Notes under the pieces: model-generated
What the model saw: only the letters and a program-made list of their open reading frames with translations
Database searches by the model: none
What the model was told of the DNA's origin: nothing
Shown: one piece after another, positions 1 through 64,000 of the stretch
Layout: each line of letters begins with the position of its first letter
Numbering within the stretch: the stretch's first letter is position 1
Assembly: GCA_001179505.1 (NCBI GenBank)
Contig: CDMY01000077.1
Span: 1-64,000 of the forward strand
Direction: 5' to 3'
Source of the DNA: Vitrella brassicaformis CCMP3155
Lineage: Eukaryota > Protista > Chromerida
DNA: 64,000 bases
Program-made: the position numbers and the translations under genes

Positions 1-1072
1 GGTTTCAAGCCCTGCGCCGCATCAATCCCTCATACGGCTATCACCCGGAGGCCGCCAAGTGCTTCCTCGTCGTCAAACCTGAGCTCGAGCAGATCGCAAG
101 GGAGCTCTTCGAGCCCGAGGGGGTGCAAATTGTCACGGGCAAGAGGATCCTGGGCGGCTATGTGGGCGATGAGGGGGGGAGGGCGGCGATTCTTTGCGAG
201 AAGGTCGAGGGGTGGGTGCACGGCGTGTGCGCGCTCGCCTCTGCTGCCCGCAACTTTCCCCACACCCACGCGACAATAACGAGGTCTCTGCAGATGGAGT
301 GGGACTACGTCTTTCGCGTCGTCCTCAGCGACAAGTCCGCTCTCAGCCCCCTCCGCGAGGCCATCGCCAAGGAGCTGCTGCCGGCCCTCCTCGGCGGCCC
401 TATGACGCCGTCCGAGGTCGACTTGATGCTGCTGCCTGCCCGGCATGGCGGCACTGGCATACGTGACCCTCTCGACCGTGCCGCAGCCGCCTACCCCGCT
501 TCCCGCGCGAGCACCAAGGTGGTCTCCAAGTCCGTCCAAGGGAAGGCTCCATTCCACCCTAGCGACCATCGTGCCACCATCCGCTACACCCTCACTCGGA
601 GCAAGCAGCAGCAGGACGTCGCCCACAAGACCAAGAGGGAGGCCGCCTTACCGCACATCGACCGCCGGCGCCATCGCGTCCTCTCCCGCAGCGCCGAGTA
701 CAAGACGTCCGGCTGGCTGACCACCCTCCCGTCGACAGACAATAATACTGGTCTTGATGCTGCGGAGTTTCGAGATGCCCTCACTTGCGTTACGGCCGTC
801 ACCCCCCCGGCCTCGCTGCACGCTGCGACTACTGCAACCAGCCCCTCACCGTCGACCATGCGCTGTGCTGCAAGCGGTACGGCCTGGTGACTCGTCGCCA
901 CAACGAGCTGCGGGACACTTTTGCCGAGCTGACTGGGATGGCATGGGATGACGCTGGTGTGCGTCAGGAGGTGGTGTTGAAGGAGGGAGAGGAGAGGAAA
1001 GGTGGGGTCAGGGCGGATATTGTCGCTTGTGACGTTTGGGAGCGGCAGGCGGCTGTGTCGTTTGACATCTGC
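1..1072 (+). mobile_element. CRE-like (RLE-type) non-LTR retrotransposon, partial copy 1 (RT C-terminus, CCHC knuckle, start of RLE), one frameshift
   Basis: Frame 3 reads FQALRRINPSYGYHPEAAKCFLVV...GKRILGGYVG (end of RT), then SGWLTTLP. A 1-bp deletion near 785 shifts to RYGRHPPGLAARCDYCNQPLTVDHALCCKRYGLVTRRHNELRD and RADIVACDVW. Runs into the gap. Confidence 0.85.
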
Positions 1073-1372
1073 NNNNNNNNNNNNNNNNNNNNNNNNNNNN
1101 NNNNNNNNNNNNNNNNNNNNNNNNNNNNNNNNNNNNNNNNNNNNNNNNNNNNNNNNNNNNNNNNNNNNNNNNNNNNNNNNNNNNNNNNNNNNNNNNNNNN
1201 NNNNNNNNNNNNNNNNNNNNNNNNNNNNNNNNNNNNNNNNNNNNNNNNNNNNNNNNNNNNNNNNNNNNNNNNNNNNNNNNNNNNNNNNNNNNNNNNNNNN
1301 NNNNNNNNNNNNNNNNNNNNNNNNNNNNNNNNNNNNNNNNNNNNNNNNNNNNNNNNNNNNNNNNNNNNNNNN
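1073..1372. other. Assembly gap (300 N); similar gaps at 48257-48556, 49368-49667, 51639-51938, 55434-55733, 56822-57121
   Basis: N runs of fixed length. Confidence 1.
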
Positions 1373-2771
1373 CCTGGGCGGCTATGTGGGCGATGAGGGG
1401 GGGAGGGCGGCGATTCTTTGCGAGAAGGTCGAGGGGTGGGTGCACGGCGTGTGCGCGCTCGCCTCTGCTACCCGCAACTTTCCCCACACCCACGCGACAA
1501 TAACGAGGTCTCTGGAGATAGAGTGGGACTACGTCTTTCGCGTTGTCCTCAGCGACAAGTGCGCTCTCAGCCCCCTCCGCGAGGCCATCGGCAAGGAGCT
1601 GCTGCCGGCCCTCCTCGGCGGCCCTGTGACGCCGTCCGAGGTCGACTTGATGCTGCTGCCTGCCCGGCATGGCGGCACCGGCATACTGACCCTCTCGACC
1701 GTGCCGCAGCCGCCTACCCCGCTTCCCGCGCGAGCACCAAGGTGGTCTCCAAGTCCGTCCAAGGGAAGGCTCCATTCCACCCTAGCGACCATCGTGCCAC
1801 CATCCGCTACACCCTCACTCGGAGCAAGCAGCAGCAGGACGTCGCCCACAAGACCAAGAGGGAGGCCGCCTTACCGCACATCGACCGCCGGCGCCATCGC
1901 GTCCTCTCCCGCAGCGCCGAGTACAAGACGTCCGGCTGGCTGACCACCCTCCCGTCGACAGACAATAATACTGCTCTTGATGCTGCGGAGTTTCGAGATG
2001 CCCTCAACTTGCGTTACGGCCGTCACCCCCCCGGCCTCGCTGCACGCTGCGACTACTGCAACCAGCCCCTCACCGTCGACCATGCGCTGTGCTGCAAGCG
2101 GTACGGCCTGGTGACTCGTCGCCACAACGAGCTGCGGGACACTTTTGCCGAGCTGACTGGGATGGCATGGGATGACGCTGGTGTGCGTCAGGAGGTGGTG
2201 TTGAAGGAGGGAGAGGAGAGGAAAGGTGGGGTCAGGGCGGATATTGTCGCTTGTGACGTTTGGGAGCGGCAGGCGGCTGCGTCGTTTGACATCTGCATCA
2301 CTGATGCTGACGCATCGTCTTATGCTTCCAAAAACCGATCGACCAAGTCCATCCTGAAGCAGCACGAGACCGCGAAGAAGAAAAAATACCGGCCGGCCGT
2401 CTGCGATTCCCGCGTGACCTTCTGCCCGCTGGTGGTGACGTGTGACGGTGTGTGGGGACACGATGCCAACGTGTTCATCGCCCACATGGCTCATGCGCTG
2501 TTGGAGAAGGAGGGGTGGAAGGGTCGGGGATTCACTCATGTGTCTGTATGGACTTGCTCTCGCTTGTCTATCGCCCTCGCCCGTGCGACTAGCTACCGTC
2601 TGCGTGGGGGACGGGGGGGTTTGCGAGGCTGGGATATGCTGATGGGGTAGTAATCAATCTCTCCTCCCCTTGAGCCTGTTTGATTCTGCGTGCTCATGGG
2701 ACTGTATTTATATGAGTGTCACGGACACACAGACGAGTGTTACGGTTAATGCAAGTTCAAAAAAAAGAAAA
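1373..2771 (+). mobile_element. CRE-like non-LTR retrotransposon, copy 2 with complete 3' end and A-rich tail
   Basis: About 99% identical to 149-1072. CCHC knuckle; RLE motifs RADI...FDICITD...KKKKY and FCPLVVTCDG; stop at 2650; short 3' UTR; AAAAAAAAGAAAAAG at 2759-2771. 1-bp deletion near 1687. Confidence 0.88.
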
Positions 2772-3497
2772 AGGTGTCTGTCTATGTGTATGTCTATATG
2801 TGTTTGTTTGTTCACAGGCTCTCTGCCGTCTTTCTGAGACGAATAGTCGCTGGTTTACCCTCCACCTATTGCGTGTTCTTATGTAATGTGCATATGTCCG
2901 TTTTCGTGCGTGGGGGTGTGGTTGAGCTTTGACAGCGGTGGCTGACTGATAATGGTTCTCTTTCCTTGCATCCTCCCTCTCCGTCCGGCCCTCTTATGTG
3001 TGTATCCATGACGGGTGGCATGCATGGATGAGTGTAGGTCGCTCTTTCATGCGTGCCTCGCGCGCTGTGACGGCGTACCCACCGCGCCATGCATGTGAGG
3101 TACATTTATCGGCTCTTCCTGCACGTGCGTGCGGACATGTTTCGTGTGTGTCAGGGGGATTTGTGTGTGCTAGGACCATTGCGCATTCTACAGTGAAACA
3201 GATCGTGCCTTACCTTGTCTTAGCGTAGCAGACGGACCGCGCAAGTAAAAGCGGTGTGTCCGTCTGTCTTGTTCTTGCTTGCTGTGATGGAGTCCATCCC
3301 TCCATCCCTCCATCCCTCTGTGTGTCGACGCCTCTCCCGCCCATGTGTATATATATCCCTTCAGACTACATGTGTGTGTAGGCTGTGCGTGCATGTATGT
3401 GACACGCACCTCTCCTTCTGCATACGATATGTGCGTGTCTGGCCCCCCCCCCGGATGTATATGTGTGTGTGTATGTGTATGTGGACCTTCCGGATAG

Positions 3498-4139
3498 TCA
3501 TGCAGGGAAGTTGACAGATAGATACGTCACCGGCGCCCAATAGAGAATCGTGTTGGCGCAGATGACGATGGGCTCAATTGGCTGTTGCTCCAAGCGCCAC
3601 TGGCGGGCCTCAGTGGCGAGCAGCCGGGCCAGCCGCTTCCCCGAGTCATCCGCGGATCCCAGAGGCACCCCCGAGGCGGAGAGAAGCGGGCATGCCAGCG
3701 CTGCCACTCGGTGTCATGGAGGCCGCTCCATTGATTGAACTCACTGGTGGCATAGGCCTCAAAGAGCTTCGGGCGTAGTCTCCAGCTCTGCCTTGACGCG
3801 AGGACTCGTCCAAGTGGAAAGCACGAGGATAATTGGAGTGGGGGTTCGAGTCTCCGTCCTCTTCAATATCCGCTGCAGACCCCGATTCTCAGAGATACCC
3901 AAGTGACATGGCACGCAGTTGTGACACTTCCTCCCGTTTCTGCGGCAGTCACATCTGTTGGTCCCGCACAGCGATCCGGTGGCCGTCCCGGCTTCGTTGC
4001 ATTTCGGGCAACACCGATCAGGGCCAGCGCAGGGCGCAGGGGTACTCGTGCCTGGGCGGCGGGGGTCAGCGGCACTGCAGGGCCGTCGGTAGACGCCATT
4101 TTGCAATGCCGCAAGTGTACCTGCCGAATCACAGCTCAT
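3498..4139 (-). pseudogene. Degraded 5' part of a CRE-like non-LTR ORF (Cys-rich N-terminus plus pre-RT region)
   Basis: CCPKCNEAGTATGSLCGTNRCDCRRNGRKCHNCVPCHLGISEN, then in other frames LFEAYATSEFNQWSGLHDTEWQRWHARF and SGKRLARLLATEARQWRLEQQPIEPIVICANTIL. These resemble the N-terminal region of algal and animal RLE elements. Frameshifted. Confidence 0.5.
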
Positions 4140-4680
4140 CCTCTAGAGCTGCGGGTGTGCGCACAGAGACATTCATCCGCAGGTGAGCACACACAGACCT
4201 TCATCATATACACACACTCCAAGTCCACGCACGGCGGGGGACATAGAGGCTGATCGGAAGAGACATCATATGACCAACCTGCAAGTCTTTCGATTCGATC
4301 GATCTTTACTATCATCCTCCCTCCCCGCCGAGGCCTTTCGATTCGATCCAGTTTTCCACTATGATGGTAGACAATGGCGGAAAGGCTTGTGAGTGTCGGT
4401 GTAGACTCACTGTAGTATTTCAATGCTCATGTTCATGTTTGGTCGACTTGAGAAATGTGCTCTTAAATCAATATGCGATTGTGAGTCTCCAGACCAACTA
4501 TCAACAAGTCAAACAGACATGCCAAAGAGACATGCAAACATGCAGACCGATGTATTCACGAGCAGCCAGACGTGCAGCAGCCTCTCATCCATCCATCCAT
4601 TCAGTCAGCCAGCCAGCCAATCTACCTAAGACCACACAGGCAGCCAGAGAGGCAGGGAAGCAGACATGGATGTGTGATAT

Positions 4681-7600
4681 CTAGCATTCATCCATCTGCT
4701 GAGGCCCGTCAGTGTTCTCGTTAAAGCCGGTCCAGCCGACTGAGTCTACAATCTCATATTCGGCACACGGCACGAGCGCACACCAAGTGCGGGGCTCGCC
4801 AGTGGTGACTGGCTCATACACCGACCGGTTGTGCTGCCGAGAAAGATCCACCCTGCACGCCAACAAGGATAGCAAGGGCAATCATCGATCGATGGATGAC
4901 TGTGTGTGGCCGTGTTAGTCACCTGCGCACGAGGGCACGGTACTCGACGATCTGGCTGCCCACGGGTGTCCTCTCGTTGGCGATGGCTTGCAGGATCTCC
5001 TTCTCGGAAGGGACCTTCATCGAATGCAGCTGCTCCCATTTGTCGCTGCACCCGCCGCCCTTGGTCTTTTTCCCCTTCCTGGAGAAGGTGGCCAACACCA
5101 AGAGGGACCCCCGCCACTCCCCCGCCCCTCGCCGACCTCACGCAACTAAGCAAAGAAACACACACACACACACACACACACACAAGAAACACACACACAC
5201 ACACACAGGTGAAGGCCAGTGAATACACTCTGCTCGTGTCCCATTTGTGATTCCTGATCTTTTTCATGCATTACGGAACCGCGCATGAAGGCCAGGGTGT
5301 TGTCATACTCAACACCCTGGATGCGCACGAGCGGTCTGGGCTTCCTGGTGGTGCCCGTGGACTCGTACCAGCGATCCTGAAGCGTCTTGGTTCGACGCTC
5401 GGCACCATGGCCACGCAGACGATCTGACAGAAAGGGATATGGACAAGTGTGCATGGAACATCAAGCGATGAATGCCATTCCTCTTCCCTACTTGCGTGCA
5501 GGTCGGTTGCAAACTTGGCTACAAGAGTGACGCACCCATTCGCTATGCTGGAATGGAGGGCGAGTCGTTGGTCGGGCGTGTAAGGGACTTGCTCGGGGTA
5601 CTCGAGGCCGTCGAATGAGGTCTCCAGCACAAAGGCCGGCTCGGGGCTCTGCTGCGTGACCTCCGGCAGCTCGTCAAGGCCCAACGCCTTCTCCAGCGCA
5701 GCGCGGCTCTCAGCGTCCTTGTCAAGGGACACCTATTGGGCAGACCAGAGCACACAGACACGCCGACATGCACATTGATGCATTCGCTTGTTCAGTGTAG
5801 TGGTCACCTGAGGTTTCTTAGCGCCCTTCAACTCTACTTCTGCAGCCTCAGTGGCACGATTCCCCTGCCCTTGCCCCTCTCCCCCGTCCAGTACTATCAC
5901 GTCGGCACTCGAAGACGATGACGCACCTGCGGCAGCTGCAGCCGATGTGGATGACGGCTCGTCCGCCACGCCGAAAAGCTCCTTGAGCCCCAGGTCGTCA
6001 TCCTTGTTAAGCTCGATGATGACGCGAAGATGGCCGTCCTCATCTTCGTCGTCGTCATCGTGCTCGCTGAAACGGCCAGCCTTCTCGAGGAAGCGGCTCA
6101 GCACGGCTGGTGAAGGGAGGGGAGGAGCCGATGAGTCGTCTCGCTCTAACACACACATACAGCAGGCAATACATCGCATCAACAACCGCTGGTACGCACT
6201 ATGAGAGAGAGCTCACCCGTGGACATGTCCAGAAACTTGCAATTCTCCTCTACTTCTGCCTGCAATGCCGCCTGCCTCTCCGCCTTTACCATCTCTAGGC
6301 TCTCCTTTGAGTGCTCTTGACATTCCATGACCTCTCGCGTCTGCACAAGAAGACAAGACATATTGCATCATGACTCAAACACTTCTCTGTCCTGTCTTGT
6401 TTGTATCTGACCGAGTTGAAGAGCGTCCTCATCGTCTCGGACAACGTGACGATGTCCTTGAATCCCTCCTCTCCCATGTGCAGCAACGGATTCTGCACGC
6501 CACCAAAGGCCTGCAACATCCTGCTCACGTGACGCTTCACGATGTCCATGACGGGCAGGGCAGCCTGGGCACACTGCTTGGCGACGCTGACCGGGCTGCT
6601 GAGGTCGGGTGTCATGCCGCCTCCCTTCAGCTCCTACCACGGCTGCTGGTGGAGCATCTTTGACCGCAAGGTGGACTGCTGCTGACTGAGCATCTGTCGA
6701 ATGGCCGCGTGGCGTTTGGTGAAGAGCTTCTCGTTGCCGAAATACGATTTGGTCTTGCCTACATACACACAATGTTCAATCATGAGTGCGCACATGCAGG
6801 TGGCTTCGTGTGGCGTGGTGCATGCACTCACCAGTTGGTATGTTGCCATTGATGGAGCAGTGGAAAAAGATGGACGAGTCTTTCTCGTGCTTGACGAAGT
6901 CATTGACAGTGAACTCGCGCACATCTGGATACACACATGCATATACACCAGCACATACATGTTTGTGTTTGCACGTGGCTTGTGTGCATATGTGCGGCTC
7001 ACTGTGCATGATCGTTCGCAGGTAGCCGAAATTCAACTCCAGTCCCATTGTGGTGGCATGGTCCGTGTTGGTGATGTCCTCGCGGATGATCAGGAACATG
7101 TTGGACATGAGGCACATGACCGTGTTGACGAAGGTGATCTCGTGCAGGCCTTGCACTCGCGTCAAAATGCTGAACGCCACGCCGCACAACATGACACGCA
7201 GTGCCGTGCTAAAGTTCTGCACCACACACATACGAACAAAGTGAGAGAGAGTTTCAGATGGACTGACAACACACCAGATGCAGTGTACATGTACCTTGCG
7301 GGTCATGTACGACATGCACCGCAGCCCCGTGAAGAAGAGCTCGGTGGCGATTACGTCTGCCGAGAAGGACTCTTGGTCTTCGCCGACACGGAGGATCTCC
7401 AGGTTCTCGACGCTGCTGATGATCTCTACCTTGCGGTCGGATGAGAAGTCCCGCAGCTGCCACGTCTCTGCTGGCACACTGGCAGTAGGCAGCAGGCCTG
7501 GATCGATCACGCCGAAACCGATGGTGAGAATACGCGTGCCGCCGAGTGCAGCAGTGCGCAAATTCTGAATACACACAGAGTTTCACATCCAGCATCACAT

Positions 7601-9576
7601 ATTAGTGTGGTGTGTCAATGGTGTTTCTCTCTGAGGTCATAGCGCACCTTCACGCAATGGTGGTTGTCGTTGTTTGTCAGCAAATTGGTCTCTCTGTTGA
7701 GGAAGGCCAGGAAGTTCTCTTTCATCCACCCCATCTCCTTGCCGATATTATTTGTCGCCACGTTAACCTGCATCCACACACGTATCCACACACCGGCACA
7801 CAACACACGTATACAGACACATGCTTCTGTGTCGGTGCGTCTCACGCATGACCACTGACCAGTAAGAAGGCTGCATGCTGCTCGACGACATGCACCAGGT
7901 CCTTGTTGAACTGCAATTCCCCGTCGGCATCTGCCACACCCGGTCGAACCGCCAGGGGGAAGAAACGCGGCCTGTGGCCTCCCACTGTCCCCTCCCGCCC
8001 CTCCCCACACCTACAGTCTGCTCCCCCGTCTCGTGGTTGACCAGCAGGCACACCTTGGCATTCGTTGCCGGCTTCACTTCACCAAGCAGCTGCTTGACAA
8101 AGTCTTGCACTGTTGCCCCCTCTGGAATGGCGATGTTGTGGTCCTCCCTGCCAGGGGTGTAGCAGCCCCCGTACACACGGCCGTACCGCAGGTTAGCCTC
8201 CAACGCTGGCGCCACGATCGTCTCGTCACGGGGAAACGACACACGCGCCGGCTTCTCGGGCGTCGCCCCCACCAATGACGCGTAGTGATCGAGAGAGGTG
8301 GTGATGCCCTGCTGTGTGAGGTCGAGTGGGTTGGGGCGGGTAGGCTGCTTGGCCGTCAGCCGCCGGATGTACCGCTTCGAAATCGGTGCGCCGAGTGCCG
8401 ACCTGATATACAGCAGAAAAGCACAGAAGGTAATGCATTAGTGTTCGTTTTGCTTTCGTGTCGCTCTCTTCTCGTACCTCAAAAGGTCGTATGAGGGATT
8501 GAGCTTCATCATGATGCAAAGATGGATCAGCTCCTGTTGTCTCTTCAGGTGTTGCTGTATCAGTACACCTACCAGCGGACGAATGAGAGGTGTCTGCTGT
8601 ATTTCTCACCTGCGCATCGTAGCTGATTTTGATGCCCAACCGGTTCATATTGCCAACAGCGGCGATCCCGTGTGCGATGTGGCCGTACTGCTTCACGTAT
8701 GCTGGCGCCGTGAGGGAAAACCCATGACAGGGCACGTGGTGCTTCGTCGACCGGCCGTCTGCTAGGGTGAGGGGGGGTGGGATGAGGGGGGGTGGGAGGG
8801 TTGGGTTGCGGGCGCCTGACGTAGATGCGACAGCTGCTGCTGCAGGGACTGAAGGGGCAGGGGCGGCGGCCGACGACGGCTCTTTCCCCTGGACTGCACA
8901 TCAGACACATTGCCGATACATCTAGTTGGTGTCTGATCCGTTGTCTTCTGTTCGTGTACCGGCACTGGCTTTGGCGAAGAAGCTGGTGATCGGCTTGCAG
9001 CCCCTGGGCGGAGGATGTGGTTTGGACGGCAATTGTGTCGGCACCGTCTCTTCGATCCTGGCTTTCTCGTCCTCTCGACTTGGAGATAGCACATCCTCGC
9101 CCGAAGCGCGCCTCTGCTGACGTTCCTGTTGAGCCTGAGAAGGAAAAAGACACAGATAAAGAACCATTCACAGAACCCACTCACGAGCCGCATACCTTCT
9201 CCATCAGCTCGTGGACGCGCTCCTGCCACTCGTGCCATATCTTGTGCTCCGAGTGCTCGTTCTTTTTCGGTGGGCCGAATGGCGGCGGGTGCCTGTCGTT
9301 GAAGTGAAAGATGGCTCCCTTCTTGCTCGTATTGCAGCGCTGGCCGCAATGGCAATCAACCCACTCCCCCCCGTTTACGTCAATGGCCTTTGCCCGCTGC
9401 GCAAACTCCGGTGTGATCACCCGCTTCTCGTAGTCGTAAATCTCCTTGCTCCACGCCCATTGCTTGACTTTGAGGTGTTGGTCATGTGGGGTCATCGCGT
9501 CGAAGTCGTCTGTCGTCAAGGCCTTCTTCCTCTTGCCCGTCTTTGAATGCGTCCCGTGCTTCGCGCCTCCAATCAC
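4681..9576 (-). CDS. Intron-rich DDE transposase-like protein, P-element/THAP9-like (D-x2-H group), about 16 exons
   Basis: Spliced motifs in order: WVDCHCGQRC..HFNDRH; KPITSFF; VSFPRDETIVAPALEANLRYGRVYGG (first D); ATNAK; VNVATNNIGKE; DNHHCVK|NLRTAALGGTRILTIG; LRDFSSDRKVEIISS; TTMGLELNFGYLR (E); REFTVNDF. GT-AG boundaries keep frame at most junctions checked. Stop at 4681; first exon boundary uncertain (first ATG in that exon at 9495). Confidence 0.7.
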
Positions 9577-9699
9577 CCGAAATGACCCGAAGGGAAGATT
9601 CCTTTGACACCACAGAGAGATTCCAGAAGAACGAAAGAAAAAAAAAGAAAAGTGATAGGATAAGCCACCGTGACTTCAAAAACCTCACACTTGCTGTGA

Positions 9700-9796
9700 C
9701 GTATTGGCACAGAAGAAGGAGTGGCGCTAAGAGGATGGCAAGGGGAGAACGTATTGGCACAGAAGAAGGAGTGGCGCTAAGAGGATGGCAAGGGGA
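9700..9796 (+). repeat. 50-bp tandem duplication
   Basis: CGTATTGGCACAGAAGAAGGAGTGGCGCTAAGAGGATGGCAAGGGGA appears twice, 50 bp apart. Confidence 0.95.
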
Positions 9797-9861
9797 AAGA
9801 GTAGTACCTCTTAGTAATTGCCCTCTCGTGGACTTGCTCCAGCAAGACGTGGATGAATCCC

Positions 9862-9915
9862 CTCCGGGGTTACAGACACGAGTCTCGTTAAACACACTAA
9901 CCAACCAACCAACCA
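9862..9915 (+). mobile_element. LINE/SINE-like 3' end with (AACC)n tail
   Basis: CCGGGGTTACAGACACGAGTCTCGTTAAACACACT(AACC)4 aligns with the minus-strand 3' end of the LINE at 19968-20333, CCGGGCTTAGGGACAGGTGTCTCGTCAAACCCTT(AACC)n. Confidence 0.55.
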
Positions 9916-10218
9916 ATGCGGGTGTGAAGGCGACGGCAAGCAGAAGCGCATCGACGGTGAAGTACAGAGCCATCATCGACCAGAAGGCAATACAACAGAG
10001 CGTCGACTGCTGTCGCCGTCGTTCGCTTATGAGGGAGGCGAGATATCGCAGGGGCTCCGACACGACCACAGCTGCACACATAAAGATGCTCACATGCGCA
10101 GGTGTGCGCACACAGACATTCATGATATACACGCACTCCAAGTCCACACGTGCATGCGCAGGTGGTGCGCACACAGACATTCATGACACCCCGCCAGACG
10201 CGCCAAGCTCCGTGCACA

Positions 10219-11092
10219 GATCAACGACAGCAATCCCGCCAAAGTGGACGAGATGCTCACACTCGTCAAGCAGCGCATAGAGCAGGCCATCGGTCGTCTG
10301 GGGCTCGAGGAAGTCCTGGTCTTCGACGACGGTGGTCTGGAAGACGGCTTGAAGGCGGTGTATGTGCTGGAGCAGGGCAGTGGTGAGGAATGGCGGGCGA
10401 TGGGGCGGTTCATTCGGCTGGCCGCCATCTATCAGCTCACTCCCAATGCCACTCTGCCTCTGCGGCTGTCGGCTGATGCGCTGCCCACCGCCACAGCCTT
10501 CCACCAGCTGCCGCTCATCCTGGCCCTCTACAAGATCATCGGCCACCTCTTCACCTACAAGAGGACCAGCCTGCAGCTGCAGCAAGCCAGCAACGATGCC
10601 TATCGGATCGGCAATGTGTCGTTTCGTGTGCTGCAGGAGGGTGACATGCTCGCCGGCCATCCCTATCGCCGCGGCTACCAGACAAGCGCTCCTGCTATCC
10701 GCCGTGATGTCTGGCTTTCCCCCTTCTTCTCGTCATTCCTGGTGCGCACGATGCTCGTGTCGTGGTGGCCGGAAGAGGGGGTGGACAACAGGAGGGTGCT
10801 GACAGCAAACATCGGCCGTGATGCCAACCGCCGTGGCCGTCTGATGAGAGAGGTCATTAGCGAGCGGCAGGGGGGCATCACTGTGGACGACCGCTGGGAC
10901 GAAGGCAATATGAATCATGCCAACCCTGTCGACTTTCGTCGTGTGATTGTGAGTGGCTTCCGGCCCGGTGAGAGGGTCGCTGCCTATCTGTATGTAGGCG
11001 TGGGCTTCATCAACCTGCGCATGACCGAGGCACGTGTTGGCCATCGGTCTCAGCGGCTCGCCAACCGCTTCCCGCAGTCGATGCCCTCCTGA
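10219..11092 (+). CDS. Hypothetical protein, last exon (lineage-specific family)
   Basis: Open, GC3-rich reading frame of about 290 aa after acceptor CACAG|ATC (INDSNPAKVDEMLTLVKQ...FPQSMPS*). No recognisable domain; upstream exons unresolved. Confidence 0.7.
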
Positions 11093-11529
11093 TGTGCCAT
11101 GCTGAGCCACTTCGAGCTCGAGAACGACGTCATCAACAGAGGGAGGGTGGTGGGATGAGGCAGGAGGGACAGATATGTGTGTGTGTGTATGTGTGTGGTG
11201 GAGGGGGGCTGACCGTCTTGATTGGGTAAAGTGGCTGATCGCATTCATGAAATGGAATGGATGGATGTCGTCTTTTCTTTTATATGCATACATGAATGCA
11301 TGAATGTCCAAAGTCGCGGATGCATTCATGGTGTGCGTGACTGTCTGGCTGTCCGTGCATTCAATGAGTCTGTCCGGTCGCATGAATGCAGAACAGAGCT
11401 GGTGGACTCGAGTGGTGCCGTTCACATATATATACATTTATCTCTCAACACACGTATGCATTGTATCGGTCTCCCCATTCCGACATGGCGCATCTCACAG
11501 CAGCCACCACACACATGCCCTCTGCCCAT

Positions 11530-12700
11530 TCACAAGTATACCTGCTGTGTGTCTGTGATGCGCTGTCTGCATCTCGGGCACAGCCGCTTTGCCGAAGGGC
11601 CGCTCATCAGCCGACCGGCACACTCACCACACAGACACAAATGGCGCTGCACACACACATGGTAGACACCAAACGGAAGGGACACATGGAGGCATCACGT
11701 GCATGTGGGTGAGCTTACACATGGGATGAGAGGAATGCTCTTGTCCTTGTCCATGCACACATCGCACTTCAAATGTTCGCCCTCGTCCCTTGTAGCCAAA
11801 GGGGCGCTGTTGCTCGATGGTGGTGAGCTGGGCTGTTGGTGCTGTTGGGTGCTGGTCGCCTGAGCAAGCGTGCAGAGGAAACAGCATACACAAAACATAT
11901 GGATGTCGTGGCTCGCCCCCCTTCTTGTGTGTCGAGTGGCTGACTTTCATTGTATCTCTTGCAGCTGCCGTATCAGCGCGTTCTCCTTCTGTTTGGCCTC
12001 GCGGCCTTGCTGCTCCAGCTGCCGACAGAGCTGGTCCACCAGACGCTCGCTGTCACCCGCCGAACACCAGCAGCAGCAGCAGCAGTGGCATTGCCCCTCC
12101 TTACTGTGCTCTCTCGTCCGCCTGTGCTGGACGATTGGGAGAGTGGAGTGGCAGCCAGAGTGGCGGCGGGAGGGCGGAAGGGGGGCGGCATTGGCACGTG
12201 ATGGCCACCGGTGCTGCCGTTATTGCGGTTGCTCGATGCTGATGGCCGATCGGGATTCTGACGCAGAAATGGGTTGAGTAGGCCGACAGATGCGGTTGGA
12301 GGGGGACGCTGAGGTCGAGGTGGCAATGCAGAGGGACTGGCCGACGGCTGAACAATCGCCATGGGGACGAAGGGCGGCGAGCCGCTGAGATACACCACAT
12401 GACACACCCATGATGCCAAACAGGTCCTGCACGTGCCCCTCTCTGTGTGCAAATGTCAATGTACCGATGTGTATGGGTCGGCGTGGGAGTGCCCTGCCCC
12501 CGGCCGGCAGGGGGTCGGGCAGCAGACGATGGGACAGGCCGACCGCGTATACTGCATCAAAACCAACTGTGTCTCCTTCTTCTCTTCTTGCGATGGCTTA
12601 CGACCGGCACCGGCACTGCCGTTGCCGGCAGGTGAGGTGGGGAGGCACGGCAGCTGTACCATCGTACGATGATGATGGGTAAGCATAGGGACTGCACACA
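11530..12700 (-). pseudogene. RING-HC (C3HC4) protein paralog 1, probable nonsense mutation
   Basis: Exons KCDVCMDKDKSIPLIPC|RHLCLCGECAGRLMSGPSAKRLCPRCRQRITDTQQVYL*. Upstream coiled-coil exon RQLQEIQ* has TGA at 11947-11949 where paralog 2 has CGA. 5' boundary approximate. Confidence 0.6.
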
Positions 12701-13150
12701 CAATGCAATGCAGTGAAGACCCATGAGAGAATGACTGTCCATCCCGTGCGCGTGACTCTGCTGACGTGCTGCGGGCCGCGGCAGCGAGGCGATCAGCAGC
12801 CGGTCCATCGATATATATATGAATGATTACAAGATGAGTAGCGGGCGAATGATTGATCGAATGTATACGTACACCACACCCATCGCGTCTCCTCACATAC
12901 ACGCATAGACACAAAAAGATAGACACACAAGCTCTCCATGTCAATCTCATCCCTTATCTGCTGCATCCATGCAGCACATGCATCCGTCGTCGACGGATGC
13001 TCTCATAAAAAATCACCTGCCAAGACCTGGGAGAGTTATCATGTCTCTTTCACCCACAGCAGATCCCGGAACACACACCTCTGACGCCACCCACCCATAT
13101 GTGAGACAATCAAAGCACATGACCGTCCGTCGCATTGCCTTAGGTAGGAT

Positions 13151-15410
13151 CTATGTCATTTGTGGTATATGCGTATAAGCCGAGTGTGGACAAAACTCTA
13201 GCAGCTTCACATCTCCGTAGACGGCAGGTTGCAGATCACGCAGCAGAGACATGGCGATCCAGTGTGAGAAGGTGGACGCGAACGCGGTAGATGCGACGAA
13301 CAGGGTCATCAGCTTGAATGTCAGGACTCCGGGCTCATTCTCACTCCGGAGCATGGGCAGATTGTGCAGCCGCACCGTTACCTACACGCACCAACCAGAC
13401 ACACATTAGACATACTGTCGCGTCCATTATGGTAATATCTCGCCGCTATGTATCGTCGTGTCTCCCTCCCTTGTCTCTCACTAGCTTGCCCAGCCGACCC
13501 ACCATGAACAAGATGACCTCGCATGCCATCTCGATTGCGACGAGGACACCCAGCCCGCCCAGCCTCTCGAGCAGCCGGGGCAGCGAGAAGGGATGCAGCA
13601 GCTGCTCCATCGATATAAGTGAGAGATTGATGAAGATCAGAATCAGGCTCTCGGCCTGGTTGTAGGCGTACTGTTGGTCCCTCAACGCACGAAGATACCT
13701 CGGACGAAAGTCGAATGCGATGAAATTACTCTGGAGGTCGAGGGTCGACTTTATGGATGACAGACTAGTGGAAGCTGACCGCATTCGCCGGCCCATCCGC
13801 ATCACGCTCTGATGGATCTCGCTCGACGAGTGCCTCGGCTCCCCACTGCTGAGACGACTAATCGATGCTGCTGTCCCCTTGTTGCTCGATGTCATGGTCT
13901 CGATATGCTCAGTATGGCTTTCGCACTCGGAGCTTGGACAGCCTATCTTCTGTGCCGGCTTGGCCGATCGGTCGTTACGTGGCCTCGTGAGCCACCGGGT
14001 GACATTGACTTGGAGCATATCGGTATAGGGCACCGCCAGGTCACCCACGAGATCGTAGAGGGCGAACAGCAAAGACGACATGACCTTGTTTCTGAGGAAG
14101 GTCATTTCAGCCTGTTGCATCAGGCAACGAACGACAGGACAGACAGACGACACACAGCAGAAACACACAAGCCGATCGATGCCAGGTTGTGTGCCATTTT
14201 TTCGCTGTATGCTGACCTGTAGCAGACGGGGAATGATAAGGGATCCCAAAACCAGATAATAGATTACAGCATGATTGTACAGCGGCGGCCCATCTCTCAT
14301 CTTGCGTACCTATAGAAAGCAACCGTGGAACGACAAGAGATCTCAGAGAGACAGACAGATCGAACGTATAGATGCTTTAAAAGTTGTACCATCCCGTTTG
14401 CCAGGGCCACCAAAGGAAAGGAGCAGAAGAGACATGTGAAGGCCACTAGGGCCCTCTCGCCATCGGTCGCCGCCCTCTCGCCTCTCGGGAGGAAGATGGC
14501 ACTCCATAAAAAGGCAGCCGTCAGCGAAACAATGGGAACAATTGTCATCTGAAGGGTGTACAGCCATCGTCTCTTCACGGCTGGCGTATCCCGCGCCACT
14601 TGTTGAAAGAGCCCAAATGGGAGTAAGACCATGTAGCCTATATACTCTAACCTGTAAGAGACACATGAGAAAATAAGCAATCATGTGTCTTCAGGCTTGC
14701 TCTCGAGGTGCCTATGTGTCTCGCTCACTTACGTTAGAAGGATCACAGCATAGGGCCAAAGACGAGGCTGGACAAAGAGGTGGGGTAAGGCAACGCTGAC
14801 GACTGTAGGTACGAGAAAGTAATGCCACGATTTGCAGAACCGGCTAAACAATCTCTCGCAACGGTATCCCTCAACGATTGCCAGGTAGTATACGATGACG
14901 CACAAGGAGGTCGCCGTAGTCCTTGCGTAGTCCACAGCTATCACTAGGGGTGTCGTTTTGGATTCGCACGTGCGCCAAAAGGCAAGCGGCCAAACCACCT
15001 GCATGCGTGCGAGACAGATTTGAACAGCTTCTCTTCCTTCTTCGCTTTTTAGGAAAGCCCACCATTGGTAAGGCCAAGAGAAATGCGTACAAAACTTGCA
15101 GCATGACGGTGCGGATGACGCGCCATAGTGACCGCTTAAATGGCTCAGGCGAAAAACGACTGCCAATCAGCACTTCCCGCACTTGGATTGTCTCTCCATC
15201 ATCCACCACTGTCGGCTCATAAACAAGATGCGATTCGAATTCTTCGAAGGCCGCCGGGTAATTTGCATGCACGCGCGGGTGCAGTGCGGACATGAAAGGT
15301 GTATCAATCAGATTTATGCTGCCTGCGTGCTATTCCTTCAGCCCGTTCATGCATTTGGCTCACCGGCAGCCTTCTCGAACTCCATTTTCATCGCCTGGAT
15401 TGCCATTTCC
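13151..15410 (-). CDS. Multi-pass membrane protein, unknown family, multi-exon
   Basis: Series of hydrophobic exons (RTVMLQVLYAFLLALPM; YIGYMVLLPFGLFQQ; IVPIVSLTAAFLWSAIF; AESLILIFINLSLISME; FKLMTLFVASTAF) separated by GT-AG introns. Ends approximate. Confidence 0.65.
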
Positions 15411-15639
15411 TAGTTGAGGGCATATATTCTCCGAAGCTGTCCCAAAGAACCACTGCCTCCTCTTCACTCGCTGCGTGTTGGGGGAGAGGGTGGGAGGCCG
15501 ACATGACGGACAAATCTGGGCGTCCCTCACTGAAGTGCGTCACGGGAAGGCCATTCATCTTGGCAAGGCGGTGTCAGCTCATCGTTGGCCTTTTTTGGCG
15601 AGCCAAAAGGCGATTTCGGATCCTCCGCTGCTCACCCGA

Positions 15640-16017
15640 ATGAGGCCAATCAGCCGCACAGTCCACCCGTGCTGGTTCAATGACGACCTACGAAAGGAGG
15701 TGAAGCGACTGACGGAGCAAGTCAACGAGCTGTATGACACCAACTTGACCAAGCACGAAGTGAAGGAGCTGCGTGAGATGACGGAGAAATTGGATGAGGC
15801 ACACGAGCTGAGGGAGACCATTTTGGACACGGTGGTGGGACGCAGGCGTGATAAGTATTACTATACGAGCGAAAGTGAGATGACGGCGCTGGCGGACAGG
15901 CTGAATGAGTTGTGCGACAAGCTGACCAATACCGCAGACAACCTGTCTACGCTCTCAGACACGCTCGTGGAGAAGGGAGTCATCGAGAGCGACGATCTAC
16001 CTTATTCGCTGCAGTAA
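15640..16017 (+). CDS. Small coiled-coil hypothetical protein (125 aa)
   Basis: Single ORF from ATG 15640 with heptad-like LRKEVKRLTEQVNELYD...LADRLNELCDKLTNTADNLSTLSDTL. Confidence 0.6.
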   Translation: MRPISRTVHPCWFNDDLRKEVKRLTEQVNELYDTNLTKHEVKELREMTEKLDEAHELRETILDTVVGRRRDKYYYTSESEMTALADRLNELCDKLTNTADNLSTLSDTLVEKGVIESDDLPYSLQ

Positions 16018-16228
16018 ATGAGAGGCCCGAAGACAGGCAGGCAGTTGTGTGTTTGGCTCATGTTGAGGTGTAACCTAGCTAATCTTTGGCAGTAAGGTGT
16101 GCATCTATAGATTAATAAATGAAAGCTCATTTCATTGCATAGACACGAAGGACACACATGGACTGTCCACTGTACAAGACCACCACAACAAATAGATGAA
16201 TGTCCGCGTATAGGCTGCCATCTCTGAG

Positions 16229-17251
16229 GTGGTCGGCCCCTCCTTCTCCCTCCCCTCCCTCCAAGACTTTCTCTCGAGACCGCAGGTTCGGCTACAGCAG
16301 CGCCTGACCGATCAACTGCACAAGTTCCGCTTCAACGAGCTCTTCAACTCCCTTCCCCCCGACAGCAGAGCCCGCGCCCGTCTTCTGAGCTGCCAAGGGC
16401 CTCTTTCGTCTGGCTGGCTGTCAGCAATCCCTTCCAGCGATAGCAAGACACTGAACAACTTCCAGTATCGCCACGCCGTCGCCGGGTGTCTCGGCATTGC
16501 CCTCCCGCACGCAACCATCTCACAGCGATGCATCTGCGGCGGGGAGGTGGACAAGTTTGGCGATCACTTCTACGTGTGTCACACCGGCCGTGAGCGAGTC
16601 ACGAGACACAACAACATGCGCAACTTGTTTGTTCGCATCCTGGCTGAAGCAGATGTTCCCTCCAATGTGGAGGTGTCTCTGCACAGCCTCGGCATCACCC
16701 CGCCTGACGACAACCCCAACAACCAGCGCATGGACATCTACTGTGTGATCGACGGCAGTGACTACCTGCTCGACGTCACCGCCGCCCACCCCTGCCGCCC
16801 TGACAACTCCCCCATCCCCTTCCACCGAACAGTCAACCGGCGTGGTGCACAGCTCCCAGGTGGCAAGGCGGCTCAGCTTGCGGAGAAAGACAAGATCGAC
16901 AAGTATGGACCAATCACGCAAGCAGCCGGCTTCCGCTTCGTGCCCCTCGCTGCGGAGACATTCGGCAGATGGGGAGACAAGACCATGGATTTTCTCAAGA
17001 TGCTCGCCAAACGAAAGCCTCGCCCCACATCCATTCCCATGGAGGAGGACACAGCCTTCCGAGAGAGCATCGTCAACCACTGGAGCCAGCTCCTGTCCGT
17101 CGAGCTGATGAAGCACAACGCGTTTCAAGTGGCGAGTCGTGCGCAGCGCGCGGCGGCCGCCAGAGGGCCACGGAGGGCCAGCGCGTTTCCGGAGGACTTC
17201 GTCAGCCGCGGGCCACACAGGCCACACACCAGCCCCGCTGCGGGGCTGTAA
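16229..17251 (+). mobile_element. 5'-truncated CRE-like non-LTR retrotransposon, second family, ORF fragment uninterrupted
   Basis: RARLLSCQGPLSSGWLSAIP; CICGGEVDKFGDHFYVC knuckle; RHNNMRN; RMDI...LDVT (RLE); KIDKY; FVPLAAETFGRWG. No RT core upstream. Confidence 0.88.
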
Positions 17252-17680
17252 GGTGGCTGGCTGGACCTGGGTCCTAAGTGTGTGTGTCATGTTGCATGTC
17301 TCGCGCTTGTTTGCAGTGTGCGACATGTTTTCGCAGTCAACGAGCGCTGTCCATTGTTTCGGCATGTATTGTTTCGCTTCATTTGCTTGGAACGAACTGA
17401 TGCTTAGACGAACTTCGTCGCCCGTTTCATGCATCTACTTAACCGAACCAGTCCCTAGAGAGCTAATACAGCTAAGCACATACAGCCACACGACACATGG
17501 CCCCAGCACTGCCTGCGTCTGCCTGATACCCTCCTCAATGCGAACATGCCGCCATCAGCAAGCAGGGAGGCACCTGGAGATGGCACTGCGAGAGAAACGT
17601 CACTACAGCCACAGTCACGCAGGCCCCTCGACCCACACACGCACACACTAGCTAGCCAACAGTCGACGACAAACCCACTT

Positions 17681-17730
17681 ACCCCATCCTCTCTCCCCTC
17701 CCCTCCCCTCCCCTCCCTCCCCTCCCCTCC
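17681..17730 (+). repeat. (CCCTC)n simple repeat
   Basis: Directly visible pentanucleotide run. Confidence 0.85.
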
Positions 17731-17738
17731 ACGTGTCG

Positions 17739-17911
17739 TCAGACGAACACCTGTTCTGTCTTGGTGATTGGCTGTCTGCATATGGGGCACAGCCGCTCGG
17801 CCGGGGGGCCCCACATCAACTCACCGGCACACTCAGCAGACAGGCGTAAGTGGTGCTGCCCACATCGACCGACAAAGAGAGGCATTCATTTGTTGCAGGC
17901 ATGGACCTCTC

Positions 17912-17946
<35 letters not shown>

Positions 17947-19792
17947 GTGCGTGTGTGTGTGTGTGTGTGTGCCTACGCATGGTATGAGCACGACTTTCCT
18001 GCGGTTGTCCAAGCACACAGCGCACTTGATATTCTCGGCATCATCCGCCGCAGAAGCAAGCCTGTGGCAAAAGAAAGACATGTGTCTGTCTGTGGTCGGA
18101 TTGCTGACTCACTTTCGTTTCGCCTCTTGCAGCTGTCGCATCAGCTCTTCCTTCTCCCGGCGCATCTGGCCAAGCAGGTGGTGCTCTCTTTCCCATGCTG
18201 CCGCTGACCAAGACGCCCTGAGGCACGACACACCAACACACCAACACAAACACGCCACCCGGCTCAGTCCGTCTGTTTGGCTCCCTTACGTTGGTCGGAC
18301 ACTTAAGGGATGGGCGGGGGGTGGAGGCACAGACAGATCCATCACCACCACGGGCACCCGGATGGTGCGGTGGGGACGAGTACAGCGAGTGGTCGACATC
18401 GCTGCAGGTGAAGGTCGCGGGGGAGGCGGCGGTGGGTGTGCGGGGCACGGTACGTAGGCCGCCACAGCAGCAATCGCCCCGGTCCCACTCGACGCCTTCT
18501 CCCCTATGCTCATCCCCTCCACACCACGACGGTCGACCTCGGCACGCGAGGGACTGGTTGAGGGCTCGACAGCAGGCTCCTCCTCTGGCGACGCCTCCCG
18601 GCCATGCCCATGTGCAGAGAGGGACTGGCCTGACCCCTCAGAGGTTTCCTGAGACGGCTGCGGCGGTGGTGCTTCAGCTTGGCGGGGAGGTCGCCCAGTG
18701 CGTGCAGCGGCCGCTACTGTTGACGGGGATAGCGGCTCAACGCTGGGGACATGCAACTGAGGCCTCTGGTGCGTGAATCTGCGTCTGGTGCGAACCTGTC
18801 CCGCTGGCGGCTTCGCGATGAGGGGCGGGGGAGGGGGACGGGGACGCGGAGGCTGCGCGGTGAGGAAGATGGGCACCCGTCCGTCCCATTGTCGCTGCAC
18901 CACCATCGGCATCCGGGTCGCCTGAGTGGCATCGGGCGGTGGTGGTGGTGGTGGTGGTGATGGTGGCGGCGGAGGAGGGCGGTCGGCCGGCGAGGGCATT
19001 CCAACAGCATGAGTATTGCCCGTGCTGCCCGTGGCTTCACCATCGACCATCCGAGCGTTGGTAGAGTCAGAGGGGGTGGGCGTCGATGCAGAGATGGGTC
19101 CAGCAAGTGGCACATCCGGCGCCTGAGGAGTCTCGCTCGCCTCCTTAATGATCGACATGGCCGCCATGCTGGCGATGCTGCCCGGCACCGCCTGCAAGTG
19201 GCTCTTTGTCTCCCGGCTGCCGCCGATTGCGATGTGTGGTTCATCGACGACAGCGGCACAGCAACGCCGCTTCCCTGAGAGGACTGGAGGTCTTGCTCAC
19301 GACGATGGACAGCCCAGATGGGCAGAGGGAGTATGCCTCGTTGCCAGGGAGAGAGCAAGGCCGACGGCGGGAAAGACGGCGCGTCGACCTAAATACAAAC
19401 AGACAAGTGTGTGCGCGTATATTTATCGTGGGCACGTGTGCGTGTGTGTTGTTGGGTTGGGTGCTTGCTGACTTTGGCGTCGTTATTGCTGCTGTCGATG
19501 GGTATCATCTCATCGAGGCTCAGGACGCCCCTGCGTGCCAACCACAGGACTCATCGCCACAGCTGCATGTGGATCAGGCAGGGACAGACACACAATCATG
19601 GTTTCTTTGGTCCCCGTGTGTGTGCCATGTGTGCATCAGATGCTGGCCTGATGGTTCGCGACGGATCAGAGACGAAGTGATGCCGTGGAGCGACAACTTA
19701 TCCAGCTGCAGCCACACCAAAGCACATGCACGCATCCACCCACACAACCCCCCCATCCTTCGGCTCACCATGCTCCTCCTCACTCGCTGCAT
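17739..19792 (-). CDS. RING-HC protein paralog 2, Pro-rich, degenerate RING
   Basis: MRQLQEAKRK|LASAADDAENIKCAVCLDNRRKVVLIPC|HHLRLSAECAGELMWGPPAERLCPICRQPITKTEQVFV*. Same RING intron positions as paralog 1. 5' exons uncertain. Confidence 0.6.
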
Positions 19793-19967
19793 AGCCTGCA
19801 GCGACAGACGCCGGCCTCGCAGCAGTCTCGCAGCAGCCTGACGATGGATAGCGAGGCTGTTTTGCCCTCAGATGCGTGTTTCATGCTGAAAGGAGCTCAC
19901 CCACAGTGGAGAAGGGCAGGAAAAGGAGGGGAATCTCTCGCTTCTTTGCGAGCTCGAAGAGGTCTGC

Positions 19968-21300
19968 GATCCTGGTTGGTTGGTTAAGGGTTTGACGAGA
20001 CACCTGTCCCTAAGCCCGGCGCTACCTTCCGGCGCAACCAGGCATCTTCTCTGTCCACAGCACACACCAAACAGGCAACAGGCACATGCAGAATGCATGC
20101 ACAAGGCCTATCTGCCCTTCCCATGGAGCAGTGGGTGCTAGTCTGACAGATCCTGGTTGGTTGGTTGGTTAAGGGTTTGACGAGACACCTGTCCCTAAGC
20201 CCGGCGCTACCTTCCGGCGCAACCAGGCATCTTCTCTGTCCACAGCACACACCAAACAGGCAACAGGGACATGCAGAATGCATGCACAAGGCCTATCTGC
20301 CCTTCCCATGGAGCAGTGGGTGCTAGTCTGACAAGTCAGCGTCAAGCACCCACTGCTCCATCTCATGCAACTCATATATGAAGTCATACTCACCATCAAA
20401 CTGACTGGGTGGGAGAGATGGATTGAGTGCAAGCCAGCGAGCCCGCTCCTTGTGTGCAGCTAGGAGGAAGTCTGCAACTGCTGAAAGGAGCGGTAGCTTA
20501 TCTGACTGCAGCAGAGAGGTAGTGAAAACTATAGGGTGCGCCTTGCTCCATCGCTTGTAGTTACAAGCATCAGGGGCGGTAATACCATACTTATGAATGG
20601 TGGAGAAAAGTGCGTGACGCAATGTAGAATACAGAGGACACGAGACAAGTATGTGTGTCTCATCCTCTACTGGAGGACGAGGCACACTATGACCACCGAC
20701 ATCACGGACCGAAACCAACAGATCATTACGATGCGAGCAGTAAGCACATGATCTATATTCTCGCGGACAGTCGATCAATCGGCCATCCATGAGAGCAGAC
20801 GGATGACAACCGGTACGGAAGAGAAAAAGCACACGCCGCTGGTGTGCAGGGAGTGCTAAGTATGGCAGAAAGGCTGGCAGCGGCTGGATAAGCCGATGCA
20901 GCCAATCTTGTCCATGCTGAAGCACTTCCATATATGACTGCGCTGGCACGTATGATGCCATGCACACGAGCGAGTCAAGGTCACACCGGCACTCACGCAG
21001 AGGAGGAGCAAAGGAACGATGCAAGCGTGGGAATGACACGGGAAAGGAATGATTGAAAAGGCGACAACCAGGGACAAAGAGGAGCTTACGTGCTTGAAAA
21101 AGTGCTCTGCCAGACACCCTTGTCTGACCAGATGCATAAGAACGCCATGGAAGCAAAGACACTGCCTGAGCCGTTAGAGAGATAGGCGGGGGGAGAGAGG
21201 GAGTAGCAGGCAAGCTAGGGACGCGAGCATGAGCCCAACGTTTTTCCAAGATTCGAGCGAGACAGGCAGGGAAGAGCGCTTTCGCGTAACTGTGCAACCG
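19968..21300 (-). mobile_element. 5'-truncated LINE (C-terminal CCHC zinc finger) with tandemly duplicated 3' end and (AACC)n tail
   Basis: FRTGCHP..DGRLIDCPREYRSCAYC...VEDETHILVSCPLYSTLR is typical of LINE ORF2 C-termini. Stop at 20323-20325. Repeat units 19968-20148 and 20149-20333 each end in (AACC)n on the minus strand. Confidence 0.8.
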
Positions 21301-21358
21301 TTACTGCGTTAACGGCTGCGGCACACTGTAAGCTTGGCGGCTCACCCATTTCGAAGCC

Positions 21359-22848
21359 ATGGTTGCTCTCTTCGTCGTCCTTCTCTGTCTCGGCTACGTC
21401 CATGTTGGGGTGCAAGGCATCGGTCTCGACGTGATCCGGATGCTCATCGACAATCCTGATGCTGTGGTCGGTAACACAACAGCAAAGGTGGCGTGACGGC
21501 GGCCTGCATGGTTCTATGTCTGTCTATGCACCAACCAGGCAATCCTCAACCCCGCTCAGATCCGAGAGCCGTGGCTTGTCGTCGACGCCGACGCACGTGG
21601 ACGGGCGTTTCTTCCCGACGGCACCGAAGTGACAAACCAGGCAAGTGGCCGTCGGGGCGCACACACGATTCTGTCTTCAACCGCCAATACGTACTGTACA
21701 CATGTCGGGGTCCTCAGCTCGGCAGTGGGGACATCTTCGCGGAGGACCTTATCTGGGCTGGGGGGAATGTGAAAGCTCGACGGGTTCGTTAGCAAAAACA
21801 GAAACAGACATGCATGTACGCACCAGCGAGTGCACTGACTTGCTGGCTGTTGACTGGTCACATTTGTTTGTTCAGGACGTCATAGCAGGCAACGGTAAAC
21901 CGTGTGGCAAGGACATTCTTCAGCAAAGGACGACACACACCGGATGCTGTCTGCTTGTCTCTTTGCTCATCGAGCAGAAGTCACTGCCAAGAAGGTGAGG
22001 GCTTATGACAGCTTGACTGCGCATAAGGACATGTCTGTGTGGGGTGACCTTCGCGTCTACGGTGCGCTCTGTTACAAGATTCAGACCACCTACTTTCTTT
22101 CTGAGGTGGCTTGTATCTGCGTGCAGGCGGAGTTGGGCCCACCCCCGCCGCACTTGAGGTGCATGGATATACACTTCAGGCGCAAGACATCAAGGCGGTT
22201 AGGATCGTGGCTGGCAGCGTACCAACAGGCATGGCTCTAGAGTATGGTGACATCATTGCGTCAAAGGATTTGGCGTCCGGAAAGGACGTGCACTCTCATC
22301 GGGACGTCACTGCGAGACGTGAGCTGCGGGCCCCCAAACTGGAAGCAGACGAATGCTCCTGCGCCTCGCTGGTCGACACACGACGGGCGATTGCGGGGGC
22401 ATTCGAGGTCCGCAGCAGTGACCAGCCGTCCTCTTCCCTGGCTGAGTGGGCCGACAGCGACCGGTCGGCGGCGTACGATGCCTTCAAGCAACTGCGGGTG
22501 CGCACTGACCGAGACGCCCGACTAGGCTTGGCCAGTGCTGATGTGCAAAGGCTCCTCCCATCGGCAGTGAAGACATTCGTGCCACACGTGCACCAAGCTG
22601 CTGATGAGGAGGATGACGACAGCGAGGCCGCTGCAGCAGGGGGACAGGCTGAGGCTGCTCAGGAGATGACCATCGACCTCACGCAGCTGCTCTACACACA
22701 GATGGCCGTCATTCAAGACCTCATCAACGAGAAAGAAGCTCTGACCAAGAATGACGACGCCATGGCCAAGACGATTGGGTCCCTGATGGGTCGCATTGCT
22801 CGTCTGGAGCAGGGCAGTGGCGGCGATGGGCTTTTGGGTTCCAATTGA
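21359..22848 (+). CDS. Secreted protein with tail-fibre-like beta repeats and C-terminal S74-like chaperone domain plus coiled coil
   Basis: Exon 1 (21359-21487) encodes signal peptide MVALFVVLLCLGYVHVGVQG. Repeats GDIFAEDLIWAGGNVKA, WGDLRVYG, GDIIASKDLASGKDV. Then SSDQ...LGLASADVQRLLPSAVK...MTIDLTQLLYTQMAVIQDL...LMGRIARLE. Middle exons not fully resolved. Confidence 0.65.
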
Positions 22849-23509
22849 GTAACTGCAAAAGGCAGCTTGGAAATTAGGTAGCTAGCTGTGTGGTGGCTGG
22901 GGGTGGGCATGAATTGTATTGGTCTGGCCGTGCGTGTGTGATGGCTCTGGTCTCTGTGCAATTGTCTCTTTGCAGCACGAGACGTGCACCCCTTTTTCGC
23001 TCGTATTAGTCCTTTCTTGTCGGATTTTCCCGCGTACGTGTGACGTCCATGCAGAGCGGCACACAGCACACCGTGCATGTGAGAGTGAAGTATGCATGTG
23101 GGTATGTGAGGGTGTGAGTAGGTAGTGTGCCTGCGTTGTTGCATTGATGCACAAAGGGCGGGGTGGACATACACACTGCGTGGATGTGCATATGGATACA
23201 TAGCGGGTGCTCTCTCTCACTGCTACCTGCAGGCATGCATGCTGCTGTGGCTGTCTGCCCTTTGCTACTTGGCGAACTTTGCAGTGATTTCTGTCCCCAT
23301 CCACAGGTGTGGGGTAGAACTAATCCCATCTCATCTCATCTCATCTCCATCCATATATATTTTTCGGTATGTATTGGCGTGCACTGCATGACTAGTTATG
23401 CATGGTCTTGTGTGCGACACACCCACTTTTTGATAGAATAGCAGTAATTTTGGCTGGACAAATGGACTGCTGTCGAGAATAGAGCTTTCTGGATCGTGTC
23501 GTGCCGTGT

Positions 23510-24030
23510 CTTTGGATGAAATGTGTCTGAATGTCTCGGTCTCGGTATGGAGCTGCACACATATCTGACACATTTTGCCCAGAGAGAGACAAATGAACGC
23601 ATGCGTGGGTGTGGTTGCCTGCCGGCCGGCTAGTGTGCTCCAAAAGAGTGAGTTGCTGACAGGTCGGCAGCACACGGAAATGACGTTGAGATGTTTGCAC
23701 AGACGTTGAGAGTGATCAATGCAATGCACCACAGACATAAACGTCATTCCCCGGCTAAGCTAACCAATCCACCCACAAACACCTGTCTGTTTGTCTCTCT
23801 CTGTCTCCCTTTGTCTGTCTGTCCGTCTGGTGCTATATAGTGGCAGGGAGATACGCGTGTGCCATGTGCTGCGTATCCCCCTGTCTGACACGTCTGTCAA
23901 GGTCTCTTCACCAGTCAGTCTCACTTAGCTCGTCGCCGCGCTGTGTGGATTTGAAAGATCAAACGGTCGGATATAAAATGTGAGCAGCGATGGACCTGAC
24001 ACAGACAGACAGACAGACAGACTGACTGAC
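23510..24030 (-). pseudogene. Partial duplicate of the 3' exons of the TGS1-like gene
   Basis: Aligns with about 32500-32790 (e.g. CAGACGTTGAGAGTGATCAATGCAATGC; CTGTGTGGATTTG...TATAAAATGT). The exon reads SIAAHILYPTV* versus SIAAYILYSTVG in the source. Confidence 0.75.
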
Positions 24031-24203
24031 AGACCGACAGCGTTGAGAAGTGCGCACCTTCCTGCTGTGCAATTCCTTCAGGAAGGATGATTGCCATTGA
24101 CATTGACCGGTGTGAGCTTACATGTCAGTGTATTTCCGCTTATACGCCTCCGGATGAACGCCCACATCGGTCTCTCCTCCCGTCCCCTGCAGCAATGAAC
24201 CAA

Positions 24204-24830
24204 TCAAGCAATCGACAAAAAAGTGAGCGCAGCGCATAAAACGGTCGGTCCACTGGCGCTATCTTGTTGAATGTGGACGTATAGCGACCGGATGGGCGAG
24301 GTGGTGTCCTCTTCCACCTCCCACCAGTCGTGTGTGGCCCGCAGCAGCAGGGTGGACGAGGTGGCCACGGGCGTGACGGCCATGCCGATGCTGGCAGCAT
24401 AGTGGCCCTCGGTCGATGCACCACTCTGATCGACCAACCAGACAGGCAGATTGTGAACAGACAGGGAGGGCAGATGGACATATGGATCCACGGCGGCTCC
24501 CTAACCCGTTTGCTGCATGATACAGAGAGTGTGTCGTTGGAGCAGTGTTGGCACGGCAGATACTCCAGCTGACTCAACACGACCGGGGCAGCATCCACAG
24601 GCGCCTGAAACCTGACATAAACCAACCAAGCAGCCACCATCCACGGCCATTCAGACACACATGGCATCCACCAACCTGATGGCGTGCCCCGTCCACTCCA
24701 TGATGTTGACCCCCGCGATGGACTGGGAGTGCGGCGGCCAAGACGTCGATGCCCTGGATGGGCGAAGCGGCGCCTCCATGCACCTCTTGATGTGACCGAG
24801 ATATCACACGCGCCTGGGCGCACATTCAGA
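24204..24830 (-). CDS. Cadherin-like/bacterial-Ig-like repeat protein fragment, possibly a pseudogene
   Basis: APVVLSQLEYLPCQHCSNDTLS and GMAVTPVATSSTLLLRATHDWWEVEEDTTSPIRSLYV resemble L-x-L-x-Y-x-P...DTL and VTPVND..V-x-ED cadherin-like repeat motifs. Frames do not join cleanly. Confidence 0.45.
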
Positions 24831-25470
24831 CAAAACAGACGTCTGAAGCAGTGACGTGTGTGCTCCTTGTCACTCACCGATTGGCCGAGGGCCTTCTGTG
24901 CAACCAGCGATATCCACCACATCACCAGGATTTCGGCTTGACGACTCATCGCTCCTCTAAAACGGCACTCGCTCGTTCCCCCATTGGCTCAGGCAGATCC
25001 ATCAATGCTCTCGGCGCCCCTCCTCGATGCTCGCAGAATGCACGCCGCGGCACACCATGGTCAGGTGAGACCTGTCACGGATCTCTCGGGCAAAACGTCA
25101 CTCGGGCAAACACCGCAGTTTGTAGCTTCTCATGATTACATCTCCGTGTGACCAGCACGACCGTACCCCTCTTGCAGCAGGCTGGCGGCAGGAGGGGCAC
25201 AGGCGCTCTGCCGGGCAGCAGGAGGGAGAGATCTCCCTTCGTAAGCTAAGCTCGCGTCCATTCGCAAGCTATCAAGCTCGCNCGCGTCCATTCGCAAGCT
25301 ATCAAGCTCGCACCCCCCCCCCCTCGCTGCGCATGCAAAGGAGAAGAGTTGTTCGCCTCGTGAGCCAAGACGAAGAGTCGTTGCAGGAGGAGAGCTGAAA
25401 GGATATTTGAGATTAGCACACCATGGAGGCCACTGATAGCCGAAGGTGAGCGGCGAATCCCCAAGGCAGA

Positions 25471-28298
25471 ATGTCGCGCGGCATGTGTGCATTTCGTGGC
25501 TGCAGGCCGCCGTCCATTCGATGGACGTTGCATAGGGACCGGGCGGGGGCGTTTGAGAGGACGAGAGGGAGTTTCCTTAGAGGGGCGGCAGATGCACTCA
25601 CATGGGCCGGCATCCTGCCGAAGACGGCCGCGTTTCTACGACAGGTACGCTGACGGGATTACCTCCACCCATCCATCCATCCATCCATCCATACGAGCAT
25701 CCTCACTCACGGCAGGCCTGACGCAATCCCATCTGTCTGTCCTTGTCTTGGTTTGTTGCTGTCGTGCAGTCGGTACCCGTTGTGCCAACTACACACCACG
25801 ACGGGGATGGAGCTCCAGCTGCAGCTGCGCGCACCGCTACCAGAGAGGATGCAACAAGGGAGGACAGCCGACACGACGGCCTGTCGCCTTGCAGCCCGTC
25901 ACCGAGGAGGCACCCTGACATGGACCACCGGCCAGACGACGCACAACCATCGCGTGGACCGTCACGTGCGCCATCTTCCATGCCCGTGTCGCCGTCAGCC
26001 GCGAGGCAGAGGGCCGTTGGTCAGGATATGTCCACAACGGACGGCTTCGAGGCTCACACAGAGCGGGACCCGCGGGGGCAGCGAGGCTTCGACAGTGACT
26101 ACGACAGGTCGGCTGCGGCGTCCCGAGCCCGCACACGACAGGTCGGCTGCGGCGTCCCGAGCCCGCACACAAGAAGACATCACCTCTGACGGACGGGATG
26201 AAGTAGTACGGAGGGAGCATGTGTCGCCCCGATCACCATCGAGGCGCGCTGAGACGAGCTACCAGCCAGAGGATGCGCAGCCACTAGGTGTGCCGTTACG
26301 TGGACCGTCCTCTCTGCCCGTGTCGGCATCAGCAGCGCATCACGTATCCTTCGGTCCAGACGGGGCCGATAGTTTTGATGATAGTCGGAGGAGAGCTGCC
26401 ATGGATGAGACGATTGAGGGGCGATTGATAGGGACCCTGGGCGAGGGGGAGGTGGCTGCAGCCGACGAGCATGAACACAGAGGGTCGGCTCCATCGCGGG
26501 GCCGCACCCAAGAAGGCCTGCGGGCAGAGGCAGCGAGGCCGCAGCCCTCAAGCGAGGACGTGCAGCGTTACGATGAAGGTGCTGTCAGCCGATCGCCGAG
26601 CAGACATGTCGACATGGGCTACCAGCCAGATGCTGAACTGCCATCGCCCCAGCGTCAGCAGCCCTCACGTCAGCCGACAGTGCGAGGCGACACGGCCGCC
26701 GCAGAACCAGTCGACAGACAGCCGTCGAGGCAGCTAACAGGCCCACCACCTGCACCGGACGCAAGCGCCTCACTCTCCCCGCATCCACTCGGTGCCAGCG
26801 AGGAGGACCAGCAGCAGCCCGACGACCGCAAGGACGCCACAGGGGAGGCGGCAGAGGGCGAGGGTGTGGGTGATGGAGAGGAGAAGGAGGATCAGACCGC
26901 TGTCGAGTCGGCTGCCGTAGTCGAGACGCAGCTGCCGCCGCCGAGCGAAGCATCGTCCCCCCCACCGCCATCGACAGCCATTGGGTCAGACAGCGAGCCC
27001 ACCTCGCCCCCTTCGTCCGCACACACATCGCCCGGACCCCCATCGCCCGCACCCGCCCCGCTCAGCCTGGCCGTCCCGCCCGTCGTTCGCCTCAACGGCT
27101 GCGTGTCGTTTCATTGCCGCCACAAACGACGGGACGGGGCGGGCCACTTCAGCGTTATCGAGGGTGTCCTTGTGTATGAGCGCGCCAAGCAGCAGGCCCC
27201 CGCCATCCTGAAACACGTGGAGAGGGAGCAGGGCAGCGAGGCGGTGGCTCGGCTGCTGCTGACCAACCTGAGGGAGGAGGGCGCCCATCTGCAGGGCCAG
27301 ATGGAGGTGGAGAAGCGGGCGGAGGGCGGCAGTCGGCAGTGGCGGTTTGGGCAGCGGGAGGGCCAGCCTGCAGGCGTCAGGCGCACGACGCCGCAGCTCT
27401 TCGCGGGGGTGCTGGACGTGCCGTGCCTGAGGGTGGCTGTGGTGGAGGGGGAGGGAGAGGGGAAGCGCTGCGTCAAGGAGTTTCCGGGCAGCTGTGTCAT
27501 CATGGAGAAGATAGGAAGCGGTCAGTCAGTCCGTCAGTGAGTTCCCGACAATCATCCACATGGCATCACTCTCGCTGTGTTTTCATCTGTCTGGACGGAC
27601 AGGGGTGACGGTCGAGGGGTTTATACTCGACTTCATGCCCGAGGCCATCCGCCAGCGCCAAGACGAGCGGTACTGCGCCGCCATGGCCTCCAATGTGGTG
27701 CGCTGCCTCCTGGCGCTGCACAGAGGCCGGCGGCTGCATGGGGACCTGCATGCCCGCAATGTGCTGGTGCGGGATCTGGCGACGGCCGAGGTGGCAGTGA
27801 TTGACTTCGAGAGCACGCGCCAGGCGGACCAGGTGGAGAGGGGCAGCCACGTCCCTGTGCGGACCAACCCCCCGGCGCCCTTCTTCACCCCCACCGCTCT
27901 CGAGGCAATCCTGGCCTACGAGGGGCAGGACGGCACGGGCATCTCGATCCCCATCGGCTACGTCACGGACTATGTCTGTGTGGCCTGGATCGTCCTGTGC
28001 CTGTCCTTGTCCCTCGTCAACGCCGGGTTCCTCCTCAAAGGCGCCAAGGCGGCCCTCAGCGACCTGCGCATGAGGTGTCGTGCGAAAGACATCACGGCAG
28101 AGGAGCTGCGCCGCGGCTATCAGGCCGCCATATCGGCCACTGTCGCCGACGCCCACCGCCGCGCAACCAGCAACAGGGCCAAGAGGGCGGTGGCTTTCTT
28201 CGCCTTCTGCTGCGACACAAGCGGGTCGGGTGGGAGATACCCGAGCTGGAGGGAGATGGAGAAGCGGGCGGAGGAATTCATCCGAGAGACAACCACTG
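25471..28298 (+). CDS. Atypical protein kinase with long low-complexity repeat N-terminus; frameshifted in this assembly
   Basis: AILKH (VAIK-like), LHGDLHARNVLV catalytic loop and VIDFES. Intron 27521-27602 keeps frame. A 34-bp tandem duplication at 26101-26168 breaks the frame. Confidence 0.72.
26101..26168 (+). repeat. Perfect 34-bp tandem duplication inside coding sequence
   Basis: ACGACAGGTCGGCTGCGGCGTCCCGAGCCCGCAC twice in a row. Confidence 0.95.
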
Positions 28299-28349
28299 GT
28301 GAGCGAGCGGGTGGGCGGGCAGCACTACACAGACACATATTGTGGTCGC

Positions 28350-30728
28350 ATGGATGCATGCCTTCTGGTCCTCCTGCTCGTTTATGTGTCCCTGTCAGAG
28401 CTCACGAAGGCGGCGGCCCATTATGTCGAGGGCGCCGTGGGGGACCTGTGTGTGCTGTGCCAGGGTGTGAGCATCGAGTACATCCCCCCGCTGAGCTTCA
28501 CCGACACCACCGGGCCCCCTCTCTACTTCCGCAAAGCCATCGTATCAGGCCCCCTACCCGCCCTCTCGTCAGGCGTCCACACACTCATGCTATCCCCAGA
28601 CCAACATGGCCGTGGCCGGCTCTCTCTCCACCTCACTCTCAACCCCACTGCACACCCCAAGGCGGCCACCAGTGCAACTGTGGTCTTCAGGCGAGCCGTT
28701 CAGCCATCTTGTGACATTTCGGTGTCGGCAGCGGGCACGCTGGAGGTGACAGATCTCAGCGCCATCGCCCTCGGCCCCGCTGTGTCTCTGTCGAGCGCTC
28801 AGCCGTCGGTGTGCACAGGTGTGGTTGTGGAGATGGGTGTGCGGATGGTGGGGGGGAACCGGACGAGTGGGAGTGCTGGTGTGGAGCTGCTGGGGCGGGG
28901 GAGCCTCTTCCACGACACGAACAGGGCTGTCGTGGGGAGCGTCCTGCAGGCTGACTCACTGCGCTATGACGGCAAGTATCTGGTGTTTGGCCCAGCGGCC
29001 CTCAATGACGTGAACACGGCTCTGAGGGATCTGTATTACCGGTGGATTCCCATCGACGGCCGGTACATGGAGAGGGGCAGCGACTTCTACGACCAGCTGT
29101 GGATCACTGTCTACGGCACAGAGGGCGACCCGACCCCCTCATCGTCTCTGTCCGTGCCCATTCGGGTGCATCCCGACTCCCCCGCCACGCCCAAGGTCGT
29201 CTTGGTCCATCCATCCACCCATCCACTTATCAGTGTGTTGCCCAACGGACGGGCCGTGTGGATGCATTGCAGTGCATTGATGTGTGCATGTGTTTGAGTA
29301 CGTCGCCACGTGTGGTGGGTGCGTGTGAGCGAGGAGAGAGAGAGAGGTGTCGTCGTGATGCGCCACACGTCCATCCATCCATGCATCTATCTATCTATCT
29401 ACCTCTTCATTGGTCTCTGTGTCGTCTGGCTGGCGTGGGTGTGTTGTGTGAGGGGCCTCGTGTACCATAATGCTTACTGCGTGCGTCTGGCCGCCACAAA
29501 AAAAGACAAGAAAAGGAGGGCCCATGGCCGGCTGTCTGGCCGTGGTGCCCTTCGAAAGCCTCTGTGTGATGGCTGCATGCATGTGTGTCTCTTTCCCCCT
29601 TCATGGCCTGGCTGATGACGGCTCTGCCCCTCACACTCACACACGTGTCCGCATGGCCGATGGGTTTCGTTTTCGCCTGCCTGTCCCTCTCAATTTCGTT
29701 CGTCTGGCATGTCTGTGTGCGTCATTCTTTCTGACGTCATTCAGTCAGTTTTTACTCGGTGGCTGGCGACAGACAGGGGGAAGGACGAGGAGAGAGAGGA
29801 AGAGCAAAGCCAAAGGCCCCCTAAAGAAGGCCGAGGGAGGAAACGGAAAGGCCCACAAGAAGGCAATACCAAAAGGAAAACGATACGCACTTATTCCCTC
29901 CCTCCCTCCAAGCACGCACTCCACCGACCGGTGAGTACGCAGGGCAGGGCTGTACATACATACATGCACTTGGCGCACACACACATGCAATGCACAGATG
30001 TCTTTGGTCGGTTGGCTGCTTCAGCTTAGGTTGAAGGCCGCTGTGTGTGTGTGGTGTGTGTGTTTGCTGGCCCGCCCGGCATGTTTATTCATCCAGGTAC
30101 ACACACGCGAACACTCTCAAATGCGCACACACATACAGACACACAGACACCCACACACCGATTTCTATCTGTCTGTCTGTATGTCTGTATGTGTGTGCTT
30201 TGTCCGTTGCTCACTAACTCAGGATTGGCATGAAGAAACGCGCTGGCCTTCGTGCAGGCGCCGCCATCAAGATCCCGCCGCCCGTCAAGGAGGTTGGAGG
30301 GGTGGGGGGTCGACTGGCTGTCGTTCGGCTGTGGCAAGTCATTCCTTCGGGAGTGCGTGCCTTAATGGCAAGTCATTCCTCCGGGAGTGCGTGCCTTAAT
30401 GGGTGTTGCTGTCCTTCGGGACGCTCGCCTTTCATAGTTTGGCTGGACGACAGCTCTTCGTCGGCACCCCGCCCACGCCCGGCCCCCCTCGATTGGCTAC
30501 GAGATCTTGAAAGACGGCACCGTGGCCATCGACAGACACACGCCATCACGCCATCCTGCCTTCTCCGGCCACCACAGGCCGTCGGCTCAGGGCCCTTCTC
30601 GTCGGGGTAGCGCCTACGCATGGACGCACGCGACTCAGACAGACAGACAGACAGACACCCGCCGACCCGTGTGGATGTCTCGCTGTGTTTGTTGTCTGCA
30701 GGTTAGTAAGCCGTGCACTCCTCAGTGA
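28350..30728 (+). CDS. Secreted or surface protein with cadherin/Ig-like domain and basic C-terminal tail
   Basis: Possible signal peptide MDACLLVLLLVYVSLS. Long exon with FGPAALNDVNTALRDLYY...DQLWITV...VPIRVHPD. Later small exons KSKAKGPLKK, MKKRAGLRAG and VSKPCTPQ*. Exon chain uncertain. Confidence 0.55.
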
Positions 30729-32412
30729 GTGAGCGGTCTTGAACGCCTTGATGGGGGGGCCCGAGTGATGGATGGCGCGGCCCATTAACACACCGGTGAG
30801 TCAGTCTGGCCGAGAGAGAGGGCGAGTGTCCCGTCGGAGCCGTACCACCGAGTCACCGCAGTATGGCCCCTAGCCCCCGGCTGCTGCCAAGGGTCCCCGC
30901 GCCCGTTCGTTTGTGTCGCTGGACGAGCAGGACGAGCTGGAGCCGTCGGGTGAGCGCCGTTTGCGGCGCGCTGGCCGGTCACTCGGCTCAGTGGTGGTGT
31001 CCATGGAGGCAGAGGAGGGCGACCAGGGCAACGGCGAAAAACTCGTGTGGGAGGAGGAAGGCCACCAGTCATCAGTGGGTGGACGCCAGCACTGCCTGAA
31101 GCACACTCGACACCCTCGCTCCTCAACGGCGTCCCCGACTCAGCCGCAACACCACCATGGCCCCTGACGGCCCCATCCCCCACCCCACACCCAGCGCACC
31201 CCTGCAGCCCGCTGCAGGCGACACCACCACCACCACCAATGGGACAACGACGAGTGTGGGCCATATGGTGAACCCGCCCAGAGCAGGGCTGGGCGACAAG
31301 ACGGACGCTGACGCCGATGCGGCCGACGTCAAGGGCGATGTTAGTGTTGGCTGCAGCACAGTACCTCACTCTATGACCACTCTATGTGTGGTGGTGCTTG
31401 TCGGGGGCGGGAGGTCGGCCGGTGGGTGGATGGATGGATGGGTGGGTGGATGGTGTCGGTCAGGGCCTGGGTGAGTGCGGCTGGGGGCAGTGCGTGAGAT
31501 GTGTGCGTGCATCCATGTCGACGACTTACCGCTGACTGACTGATTGTAATATTTTTGGTCCATCCTGTCTGTGGTGGCTGACGGCGTGTGATGGTGCGTG
31601 ATATGGCTTGGCGTGGATGGACACACTTACTGCGGATTTGCCCTTCGTGCGTGCGGTGCGTGTTGGATATTTTTCCATGGAATGAATTCCATTATTGACT
31701 GGTGCAGTGCAGCTGGTGCATGGCTCGTGGCTCGTGCCGTGGCGCATGGGTATCTGTCCGATTGATCGGCGCACCAATTGATTAACACGACTATCTCTCA
31801 CCACACCGCACACCGCACCACACGACACTTACCTGCAGCCGTACGTCTGCTGGCTTTATGTTCGTGTTACTTATTTGGTGGCTGAGCTGAGCTGCACCCA
31901 TCGCACACAGATGTGATTGTGGGTGCGTCACATACATATCTGCGTGGCTGTGTAGGCTTTTAGTACCACCCGCCGGCTGCCGTGGCAGGTGTAGGTACAA
32001 TCACCGCGCTTCTCATTTTGGGCTTGCCGCCCGCACTGCCCCCACCGCACATACGCGTGCAGTGCAGGTGTGTGTCGTGCCGATTGGTTTTGGCGCCGCT
32101 GACGACTCCCTGCCGACTGTACACTCACCGGCAGCAGCCGTATACCTATCATGCTCACACACACACACACACGTGTGGCCTCCACACTCCCGCGGCAGAC
32201 AGGCGTTTCATGTGTCTGCCTGCCTGCCTGCCTGCCTGCCTGTGTGCAGTCAGTGCAGCGAGTGGTCCGCCGCCTGTGAGATGCTGTCAGCATCTTGTTC
32301 GTTTGGTTAGTCGGCCGGTTGTTCTTGTGTGTCAGCTTCGATCGAGCTTTTGTGTGTGTTACAGTCACCATCACACTCGAGCTTCTGTGTCTGTGTGTTT
32401 GTGTTTGTGTCA

Positions 32413-34309
32413 CTATCTTGTGTGATGTGCGTGAGTTTGGTGTGGCACTTTTGTTTGTCGATGCACTCTCTGTCTGTGTGCGGTGCACCTGTGCGCACGG
32501 GCTTGTGTGGCTGAATAAATGTCTCGGTATTCGACCCAGAAAGAGAGGAATGAGCGCATGTGTGGTCCGAAGAGCGAGTTGCTGACAGGCCGGTTGCACA
32601 GACGTTGAGAGTGATCAATGCAATGCGCCACACACATTGACGTCATTCCCCGACTAAGCTGACCAATCCACCCACAAACACCTGTAGTGGCAGGGAGTCG
32701 TCACCGCACTGTGTGGATTTGGGATATCCAACGGTCGAATATAAAATGTAAGCAGCAATGGATCTGACACAGACAGACAGACAGACAGACGTGAAGGAAG
32801 GGCAACCGACATGACTCTGTCTGTGGCTCAGCCGGCTGACCGCATCGCTGATGGACATGGTGCGGGGGCCCTTGAAGATCAGCGAGTCGCTCAGAGGCGC
32901 CGCGGCTCGAACGATCTCAAACGCACTCTGAGTGCACGTAATCAATCAATCAGTCAATCAACGGCAGGCGGGCAGGAAGGCAACAGACAGACAGACACAG
33001 ACGCCACACACAATAGGATGATATAATAGCATACGGCACGCATAGCATAATAGGACTGGACTACGTGCCGTGCCGTGCATGTGTGTTATGTTGTGCTCGT
33101 GGCGTGGCGTGGCGCACGTACCATGTTGGCCTTCTCGCCCATCTCGTCAAGCCGATACGGCCCCTCTCGACAGTAGGCCGGCCCCCACGGCGCGTCGAGG
33201 TGGACGGCAGCAAACTTGTGCTCCTCGGTGCCCGCCAGGTCAAAGAAGTCGCCCTGCTCGACACACACACGCTGCGCGACACCTACACACGTGCACAGGG
33301 AGGGAGGGAGGGAGGGAGAGACATGGATACATACATGCATGCATCCATCCATCCATCCACCCTTATTTCCCATCAGCGTAGCGTGCAGGCAGGCGCACCC
33401 ACCGTGGACTCTAGCATTGTGCTTGGCGTGTGCGACGTTGGTGTTGTTGATGTCGATCGCCCGCACGTCGAGGCCCGCCGCGGCCATCGATGCCGTCTGC
33501 CCGCCGACCCCGCAGAAGGCGGCCAAGACCCTCTGGCCGGGGAAGAAGCCATGGATGACCGACGAGATGGCGTCCGCGATATACTTGGGCATCAGAGACT
33601 TGCTGCACGCGCATGTACGTACATATGTGGTGGGTAGGTGGGTGGGTGGGGGTGGAAGGGTGGGTAGAACAGGGGACACACATCAACCAAACCAATCAAT
33701 ACACACACAGTGTACTTAGTTAGAGGGCAGAGGCTGCTCTGCTCTGCTCGGCCTTTCTTTCCCTCCCTGTGTGTCCTCACTCCCTCACTCACTGACTCAC
33801 TCACCGCATGGCAGCGACGTACTTGACCTGCCTCCACAGCTTGCCCCATAGCCACTCGTTGGACGTCTGCAGACAGCAGGCGCCAGAAGAGGACAGCCAA
33901 GAAAGAAAGACACAAACAAGAGAGAGAGAGAATGCATGTGCAGAGCATACATACACACATATAGGCATTGATGCAACAAACATGGATGCGATCATGCATG
34001 TGTGTATTGATCAATCCATCCATCGAGTCAGTCAGTCATGATATACATTTTGTGTATGTCTCACTGACTCACATTGAAGTGCGGACACTCCCGGATGACG
34101 ATAGCCACCCTGCACAGAACCTGGATGTCACGCGGCCGAGCCTGGTCCCTGGCCACCTCAGCTACGGGCGGCTGCACGACCGAGGGGTCATGCTTGACGG
34201 CTGGCGGGGTTGGCGAGGGGCTTTCCTTAAGCTTGGCCTCCTCCTCCTCCTCCTCCTCCTCGGCGTCGGACACGTCTCGCTGCGTATTCATGGACGACGC
34301 AGAGATCAT
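32413..34309 (-). CDS. Divergent TGS1-like RNA cap guanine-N2 methyltransferase
   Basis: SLMPKYIADAI; RVLAAFCGVGGQT; AIDIN...AKHNARVHG|VAQRVCVEQGDFFDL; LDAPWGPAY; AFEIVRAAAPLSDSLIFKGPRT. Acidic N-terminus. Both ends approximate. Confidence 0.75.
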
Positions 34310-34455
34310 CTGAAGGAAGGGGGGATGAACCAACCAACCAACCAACCAGCCAAGGACATATATGCTGAACGAACGGGTGGCTGATGCGATGCGCAGCGCA
34401 TGTGTGTGAGTGTGACGTGATTGATAGGTAGGTACTACGTGGCCTGGCTTGCGTC

Positions 34456-34914
34456 CACCCCATGGAAGGCTCCTCCCTTGTATTTGAAATTTTTTAAAAT
34501 TACTCCTTCGATTTTTTGAGGGGTTTGGGAGGTTTTAAAATGTAGATGGCTGGTTTGGAGGTGGCGAAGTGAAGAGGGTTTAAACGGGTTTTCAATGGCT
34601 AAAACAAGCCTCAAAAGCCTCAAAATAGCATTTCCTGCCCCCCCCCCCCCCCAAGGCCGGGACGAGAAGGATCGATCTGCACAAACCACACCGCATACAC
34701 ATATGCCATGAGTGCCCACTGTCAGGGTTCGAACTCCAGTTAGCGCCGTTAGTGGGGCTCGCGGTCAAGCTGGAAATAAAATTTCTCCTCGATTTTTTAT
34801 TTATTTGCGTTGTTTTAAATATTTTCCGCCTATTTGACGGTTTTTACATATTTTTCGGCACATTTGGGACGTTTTAAAAGTTGCCCGATCAAGGGAGGAG
34901 GCTTCCACGGGGTG
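34456..34914. mobile_element. MITE (non-autonomous DNA transposon), 459 bp, 25-bp TIRs, 8-bp TSD
   Basis: Left TIR CACCCCATGGAAGGCTCCTCCCTTG (34456-34480). Right TIR 34890-34914 reverse-complements to CACCCCGTGGAAGCCTCCTCCCTTG (23/25). Flanks CTTGCGTC and CCTGCGTC (7/8). AT-rich non-coding interior. Confidence 0.9.
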
Positions 34915-35203
34915 CCTGCGTCACGTACGTGGGTCGTCTCGCCGACGACCTGGGAGGTGCCACGCTGTGCCGCGAGAATGGCGCCGCCCATCGCCTCGTC
35001 CCGCTGAACCTGACAATAGAGAGATTAATCCATTCATTCATCGATGGATGCATCGATGGATGAATGAGTCCTTGTTGTGTGCTTTCATTAAGCTTGGCCC
35101 TGTTTGGCGTGCCCAAACCCCCCGACCTTGACCTCAGGTCTGCATAAAAGGTAGACACATCACACAGACACACACACACATATACAAACACAGGATTCAT
35201 TCA

Positions 35204-35916
35204 TCAGTGGGTTGGCTGTGGGGCCTTCAGGTCCATCTCCCTTCGGTCCGGACTCCCGCGGTTGCAATGGTTGCTATGATCGCGGAGGCCGCGTTTCCTG
35301 TCATACCCCAACAATTTGCAATGCATGCGCTTCATATTGCGCATGCCTCTGACCTTCTTGAAGCGCCGTGTTGGTGGCGTTTCCATTCCTTCAAAAGCAG
35401 CAGCTGGAGGCTGTTGCGGTGCGGAACGGTCCTGCAAAGCCAATGCACACAGCCATCATTGCAAACAATACTCTTCACCCTCAGTTGACCTGAAGCAGCA
35501 CACCAGGAGGAAGAGCGGCCGCGGGCAGGGCAATGACGCCAGCCCACATGCCGTCTCGCCGTCTCGCTTTTCTCGCCACTTTTTTTGTCTCACCAGGCGA
35601 ATCAGTTGCAGATGGGAACGCGTTCGTGGTGGTGTGATCTGGGCGCAGGCATCCACAGCCAGCTTGCCCTGACGATTGGTGCGCCCCAAGAGCCCAAATG
35701 CAGTTTTGTCCGCTTACTATTGATGGCCACTGCAGGGGAGTTGAGAAGCCCTTCGAACATCATCAGGCGCTTCTCGTACTCTAGCAACAACTTGTCCTTG
35801 TCCGCAAGCCACCCCGCCAGCAGGTCATCCTTCTCGAATGAATCCTTCTCTGCATTCCGCCCCTCGCCGGTGCCGTCCTCGCCATCGTCCCGTCGATGTG
35901 AACCCCGGCGCACCAT
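35204..35916 (-). CDS. Possible small hypothetical protein
   Basis: Charged ORF MVRRGSHRRDDGEDG...LLLEYEKRLMMFEGLL with a GTAAG donor and a downstream ORF ending at 35204. No domain. Confidence 0.3.
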
Positions 35917-36410
35917 TTCACATCAACCTGAGTCGTTGCCGCCGCCCCGTGGTTGTGTCGTGCTCTCAGCACAAGGGAAAAGGCGGATGGCCGAAGCAGC
36001 CATCTGAGGAATTTCAAAGGCGGCAGGAGGGGAAACCTGGGATGGAGCAGACGAAGCAGCTGCCAGGAGGAGGCGATGCCCAATCGCTGAAGAGCTGGAA
36101 GGCCTGGAAGGAAAAGAAAATCCGCAACAACGAAGCGCGGAAAAGGTGCGAAAACCAGCCGTCTCGGATTCTCGCCGTCTCGCTTTGAATTCTCTCGCCA
36201 GTCTATTTTTCTTTTTTTCCACCCAAGAAAGCGCCCCGGCATGAGAGAAACACGTCTGCATGCACGCAATGGAATGGCCACTCACGTTGAGTCACTACAT
36301 TTGTCTCACTCACCGTACCAGGCCGACACACTGCGATTCGACTTACTTATATATGTACAGTCAAACATGGAGGTGCATAGAAACGGTCTTTCCTATGAGC
36401 GTGTCTGCCT

Positions 36411-38353
36411 TCACAGCCCTATGGGCGTCACTTGCTGCTGAACCTCCTGCTGCTGCCGCACCGCTGCCAGCGCCAGCCATGACGGCACTGTTAGGAGCTT
36501 GCGAAGCCACTGCACCAGCCGCGCCATGCCTAGCGATACAATCACATCCTGACGCTTTAACCAGCTGATGCGCACACACATACAAAGATATATATGCCAA
36601 CAGAAGGTGCACCGGCCAGATGCGGTTTGCAATCACTGACCTGATGAATCTAGATATGGGTTGCCTGAGGGCCAGGAGGACCAGTGCTGTGCCACCAGCG
36701 AGGGCACTGAGCAGCCCCACCCACAGCCGAAGACATGGCGACGCACGCAAAGCGACCCACCACGACTAAGAAACCACATCATGCACACACACACACACAC
36801 ACTCGCTCGTGTGATGCCTCCCATTGTATACCTACCCACACCTGCAAGTTGCGCCCGGCTGGCTTTGAGAAAGGTATCAGGGTCTTCTCTCCCGAACACT
36901 CATACATGCGCAGCTCCCTGACGTACCCGAGTTGTCTGAAGGTGAGCCGCATCCCTCTTAATGCCACACTCACACGCACAGCCGCACCCACCAGCCGCCC
37001 CATCTGCTCACGGCTCAGCGCCGCTGATCCACCGTGGTTGTGGTGGGCGCTCTCGGCCAACGGCAGGAGCAGGCGCACCAGTGACGTGTGGACGATCGTG
37101 CGGGGCTGCAGGATGGGCGCTGGGGGCGAAGGGGGATGGTCGCGTTTGTTGCTTTGGTGTGAGTAGGTGAGGGCCAGGTCCCTTCGAAGGCGGTCGAGGT
37201 TGCCTTCGTTGACGTGCCACACGGCCAGCAAGGCGCCGGTGCGGGTCCACAATAGACGATCCAGCTCCAATTGCTAGAAAGCCAGGCGACGGACAATGCA
37301 AGGCTCGTCCATGCGCCGCACCCTCCCTGTGTGTCCTGCTGTGTACCAGTGGGCCAAAGGACTGCAGCAGCGTCTCGACTCTCGCCAGTTCCTCTCTCTC
37401 TTCTGCCTGTGTGACGGGTCTCGGTTCCTCGGGCGTGCCGGCGTTATAGATCGTCATGTGATAGTTCTGCGTACACCACACACCCGCACACACATTCATT
37501 GTAGATGAACACCACGCCTACATCGAACCACCCACCCACCTGTGTTGGTGTGCACCACGCCATGCCCCCGCCGTCCGCTCTCACCCCCCCAGCCTCCAAG
37601 ATCTCCTCGACCGCACTCCGCAGCGCCGCCGCCGAGCTGGCCTGGTCCGAGCTGTCCACAAACAGGGCAAAGTATCGCGTGCCGCCGGGGCATGTGTGGC
37701 CTCTGGGCTGGGGCGCCGATGCGCTGTCGAGTGTGAAGTTTTGCCGCTGAGAGAGGATGTCGTGGGTTGCCAGGTGGGACGGCTCGGTAAGGGGAAGAAT
37801 TGCGTAGCGGCGCCGACGCAGCGAGTGGCCGATGGACAGCGGGAAGATGGCCGACAGATACTCCATGAGAACCTGAGAGAGGACAAACAGCGAGGCATGA
37901 CAATCATTGGGCATGATTGAATGAGTGCACTGGGTGGCTCACGCACATTGTTCCAGTGCACTCGCATCCGAGACTGGCGCTCTGACGAGGATGATGAACG
38001 CATGGATGGATTGACGTCAGATCTACTCTCTTCCGAATTGAAGACAGATCTTGATAGAAGAGGGCCACACGATGCAAGATCTGCTTGCGACTGTCCTGTT
38101 GTTCGATGAGTGTGGTTAGCGGAGGCGACGAGCGAACGATGGTCTTCGGTCCATGCAGCAGCGGTTTCAGGGAGCACCCTAGGTGGCCTGACGGCCAAGT
38201 CCCCTGTCGGTCTGTCCAACATGAAACAGGCACCCTAACATGCAACCCGGACACGAAACACGCAGCACGCAGAGGGCAGATCCAGCAGACAGGAGGATAT
38301 GCAATGCGCTGCGAACGACGGCCACATACAAGCAGGCACAGCGTCGACGCCAC
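36411..38353 (-). CDS. 2H phosphoesterase-like protein with C-terminal transmembrane anchor
   Basis: Two H-x-T/S motifs (YHMTI, IVHTSL) with LELDRLLWTRTGALLAVWHV between them. Hydrophobic LWVGLLSALAGGTALVLLAL near the C-terminus. Stop at 36411; 5' exons uncertain. Confidence 0.62.
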
Positions 38354-38509
38354 CCCAGCGCAGCTTGAAGGGGGTTGGGTTAGGACTCAAGGTTTCCGTC
38401 GACTGAAGCCGCCTGGAACGTCTGTGCCGTACTGCCCCGCTTAGCTGCTAAGAGGCCTCCTGGCAAGGCCTGCGCACATCTGTTATCAAGATCTGCCTGC
38501 GTTGGTTTA

Positions 38510-41138
38510 ATGGATGCGGATCTGCGAAGCGTCGTTCTGGACCACCTCGAGCAGCGTGGTTCCATCGACGACTCGGTGCAGCTGGCGAGCGAGCAGCAAG
38601 CATGCGACCACAACAAGCTGGTTGGCGCACTCAAGTCGCTGCAGGCGCTCGAGATGGTGGAAACCGAAGCCTTCGAGAAGAAGAGCTGGGTGCTCACTGA
38701 GGAGGCCGAGAGCTACGTCGCCAAGGGCACACCCGAGAAGCAGGTGTTCGACCATGTCAAGGCGGCGGGTGACGAGGGCGTGACCCAGGCGGACCTGCAG
38801 GCCGCCCTGCGGGACGTGGCCAAGGTCGGCTTCGCCAAGGCCATGCAGAACAAGTGGGTGGTGCTCAACAAGGAGACCAAGAGGGCCACGGCCAACGTGG
38901 GGGACATCGAGGACGAGGGCAAGGAGCAGCTGCAGCTGGTGGCCAGATGGGGCGGCAACGCTGCTGACCTGGCCGCACACCTCGACGACAAGAAGCTGCA
39001 GGTGCACACACATCACACCACAGCTATGCACAGTGCACAGAATGGCCATGTGGGGCGGTGCGGGGCATGTGAGTGTCTGTGTTTGTGTGTGGCTTGTCCG
39101 TCAGGATCTTAAGAAACGGAAGTTGGTGTCACAGGCGTCTGTGACGGCCTATGCGGTTCGGAAAGGTCCTCAGTTTTCGACGACGATAGCCAAGAAGGAG
39201 GCCGACCTGACGCAGGAGATGATCCTCAAAGGCACATGGAACAACACGGGTACGCCACGCCCATGGACGGGAGATAATGGGTTGTGGGGTGGGTGTGAAG
39301 TCGGCAAATGCGATGGATGGATGGATGGATGTCCTCCTGTGTGTGTGTGTGTGTGTGTGTGCATCAGAGTTCAAAGAGTACAATTTCTTTGCTGCTGGGA
39401 AGGATTTGGGCGGCGGTCACCTGCACCCATTGCTCAAAGTGCGGGCGGAGTTCAGGCAAATACTGCTGCTCATGGGATTCGAGGCAAGCCCACACACACA
39501 CCCACACCACACACACGATTTGATGCGATTCGACGGACGCCGATTCACCCGCCCGCCGTCCATGTGTGAATGGTTTGGTGCAGGAGATGCCGACCAACAA
39601 CTGGGTTGAGTCATCGTTTTGGAACTTCGATGCGCTCTTCCAGCCGCAGCAGCACCCTGCGAGAGACGCACACGACACCTTCTTCCTCACAGTGAGCACA
39701 TCACAACTGACACCACACACACACACACTCTCATGAATGGATGGATGGATGGATGGATGACGACCGACCACTGCTGATCCCCCCCCCTCTCTCCTTCCCT
39801 GTGCGTGCGTGTCAGCATCCCCAATCTGCGGACCGTTCGAAGATTGACGGCAGCTATTTTGAGAGCGTCAAGAGGATGCACGAAGAGGGCGGTGAGGGGT
39901 CCATCGGATGGCGATATGAATGGTCGGTGGGCATCAATCACACCACACACATATATATGTGGGAGGGGACCGACAGTCGGCCGTTCCGTTGGATGTGGTG
40001 TTGTGTGATGGCGTGCGTCAGGTCAGAGGAGGAGAGCCTGAAGAACGTGCTGCGCACACACACGACGGCCGTGTCGAGCCAAATGCTGTATCGGCTGGGG
40101 CAGCAGTACCAGAAGGTATGGCCAAGAGTGAGACAGACTGTCTACACCTGTCTGGCTGTCTGGCTGCATGAGCTGTGTGGCTGTGTGCGTGCGTGTGTGT
40201 GCAGGACCGCGTGTTCACTCCCAAGAAGTACTTTTCGATCGACCGTGTGTTCCGCAACGAGACGCTCGACGCGACACACCTGGCCGAGTTCCACCAGGTA
40301 GGTACACACGCACACACACAGAGAGAGAGAGCAGGTGGAGATGGAGGGGCTGGCTCACGGACGGATCGGTGTTGTGTTGTGTCGTTGGGCGCGGCGCTGT
40401 GTGTGGTTCATTCAGGTGGAGGGTGTGGTGGCCGACAAAAACCTGAACCTGGGCCACCTGATCGGCATCTTCAAGGAGTTCTTCAGACGGATAGGAATCA
40501 CAAACCTCAGGTAAGTAACTGAAGCAGAGCAGGGCGCGGTGCAGAAACAAACACCGCTGGGTCCTCGTGCATTCCCTCGCCCATTGTCCGTGTGTCGTGT
40601 CCGTGTGTGTGTGTGTGTGTTTATAGGTTCAAGCCAGCGTACAATCCCTACACCGAGCCGTCGATGGAGATCTTCGGATTCCACCCGCTGCTCAACAAGT
40701 GAGTGATGACCGTGATGAGATGACCACCTCCTCCCCCACACACATGCACTGCACTGCACACGCACGCGCGCACAAGTCAGTCCGGGAGGGACATGTGTGT
40801 GTGTGTGGTGTCTGTGTTGGTCTGTCTAATCAGGTGGGTCGAGGTGGGCAATTCGGGCATCTTCCGGCCCGAGATGCTGCTGCCCATGGGCCTGCCGCCC
40901 GATGTGCAGGTCATTGCATGGGGACTCAGCCTCGAGAGGTACAAGAACCTCACAAATGCAATGCCCCGCACGTGTGTATGCGTGTGTATGTGTGTGGTCA
41001 CTTCCTTGGTGCCTCAGGCCTACGATGATTCAGTACAACGTGGCCAACATCCGGGATTTGTTTGGCCATAAGGTCGACCTTGCGAAGCTGAAGACCAACC
41101 CCGTCTGCTGGCTGGGCAACTCACAAGAACAGACATAG
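38510..41138 (+). CDS. FARSA: Phenylalanine--tRNA ligase alpha subunit (cytosolic), about 11 exons
   Basis: [11 protein letters not shown]; [34 protein letters not shown]; LRTHTTAVS; [22 protein letters not shown]; [16 protein letters not shown]; [13 protein letters not shown]; [12 protein letters not shown]. Confidence 0.97.
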
Positions 41139-41551
41139 CCACACGCCAAGCCCATCCAAGCCAGCCGAGAGAGAGGCGATGTTTATCAACACTGCAAATG
41201 CTGTCAGTGGAGAGAGACGGACGGTTGACAATGTTCATGTGGTTCCCCGGGCGGAATGGATGGACAGATCTCCCAGATGCCTAAAGCGGCAGCATAGGCA
41301 TAGGCATGCGCACGGCCTGTCCAGCTGTATTCCCGTTTGCTGGGAGTGCCTTGACCGAATTAAAGCTCACGGGAGAAAGAAGAGCAAATGGAGTCCACGC
41401 CATCAGGTTCAGGGTTTAGAGGACTAGGGTGCTCCCAGAAACCGCTGCTGCGAGAAAGAAGAGCAAAAGGCGAGGAGCTCCGTGCGCGGAAGAGCCTGAC
41501 GACGTTCATCCGTTGATAGAAGCGGCGACTTGCCACCTGACAGCCTGCTGT

Positions 41552-42440
41552 ATGCCGAAGTATTACTGCGAGTACTGCGGTAAGCAGCACGCAGCACTGA
41601 CTGACTGGAGGAGAGGGAGAAGACGACAACAACACGCCAGCACCGCCTCATTGATTGCCTCATTCACTTCACGCGTGTCTGTCTGTCTGTCTGTCTCTTG
41701 TATGTCTGTGTGTCACACAGACATCTACCTGACGCACAGCTCTCCTGCCGGGCGTCGTCAGCATGCCAACGGCAGAAGGCACATCAACAACAAGATAGAA
41801 TACTACAACAGTCAGCCGAAGCCACACCACACACGCGCGCAGCGCACAGAGGGAGGGATATGGGACAGACTGTCTCCAGACATTGGTGGTCAAGTCAATC
41901 TGTGTGGCGTGTGTTCATCAGATCTGATGCGTGAGAAGGGTTTGGCTCCGCCCGCATACGCCGCCCTCACTGGCCGTGAGTGGCGAGGCACTGTCCAGAA
42001 CAGATGGTGCATGTAACATTCACGTCATTCGCTCTCCTGTGGGGTGTGTGGCGTGTGTCTGATGCAGCGATGAATCCGGCAGCGGCGTTTGGTCGTGGGA
42101 TGCCGATGATCCTCCGACCTGGCATGAGGCCACCGACCATGCCCAGTAAGCACAGCACAGCACAAGAGTGATTCGATTCACCCTCCCTCCCTCTCTGTTG
42201 GTTGGTGTGTGCTGACCTGACACCTCACCTCCTGGCCTGGCTTGCGTTGTTGTGCTTGATCGACCAGTGGCCCCGGGGATGCCTGGCAGACCCATGTTCT
42301 CGGTGAGTGAGATAGATGAGAACCCGACACTCATGTTTGTTTCGTTATCAGAGAGAGTTCACACTGTCGTGTGGTGTCGTGTGGTGTCGTGTGTGTGGTT
42401 CATTCATTCAGAACATGTCCCTCCGCAACCCCCAATCGTA
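41552..42440 (+). CDS. SNRPC: U1 small nuclear ribonucleoprotein C (U1-C)
   Basis: MPKYYCEYC|[29 protein letters not shown] (U1-C zinc finger), then Pro/Met/Gly-rich exons. 3' end uncertain. Confidence 0.92.
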
Positions 42441-42984
42441 CATGGGCCGACCAAGGGGATGACAGAGATGACAGACAAGACGATGACAGAGAGACGGCAC
42501 GCACGCCACACAGACTGCAGCTAGCTATTAATAGGCTGAGGCTGGACAGACAGACAGACAGACTGGTTACTTTTCCTTCCTGTGCTGTCTGTCGCGTGAC
42601 ATGCTGCCAGCCACACCACACTGTTGGGTCGATGCGGGCCACTTTCGTCCATGCGCTGATGACGGACACTCTGTACAGCCGATCCCTCCCAGGTCACTCA
42701 TAATACTGATTGTCATGCCAGTCAGTGTCAGTCAATTCATTCGTCAGCCGGTGGTTGGAACGAAGAGCTGTGAGCAAAAAGGCCACACACACACACACAC
42801 ATCCCCGCCCATGCCACCAAGCCCCACCCATGCCACCAAGTAAGTGTACACAGCGGCCAAATGTATAGCCTCACTGAAAAACATGCAGTCACGGGAGCAG
42901 CGGTGTCACGCAGCCAGACCATCGTCATCAACACTGAGCAAAATGCGATCAGGCATTGGCTCTCGCTGTGTCCCATCCATCCAT

Positions 42985-43937
42985 CTATTTCCCCCGCATG
43001 CCCAGCCAGAAACCAGTTCCGAAACCCGCCGCACCTGAGAGGCAGAACGAAGGACGACGCGAGAAGGCATCAAGACAAGCAGACAGATGCTGTTGGTTGG
43101 TCTCTGTTGGTTGCAGTCAGTGCATCCATCCGTACTTGGTAGGCCAAACATGAGGAACTTCTGCAGCTTGATCGCACCAATCTGGAAGTCTGAAGCAGCC
43201 AATCCAAGAGAGGGCGCAGATGGGTCAGTCAGTCGTGGCTTGGCGGCTGTTTACGGGGCGGGGCAGTCGGTGGTGTGGTGTGGTGTGGCCTGCCTACCTT
43301 ACCTTACCTTTGTGTGTGATTTGTCCGTCTTTGTCAAGGTCCAGGACGTCCGTCACGTCCTTCTCTATCTTGGGCCAGTTTATCGATATGTAACCCTTGT
43401 ACGCCTGAGCCATCCATCGCATGCCCACAGAATGAGTGACAGCCGTGGCTGTGTGTGTTGTGCTCACGAGTGTCTGCAGCGATATGTAGCCCAGCCCGGC
43501 CATCGTGACCGCCACGCGGAAGGCCTGGCGGATGGCGAAACCAGACACGAAACCAAAGATGGCTCCTGTTGAGAACTGCACACACACACACACGACAACA
43601 AGGATGAAAACGAGCAGTGAAGTGCGTTGCATGCGTCGGTCCTCCTCTCCTCTCCCGCCAGTCCCATGGATTTCATCACTGATACGTTTGGTCACCTGAC
43701 CTTGTCACTTCCGAGCACGGGGTCTCCCCAGACCCTGCCATTCAGCTTGAGCCAATCATCCACCGTCTTGACGCCCTTGAGACCATCGCCGTAGTCCTGG
43801 AACCGCTGGCCGAGCTTCGACGGGTCAAAGGCAGACAAGAAACTCTCGCTGGAGAGGCTCTCTTCGGGCGTTGGCGGTGGCGAAGGCGTCGAAGGCGTCG
43901 CTGTGGCGGAGTCCGCCTTGCCGCCCATCTTTGCCAT
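42985..43937 (-). CDS. FUN14/FUNDC-domain protein
   Basis: FSTGAIFGFVSGFAIRQAFRVAVTMAGLGYISLQTL|AYKGYISINWPKIEKDV...LDLDKDGQIT|...LPST|GAAGFGTGFWLGMRGK*. Confidence 0.88.
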
Positions 43938-44090
43938 TAATGCCGACTCAAAGGGTATCGTTAGGGCTCAGGGTTTCTACGAAACACGACTTGGGTTGGG
44001 AGCCGAATGGAGAAGCATGAGAGAAGCAGGTTACTATGCAGTGAAGGGAGGTTAAATAAATGAAATGCACCCAGCAGCCGACCAGTCGCC

Positions 44091-45185
44091 ATGAGGAGGA
44101 GCCAGTCTGCCAGGACGGCGCCCTCGTGGGAGGCGTCAACCTCATGCTCTCTCCCTTCGCCTTCGTCGCCTTCTCAAAGGCCCGCATGCTCCATGAGGTG
44201 CCACATCGACATGAAGGCTTTTGTAACATTCATCGCTCAACGGGTAACTAACATCCCACACATGCACGCATCCGCCGGCTCACCCACTCGTCAGACTCTG
44301 TCCGTTGGTTCGTCAGGGCATGGCGGTGTTGGGAGTGATGTTTTCGTTTGTTCCCTTCCATCTGGTTGCCGCCCTGCCGACACGTGTCTGGAGGAGTGTG
44401 GCGGTCCAGTACACGCATCTAGTCATCTCGGCTGCTGATGGGGGCGAGCGGGCCTTCTGGGAGACCCTGACATACACCTCAGCCGCACAGTGGGCCGCCC
44501 ACCTGACGGAGCTGGTGTCTGTCATTCATGTCTACCCGGACGGCGTACCCCGATGGTGCCTGGACCTCGTGGCGGCTTCAGTTCAATCACACGCGACGGC
44601 ACGGCGAGGACTAATTGAGCAGACGATGCGTCAGGCCGAGAGGACGGGCAAGAGGCCGCCGCGACTCGCAGCCGGCACACTCAAGACCTTGGCCTTCGAG
44701 CCCACCACGTTGCCCCCAGAGGTGACGGAAGCTCTAGGGCAGAAGGAGCCGGCGTCGCTTCCACTTGCCTCTTTGTCCGATCCCGCGTCCATTCTTCCCG
44801 CTCTCACCCGCGCCCGCGGCCTCATCGATGCGCATCGAGCGCTCATCTACACCCACCAGTGGCGCATGCCGAACCTGCAGGAGGTGCAGGGATATGGAAC
44901 CGGGGCTTTGGTCGCCTTCATTCGCACGGCGGAGCGGCTGCAGCGGTTGGACACCATCCTCAGCCCAGCGGAGGTGGCGCAGATGCTGGTGGCCAGCAGT
45001 GCCTTCGCCGCGAGTGGCGGCGCACACCAGACGGGCGGGCCTCTCAGCCATCTCAAGACCGTCGGCACTCTAGTGCTGTCCCAGAGAGCCCAACAGAACG
45101 AGCGGGAGCTGCTCGAGCTCATGGTGCGCATAAATGCTGGACAAGGACCACCATGTGTGTGTGGTGTTGATGAGTCTTGTTGTGG

Positions 45186-45221
<36 letters not shown>

Positions 45222-46369
45222 AGGACGTGTTGGTGGCCGGAGGATGCCGGTCGATAACATCGCTGGACATCAGGCTGGCCCCGGCCAGCGGCAGGACGGT
45301 GCTGCATGTGAACGCTGGCATCTATCGCAGCCTCGATGCCCTCGAGCAGCTCAGGACAGCGGTCGGCGCGTCGGCAGACATCCCCGTCACATTCGACACA
45401 GTGGAGGGCGACGGGGGGTTGTCATTCAAGAGCCGCTTTGCAGCGCACGATGTGGTGCTCAACTTCCCCCCGCACGCCTCCACCTTTGTGACGGACTCCG
45501 TGAGGGACATCGCTTCCAAATGTCATGACGTGCTGCTGCGCCCAATCGACCCATCGCGCTTCTCCAAGCCCGCCAAGGTGCTAGGCAACTCTCTTGAGCT
45601 CACTAAAGCGGTGAACGTCTTCGTCATGAGCCCTCCCTCATCAGCTTTTGATGCCCAGCTGCTGCCCGCCCCCTTTGCCCCCTGGCCCGCCCCGTTCCTC
45701 AAGCCGTTCCCCAACGCCCCCAAGCTGTCAGTTACGTCAAACAGCGGGTGTCTGATGGCACCCCTGGCGGCCGCCCACACGCCGGCACTCGTCAACGTGG
45801 ACATCTGGCCGGAGGAAGGGATGGTCGCCGACAAGCTGGTGGTGGGCATGCTCGAGGCCATTGCGACCAAGAAGCCGATCCTCCACCGCGTGATGGCGTA
45901 CACTCATTGGAATGGCAATGGGGTTGCCGTGGGTCGAGAGGGGATCAGGTGGGGCGATTCGGCGCGGACGCTCCCCGCCATCAAGATACTTCAGATATCA
46001 TTGCAGAGTGAGTAGTGAGATGGAAAGCACCACACACACCACACCACACGCACCCCACACAGCACAGGGGAGGGATGTCTGTCACAGTCGAGTCTCCCTT
46101 GTTTCTGTGCCTGTTGTGTCTGTCTAGTTCCTGAGGATGCCGAGGCGCAGGCGTTCATCGAGACGAGCGTGGCGTCCCTGACCAAGATCAGAGGCCTGGA
46201 GTCCTACCAGATACTGGTGCGGAACGGCATCAAGGACCGTGAGCTGCGCACAGCGGTGCGGCGAGCCATCGAGGCGCCGGCCGCTCCCCTGCCGAAGCGC
46301 TTCAAGGTCTGGTGGCAGCGTAACTGTGTGGTGCATATGGCGGTCGTCATACGCCGGTGCCCTCGCTGA
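44091..46369 (+). CDS. Hypothetical protein with F-box-like N-terminus (lineage-expanded type)
   Basis: Phase-0 splice of exon 1 to GMAVLGVMFSFVPFHLVAALPTRVW. Long open exons at about 44340-45150 and 45223-46010; last exon ends at 46369. Confidence 0.65.
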
Positions 46370-47579
46370 TGAGTACCTAGCGTAGATGGATGGATGGATG
46401 AATGAGTGTGAAGAAGGCAAGGCCAGCCATTCTGGGTGCGGCGCGAAGAAGGCTGACATTGATTGACGAGAGGAGCCAGGGGAGGCTAGGCGATGTGGGT
46501 GTATGTGTATATGGCTCGTGTGTGTATAGACAGACAGGATGGATGGATGGATGGGCGTGCGAAAACGTTCATGTGTCGTGCTGCAAGGCGGGGAGAAACG
46601 GGCGGGAGGACAGGACAACCTGGATGGATGGATGGATGAGGGAGGGAGGGGACAACGAACGATTCCAACTGGTTCGACTGTGAGTGAATGGGTTGGTTGA
46701 CATCACATCGGCAGCTAGCTTCGTGTGTGTAGCGTTAGTCTTATCGTTTAGCTAATGTTGTGCCAACAAAGAGCACAACAGTAAAGCGGGAAAAGTGTCT
46801 TTCTCCATCCAGCCCCCAACTCTCGTGAAAGCGAGAGCCACACACACACCCCCACACGCCCATCACCGCGTGTTCGTTCCAGTCAAGAAATGGACACACA
46901 CCGCACCTCCCTCGGTTGCACACACACACACACACACGGACACACACAAGGTGCACACGCGAATAGGGGACGAACACACACACAAGGAGAGAGAGAGAGA
47001 GAGAGGCACGGCTGGGCAGGGAAGAGCCTTACACGCGCCGAGTGGGCCGCTGCTGCAGCGGCCACTCAGTCAGTCAGTCACTTGATGCAGCCTACAGTAC
47101 GTAAGACGACTAAACCGTCGTGAGTGACTTGTCTGGCTGGCCTGGTTGGTTTGGTGTGTCTCCATCTCCTTCCTTCTTGGTTTGACATTCCCACATTCAT
47201 CCATCCATCCATCCATTCATTCACTTCTGCAGCACCACCCACCCCACCCACCCACTCCCTCACTCCTCCCTCCCTCCATCCATCCAGCCACGAGGATCGG
47301 TCAGGCAAACAGACGACTACCCCAGTCAGTCAGTGACAGAACACCTTGCCTCACCTCACCTCACCCGCACGCACCCACACCGCCTCCCTCCTCCCTGCCC
47401 TTTGTCAGCAACTCACAGTATCTTTCTTACTCCAACAGCCAGCAGCACCACCACCCCACCCCACCAGCAGCAGCAGCAGCAGCAGCAAATACCTTTCCTC
47501 CCCTCCCCTCCCCCCCCTCCCTCCCCCCACACCTCTCGGTGGGTGTGTGATTGTGTGAGTCAGTTCGTCAGTCAGTTAG

Positions 47580-50500
47580 TCAGTCGAGTACAATCTCCTT
47601 TCCGAATCGGTGAATGAAGTCGAGAGCGGCCCCGTTGGTCCAGCCGAACCCCGGCTGGCTGGCGTACTCGCCGCCGCCGCCCTTCTGGCCCTTACGGGTC
47701 GCGTGGTACTTCTCGCTGAACAAACCGCTCTCCGCATAGCCCTGCACGAGTGAACCACAGACAGACACCATGAGGATAGGGTGCATCCATCTGCCTGTGT
47801 GTGTCATCCATCGGGCTGACTGACCGTCTTGAGAGTGGACAGCCATTTGGACCCGAGTTGTATGCCCTTGTTGCGGTACTTGATGGTGTTTTCGGCCCCG
47901 CCTGCCTCGTCCTGCGGCTGGGGCGTGTCCACGGGCCGTGTCAGGGCCGTCACAAACAAGTGCAGCAGCGGCGCCCACACGTTGGGGTAGTCCCACTGCT
48001 GACCCGACTCAAATGCCGGAGGCGTCATCTATTGCATACATATGCATGACACGCACACGCGCCAACACAACACGGAACACGTGTGTGTGCTGCGGGTCCA
48101 TGTCTGTGTGTGTGTCCTACTGCAAGTCCATATGGCTGGCAGAGCCCCGACTCGTCGAAAATGAAGTCGAATGCGGCCATCTCGTCTGGCGAGAAGGGCG
48201 GCCGGCAGTCCGGACACTCGTCGGGCGGCGGGATCTGAGACAAACCTGTGTGGGGTNNNNNNNNNNNNNNNNNNNNNNNNNNNNNNNNNNNNNNNNNNNN
48301 NNNNNNNNNNNNNNNNNNNNNNNNNNNNNNNNNNNNNNNNNNNNNNNNNNNNNNNNNNNNNNNNNNNNNNNNNNNNNNNNNNNNNNNNNNNNNNNNNNNN
48401 NNNNNNNNNNNNNNNNNNNNNNNNNNNNNNNNNNNNNNNNNNNNNNNNNNNNNNNNNNNNNNNNNNNNNNNNNNNNNNNNNNNNNNNNNNNNNNNNNNNN
48501 NNNNNNNNNNNNNNNNNNNNNNNNNNNNNNNNNNNNNNNNNNNNNNNNNNNNNNNNCGATTTGTGGGTCAGTCATTTGTGTGCGTGTAGACTGATTGAGT
48601 ATTCTACCTGCCCAGAGCGGCACGACGCTTGCTGCAGTGATGTTGGGGCACCGCACACCCGCCTTGGCGTGATAATCGTACCTGCACACAACACACAACA
48701 CCACACAACACACAACAGACGACGACAGACGACGACAATTCACGGAAGAAGAATGTGCCAAACAGTCAGTCACACAAGACTCCCTCCCTCAGTGCCGTGC
48801 CGTGACCTACTGACCATGAGTGTGTGACGGGGTCCCACATGAACTCCTTCATGGCCTCACGACGGACACGGGCGGCCTGACCACACGCACATGCATCACA
48901 CACACGCACATCCATTCAGTGTCAGCCGCCCTCCCAGTATCCCGTGGACACCGCCCCGCACCTGTCTGAAGTGTTTGGCTTCAGCCTTGAGGGTCTGCTG
49001 TTTGATGGGGTCCACCTCCCGCGAGCAACACAAGTCCGCAAAGTGCGCCAGATTCACCTCGTAACGATACAGCATGCTGAACACAACACAGCCAACCCAC
49101 AACATCAGCATGACTATGTGTTTCTTTTCATTCTTTCGTCGTGTCTTCCCCAGCCCACCCCACCGATTTACCCACCCACCATATATACCTACCTGTTGAG
49201 GTCGACGGGGATGATGTTGATTGGCTCGAGGTCCACGAAGCGCCACGTGGGCGGCGCCCCGTTCTCAGCAACCTCGGACGGACGCCGCAGCGGACGAATC
49301 CAACGGCTCGAAAAATCCCAGCCCTGAATGAACCAACACACAGACACACACAGAGAGGGGGGGGGGGNNNNNNNNNNNNNNNNNNNNNNNNNNNNNNNNN
49401 NNNNNNNNNNNNNNNNNNNNNNNNNNNNNNNNNNNNNNNNNNNNNNNNNNNNNNNNNNNNNNNNNNNNNNNNNNNNNNNNNNNNNNNNNNNNNNNNNNNN
49501 NNNNNNNNNNNNNNNNNNNNNNNNNNNNNNNNNNNNNNNNNNNNNNNNNNNNNNNNNNNNNNNNNNNNNNNNNNNNNNNNNNNNNNNNNNNNNNNNNNNN
49601 NNNNNNNNNNNNNNNNNNNNNNNNNNNNNNNNNNNNNNNNNNNNNNNNNNNNNNNNNNNNNNNNNNNGGGTGGGCATGTGTGTGGATGTGTGTGTGTGTG
49701 TGTGTTTGTTTGTGGTGGTCGTTCGTTTATCTGTCTGACCGATTCTGCGGCGGTCCGTATGTTCTGGTAGACGGCAGGCCGCATCTCCTCGGGCAACAAC
49801 AGCACCTTCGACACGTCCTTTCTGCACACACCACACCATACCATACACAACACAACACAACGCACCACAAGGCAACACAGCACACCCTTCTCACCTGTAG
49901 GACTCAGCTCTGGGCACGGTGAGTGCTGTGAAGTATCTGTTGAGGCAGACCTCCCGGCCCTCCTTGTCATGCACGAACACACAGTGGCCGTCGAATCGGG
50001 CCCCACAGTGTCTGTGGGCCACCACCGGGTTGCTTGGGGTGGGTGTGGGTGGGGAGGAAGTGGAGCGGGGCAGGTGGTCGAGGTCGGTGGGTGTGGCACG
50101 CATCCACCATGCGTACTCCTGTTTGAGCAGCGGGTAGGCGTCCTGCACAAACGGCACGTCAGCCGTCGCCTCCACGTAGGCTAGCACCATGTCACTCAAC
50201 AAGGGCGGCTGGGTGACAAACAGACAGACCAACGACAGACAGACAGACAGACAGACACAAGGGGTATTGAATGTGTGTAGACAGTCTGTGGGTGAGGTCA
50301 TGTGTCACATTGCTCAGCTCACCTGGCTGCGGTCGAGATAGTAGCTGCGGATGCCATCTAAGAGAGAGAGGAGGGGAAGGAAGGACGCACAAACAGCACA
50401 GCACAGCACAGCACAGAGGGGACGAGACGAGATGAGATGCAGCCCTGCACTCTTCTGTCTGTGAGTGGATTGGATTGGATGTGTGCCTATGCTGTGCTGT

Positions 50501-51611
50501 GGTGTGGTGTGGTGTGACTGACTGGCGACGAATCCCCATGTTTCGAGCATGCCGAGGAAGTTCTCGATCATGCCCTTGGCGCTCGTGTACATGCCCACGG
50601 CTAGCAGACCCAAAATGACCCAGTAACTGTCCCTGATTATACACAGAACAAACACACGACGGACACGGCACACCAAACCGAACCAACAGCCCCGATAACA
50701 GTCGCCCGCCACACGGACATCCCTTCCTCCCTCCATCGGTATGTATCATCCATCCATACGTACCAGTAGTAGGCTTCGTTGAAGCGGCCCCCGGGGACCA
50801 CCACAGGGTGCGGCACCGCCAGCAGCGTGTGCCTCTCGGGGTGCATGTCCACCCCGTCCATGCTCCCGCAGTCCTCATCATCATGCCGCTCCAGCTCCTT
50901 CTTGGCCACGTTGCGGCCCAGGCCCACCAGGGCCGCCGCCAGGTGGCCCCGCAGCGTCGCCACCGCCCCGTCCAGTTCGCTCAGCTTCCCGCCCGACACC
51001 ACCTCGTAGCTCTGCGGATGGTCCGGCAAGGCACACGGCGGAAAATCAGCGCCAGCCCGCTTGGAAAAGTAGCGGTCGAGGAAGGCCCGCATGGTGTCGC
51101 GGGTGCGCTCGTCGAGGTCGGTGGCGGTGGCATCGATGTGGAGGCCCAGCTTGCGGTACTCGCTGAGGACGGTCTCCGGGGCGGCCCTGAGGTGCAGGTC
51201 GACGAAGGTCTTCTGGTCGGGGAAGATCTGGGCGAGTTGTGCGGCCCGGAGGACCTCGCTGGTGGGGTGGAAGATGAGGTCGAGGCGCTGTTTGACCTGC
51301 CTCGCCTTCTCCTTGGTCACACGGTCCACGAACCGACTCCCCTCCTCGGTAGTGCCAGGTGGACCGCCGCTTGCCATGCCGGGCTCGCCCATCGCACCAA
51401 ATGGCATCACAGTGCTGCCAAGGCCACTGCCGACAGGGGGTGGAACAGATAGCCGGCAACACGCGGCGTGGGCGAGAGAGTAGAGAGGGTACCGGCCCTC
51501 ATCTCCTGGTGGATCGTCAAGCACAGCCGAGTTGGTTGATGTTTTCACGACGGGCTGGTCGAGCCGAGCTGCCGGGAGGAAAGAACACTTGGTTGCGAGA
51601 AAAATATGCAC
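47580..51611 (-). CDS. Alpha,alpha-trehalase (GH37), spans two gaps
   Basis: IFPDQKTFVD; VVPGGRFNEAYYW|DSYW; YYLDRSQ|PPLL; PRAESYR; AESG|WDFSSRW; PVDLN; QQWDYPNVWAPL; EKY...GGGGEYASQPGFGWTNG. Start may be at 51407 or in the gap. Confidence 0.95.
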
Positions 51612-52121
51612 TTCGCGGAGGGAGCTCGCAAGATGGGGNNNNNNNNNNNNNNNNNNNNNNNNNNNNNNNNNNNNNNNNNNNNNNNNNNNNNNNNNNNNNN
51701 NNNNNNNNNNNNNNNNNNNNNNNNNNNNNNNNNNNNNNNNNNNNNNNNNNNNNNNNNNNNNNNNNNNNNNNNNNNNNNNNNNNNNNNNNNNNNNNNNNNN
51801 NNNNNNNNNNNNNNNNNNNNNNNNNNNNNNNNNNNNNNNNNNNNNNNNNNNNNNNNNNNNNNNNNNNNNNNNNNNNNNNNNNNNNNNNNNNNNNNNNNNN
51901 NNNNNNNNNNNNNNNNNNNNNNNNNNNNNNNNNNNNNNGGGGGGGGGGGGAGAAGGGACGCAGCTGTCTCTCTGTGAGTGCTGCTGAGCCTGTCACCACC
52001 ACGTTCTGTTCACACAGAGTGCAATGGATGAATCTATCTATCTGTCGTTGATCTGACTGACTGACCAAGCCGCCTTGCCCTTGCCAGCCAGGCCCTTGCG
52101 CATCATCTGCCCGGCCACAGC

Positions 52122-55100
52122 ATGAGCGAGGCCTTCCTCGGCAAGCTGGAGGAGTGGCTCAAGTCGCCAGCCCATCAGCCGCTCCTCATCGACCCGTCCG
52201 CTCACCCAGCGCCGCCCGCCCTGGTGTCCCTGAGTGACACAACCCTGCATGACTATCAGCAAACGGGCCTCGGTGAGCTCAGCTGCAGAAGCCACGCACG
52301 CGCACATCACATCACATCCGTCCTCCATCCAATCAATGGCATGCGATGCCTGTGTTTTGTTTGTTTGGCTCATCTCAGGTTGGATGATAGCCCACTACCA
52401 GGTGCGCCAGACGGGTGTGATCCTTGCCGACCAGATGGGTCTGGGCAAGACCCTGCAGACGCTGTCCTTCCTGGCCTGGCTGCTAGAGCACGGCCACACA
52501 CACGGCCCCTTCCTCGTCATCTGCCCAACCACTGTGGTTGCCACCTGGCAGCAGCAGGCCGCACAGCACGTCCCCTCCGTCGGCTGTCAGGTCTACTCGG
52601 GCACAGCCAGCGAGAGGGAGGCCAAGCGCAAGGCCATCGTCAACAAAATACTCAGCCAGGTGGGCACAAGGCGATTCCCATCCATCCATCCATCCATCCA
52701 TCCACATGCGCATGTGTGTGTGTGTGTGTGTGTGTCAGCCGCGTGCGCGTCAGTGCGACCCCGCGTTGCCGTTTGAGGTGCTGATCACGTCGGACACGCT
52801 GGCGCGTCAGGACGCCTCCTTCCTCAGCAAATTCCGCTGGCGGGCCGTGGTCGTGGACGAGGCACACTGCCTCAAGAACCCCCAGGGGAAGCTCTACAAG
52901 ACGCTACTGCACGACTACAACTACGGCATGTGCCTCATGCTCACCGGCACACCCATACAAAACAAAATGCAGGTACAGACAGAGAGAGAGAGAGAGCCAA
53001 TGTTGTGGGTGCTGTGGGTGCGGTGCAGGAGCTGTGGTCGCTGCTGCATTTTCTGGACCGGAAGCGGTTCGCCGACTGCGATGCGTTCGTGTCTACCTTC
53101 ACGTCGCTCTCGAGCCGGGCCCGCGGTGTGCTGCAGGACATCATGCGCACCTACATGCTCAGACGCACCATGAACGACGTCAAGTGGAAACTGCCGCCCA
53201 AGAAAGAGTGAGTCAGCCAACACACCACACCACACCACACACACACGCACACGCACTTGCAACTCACGTGTGTGTGTGTGTGTGTGTGTGGGTGTCTTTG
53301 TGTGCATGGGGGCAGGTATGTATTGGAGGCGCCGCTGACGCCTTTGCAGCGTCAGCAGTACAAGTGGCTGCTCACCAAGGACTCATCCGTACTCATGGCA
53401 CTCGCCGACAAAAACAACACCGGCCAGTCGTCCTCATCGTCAAACGCGCGGGCCGCTGCCGCAATCGCCACTAACAAAGGTCACTGACCCTTGCGGATGG
53501 ATGGAAGATGTCATGGGTCTTGTGCTGTCTGTGGTGTGTGTGTGTGTGTGTGTGCAGGTCTCAACAACCTGGTTCAGCAGCTGCGCAAGTGTGTGAGCCA
53601 CCCCTACCTGTTCGATGGCGTCGAGCCGGAGCCGTTTGTCGAGGGAGACCACATCTGGTTGGTATCAAATGCGCCAGCACACACACAGAAACTTACACAT
53701 AGCCGGATACATCCGTCTGTTGCCATTTGAATGTTTGTGTGCGTCCGCGTGTGTGTGTGGTCTTTGCAGGCAGACGTCGGGGAAGCTGATGCTGCTCGAG
53801 AAGCTGCTGCCGAAGCTCAAAGTCAGCACACAGAATGCACTCCTTAACGCACTCTCACCCCGCCCTCACGTGTGTGTCCGCCGTCAGTCTGAGGGCAGCC
53901 GCGTGCTCCTCTTCTCAGGCTTCACACGGATGCTCGACATCGTACAGGTAAACCACACCACCACAGCACGCCCTACTCCCACATCCATCCATGCATGCAT
54001 CCATCCATCTCTCCATTTGCCCTCAGGATTATCTCTCCTACCGTCGGCTGACGTTCGAGCGGCTGGACGGGTCGATCCGCGGTGAGGACCGCGCGGACGC
54101 CATCCAGCGGTTCAAGCAGGGCGACCGCACCACGGCCTTCGCATTCCTACTCAGCACACGAGCGGGGGGACAGGGGGTCAACCTAGAGGTCGCTGACGTC
54201 GTCATCTTCCTTGACTCCGACTGGAACCCACAAGCCGACAAACAGGCAAGGCACCACACACAACACACGTCGATGGATGGATGAGAGACATGCAGTGGAG
54301 TAGAGGGGACTCGTGTGTGTGCGTGTGTGTGCAGGCGTTGGCCCGTGTGTATCGTCAGGGGCAGAAGCGGTCCGTCCGCATCTTCAGATTCCTCACGCCA
54401 CAAACAAGTCAGTCACCCCGCCCACACCTCACCACACGCCACCCCTCACCCCACCCCTCCACACACACAGGCCCTCCCTGCCCTCTCTTGTCTGTCTGTC
54501 TGTTGTGTCCTGATGTCATTCAGTTGAGGAGGTGATCTTTAAGCGTGCCCGCAAGAAGCTGCAGCTGGCGGCCGACATACTGGGCAAGGACAAGGACGCT
54601 CACGACGAACAGCAGGATGGCACTGGTGCTCCTGGGGGCGGCAAGAGGGCGGGAGAGCTGCGTGCGGTGGCCATCTGGGGGCTCAGGCACTGGGCCGGCC
54701 AGCAGGACGACACACATGGTGATGACTGACTGGTGCAGTGCAGAGCAAACCACACACACACGTGGTCGAGTTGAATGTCCGCCCGTGTGTCTGTCGTGGA
54801 CGACACGTCGCTCAGGTGATGAGTCGTCTGTGGTGTCTGAGTGGATGAAGGCCAGGATCGAGGACATCCTCGAGCAGGCGCAGGAGATGACAGACGAGGA
54901 GGAGGAGCAGCAGCAGCAACAGAAGAACCAGCAGCAGCAGGGCGAGAGGTGAGGTGACCCACAGCACACCACACACCATCCACCACACACAGAGACAATA
55001 GATATAGCTCATCGGCACGGCTCTGCTCTGTGTTTGTTTGTCTGTGTGTGTGTGGTGCATCCATTTTATATATCAGTGTGTATCAGTTTGAGGGTGCTGA

Positions 55101-58100
55101 CTACAAAGACGCCTACCGACGGGCACAGACAGAGGAGAGGGAGGACCTCACCGCACTCGAGACGCTCATGGCCGCCAAGGCAGCGGAGGACAAGGAAAAC
55201 GAGGTGCGTGGGGCCACGGCAGGCGAAGGGTGGCTGCGCATTCGTGTGGACGCTATGCTTGTCATGATTACTGCCTGCCTGCCTGGCTGGCTGCTGTGCG
55301 AAGGATTTGGGTGTAGCTGGCCGTCTGCGGCGTCCGCTCATCAGCGAGGAGGAACGGGAAGAGATGGACCACCAGGAACAGGTATACACACACACACACA
55401 CACACACAAACCAGGCTGTATGCCACCCATCCCNNNNNNNNNNNNNNNNNNNNNNNNNNNNNNNNNNNNNNNNNNNNNNNNNNNNNNNNNNNNNNNNNNN
55501 NNNNNNNNNNNNNNNNNNNNNNNNNNNNNNNNNNNNNNNNNNNNNNNNNNNNNNNNNNNNNNNNNNNNNNNNNNNNNNNNNNNNNNNNNNNNNNNNNNNN
55601 NNNNNNNNNNNNNNNNNNNNNNNNNNNNNNNNNNNNNNNNNNNNNNNNNNNNNNNNNNNNNNNNNNNNNNNNNNNNNNNNNNNNNNNNNNNNNNNNNNNN
55701 NNNNNNNNNNNNNNNNNNNNNNNNNNNNNNNNNCCCCCCCCCCCCAGGCTCGGAAGGAGCAGCGCAAGTTGGACAAGTGGAGGAAAAAGAACTACACGTC
55801 CCTCAGCATCACTCTCGAGGCCGTGCCTGAAGGGGAGCAGCCGTCGACAGAAGAGGACCTCATCACCGACCAAGGGGAAGATGAAGAGATGATGGGCATG
55901 GACCAGGACGGCGGGGGCGGCGGGGGCGATGCGGCCCTCGAGGCCGACTACCTGCACTTTGTGCGTGGCAATGCGGCCAAGCCCACCGAGCGCATGCCCG
56001 CCATCGTGCTGCACGTACTTGACAACTCGGGCAGGTAGGTGTGCTTGCTGGTTCGGCAGGGGGACCAGTCTGGGTGGAAGAGAACAATGCGTTTTGTCCA
56101 TGTGTGTGTGTGTCCATGTGTGTGTGTGTGTTTAGCTGGAACAACCGTGGGTTCGGTCGTGCTCTAAACGAGCTGTCTGAGGAGCTGGGGCCGCACTATG
56201 AGCTGGTACGCACCCCACCCACATGAATGACGATCGGACGGCCCCACCGTCAGTCAGCATGGCACGTGTGGCGTGCCATGTGTGTGCGAAATGGATGGAT
56301 GGATGGGGGCATTCATTCGTGTAGGCCAAGGAGATGGGCGATCTGCGAGTGGGTGACGTCCACCTGCTGGATGTCGACGGGGACATACACGTCGCACTCG
56401 CCATCTGCCAGGCAGGCAGGAAGGAAGGAGAGATGCATGTGGCAGAGGGAGGCACCAGTTCGTTCGTGATGAATGTGTCTGTATGCTGTGTCTGTGCACC
56501 AGAAATACTCCGAGTCGAGTGGCACCCGGTCGCCCATCGACCTGTCTGCCTTCCGCACCGGACTCCTCAAAGTCGCACAGGTCACTGACTGGCGCCACAC
56601 CACATGATGGATCGCACCCATCCCCATCCCTCACACGCGCCTTTGCTCTCTTGTCTGTCTGTCTGTCTGTCTGTGTGTCTGTCTGCCTTTCTGTCTCTCT
56701 CTCAGGCTGCCCGCCCCTTGGGTGCGTCGGTCCACCTGCCCCGCATCGGCACCTCCACCGACGGACAGCCCGACCAGTGGTACGGTGCACACACATCATT
56801 CCCCCCCCCCCCCCCCCCCCCNNNNNNNNNNNNNNNNNNNNNNNNNNNNNNNNNNNNNNNNNNNNNNNNNNNNNNNNNNNNNNNNNNNNNNNNNNNNNNN
56901 NNNNNNNNNNNNNNNNNNNNNNNNNNNNNNNNNNNNNNNNNNNNNNNNNNNNNNNNNNNNNNNNNNNNNNNNNNNNNNNNNNNNNNNNNNNNNNNNNNNN
57001 NNNNNNNNNNNNNNNNNNNNNNNNNNNNNNNNNNNNNNNNNNNNNNNNNNNNNNNNNNNNNNNNNNNNNNNNNNNNNNNNNNNNNNNNNNNNNNNNNNNN
57101 NNNNNNNNNNNNNNNNNNNNNCCCCCCCCCCCCCCCCTCCCACACACACACACGAGACCCATTTCCTTTCTGAGGTAGGTATGCCGTCGAGCGATGTCTG
57201 CGCCGCTACCTGGCCCAGCGGAAGGTCCACACGTAAGAACAGACAGACAGGAGATAGATGCACACACATACTAGCTAGACACATGCCCACAGCAGAAAAG
57301 AGGAATACGGGACGAGTGCATCTCTTGTCTGCGGGCATGCAGACACGTCTACTACTTCCAGAGGCAGCAGCAGCAGCAGCAGCAGGCGGCCAACCCCCGG
57401 AAGCGCCCCCTGCCGACCAACGGAGACAGTGACCACGACGGCAATGGCGATGGCGATGAGAGCGGCGGGCAGCGTGCGGCGGCTGCCAAGAGGGAAAAGA
57501 AGGGCGACGGTGGAGTGGGGCGGGTGGGAGGGGCCTCTGCCATGGAGGAGGAGGAGGGCGATGCAGTGGCCACCGCTGCAGCACCGCCACCACCACCACC
57601 AGCAGCAGCGGCTGCTGCTGCAGCATCAGCTCCCATGGATATCGTCACAAGCAACGACGAGTCAGCAGAGGGGAGGAAGGCATGGGCACGGTTGTGTGTG
57701 CGTACTTCTTTGGATGCGACGCGATGCATGTGTGTTCATCTTGCCTACAGGCCGGCACCAGCAGCAGCTGCTGCTGCTGCTGCAGCCTCAGACGAGGACA
57801 ACGCGAGTGACGCCACAGAGGTCATCCCGTCTCCCTCCCAGAACCCCGAACCCTCACCAAACGACGAGCCCTCACCCGCCCAACGCCAAGAGCAACAGCC
57901 ACAGCCACAGCAGAAGAAGAAAAAAAACGCCGCAAACAACAACACCAGCAGCAGCATGGAGGACGACATCCTCTTCGACCAGGACGCGGCCATCGAGGAC
58001 GAGCGACGACACAAAGAGGACATGCAAAAGGCTATCAGCAGCGGGGGCGGCAACAACAACAGCAGCAATGGCGGCGACGGTGAATCGAGGCAGATGTCGA

Positions 58101-59173
58101 TGGACTACTTCCTGGGTCGCGGCGGCAACAAGTTTGTGCGTGGCGGGGGAGGGGGAGGGGGCGGGCGGGGGGTGCGTGGGGCGAGGGGGAGGGGGAGGGG
58201 CGGTCGCGGCCGTGGGGGCCGGCGCAGCCCTGATCCTGACCCGATGTGTTTTCTGGGCAAGCAGCTGTGGGTGCACCCGGACAACCTCGACGCTTGGGGG
58301 CGGTGGGCTACCAAAATGGTCAGTAGAGAGAGAGAGAGAGGGAGGGAGGGAGGGAAGAGCCCGATGCAACACACCCCACCCTGTCTGTGTCGTGTCGTGT
58401 CGTGTCGTGTCCTGCTGTGTGTGTGTGGTCAGGTCGACGACCGAGGCGGGAGTGTGCAGGTGTTCCCCGCCGATTTCGAGGGTGTTGTCGAGTCCACCGA
58501 CCCCAAACAGCCACCAGACTTTATCGTACTCAGCATCAAGGACATCCTGGTATGTACAACCTGACTGCTGGATGGATGGACGGATGATGCACCACCCACT
58601 CATGGGCGTGGCGTGGGTGTTGTGTTGTGTTGTGTTGTGTTGATTGCAGCCATGGGAGGACTTTGTGTACTCCGAGCCGTCTCCGTCGGCCGGCGATCTG
58701 CGGTACCAGGCCATGGAGCTGGCAGCGACCATCACACGCGACCCCTTCATGGAGAGAGTCATCAACCACTTCAAAGTGCCGGACACCGTCTTCCTCACGT
58801 ACTGTAAACACACACACACTGTCCATCTCCCCCTCCCATGCCTGTCTGTCTGTGTGTGTGTGTGTTTTGTGTGTCTCCCAGCTGGCCGTTCGACTACGAG
58901 TCGATGAGCGCGTTGAACCCCGACGGCATCGACCCGCCCTTCCCCACGCCGAGCGAGAGCGGCGCCACCCACACCATCAGTGTGGTCTTCACCGACTGGC
59001 TGGAGGCCTGCATCGACATGGACCACATCCTGCCGCACGCCCAGCAGACCTACCACTGGTTTGGGTACGTCATGATGGACGAGGATGTGCCTGAGAGGGA
59101 GGACGACAGGGAGGGGCAGCCGCTCCCCATCAGCGCACTGCTGGCCGCCAGGATCCGCAGTGACGGGGGCTGA
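52122..59173 (+). CDS. CHD1L: ALC1/CHD1L SNF2 remodeller with macrodomain, extended by low-complexity, RGG and BRCT-like tail
   Basis: [11 protein letters not shown]; VVVDEAH; LTGTPIQN; [13 protein letters not shown]; DSDWNPQ; YQFEGADY. Macrodomain [11 protein letters not shown]...SVHLPRIG...W|[18 protein letters not shown]|HVYYFQR continues in frame to the stop at 59173. Spans two gaps. Confidence 0.9.
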
Positions 59174-60406
59174 GACGAGACGGCAACCTGTGTGGTGTGG
59201 TGTGGTGTGTTAGGTGTAGGTAGCAGACGGTTGACTTAGCCTCTTTGGATGGATGGAGCCTGGCCAGGCGCGTTGACCTTTTTTAGTGCCTGCGTAGCTA
59301 AGGTGTGTGTAGGAAGGGCATACCTAATAGATAGAGTAGATGGATTGAGCTAGTCCATCAAGGAAGACACAGGCGAGGCGGACATCCAAGAAACGAATGC
59401 ATTAATATCCATCCATCCATCCAATCATCATCGACACACGTATCTCCTTCGTCTATCTACACACGAACACACCCATACACACACATACACGCATCAAGAA
59501 CACCAAAAGACACATACATACATCCATCCATCCAGCCAGCCAGACAGAGAGATGGCCAGGCCTAGCCGGGCATCGCATCCAGCCAGAAAGACTGCGTGGA
59601 CAATCCGATTTTCAAAGCAGAGCGAGCGAGCGATAGCCAGAGAGAGCGTTAGACAGAAGGTCGATGGTACGTACGCCTGTACACACACACGCACAAAACA
59701 GCCCACCAGGCAGCCAGCTAGGCAGGCAGGCAGGCCGACAAAGGGGAATATATGCAATAAATCGCACATCGCCCCGACCTTATGTTGTGACTGACACGTA
59801 CCAGCGCGCCGGCTGTAAGGGCACAAGCACGCAATATTGCCTACGTACCCTACCTGTATGAAAGTATGTGGAGAGACAGACGCCTTACGTACGCCAGGCC
59901 TAGCTGCACACAAAAGGGGGACGGGCTCACCGAGCGATAGCGAAATAGACACACACAGCCGTTTTTTCCTTCGACTGCACAGATGAAGTGAGCAATACAC
60001 GAAGGCATTCATGGGTGCTAATTCAGCTGACTGACTGACTGACTGACCAAAAATGAAAAACGACACTGCGCAAAAGATCGCGTCTCGTCTCGTCTTGTCT
60101 CGTCTGTTGGTGCATATATGTCGCTTCTGTGTGTGAAGGCATCGGCGCACACGCATACGCATACCAAACCCCAATCAAAACAGGCAAGAGAAAAACTCTC
60201 CTCCCTCCCGTATCGTATCAAGCATATGCCGCCCGCCAATTAGTAAATCACAACGCACCGCACCTCTACTCGTGTACGCAGGTGTAGATTGGGACCTGTG
60301 CATGCATGAAAAAGCCCAGCGAGTCCATCCATTCCTCCCTCCCCCGCTCAGCCAGCCAAAACTCCCTCCCTCCCTGCCTCTCGTCCCTCCCTCCCTCCCT
60401 CCCTCA

Positions 60407-62440
60407 TCAGCGCCTAAGGTGCATGCCCTCTACCACCGCGTAAGTCACATTGCCCCCGACCTTTCCCATGTAGTTGCGGATATCACTCGGCCGGGTGAAG
60501 CACGCAGGAGGCCCCTCGTACCCATCCCCCCCATCCACTCCGTCGATGTCCCCGGCAATGTTGTCCCGAAATTCTTTGATGCCGCCGGCCGCCTCGGCGT
60601 CATAGCAGCAGCCCATCATGATGCAGTTGCTCTCGGTGGTAGTGGAGTCGCCACAGGCCTGCCGGGGGAAAAAGCGACCGGCTTGGTCACACGTGTAGGG
60701 GTCTTCTCCTTCGGGCGGCCCGAGCTCCGTTGGCTTGTAGCATTTGGGGTTGGCGTCGGTCTCTGCGGCCCAGCAGCCATACAGCAACTCGCAACTGCAC
60801 ACACACACACACACACACACATGCACCACCATTGGCGACACAGATTGTGAGCTGGCACGTGTCCATCCACACCATACCCCCGCTCGGTGAGTTGGTCAAC
60901 CACAGTGGTGTCGCGGACGATGGGTGTCCGTTGCGAGGCTTCAATTTCGCAGGAGACGGTGTCCCTCCAGTTGGCCGGGCGGTTCGGGAAGATGCCCTCG
61001 AACTGCACAACGGGGTTGGCGTACACATAGTCACCGCGGCCGCTGCCCATTCGATCCACCGTGATCTCCTTCACCTCGCCCTGACAAGGAGCGCTGTGAC
61101 GTGGTATGTGTCGTGTCGCTGTGCTGACTGACCTTCATTGATGTGACCCTGAACCTGTATGGCGCTTTGAAGAGCCGTTCGGGCCATGGCACGCCCGTCT
61201 CGTCGGCGGAGAGGGTCCACATGTGTCGCGTCTGCCACCGCATTGGCACCCACTTCTGCCCACCCTCAGAGAAGTACAGGACCTTCATCCACACAGCACA
61301 GAGGGAGTAAATGGCCATCCATGATGATGAATGTGGGCAAGGAAGGCATCGAGGGGCTGCATAATGCTTACGTGCCGGAATGGGATGGGACCATTCACGA
61401 TCTGAATACCCATATAGTTCTCGCTGCACCGACACACACAGACAGTTATTATTGGTTTGGCGTCCATCCATCCATCCATCCACTCCATCCAGGACTCAGC
61501 CCACAAGCATTGAACTAGCCTGCTGCCCGATTCGAAGACGACCGCCACGCCCTGGTCGCCTGGGTCACAGTCTGTGGCCATCCAAGTGGCCTGCCACTTG
61601 CCGTCCCGGCCACCGTCAGACATGTCCAGATCGCCCGGCGAACCTCCCGCATTCGCATTGTTGACGTACAGCTGCACACCCACCACCACCACCACCACCA
61701 CCACCACCAAAGCACCGACAAGACGTGTAGGCGGCCATTAGACATAGATTCATACTCAGTCATTCCGCACCCTGAATCGTTCGCCCGGTGGCACTTTGTC
61801 GCCCTCTCTCCCTCCCCCGCTGCCGTCAGAAATGATGTCGATGCACATCCCACCTGTGTTTGTGAATGGACCCACACACACACACAGCCAAAAGGGGTGT
61901 GTGTGGCTGGTTGGCTGGTGGCTGGTGGCTGCGACTTACAGACTCTCGACTCGTGGAAGTCGCCCCCCGGGATGCTCAGGGCCACCGTCCGATAGATGCC
62001 GTTGACGCCGGCAGGCTGAAGCCAGAAAGACAGAAACCCGCAGTCAGACAGTCAGACAGGCTGAAGACAGACTCATCGATGAGTTCATACGGGCGGAGGC
62101 CACAGCTGACAGAAGCCCGGGTCACCCTCACTCAGATCCCTGCGCAATCCGACACAATCAGACAGACAGACGAGCAGCAGTGACTTGTCACTGTGCAAAT
62201 GTGCCCAGTGTACTGCAGTGGTCTCTTCCCACCAGTAGAAGGTTGTCAGGCCTTCGACAGGTCTGTCAAGCAGGAAGAAAAAACATAAGTACTGACACGG
62301 GGGACCCTGGATAAACATTCTGACCTTCCGTAATTTCGCAGCACTTTCTGGCTGCTGGTTTGCGCCATGGCTGAGCGAAGGGCGGCGCAGCAGCACAGGA
62401 TGAGAAGGGGAAAAGCAGCAGCTCTCCGCCTTGCAGCCAT
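60407..62440 (-). CDS. Secreted expansin-like (EXLX) protein with C-terminal trefoil domains
   Basis: Signal MAARRRAAAFPLLILCCCAALRSAMA; GLTTFY; CGMCIDI; GDLDMS..DGKWQATWMATDC; GIQIVNGPIP; WVPMRW...PYRFRVTS; trefoil CDQAGRFFPRQACGDSTTTESNCIMMGCCYD...PACF. Confidence 0.8.
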
Positions 62441-62707
62441 GACGGCCACTGCCCATGGAACAACGGGGGAGGGAGACGAGTCCGAGGGCCTGAATCACAG
62501 AGGGGCGCATGAAAGGGTGCAGGCATCATGGTGCCTTCTTGCTTACGTGCTTGCTTGGCCTCGTCGAGCGTCTCCCTCCTGGCCGTTGGAGCCAAAATAA
62601 AAGGACAGTATATGCGAGGTGACGGACACCAGAAGAAAGGCTCCAGGGGCAGCCTGCAGCGGGACAGGGGAACACGCTCTGCAGTCACCCTTGTACCTTT
62701 CCGCCCA

Positions 62708-64000
62708 ATGCAGCGGCTCTCTTTCCTTTTCTTGGCTTGTGTGGCCGCGAGGGCGGCAGGTGGCCGGTTCGGCTGCTACCAGTATGTGCACCCCCGCCCC
62801 GGCTCCGACATGGTGTCTGCCGTGACGACCATCGCCGTTCGGCAGGGCCATCGGCTGCTGCCTGAGACCATCGAGAACAAGCTGTGGATCAAGGGTGAGC
62901 AGACGGGCGAACTGTCCGGGTGGCACCACATCGCCAACGACGGCAAGACGCTCATCGTCAACATCCCCCAGCCCTTCGCCCCTGGCGAGAGGGTATTCCT
63001 CAAAATCATCCCCGGCATTGCCACCCTTGACGGCTCCGTGTGCGAGGAAGCGCTCGAGTACAATTTCAAGGTCTCTTGGAAGCCCGTCAGGGAGTACCGG
63101 TCAGCCTGGGCCCTCGGCAGCGCCACAGACCCCACTCTCTTTAACCCCTGGACCGTCCCGCAGGCACGTGAGTCCGTCCAGCCGTCTGATCCCAAGTTCC
63201 ACAACGGAGGCGGCAAAGCTGGTCCGCCCGCAGCCCCCGGTATCGGCGGCCGACAGCTAGAGGCCAACGCGACAGCCGAGATGAGTCCTGAGGAGAGGAG
63301 GCGGATGCAGCAGAAGGCCGCGAAGGAGTCGTGGGAGAGGTTTGTTGATGCGGTCAATCGGCATGGGATGCCTCCGGGAGACAGGGCGGCTTATGAGAAG
63401 CACAGAGAAGTCATGAAGACGGCCTTCAAGCAGTATGTGAGGCCAAAGGCGGCGCAGCGGGGGAAGGGGAAAGGCCACACAATCAAGGCCAGCGCTCAGG
63501 AGGCGAATACCGGCGACGGCGATGGGCAGGAGGGTGAGGAGGTCAACCTGAGGGCCTCCTCTATGTGGACGGCTCCGTACAAGGACTGGAAGACCATCCC
63601 GGGCGACCTGCCGCTCATCGACGTCAAGCACGGTCCGGCCCAAGGGCTGAGCAAGGGCTTCATATTCTCGTCCAACATGCGGTACCCCGAGGACCAATGG
63701 GGCGCCTACTTGATCATATCGGACGACGTGGGGCAGCCGGTGTGGTTCAAGCGCGTGTGGGACGACGGGTACATCTGGTCGCTCATCGACCTCAAGGTGC
63801 AGCGCAACGGCAACTTCACCTACCACGACACCAACGCCAGCACCTACGTCGAGATGGGGCACGACTACGAGATATGTAAACGGTACTTCCCCGGCCACGG
63901 ATACTTCGCCAACGCCCACGACTTCCAAGTCAACGAAAAGGGCCACTCCCTCATGATTGTGTACCAGACGGAGGGCATGGACGTCAAGGCCATGGGCATC
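62708..64000 (+). CDS. Bacterial-type arylsulfate sulfotransferase (ASST) with N-terminal Ig-like domain, 5' part
   Basis: 431 intron-free codons to the window end. Signal MQRLSFLFLACVAARA; YQYVHPRPGS...DGKTLIVNIPQPFAPGERV; GFIFSSN..YLIISDDVGQPVWF; DLKVQRNGNFTY; GHGYFANAHDFQVNEKGHSLMIVY. Confidence 0.82.
   Translation, partial: MQRLSFLFLACVAARAAGGRFGCYQYVHPRPGSDMVSAVTTIAVRQGHRLLPETIENKLWIKGEQTGELSGWHHIANDGKTLIVNIPQPFAPGERVFLKIIPGIATLDGSVCEEALEYNFKVSWKPVREYRSAWALGSATDPTLFNPWTVPQARESVQPSDPKFHNGGGKAGPPAAPGIGGRQLEANATAEMSPEERRRMQQKAAKESWERFVDAVNRHGMPPGDRAAYEKHREVMKTAFKQYVRPKAAQRGKGKGHTIKASAQEANTGDGDGQEGEEVNLRASSMWTAPYKDWKTIPGDLPLIDVKHGPAQGLSKGFIFSSNMRYPEDQWGAYLIISDDVGQPVWFKRVWDDGYIWSLIDLKVQRNGNFTYHDTNASTYVEMGHDYEICKRYFPGHGYFANAHDFQVNEKGHSLMIVYQTEGMDVKAMGI

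Follow-up and report, generated by a model that had tools for sequence, protein, structure and literature searches.

Gene structure and active site

The window analysed here, a 64-kb stretch (positions 1–64,000 of contig CDMY01000077.1, GCA_001179505.1) from Vitrella brassicaformis CCMP3155, carries a transposase gene that provides a clean test case for where a dying transposon copy ends and a domesticated one begins. The gene lies on the minus strand, with its ATG at 9495–9493 and its stop codon at 4686–4684. Its spliced reading comprises 18 exons and 1128 codons (3387 nt) without an in-frame stop, and a GT–AG option that preserves the frame exists at 17 of 17 junctions. A preliminary description of this DNA had proposed a transposase split over about 16 exons. 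The split was borne out, the exon number was revised to 18, and every motif was located where it had been placed by direct reading of the minus strand.

Homologues (21 + 27) were found in a diatom, a blastogregarine transcriptome and marine metagenomes, and the nearest relatives outside the Vitrella genome are 28–39% identical. Profiles made solely from distant homologues, then run against the window exons, fell on these exons in order, with E-values of 7e-30 for exons 8–9 and 3.3e-10 for exon 5 (profile positions 140–259). The remaining exons gave weak scores, yet in order, and exon 7 scored far below exons 8–9. A six-frame profile search of the whole genome recovered the exon 8–9 block at 1.2e-25 and the exon 5 block at 4.8e-6.

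The protein would run from a C..C...H...H finger through a PIP-like box and a helical DNA-binding region to an RNase H-like domain and a helical C-terminus; the RNase H-like domain, of D-D-E type and with a D(2)H motif, would be interrupted by an insertion domain made up entirely of helices. Exon 1 (9196–9495) has an open frame that contains the ATG and encodes a conserved Trp as well as a cluster resembling a zinc finger, C-x-C ... H ... H; its ATG and sequence are common to sister copies C236 and C593, and it aligns to the N-termini of homologues P0009, P0014, P0038 and P0040–42. Exon 2 (8960–9134; junction 9196|9134) encodes a basic/acidic linker and the PIP-like box C-K-P-I-T-S-F-F, which places the N-terminal Cys/His cluster and the KPITSFF motif of the preliminary description in exons 1 and 2, respectively. 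At the position equivalent to this box, P0009, P0014, P0041 and P0042 have canonical PIP boxes. Many clade members carry such a canonical PCNA-binding box after the N-terminal finger, a recurrence that suggests that the lineage may be coupled to the replication clamp. Two junctions homologous to those of the window gene are confirmed by spliced transcript-derived proteins of a sister copy: 1|2 is visible in P0061, from a C236-type copy, and 8|9 in P0001 and P0061. Exon 3 (8610–8761) is an open frame with frame-preserving GT–AG options that covers a helical, pre-catalytic region; its boundary is less certain (acceptor 8761 or 8758). Exon 4 (8478–8554; junctions 8610|8554 and 8478|8402) is helix-turn-helix-like and corresponds to family positions 105–131.

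The RNase H-like domain starts in exon 5 (8011–8402), where the first catalytic Asp (GAC, 8227–8225) sits within RDET and retains family residue D192. Exon 6 (7860–7930; junctions 8011|7930 and 7860|7767) gives a weak in-order match to profile positions 262–291, and exon 7 (7648–7767; positions 304–343) holds the strand of the second Asp followed by D-x2-H. At the second Asp, Asp-Gly (D317/G318) is found without exception in the 31 relatives, and the window reads Asn-Asn instead (AAT AAT, 7752–7747, within VATNNIGKE; the codon of the lost Asp is 7752–7750), and the D-to-N change at the second catalytic acid reported in the preliminary description was thus upheld. The D-x2-H motif (D 7668–7666, H 7659–7657, K 7650–7648), which continues into NLRT over the junction 7648|7564, corresponds to family residues D345, H348 and K351, all invariant in the 31 relatives. 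Such a D(2)H motif just past strand 5, downstream of the second Asp, is a feature of the P superfamily (PMC8230255).

In exon 8 (7295–7564), which encodes the first half of the insertion domain, the invariant family residues G368, D373, D388, D392, V395 and R429 are all retained. The second half and the helix of the catalytic Glu (GAG, 7039–7037, within GLELNFGYLR) are in exon 9 (7003–7216), which together with exon 8 covers profile positions 344–503. In exon 9, family E496 is changed to Met and H500 to Leu, and both changes also occur in the C236 copy. The changes in the window protein cluster at the active site (D317N, G318N, S320G, N347H, E496M and H500L), and 11 of the 14 invariant columns are kept, mostly in the insertion domain. 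As judged from the sequence, the protein is probably catalytically dead through the lost Asp. D-to-N substitutions were avoided as possibly uninformative in PMC8230255.

Past the catalytic Glu, exon 10 (6832–6924; profile positions 504–516) has a conserved R-E-F-T-V and keeps family R510, E511, F512 and T513. Exon 11 (6638–6758), the start of which is conserved in C236, ends just ahead of an in-frame TAG that intron 11 (39–45 nt) must take out, and 11|12 is the least certain junction (6638 or 6641 | 6598 or 6595). A C-terminal helical region follows in exon 12 (6412–6598), with a weak in-order match to positions 569–634 and family F630 kept. Exons 13 (6217–6340; junctions 6412|6340 and 6217|6145), 14 (5808–6145; an acidic, low-complexity linker) and 15 (5492–5732) are defined by open frame and junctions. 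Exon 16 (5275–5423) contains the C-terminal motif K-T-L-Q-D-R-W-Y, which matches profile positions 749–795 in order (E 0.0085) and keeps the conserved G, L, R and R. Exon 17 (4923–5116), with junction options, is 73% identical to C236 (dN/dS 0.39); its acceptor at 5116 is uncertain, and a (CA)n run lies inside intron 16. Exon 18 (4684–4852) contains the stop codon and is conserved in C236, where its equivalent has a frameshift.

Transposon ends and sister copies

The preliminary description found no terminal inverted repeats (TIRs). An 18-bp terminus lies at 4231–4248 (plus strand; it begins ACGGCGGGGG when read inward), just outside the interval then considered (4681–9576) and 436 bp beyond the stop codon. 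An inverted-repeat search around the gene returned only microsatellites, and the terminus came to light via a paralogue. The 3′ untranslated/subterminal region between stop codon and terminus (4249–4683, minus strand) shares 71% identity with the 3′ end of the element on C236. With a sharp boundary, the terminus is present in the window and at no fewer than seven other loci, and the 18-mer is identical at 18 of 18 positions in C236 (both ends, inverted), C593, C377, C574, C538 and C1000. This identity holds across lineages in which the adjacent DNA is just 71% identical. The first ~140 nt of subterminal sequence are 81–86% identical to the ends on C377, C574, C538, C407 and C1000. Outside the 18-mer the flanks are unrelated at every site compared; the C593 and C377 ends have the common flank GCCATCCC.

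The paralogue flanks provided both ends of the element. The C236 copy, a deleted copy of 2.9 kb on another scaffold, is bounded by perfect 18-bp TIRs and an 8-bp target-site duplication (TSD), GTCGACAC, so that this deleted sister copy shows both the 18-bp inverted repeats at the ends of the element and the 8-bp size of its target duplications. TIRs and target duplications of 7–9 bp, typically 8 bp, characterize the P superfamily (PMC3698922). In the window, the 3′ terminus is perfect and the eight bases outside it (4223–4230, GTCCACGC) are the expected half of a TSD, for which no partner was found. No recognisable 5′ terminus is present anywhere in the 64-kb window. A look-alike of the terminus at 10017–10001 was considered as a decayed 5′ end and is too weak to claim, and a MITE at 34448–34922, considered as a partner of the element, has unrelated termini.

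The deleted copies are 94–99% identical to one another at several sites with different flanks. The window copy is 68–77% identical to them, which indicates that it is not their immediate parent. A genome-wide search found no other full-length family member, which leaves the window gene as the sole complete copy assembled; this Illumina assembly breaks inside copies C377 and C538, and an Asp-bearing copy could therefore be unassembled. In a separate observation, an eight-row alignment led to six short metagenome loci, one of which (L017) has 20-nt inverted ends without a clean TSD.

The mobile element itself contains the introns: the C236 copy has the same ones as the window gene, and a spliced transcript of the C236 type exists. 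This is a DNA transposon whose transposase gene has 17 spliceosomal introns that travel along with the element, and intron richness therefore says nothing on domestication. A divergent P element of Drosophila buzzatii likewise has more introns than the canonical element (six confirmed), 8–9-bp TSDs and short non-autonomous partners that share its ends only, as in the MITE BuT5 (PMC3698922). However, this insect element has a THAP domain and can be recognised by sequence, whereas the Vitrella element, with its 17 introns, is recognisable only by structure and motifs. The clade thereby gains a worked example with defined ends, a target duplication size and deletion derivatives.

Predicted fold and superfamily placement

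An exon-by-exon Pfam scan of the window at E <= 1 gave no match, including to PF05485, PF21787, PF21788, PF21789 and PF12017. Scans of 10 and then 31 homologues gave only noise, with PF12017 in one member (E 0.19) as the sole P-type match. The P-type Pfam models also found no match in the whole genome in six frames, but the controls were silent too, so this search was uninformative. Neither phmmer searches of the exon pieces nor the family profile, which did not recover 6P5A, found anything relevant among the PDB sequences. The protein collections contained no protein of any length covering window exons 8–9, and none covering exon 5 among those of 72–227 aa.

An AlphaFold model was analysed for homologue P0020, which is about 30% identical to the window protein (pLDDT 81.9). 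Its top Foldseek matches are 6p5a and 6pe2 (E 2e-9), and it aligns to the Drosophila P element transposase with Z 19.9 and rmsd 3.6 over 385 residues (VIA). Among other structures, RAG1/Transib reach a Z of about 10 and Hermes 7.2–7.4. The alignment to 6p5a_A pairs model residues 77–534 with chain residues 128–569 and covers the RNase H core as well as the helical DNA-binding region and the insertion domain; the insertion domain, all-helical in the model, superposes at fold level on its GTP-binding counterpart in P. In the ESM Atlas, every one of the nearest named clusters has P-type Pfam domains. As modelled, the predicted fold of the family is by far closest to that of the Drosophila P element transposase.

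The D. melanogaster enzyme (6P5A/6PE2) shares with the family a D on strand 1 and another at the end of strand 4, a D(2)H that follows strand 5, and an E on the helix after the insertion; the invariant or near-invariant family residues D192, D317 and E499 lie on the matching elements of the P0020 model. The P element, too, makes 8-bp target duplications, ends in inverted repeats and has non-autonomous copies with internal deletions. In contrast, its transposase is only about 13–15% identical to the family, which has no Pfam P-type or PDB-profile match, and its spacing is D-72-D-35-D(2)H-188-E compared with D-124-D-27-D(2)H-150-E in P0020. Its TIRs are 31 bp rather than 18 bp, its introns number 3 rather than 17, and the window copy differs further by the Asn at the second Asp. 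At the N-terminus, a THAP domain (PF05485) is absent from the window exons and from the 31 relatives at E <= 1; the Vitrella family instead has a C..C...H...H finger, C-x(1-2)-C ... H-x(4-6)-H, and a PIP or PIP-like box. The original label “P-element/THAP9-like” therefore stands for the fold of the homologue and fails for the THAP domain. The suggestion of an undescribed P-like lineage is supported by this fold, by the D...D...D(2)H...E layout with an insertion domain and by the lack of Pfam recognition. A divergent transposase lineage related to the P element transposase and invisible to Pfam is, jointly with the fate proposed below, what we favour with rather more confidence than doubt.

It is improbable that the clade belongs instead to a C/DxxH superfamily for which no structure has been solved (Kolobok1-like, Dada or MuDR-like), with P being the best structural match solely as the only solved relative. 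The P match is extensive, reaching from the helical region through the core into the insertion domain, the ESM neighbours have P domains, and the family motifs D-x2-H-x2-K-x2-R and E-x2-F-x2-[IL]-R fit what we take to be the P signature. What lends some weight to a non-P origin is the emptiness of the P-type Pfam and PDB profile searches, the missing THAP domain and the fact that C/DxxH is common to five superfamilies (PMC9587614). Kolobok elements, however, have a TTAA target duplication and, in nearly all lineages, a zinc finger between C/DxxH and Glu (PMC9587614); the TSDs here are 8 bp rather than TTAA, and the family sequences have no such finger or other Cys/His cluster between these motifs, so that Kolobok membership was rejected. 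The hAT superfamily, represented by Hermes, shares the 8-bp TSD (which does not discriminate P from hAT), C/DxxH and an insertion domain composed of helices only, and its members often have a BED-type finger at the N-terminus. Membership in hAT was nevertheless rejected on the far weaker structural match (Z 7.4 versus 19.9) and on the absence of any hAT Pfam domain in the 31 relatives.

Placement with P would extend this superfamily to alveolates and stramenopiles via a lineage missed by current sequence models. Because these models miss the lineage, transposon annotation of alveolate and stramenopile genomes would under-count the P type; in the published Vitrella survey, class II elements amount to only 0.17 Mb and a P type is not named (PMC4501334, supplement).

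Fate of the window copy

We propose that the locus encodes the transposase of a cut-and-paste DNA transposon present at low copy number in V. brassicaformis, and that the window copy is either recently disabled or survives as a non-catalytic end-binding protein. One catalytic residue has been lost and the copy is therefore probably disabled; that it is a P-related transposon gene, most likely unable to cut DNA or move, is the explanation we regard as somewhat better than even. The earlier argument for domestication from many introns and missing TIRs no longer applies, because the TIR- and TSD-bounded C236 copy has the same introns and the window keeps the 3′ terminus. Domestication is the less probable reading. 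Two lines of evidence sit uneasily with a disabled copy. All 18 exons remain in an intact frame, and dN/dS between the window and the C236 paralogue is 0.30 (bootstrap 0.22–0.42; 348 codons), a value not assignable to the window branch; both suit a gene on which selection still acts better than a relic. The near identity of sister copies at several sites indicates recent mobilization, and thus a working transposase.

The latter point could be taken to mean that the window gene is the active autonomous transposase of the family, with the Asn tolerated or AAT AAT not representing the functional allele. We consider this very improbable, and give as little credence to the idea that the deleted copies owe their recent spread to the window copy or to a nearly identical one missing from the assembly. 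The sole full-length gene in the assembly does share identical termini with copies that have spread to different sites and flanks; however, the Asp-Gly pair that it lacks is invariant in 31 relatives, three more near-invariant active-site neighbours are changed as well, its 5′ terminus is missing and its sequence is far from that of the deleted copies. The sign of selection bears instead on a tentative alternative, in which the protein is kept as a non-catalytic DNA-binding factor, encoded either by a host gene or by the transposon as a repressor. Comparable to truncated P repressors, such a derivative might conceivably bind the 18-bp ends via its conserved finger, helical region and insertion domain. 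The 1128-codon frame and the low dN/dS, which falls to 0.17 in exon 9 (80% identical to the C236 copy), would suit this role, as would losses that gather at the active site while the insertion domain is kept, the low profile score of exon 7 relative to exons 8–9, and E496M and H500L, which are older than the duplication and have since been conserved. The gene is also single-copy, with its 5′ terminus not found in the window, and P transposases have been domesticated repeatedly (PMC3698922). On the other hand, the copy retains a perfect 3′ terminus, and its introns are those of the mobile element. A dN/dS below 1, here not assignable to the window branch, would likewise be expected between transposon lineages that are active, and the collections searched contain no protein of any length covering exons 8–9 and none of 72–227 aa covering exon 5. 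A disabled copy remains our preferred reading. Should the derivative prove correct, which we think doubtful, the last full-length clade member in Vitrella would be a D-N-E protein under selection that binds the 18-bp ends without catalysis and serves as a repressor or novel host factor. Transcription and splicing of its deleted relatives would meanwhile continue, and the clade as a whole would be Pfam-invisible and spread through marine protists (diatom, blastogregarine transcriptome, plankton metagenomes and chromerid).

Human THAP9 and other P-derived host genes illustrate one route from such a copy to a host gene, and like the window gene they are single-copy, intron-containing genes with a P-type catalytic domain. 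THAP9, however, carries a THAP domain and is not flanked by transposon ends, whereas the window gene has neither the second Asp nor a THAP domain and has one terminus left. THAP9 keeps D304, D374 and E613 and still cuts DNA (PMC8230255).

Gene model and active site

The interval 4681-9576 holds a chain of open segments on the minus strand, without a long ORF across it. All frame-keeping, stop-free GT/GC...AG pairs were enumerated for each of the 17 gaps between coding cores, and each gap offered a canonical pair in which donor and acceptor are both good (introns of 39-198 nt). The resulting minus-strand model has 18 exons and 3387 nt (1128 codons), with its ATG at 9495, its stop at 4684 and no internal stops. 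Junctions 8960/8761, 6638/6598 and 5275/5116 are the least certain; the intron at 6638/6598 (39-45 nt) removes an in-frame TAG. The median number of introns per gene in V. brassicaformis is 6, according to the supplement of the published genome (PMC4501334). Intron 16 holds a (CA)n microsatellite (window 5150-5210), and runs of this kind are the source of most spurious inverted repeats around the gene. A unit of about 46 nt is tandemly duplicated at 9700-9800, presumably in the 5′ untranslated region or the promoter.

Direct reading of the minus strand places the first Asp at 8227-8225, Asn-Asn (AAT AAT) at 7752-7747, D-x2-H at 7668-7657, continuing over junction 7648/7564, and the catalytic Glu at 7039-7037, in agreement with the positions that the preliminary description gave. 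Invariant columns of a 31-row family alignment include D317-G318, D345, H348, K351, E499 and several insertion-domain residues. The window exons keep the first Asp, D(2)H-x2-K, the Glu and R-E-F-T, and 11 of the 14 invariant columns overall; L398 is replaced by Ile and D317-G318 by Asn-Asn, which bears out the proposed Asp-to-Asn loss at the second catalytic position. No alternative exon encoding Asp-Gly occurs in any frame. If the ancestral codons are assumed to be GAT GGT, AAT AAT represents three G-to-A transitions in six bases. The near-invariant S320, N347, E496 and H500 are altered too; the losses are therefore concentrated near the metal site, and the insertion domain is very well preserved. 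E496M and H500L are old changes, since the internally deleted paralogue on contig C236 has both.

At the N-terminus, a conserved Trp and a C..C...H...H pattern align exon 1 with relatives; a THAP domain is absent. Exon 2 encodes C-K-P-I-T-S-F-F at the place of the canonical PIP boxes (Q-x-x-[ILM]-x-x-[FY]-[FY]) of the related proteins P0009 (84-91), P0014 (70-77), P0042 (88-95) and P0041 (174-181). These boxes follow the N-terminal finger in long family members; the window and C236 copies have Cys where the relatives have Gln.

Relationship to the P element transposase

Exon-by-exon Pfam searches of the gene, and PDB sequence searches with exon pieces, gave no match; P-type Pfam models found none in the whole genome, where control models were silent too. 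Exhaustive phmmer with the longest open piece (6779-7576) retrieved 22 proteins, namely one paralogue fragment and 21 distant relatives (28-39% identity), and 27 more relatives came from a word search that used the core of one of these, the homologue P0020. None of the relatives examined has a Pfam domain; those with a named source come from the diatom Ditylum brightwellii, from a transcriptome under the label Siedleckia nematoides, and from ENA/JGI metagenomes. Family profiles made from the distant relatives alone matched the window exons in order, with positions 140-259 in exon 5 (E 3e-10) and 344-503 in exons 8-9 (E 7e-30), and with weaker matches, also in order, in exons 6, 7, 10, 12 and 16. 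In the whole genome (72,700,666 bases in 1064 contigs, the window being contig 77), a six-frame profile search gave two strong blocks (1.2e-25 and 4.8e-6) and no match besides the window gene and the C236 paralogue. In the collections searched, no protein of any length covers window exons 8-9, and none of 72-227 aa covers exon 5.

The fold was modelled with AlphaFold2 on the homologue P0020, not on the window protein, using the 31-row alignment (pLDDT 81.9, pTM 0.75). Foldseek against the PDB ranked the Drosophila P element transposase first (6p5a/6pe2, E 2e-9), followed by Transib, RAG1 and Hermes at E 1e-3 or worse. VIA-align superposed model residues 77-534 on P transposase chain residues 128-569 (Z 19.9, rmsd 3.6, 385 residues aligned), compared with Z of about 10 for RAG1/Transib and 7.4 for Hermes; given this span, the match takes in the helical DNA-binding region, RNase H core and insertion domain of the model. 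P-type Pfam domains occur in all ten of the nearest named ESM Atlas clusters, the scores being leads only. The P-like assignment made from sequence alone is upheld. In the supplement of the genome paper (PMC4501334), Vitrella class II elements total only 0.17 Mb and the P type is not among the names given.

A 4.3-kb marine metagenome contig (Ga0209712_10021903) carries a family ORF between 20-nt inverted repeats (37-56 and 4249-4268, near both contig ends; 15 nt perfect), which are possibly the TIRs of a metagenome element. A clean target duplication could not be discerned.

Ends, copies and introns of the element

From 9497 down to 4230, the window and the C236 paralogue align collinearly; missing from the paralogue are exons 3-7, most of exon 8, exon 10 and exons 12-16. 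Homology stops at the 18-mer ACGGCGGGGGACATAGAG (window 4231-4248). Both termini of the C236 copy carry this 18-mer, in inverted orientation, and it recurs on contigs C593, C377, C574, C538 and C1000; the DNA beyond it is unrelated at each site. The internally deleted C236 element (locus L004 6869-9759, G000:C236:25868-28758) is 2891 bp long, with perfect 18-bp TIRs and an 8-bp duplication, GTCGACAC; an 8-bp duplication is a hallmark of P elements (PMC3698922). Among themselves the C236-type copies share 94-99% identity, against only 68-77% with the window copy. The 18-mer nevertheless shows no difference between the window copy, the C236-type copies and a third lineage on C1000; such identity between otherwise diverged lineages argues that the element ends were under functional constraint. 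Contig ends interrupt the copies on C377, C538, C593 and C1033.

The C593 5′ end and the C377 3′ end each abut GCCATCCC, being inserted at the identical point (about window 10656-10663) of a 1-kb repeat that occurs in very many copies. A copy of this highly repeated sequence lies directly upstream of the gene (10188-11154) and contains a 282-codon plus-strand ORF without a Pfam match; of 126 candidate copies, the 40 that were scored show 69-80% identity.

A frameshift and a stop in exon 1, together with another frameshift in exon 18, disrupt the C236 reading frame; the GT-AG introns of this copy lie at positions homologous to those of the window gene. The homologous exon 1/2 and 8/9 junctions are crossed by two proteins derived from transcripts, P0001 (MMETSP) and P0061. 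Both stem from a C236-type copy, which indicates that this dead element is transcribed. The introns travel with the element, and intron richness, which the preliminary description had taken as a sign of domestication, is therefore no evidence of it.

State of the window copy

The window copy is the only full-length member in the genome assembly searched. A search of the entire window that allowed up to 2 mismatches in 14 gave no 5′ terminus, and this copy showed no homology to the 5′ subterminal region of C236. A 55-nt direct repeat, 89% identical, lies on either side of the whole gene (4174-4228 and 10093-10147); it is part of a short, locally repeated unit, into one copy of which the element 3′ end is inserted. 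The dN/dS between the window and C236 copies is 0.30 over 348 codons (bootstrap 0.22-0.42), and 0.17 in exon 9.

The locus is best read as the last full-length copy of a P-related transposon, one that is disabled and probably immobile. The main rival is that the protein is kept by selection in a non-catalytic role, which is favoured by the intact reading frame and by the pattern of retained and lost residues. Domestication had been argued from a lack of TIRs; this is unsupported as stated, as the 3′ terminus is present and the C236 element has TIRs. The recent spread of deleted copies with no visible working transposase would be most simply accounted for by an unassembled copy.

The MITE described at 34448-34922 is real, with inverted termini of about 25 bp beginning CACCCC and flanking 8-mers CTTGCGTC and CCTGCGTC. 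It was rejected as an obvious partner of the P-like transposase because its ends bear no relation to the 18-mer. A block of seemingly low GC in the composition profile is due to an assembly gap, a run of N at 1074-1372.
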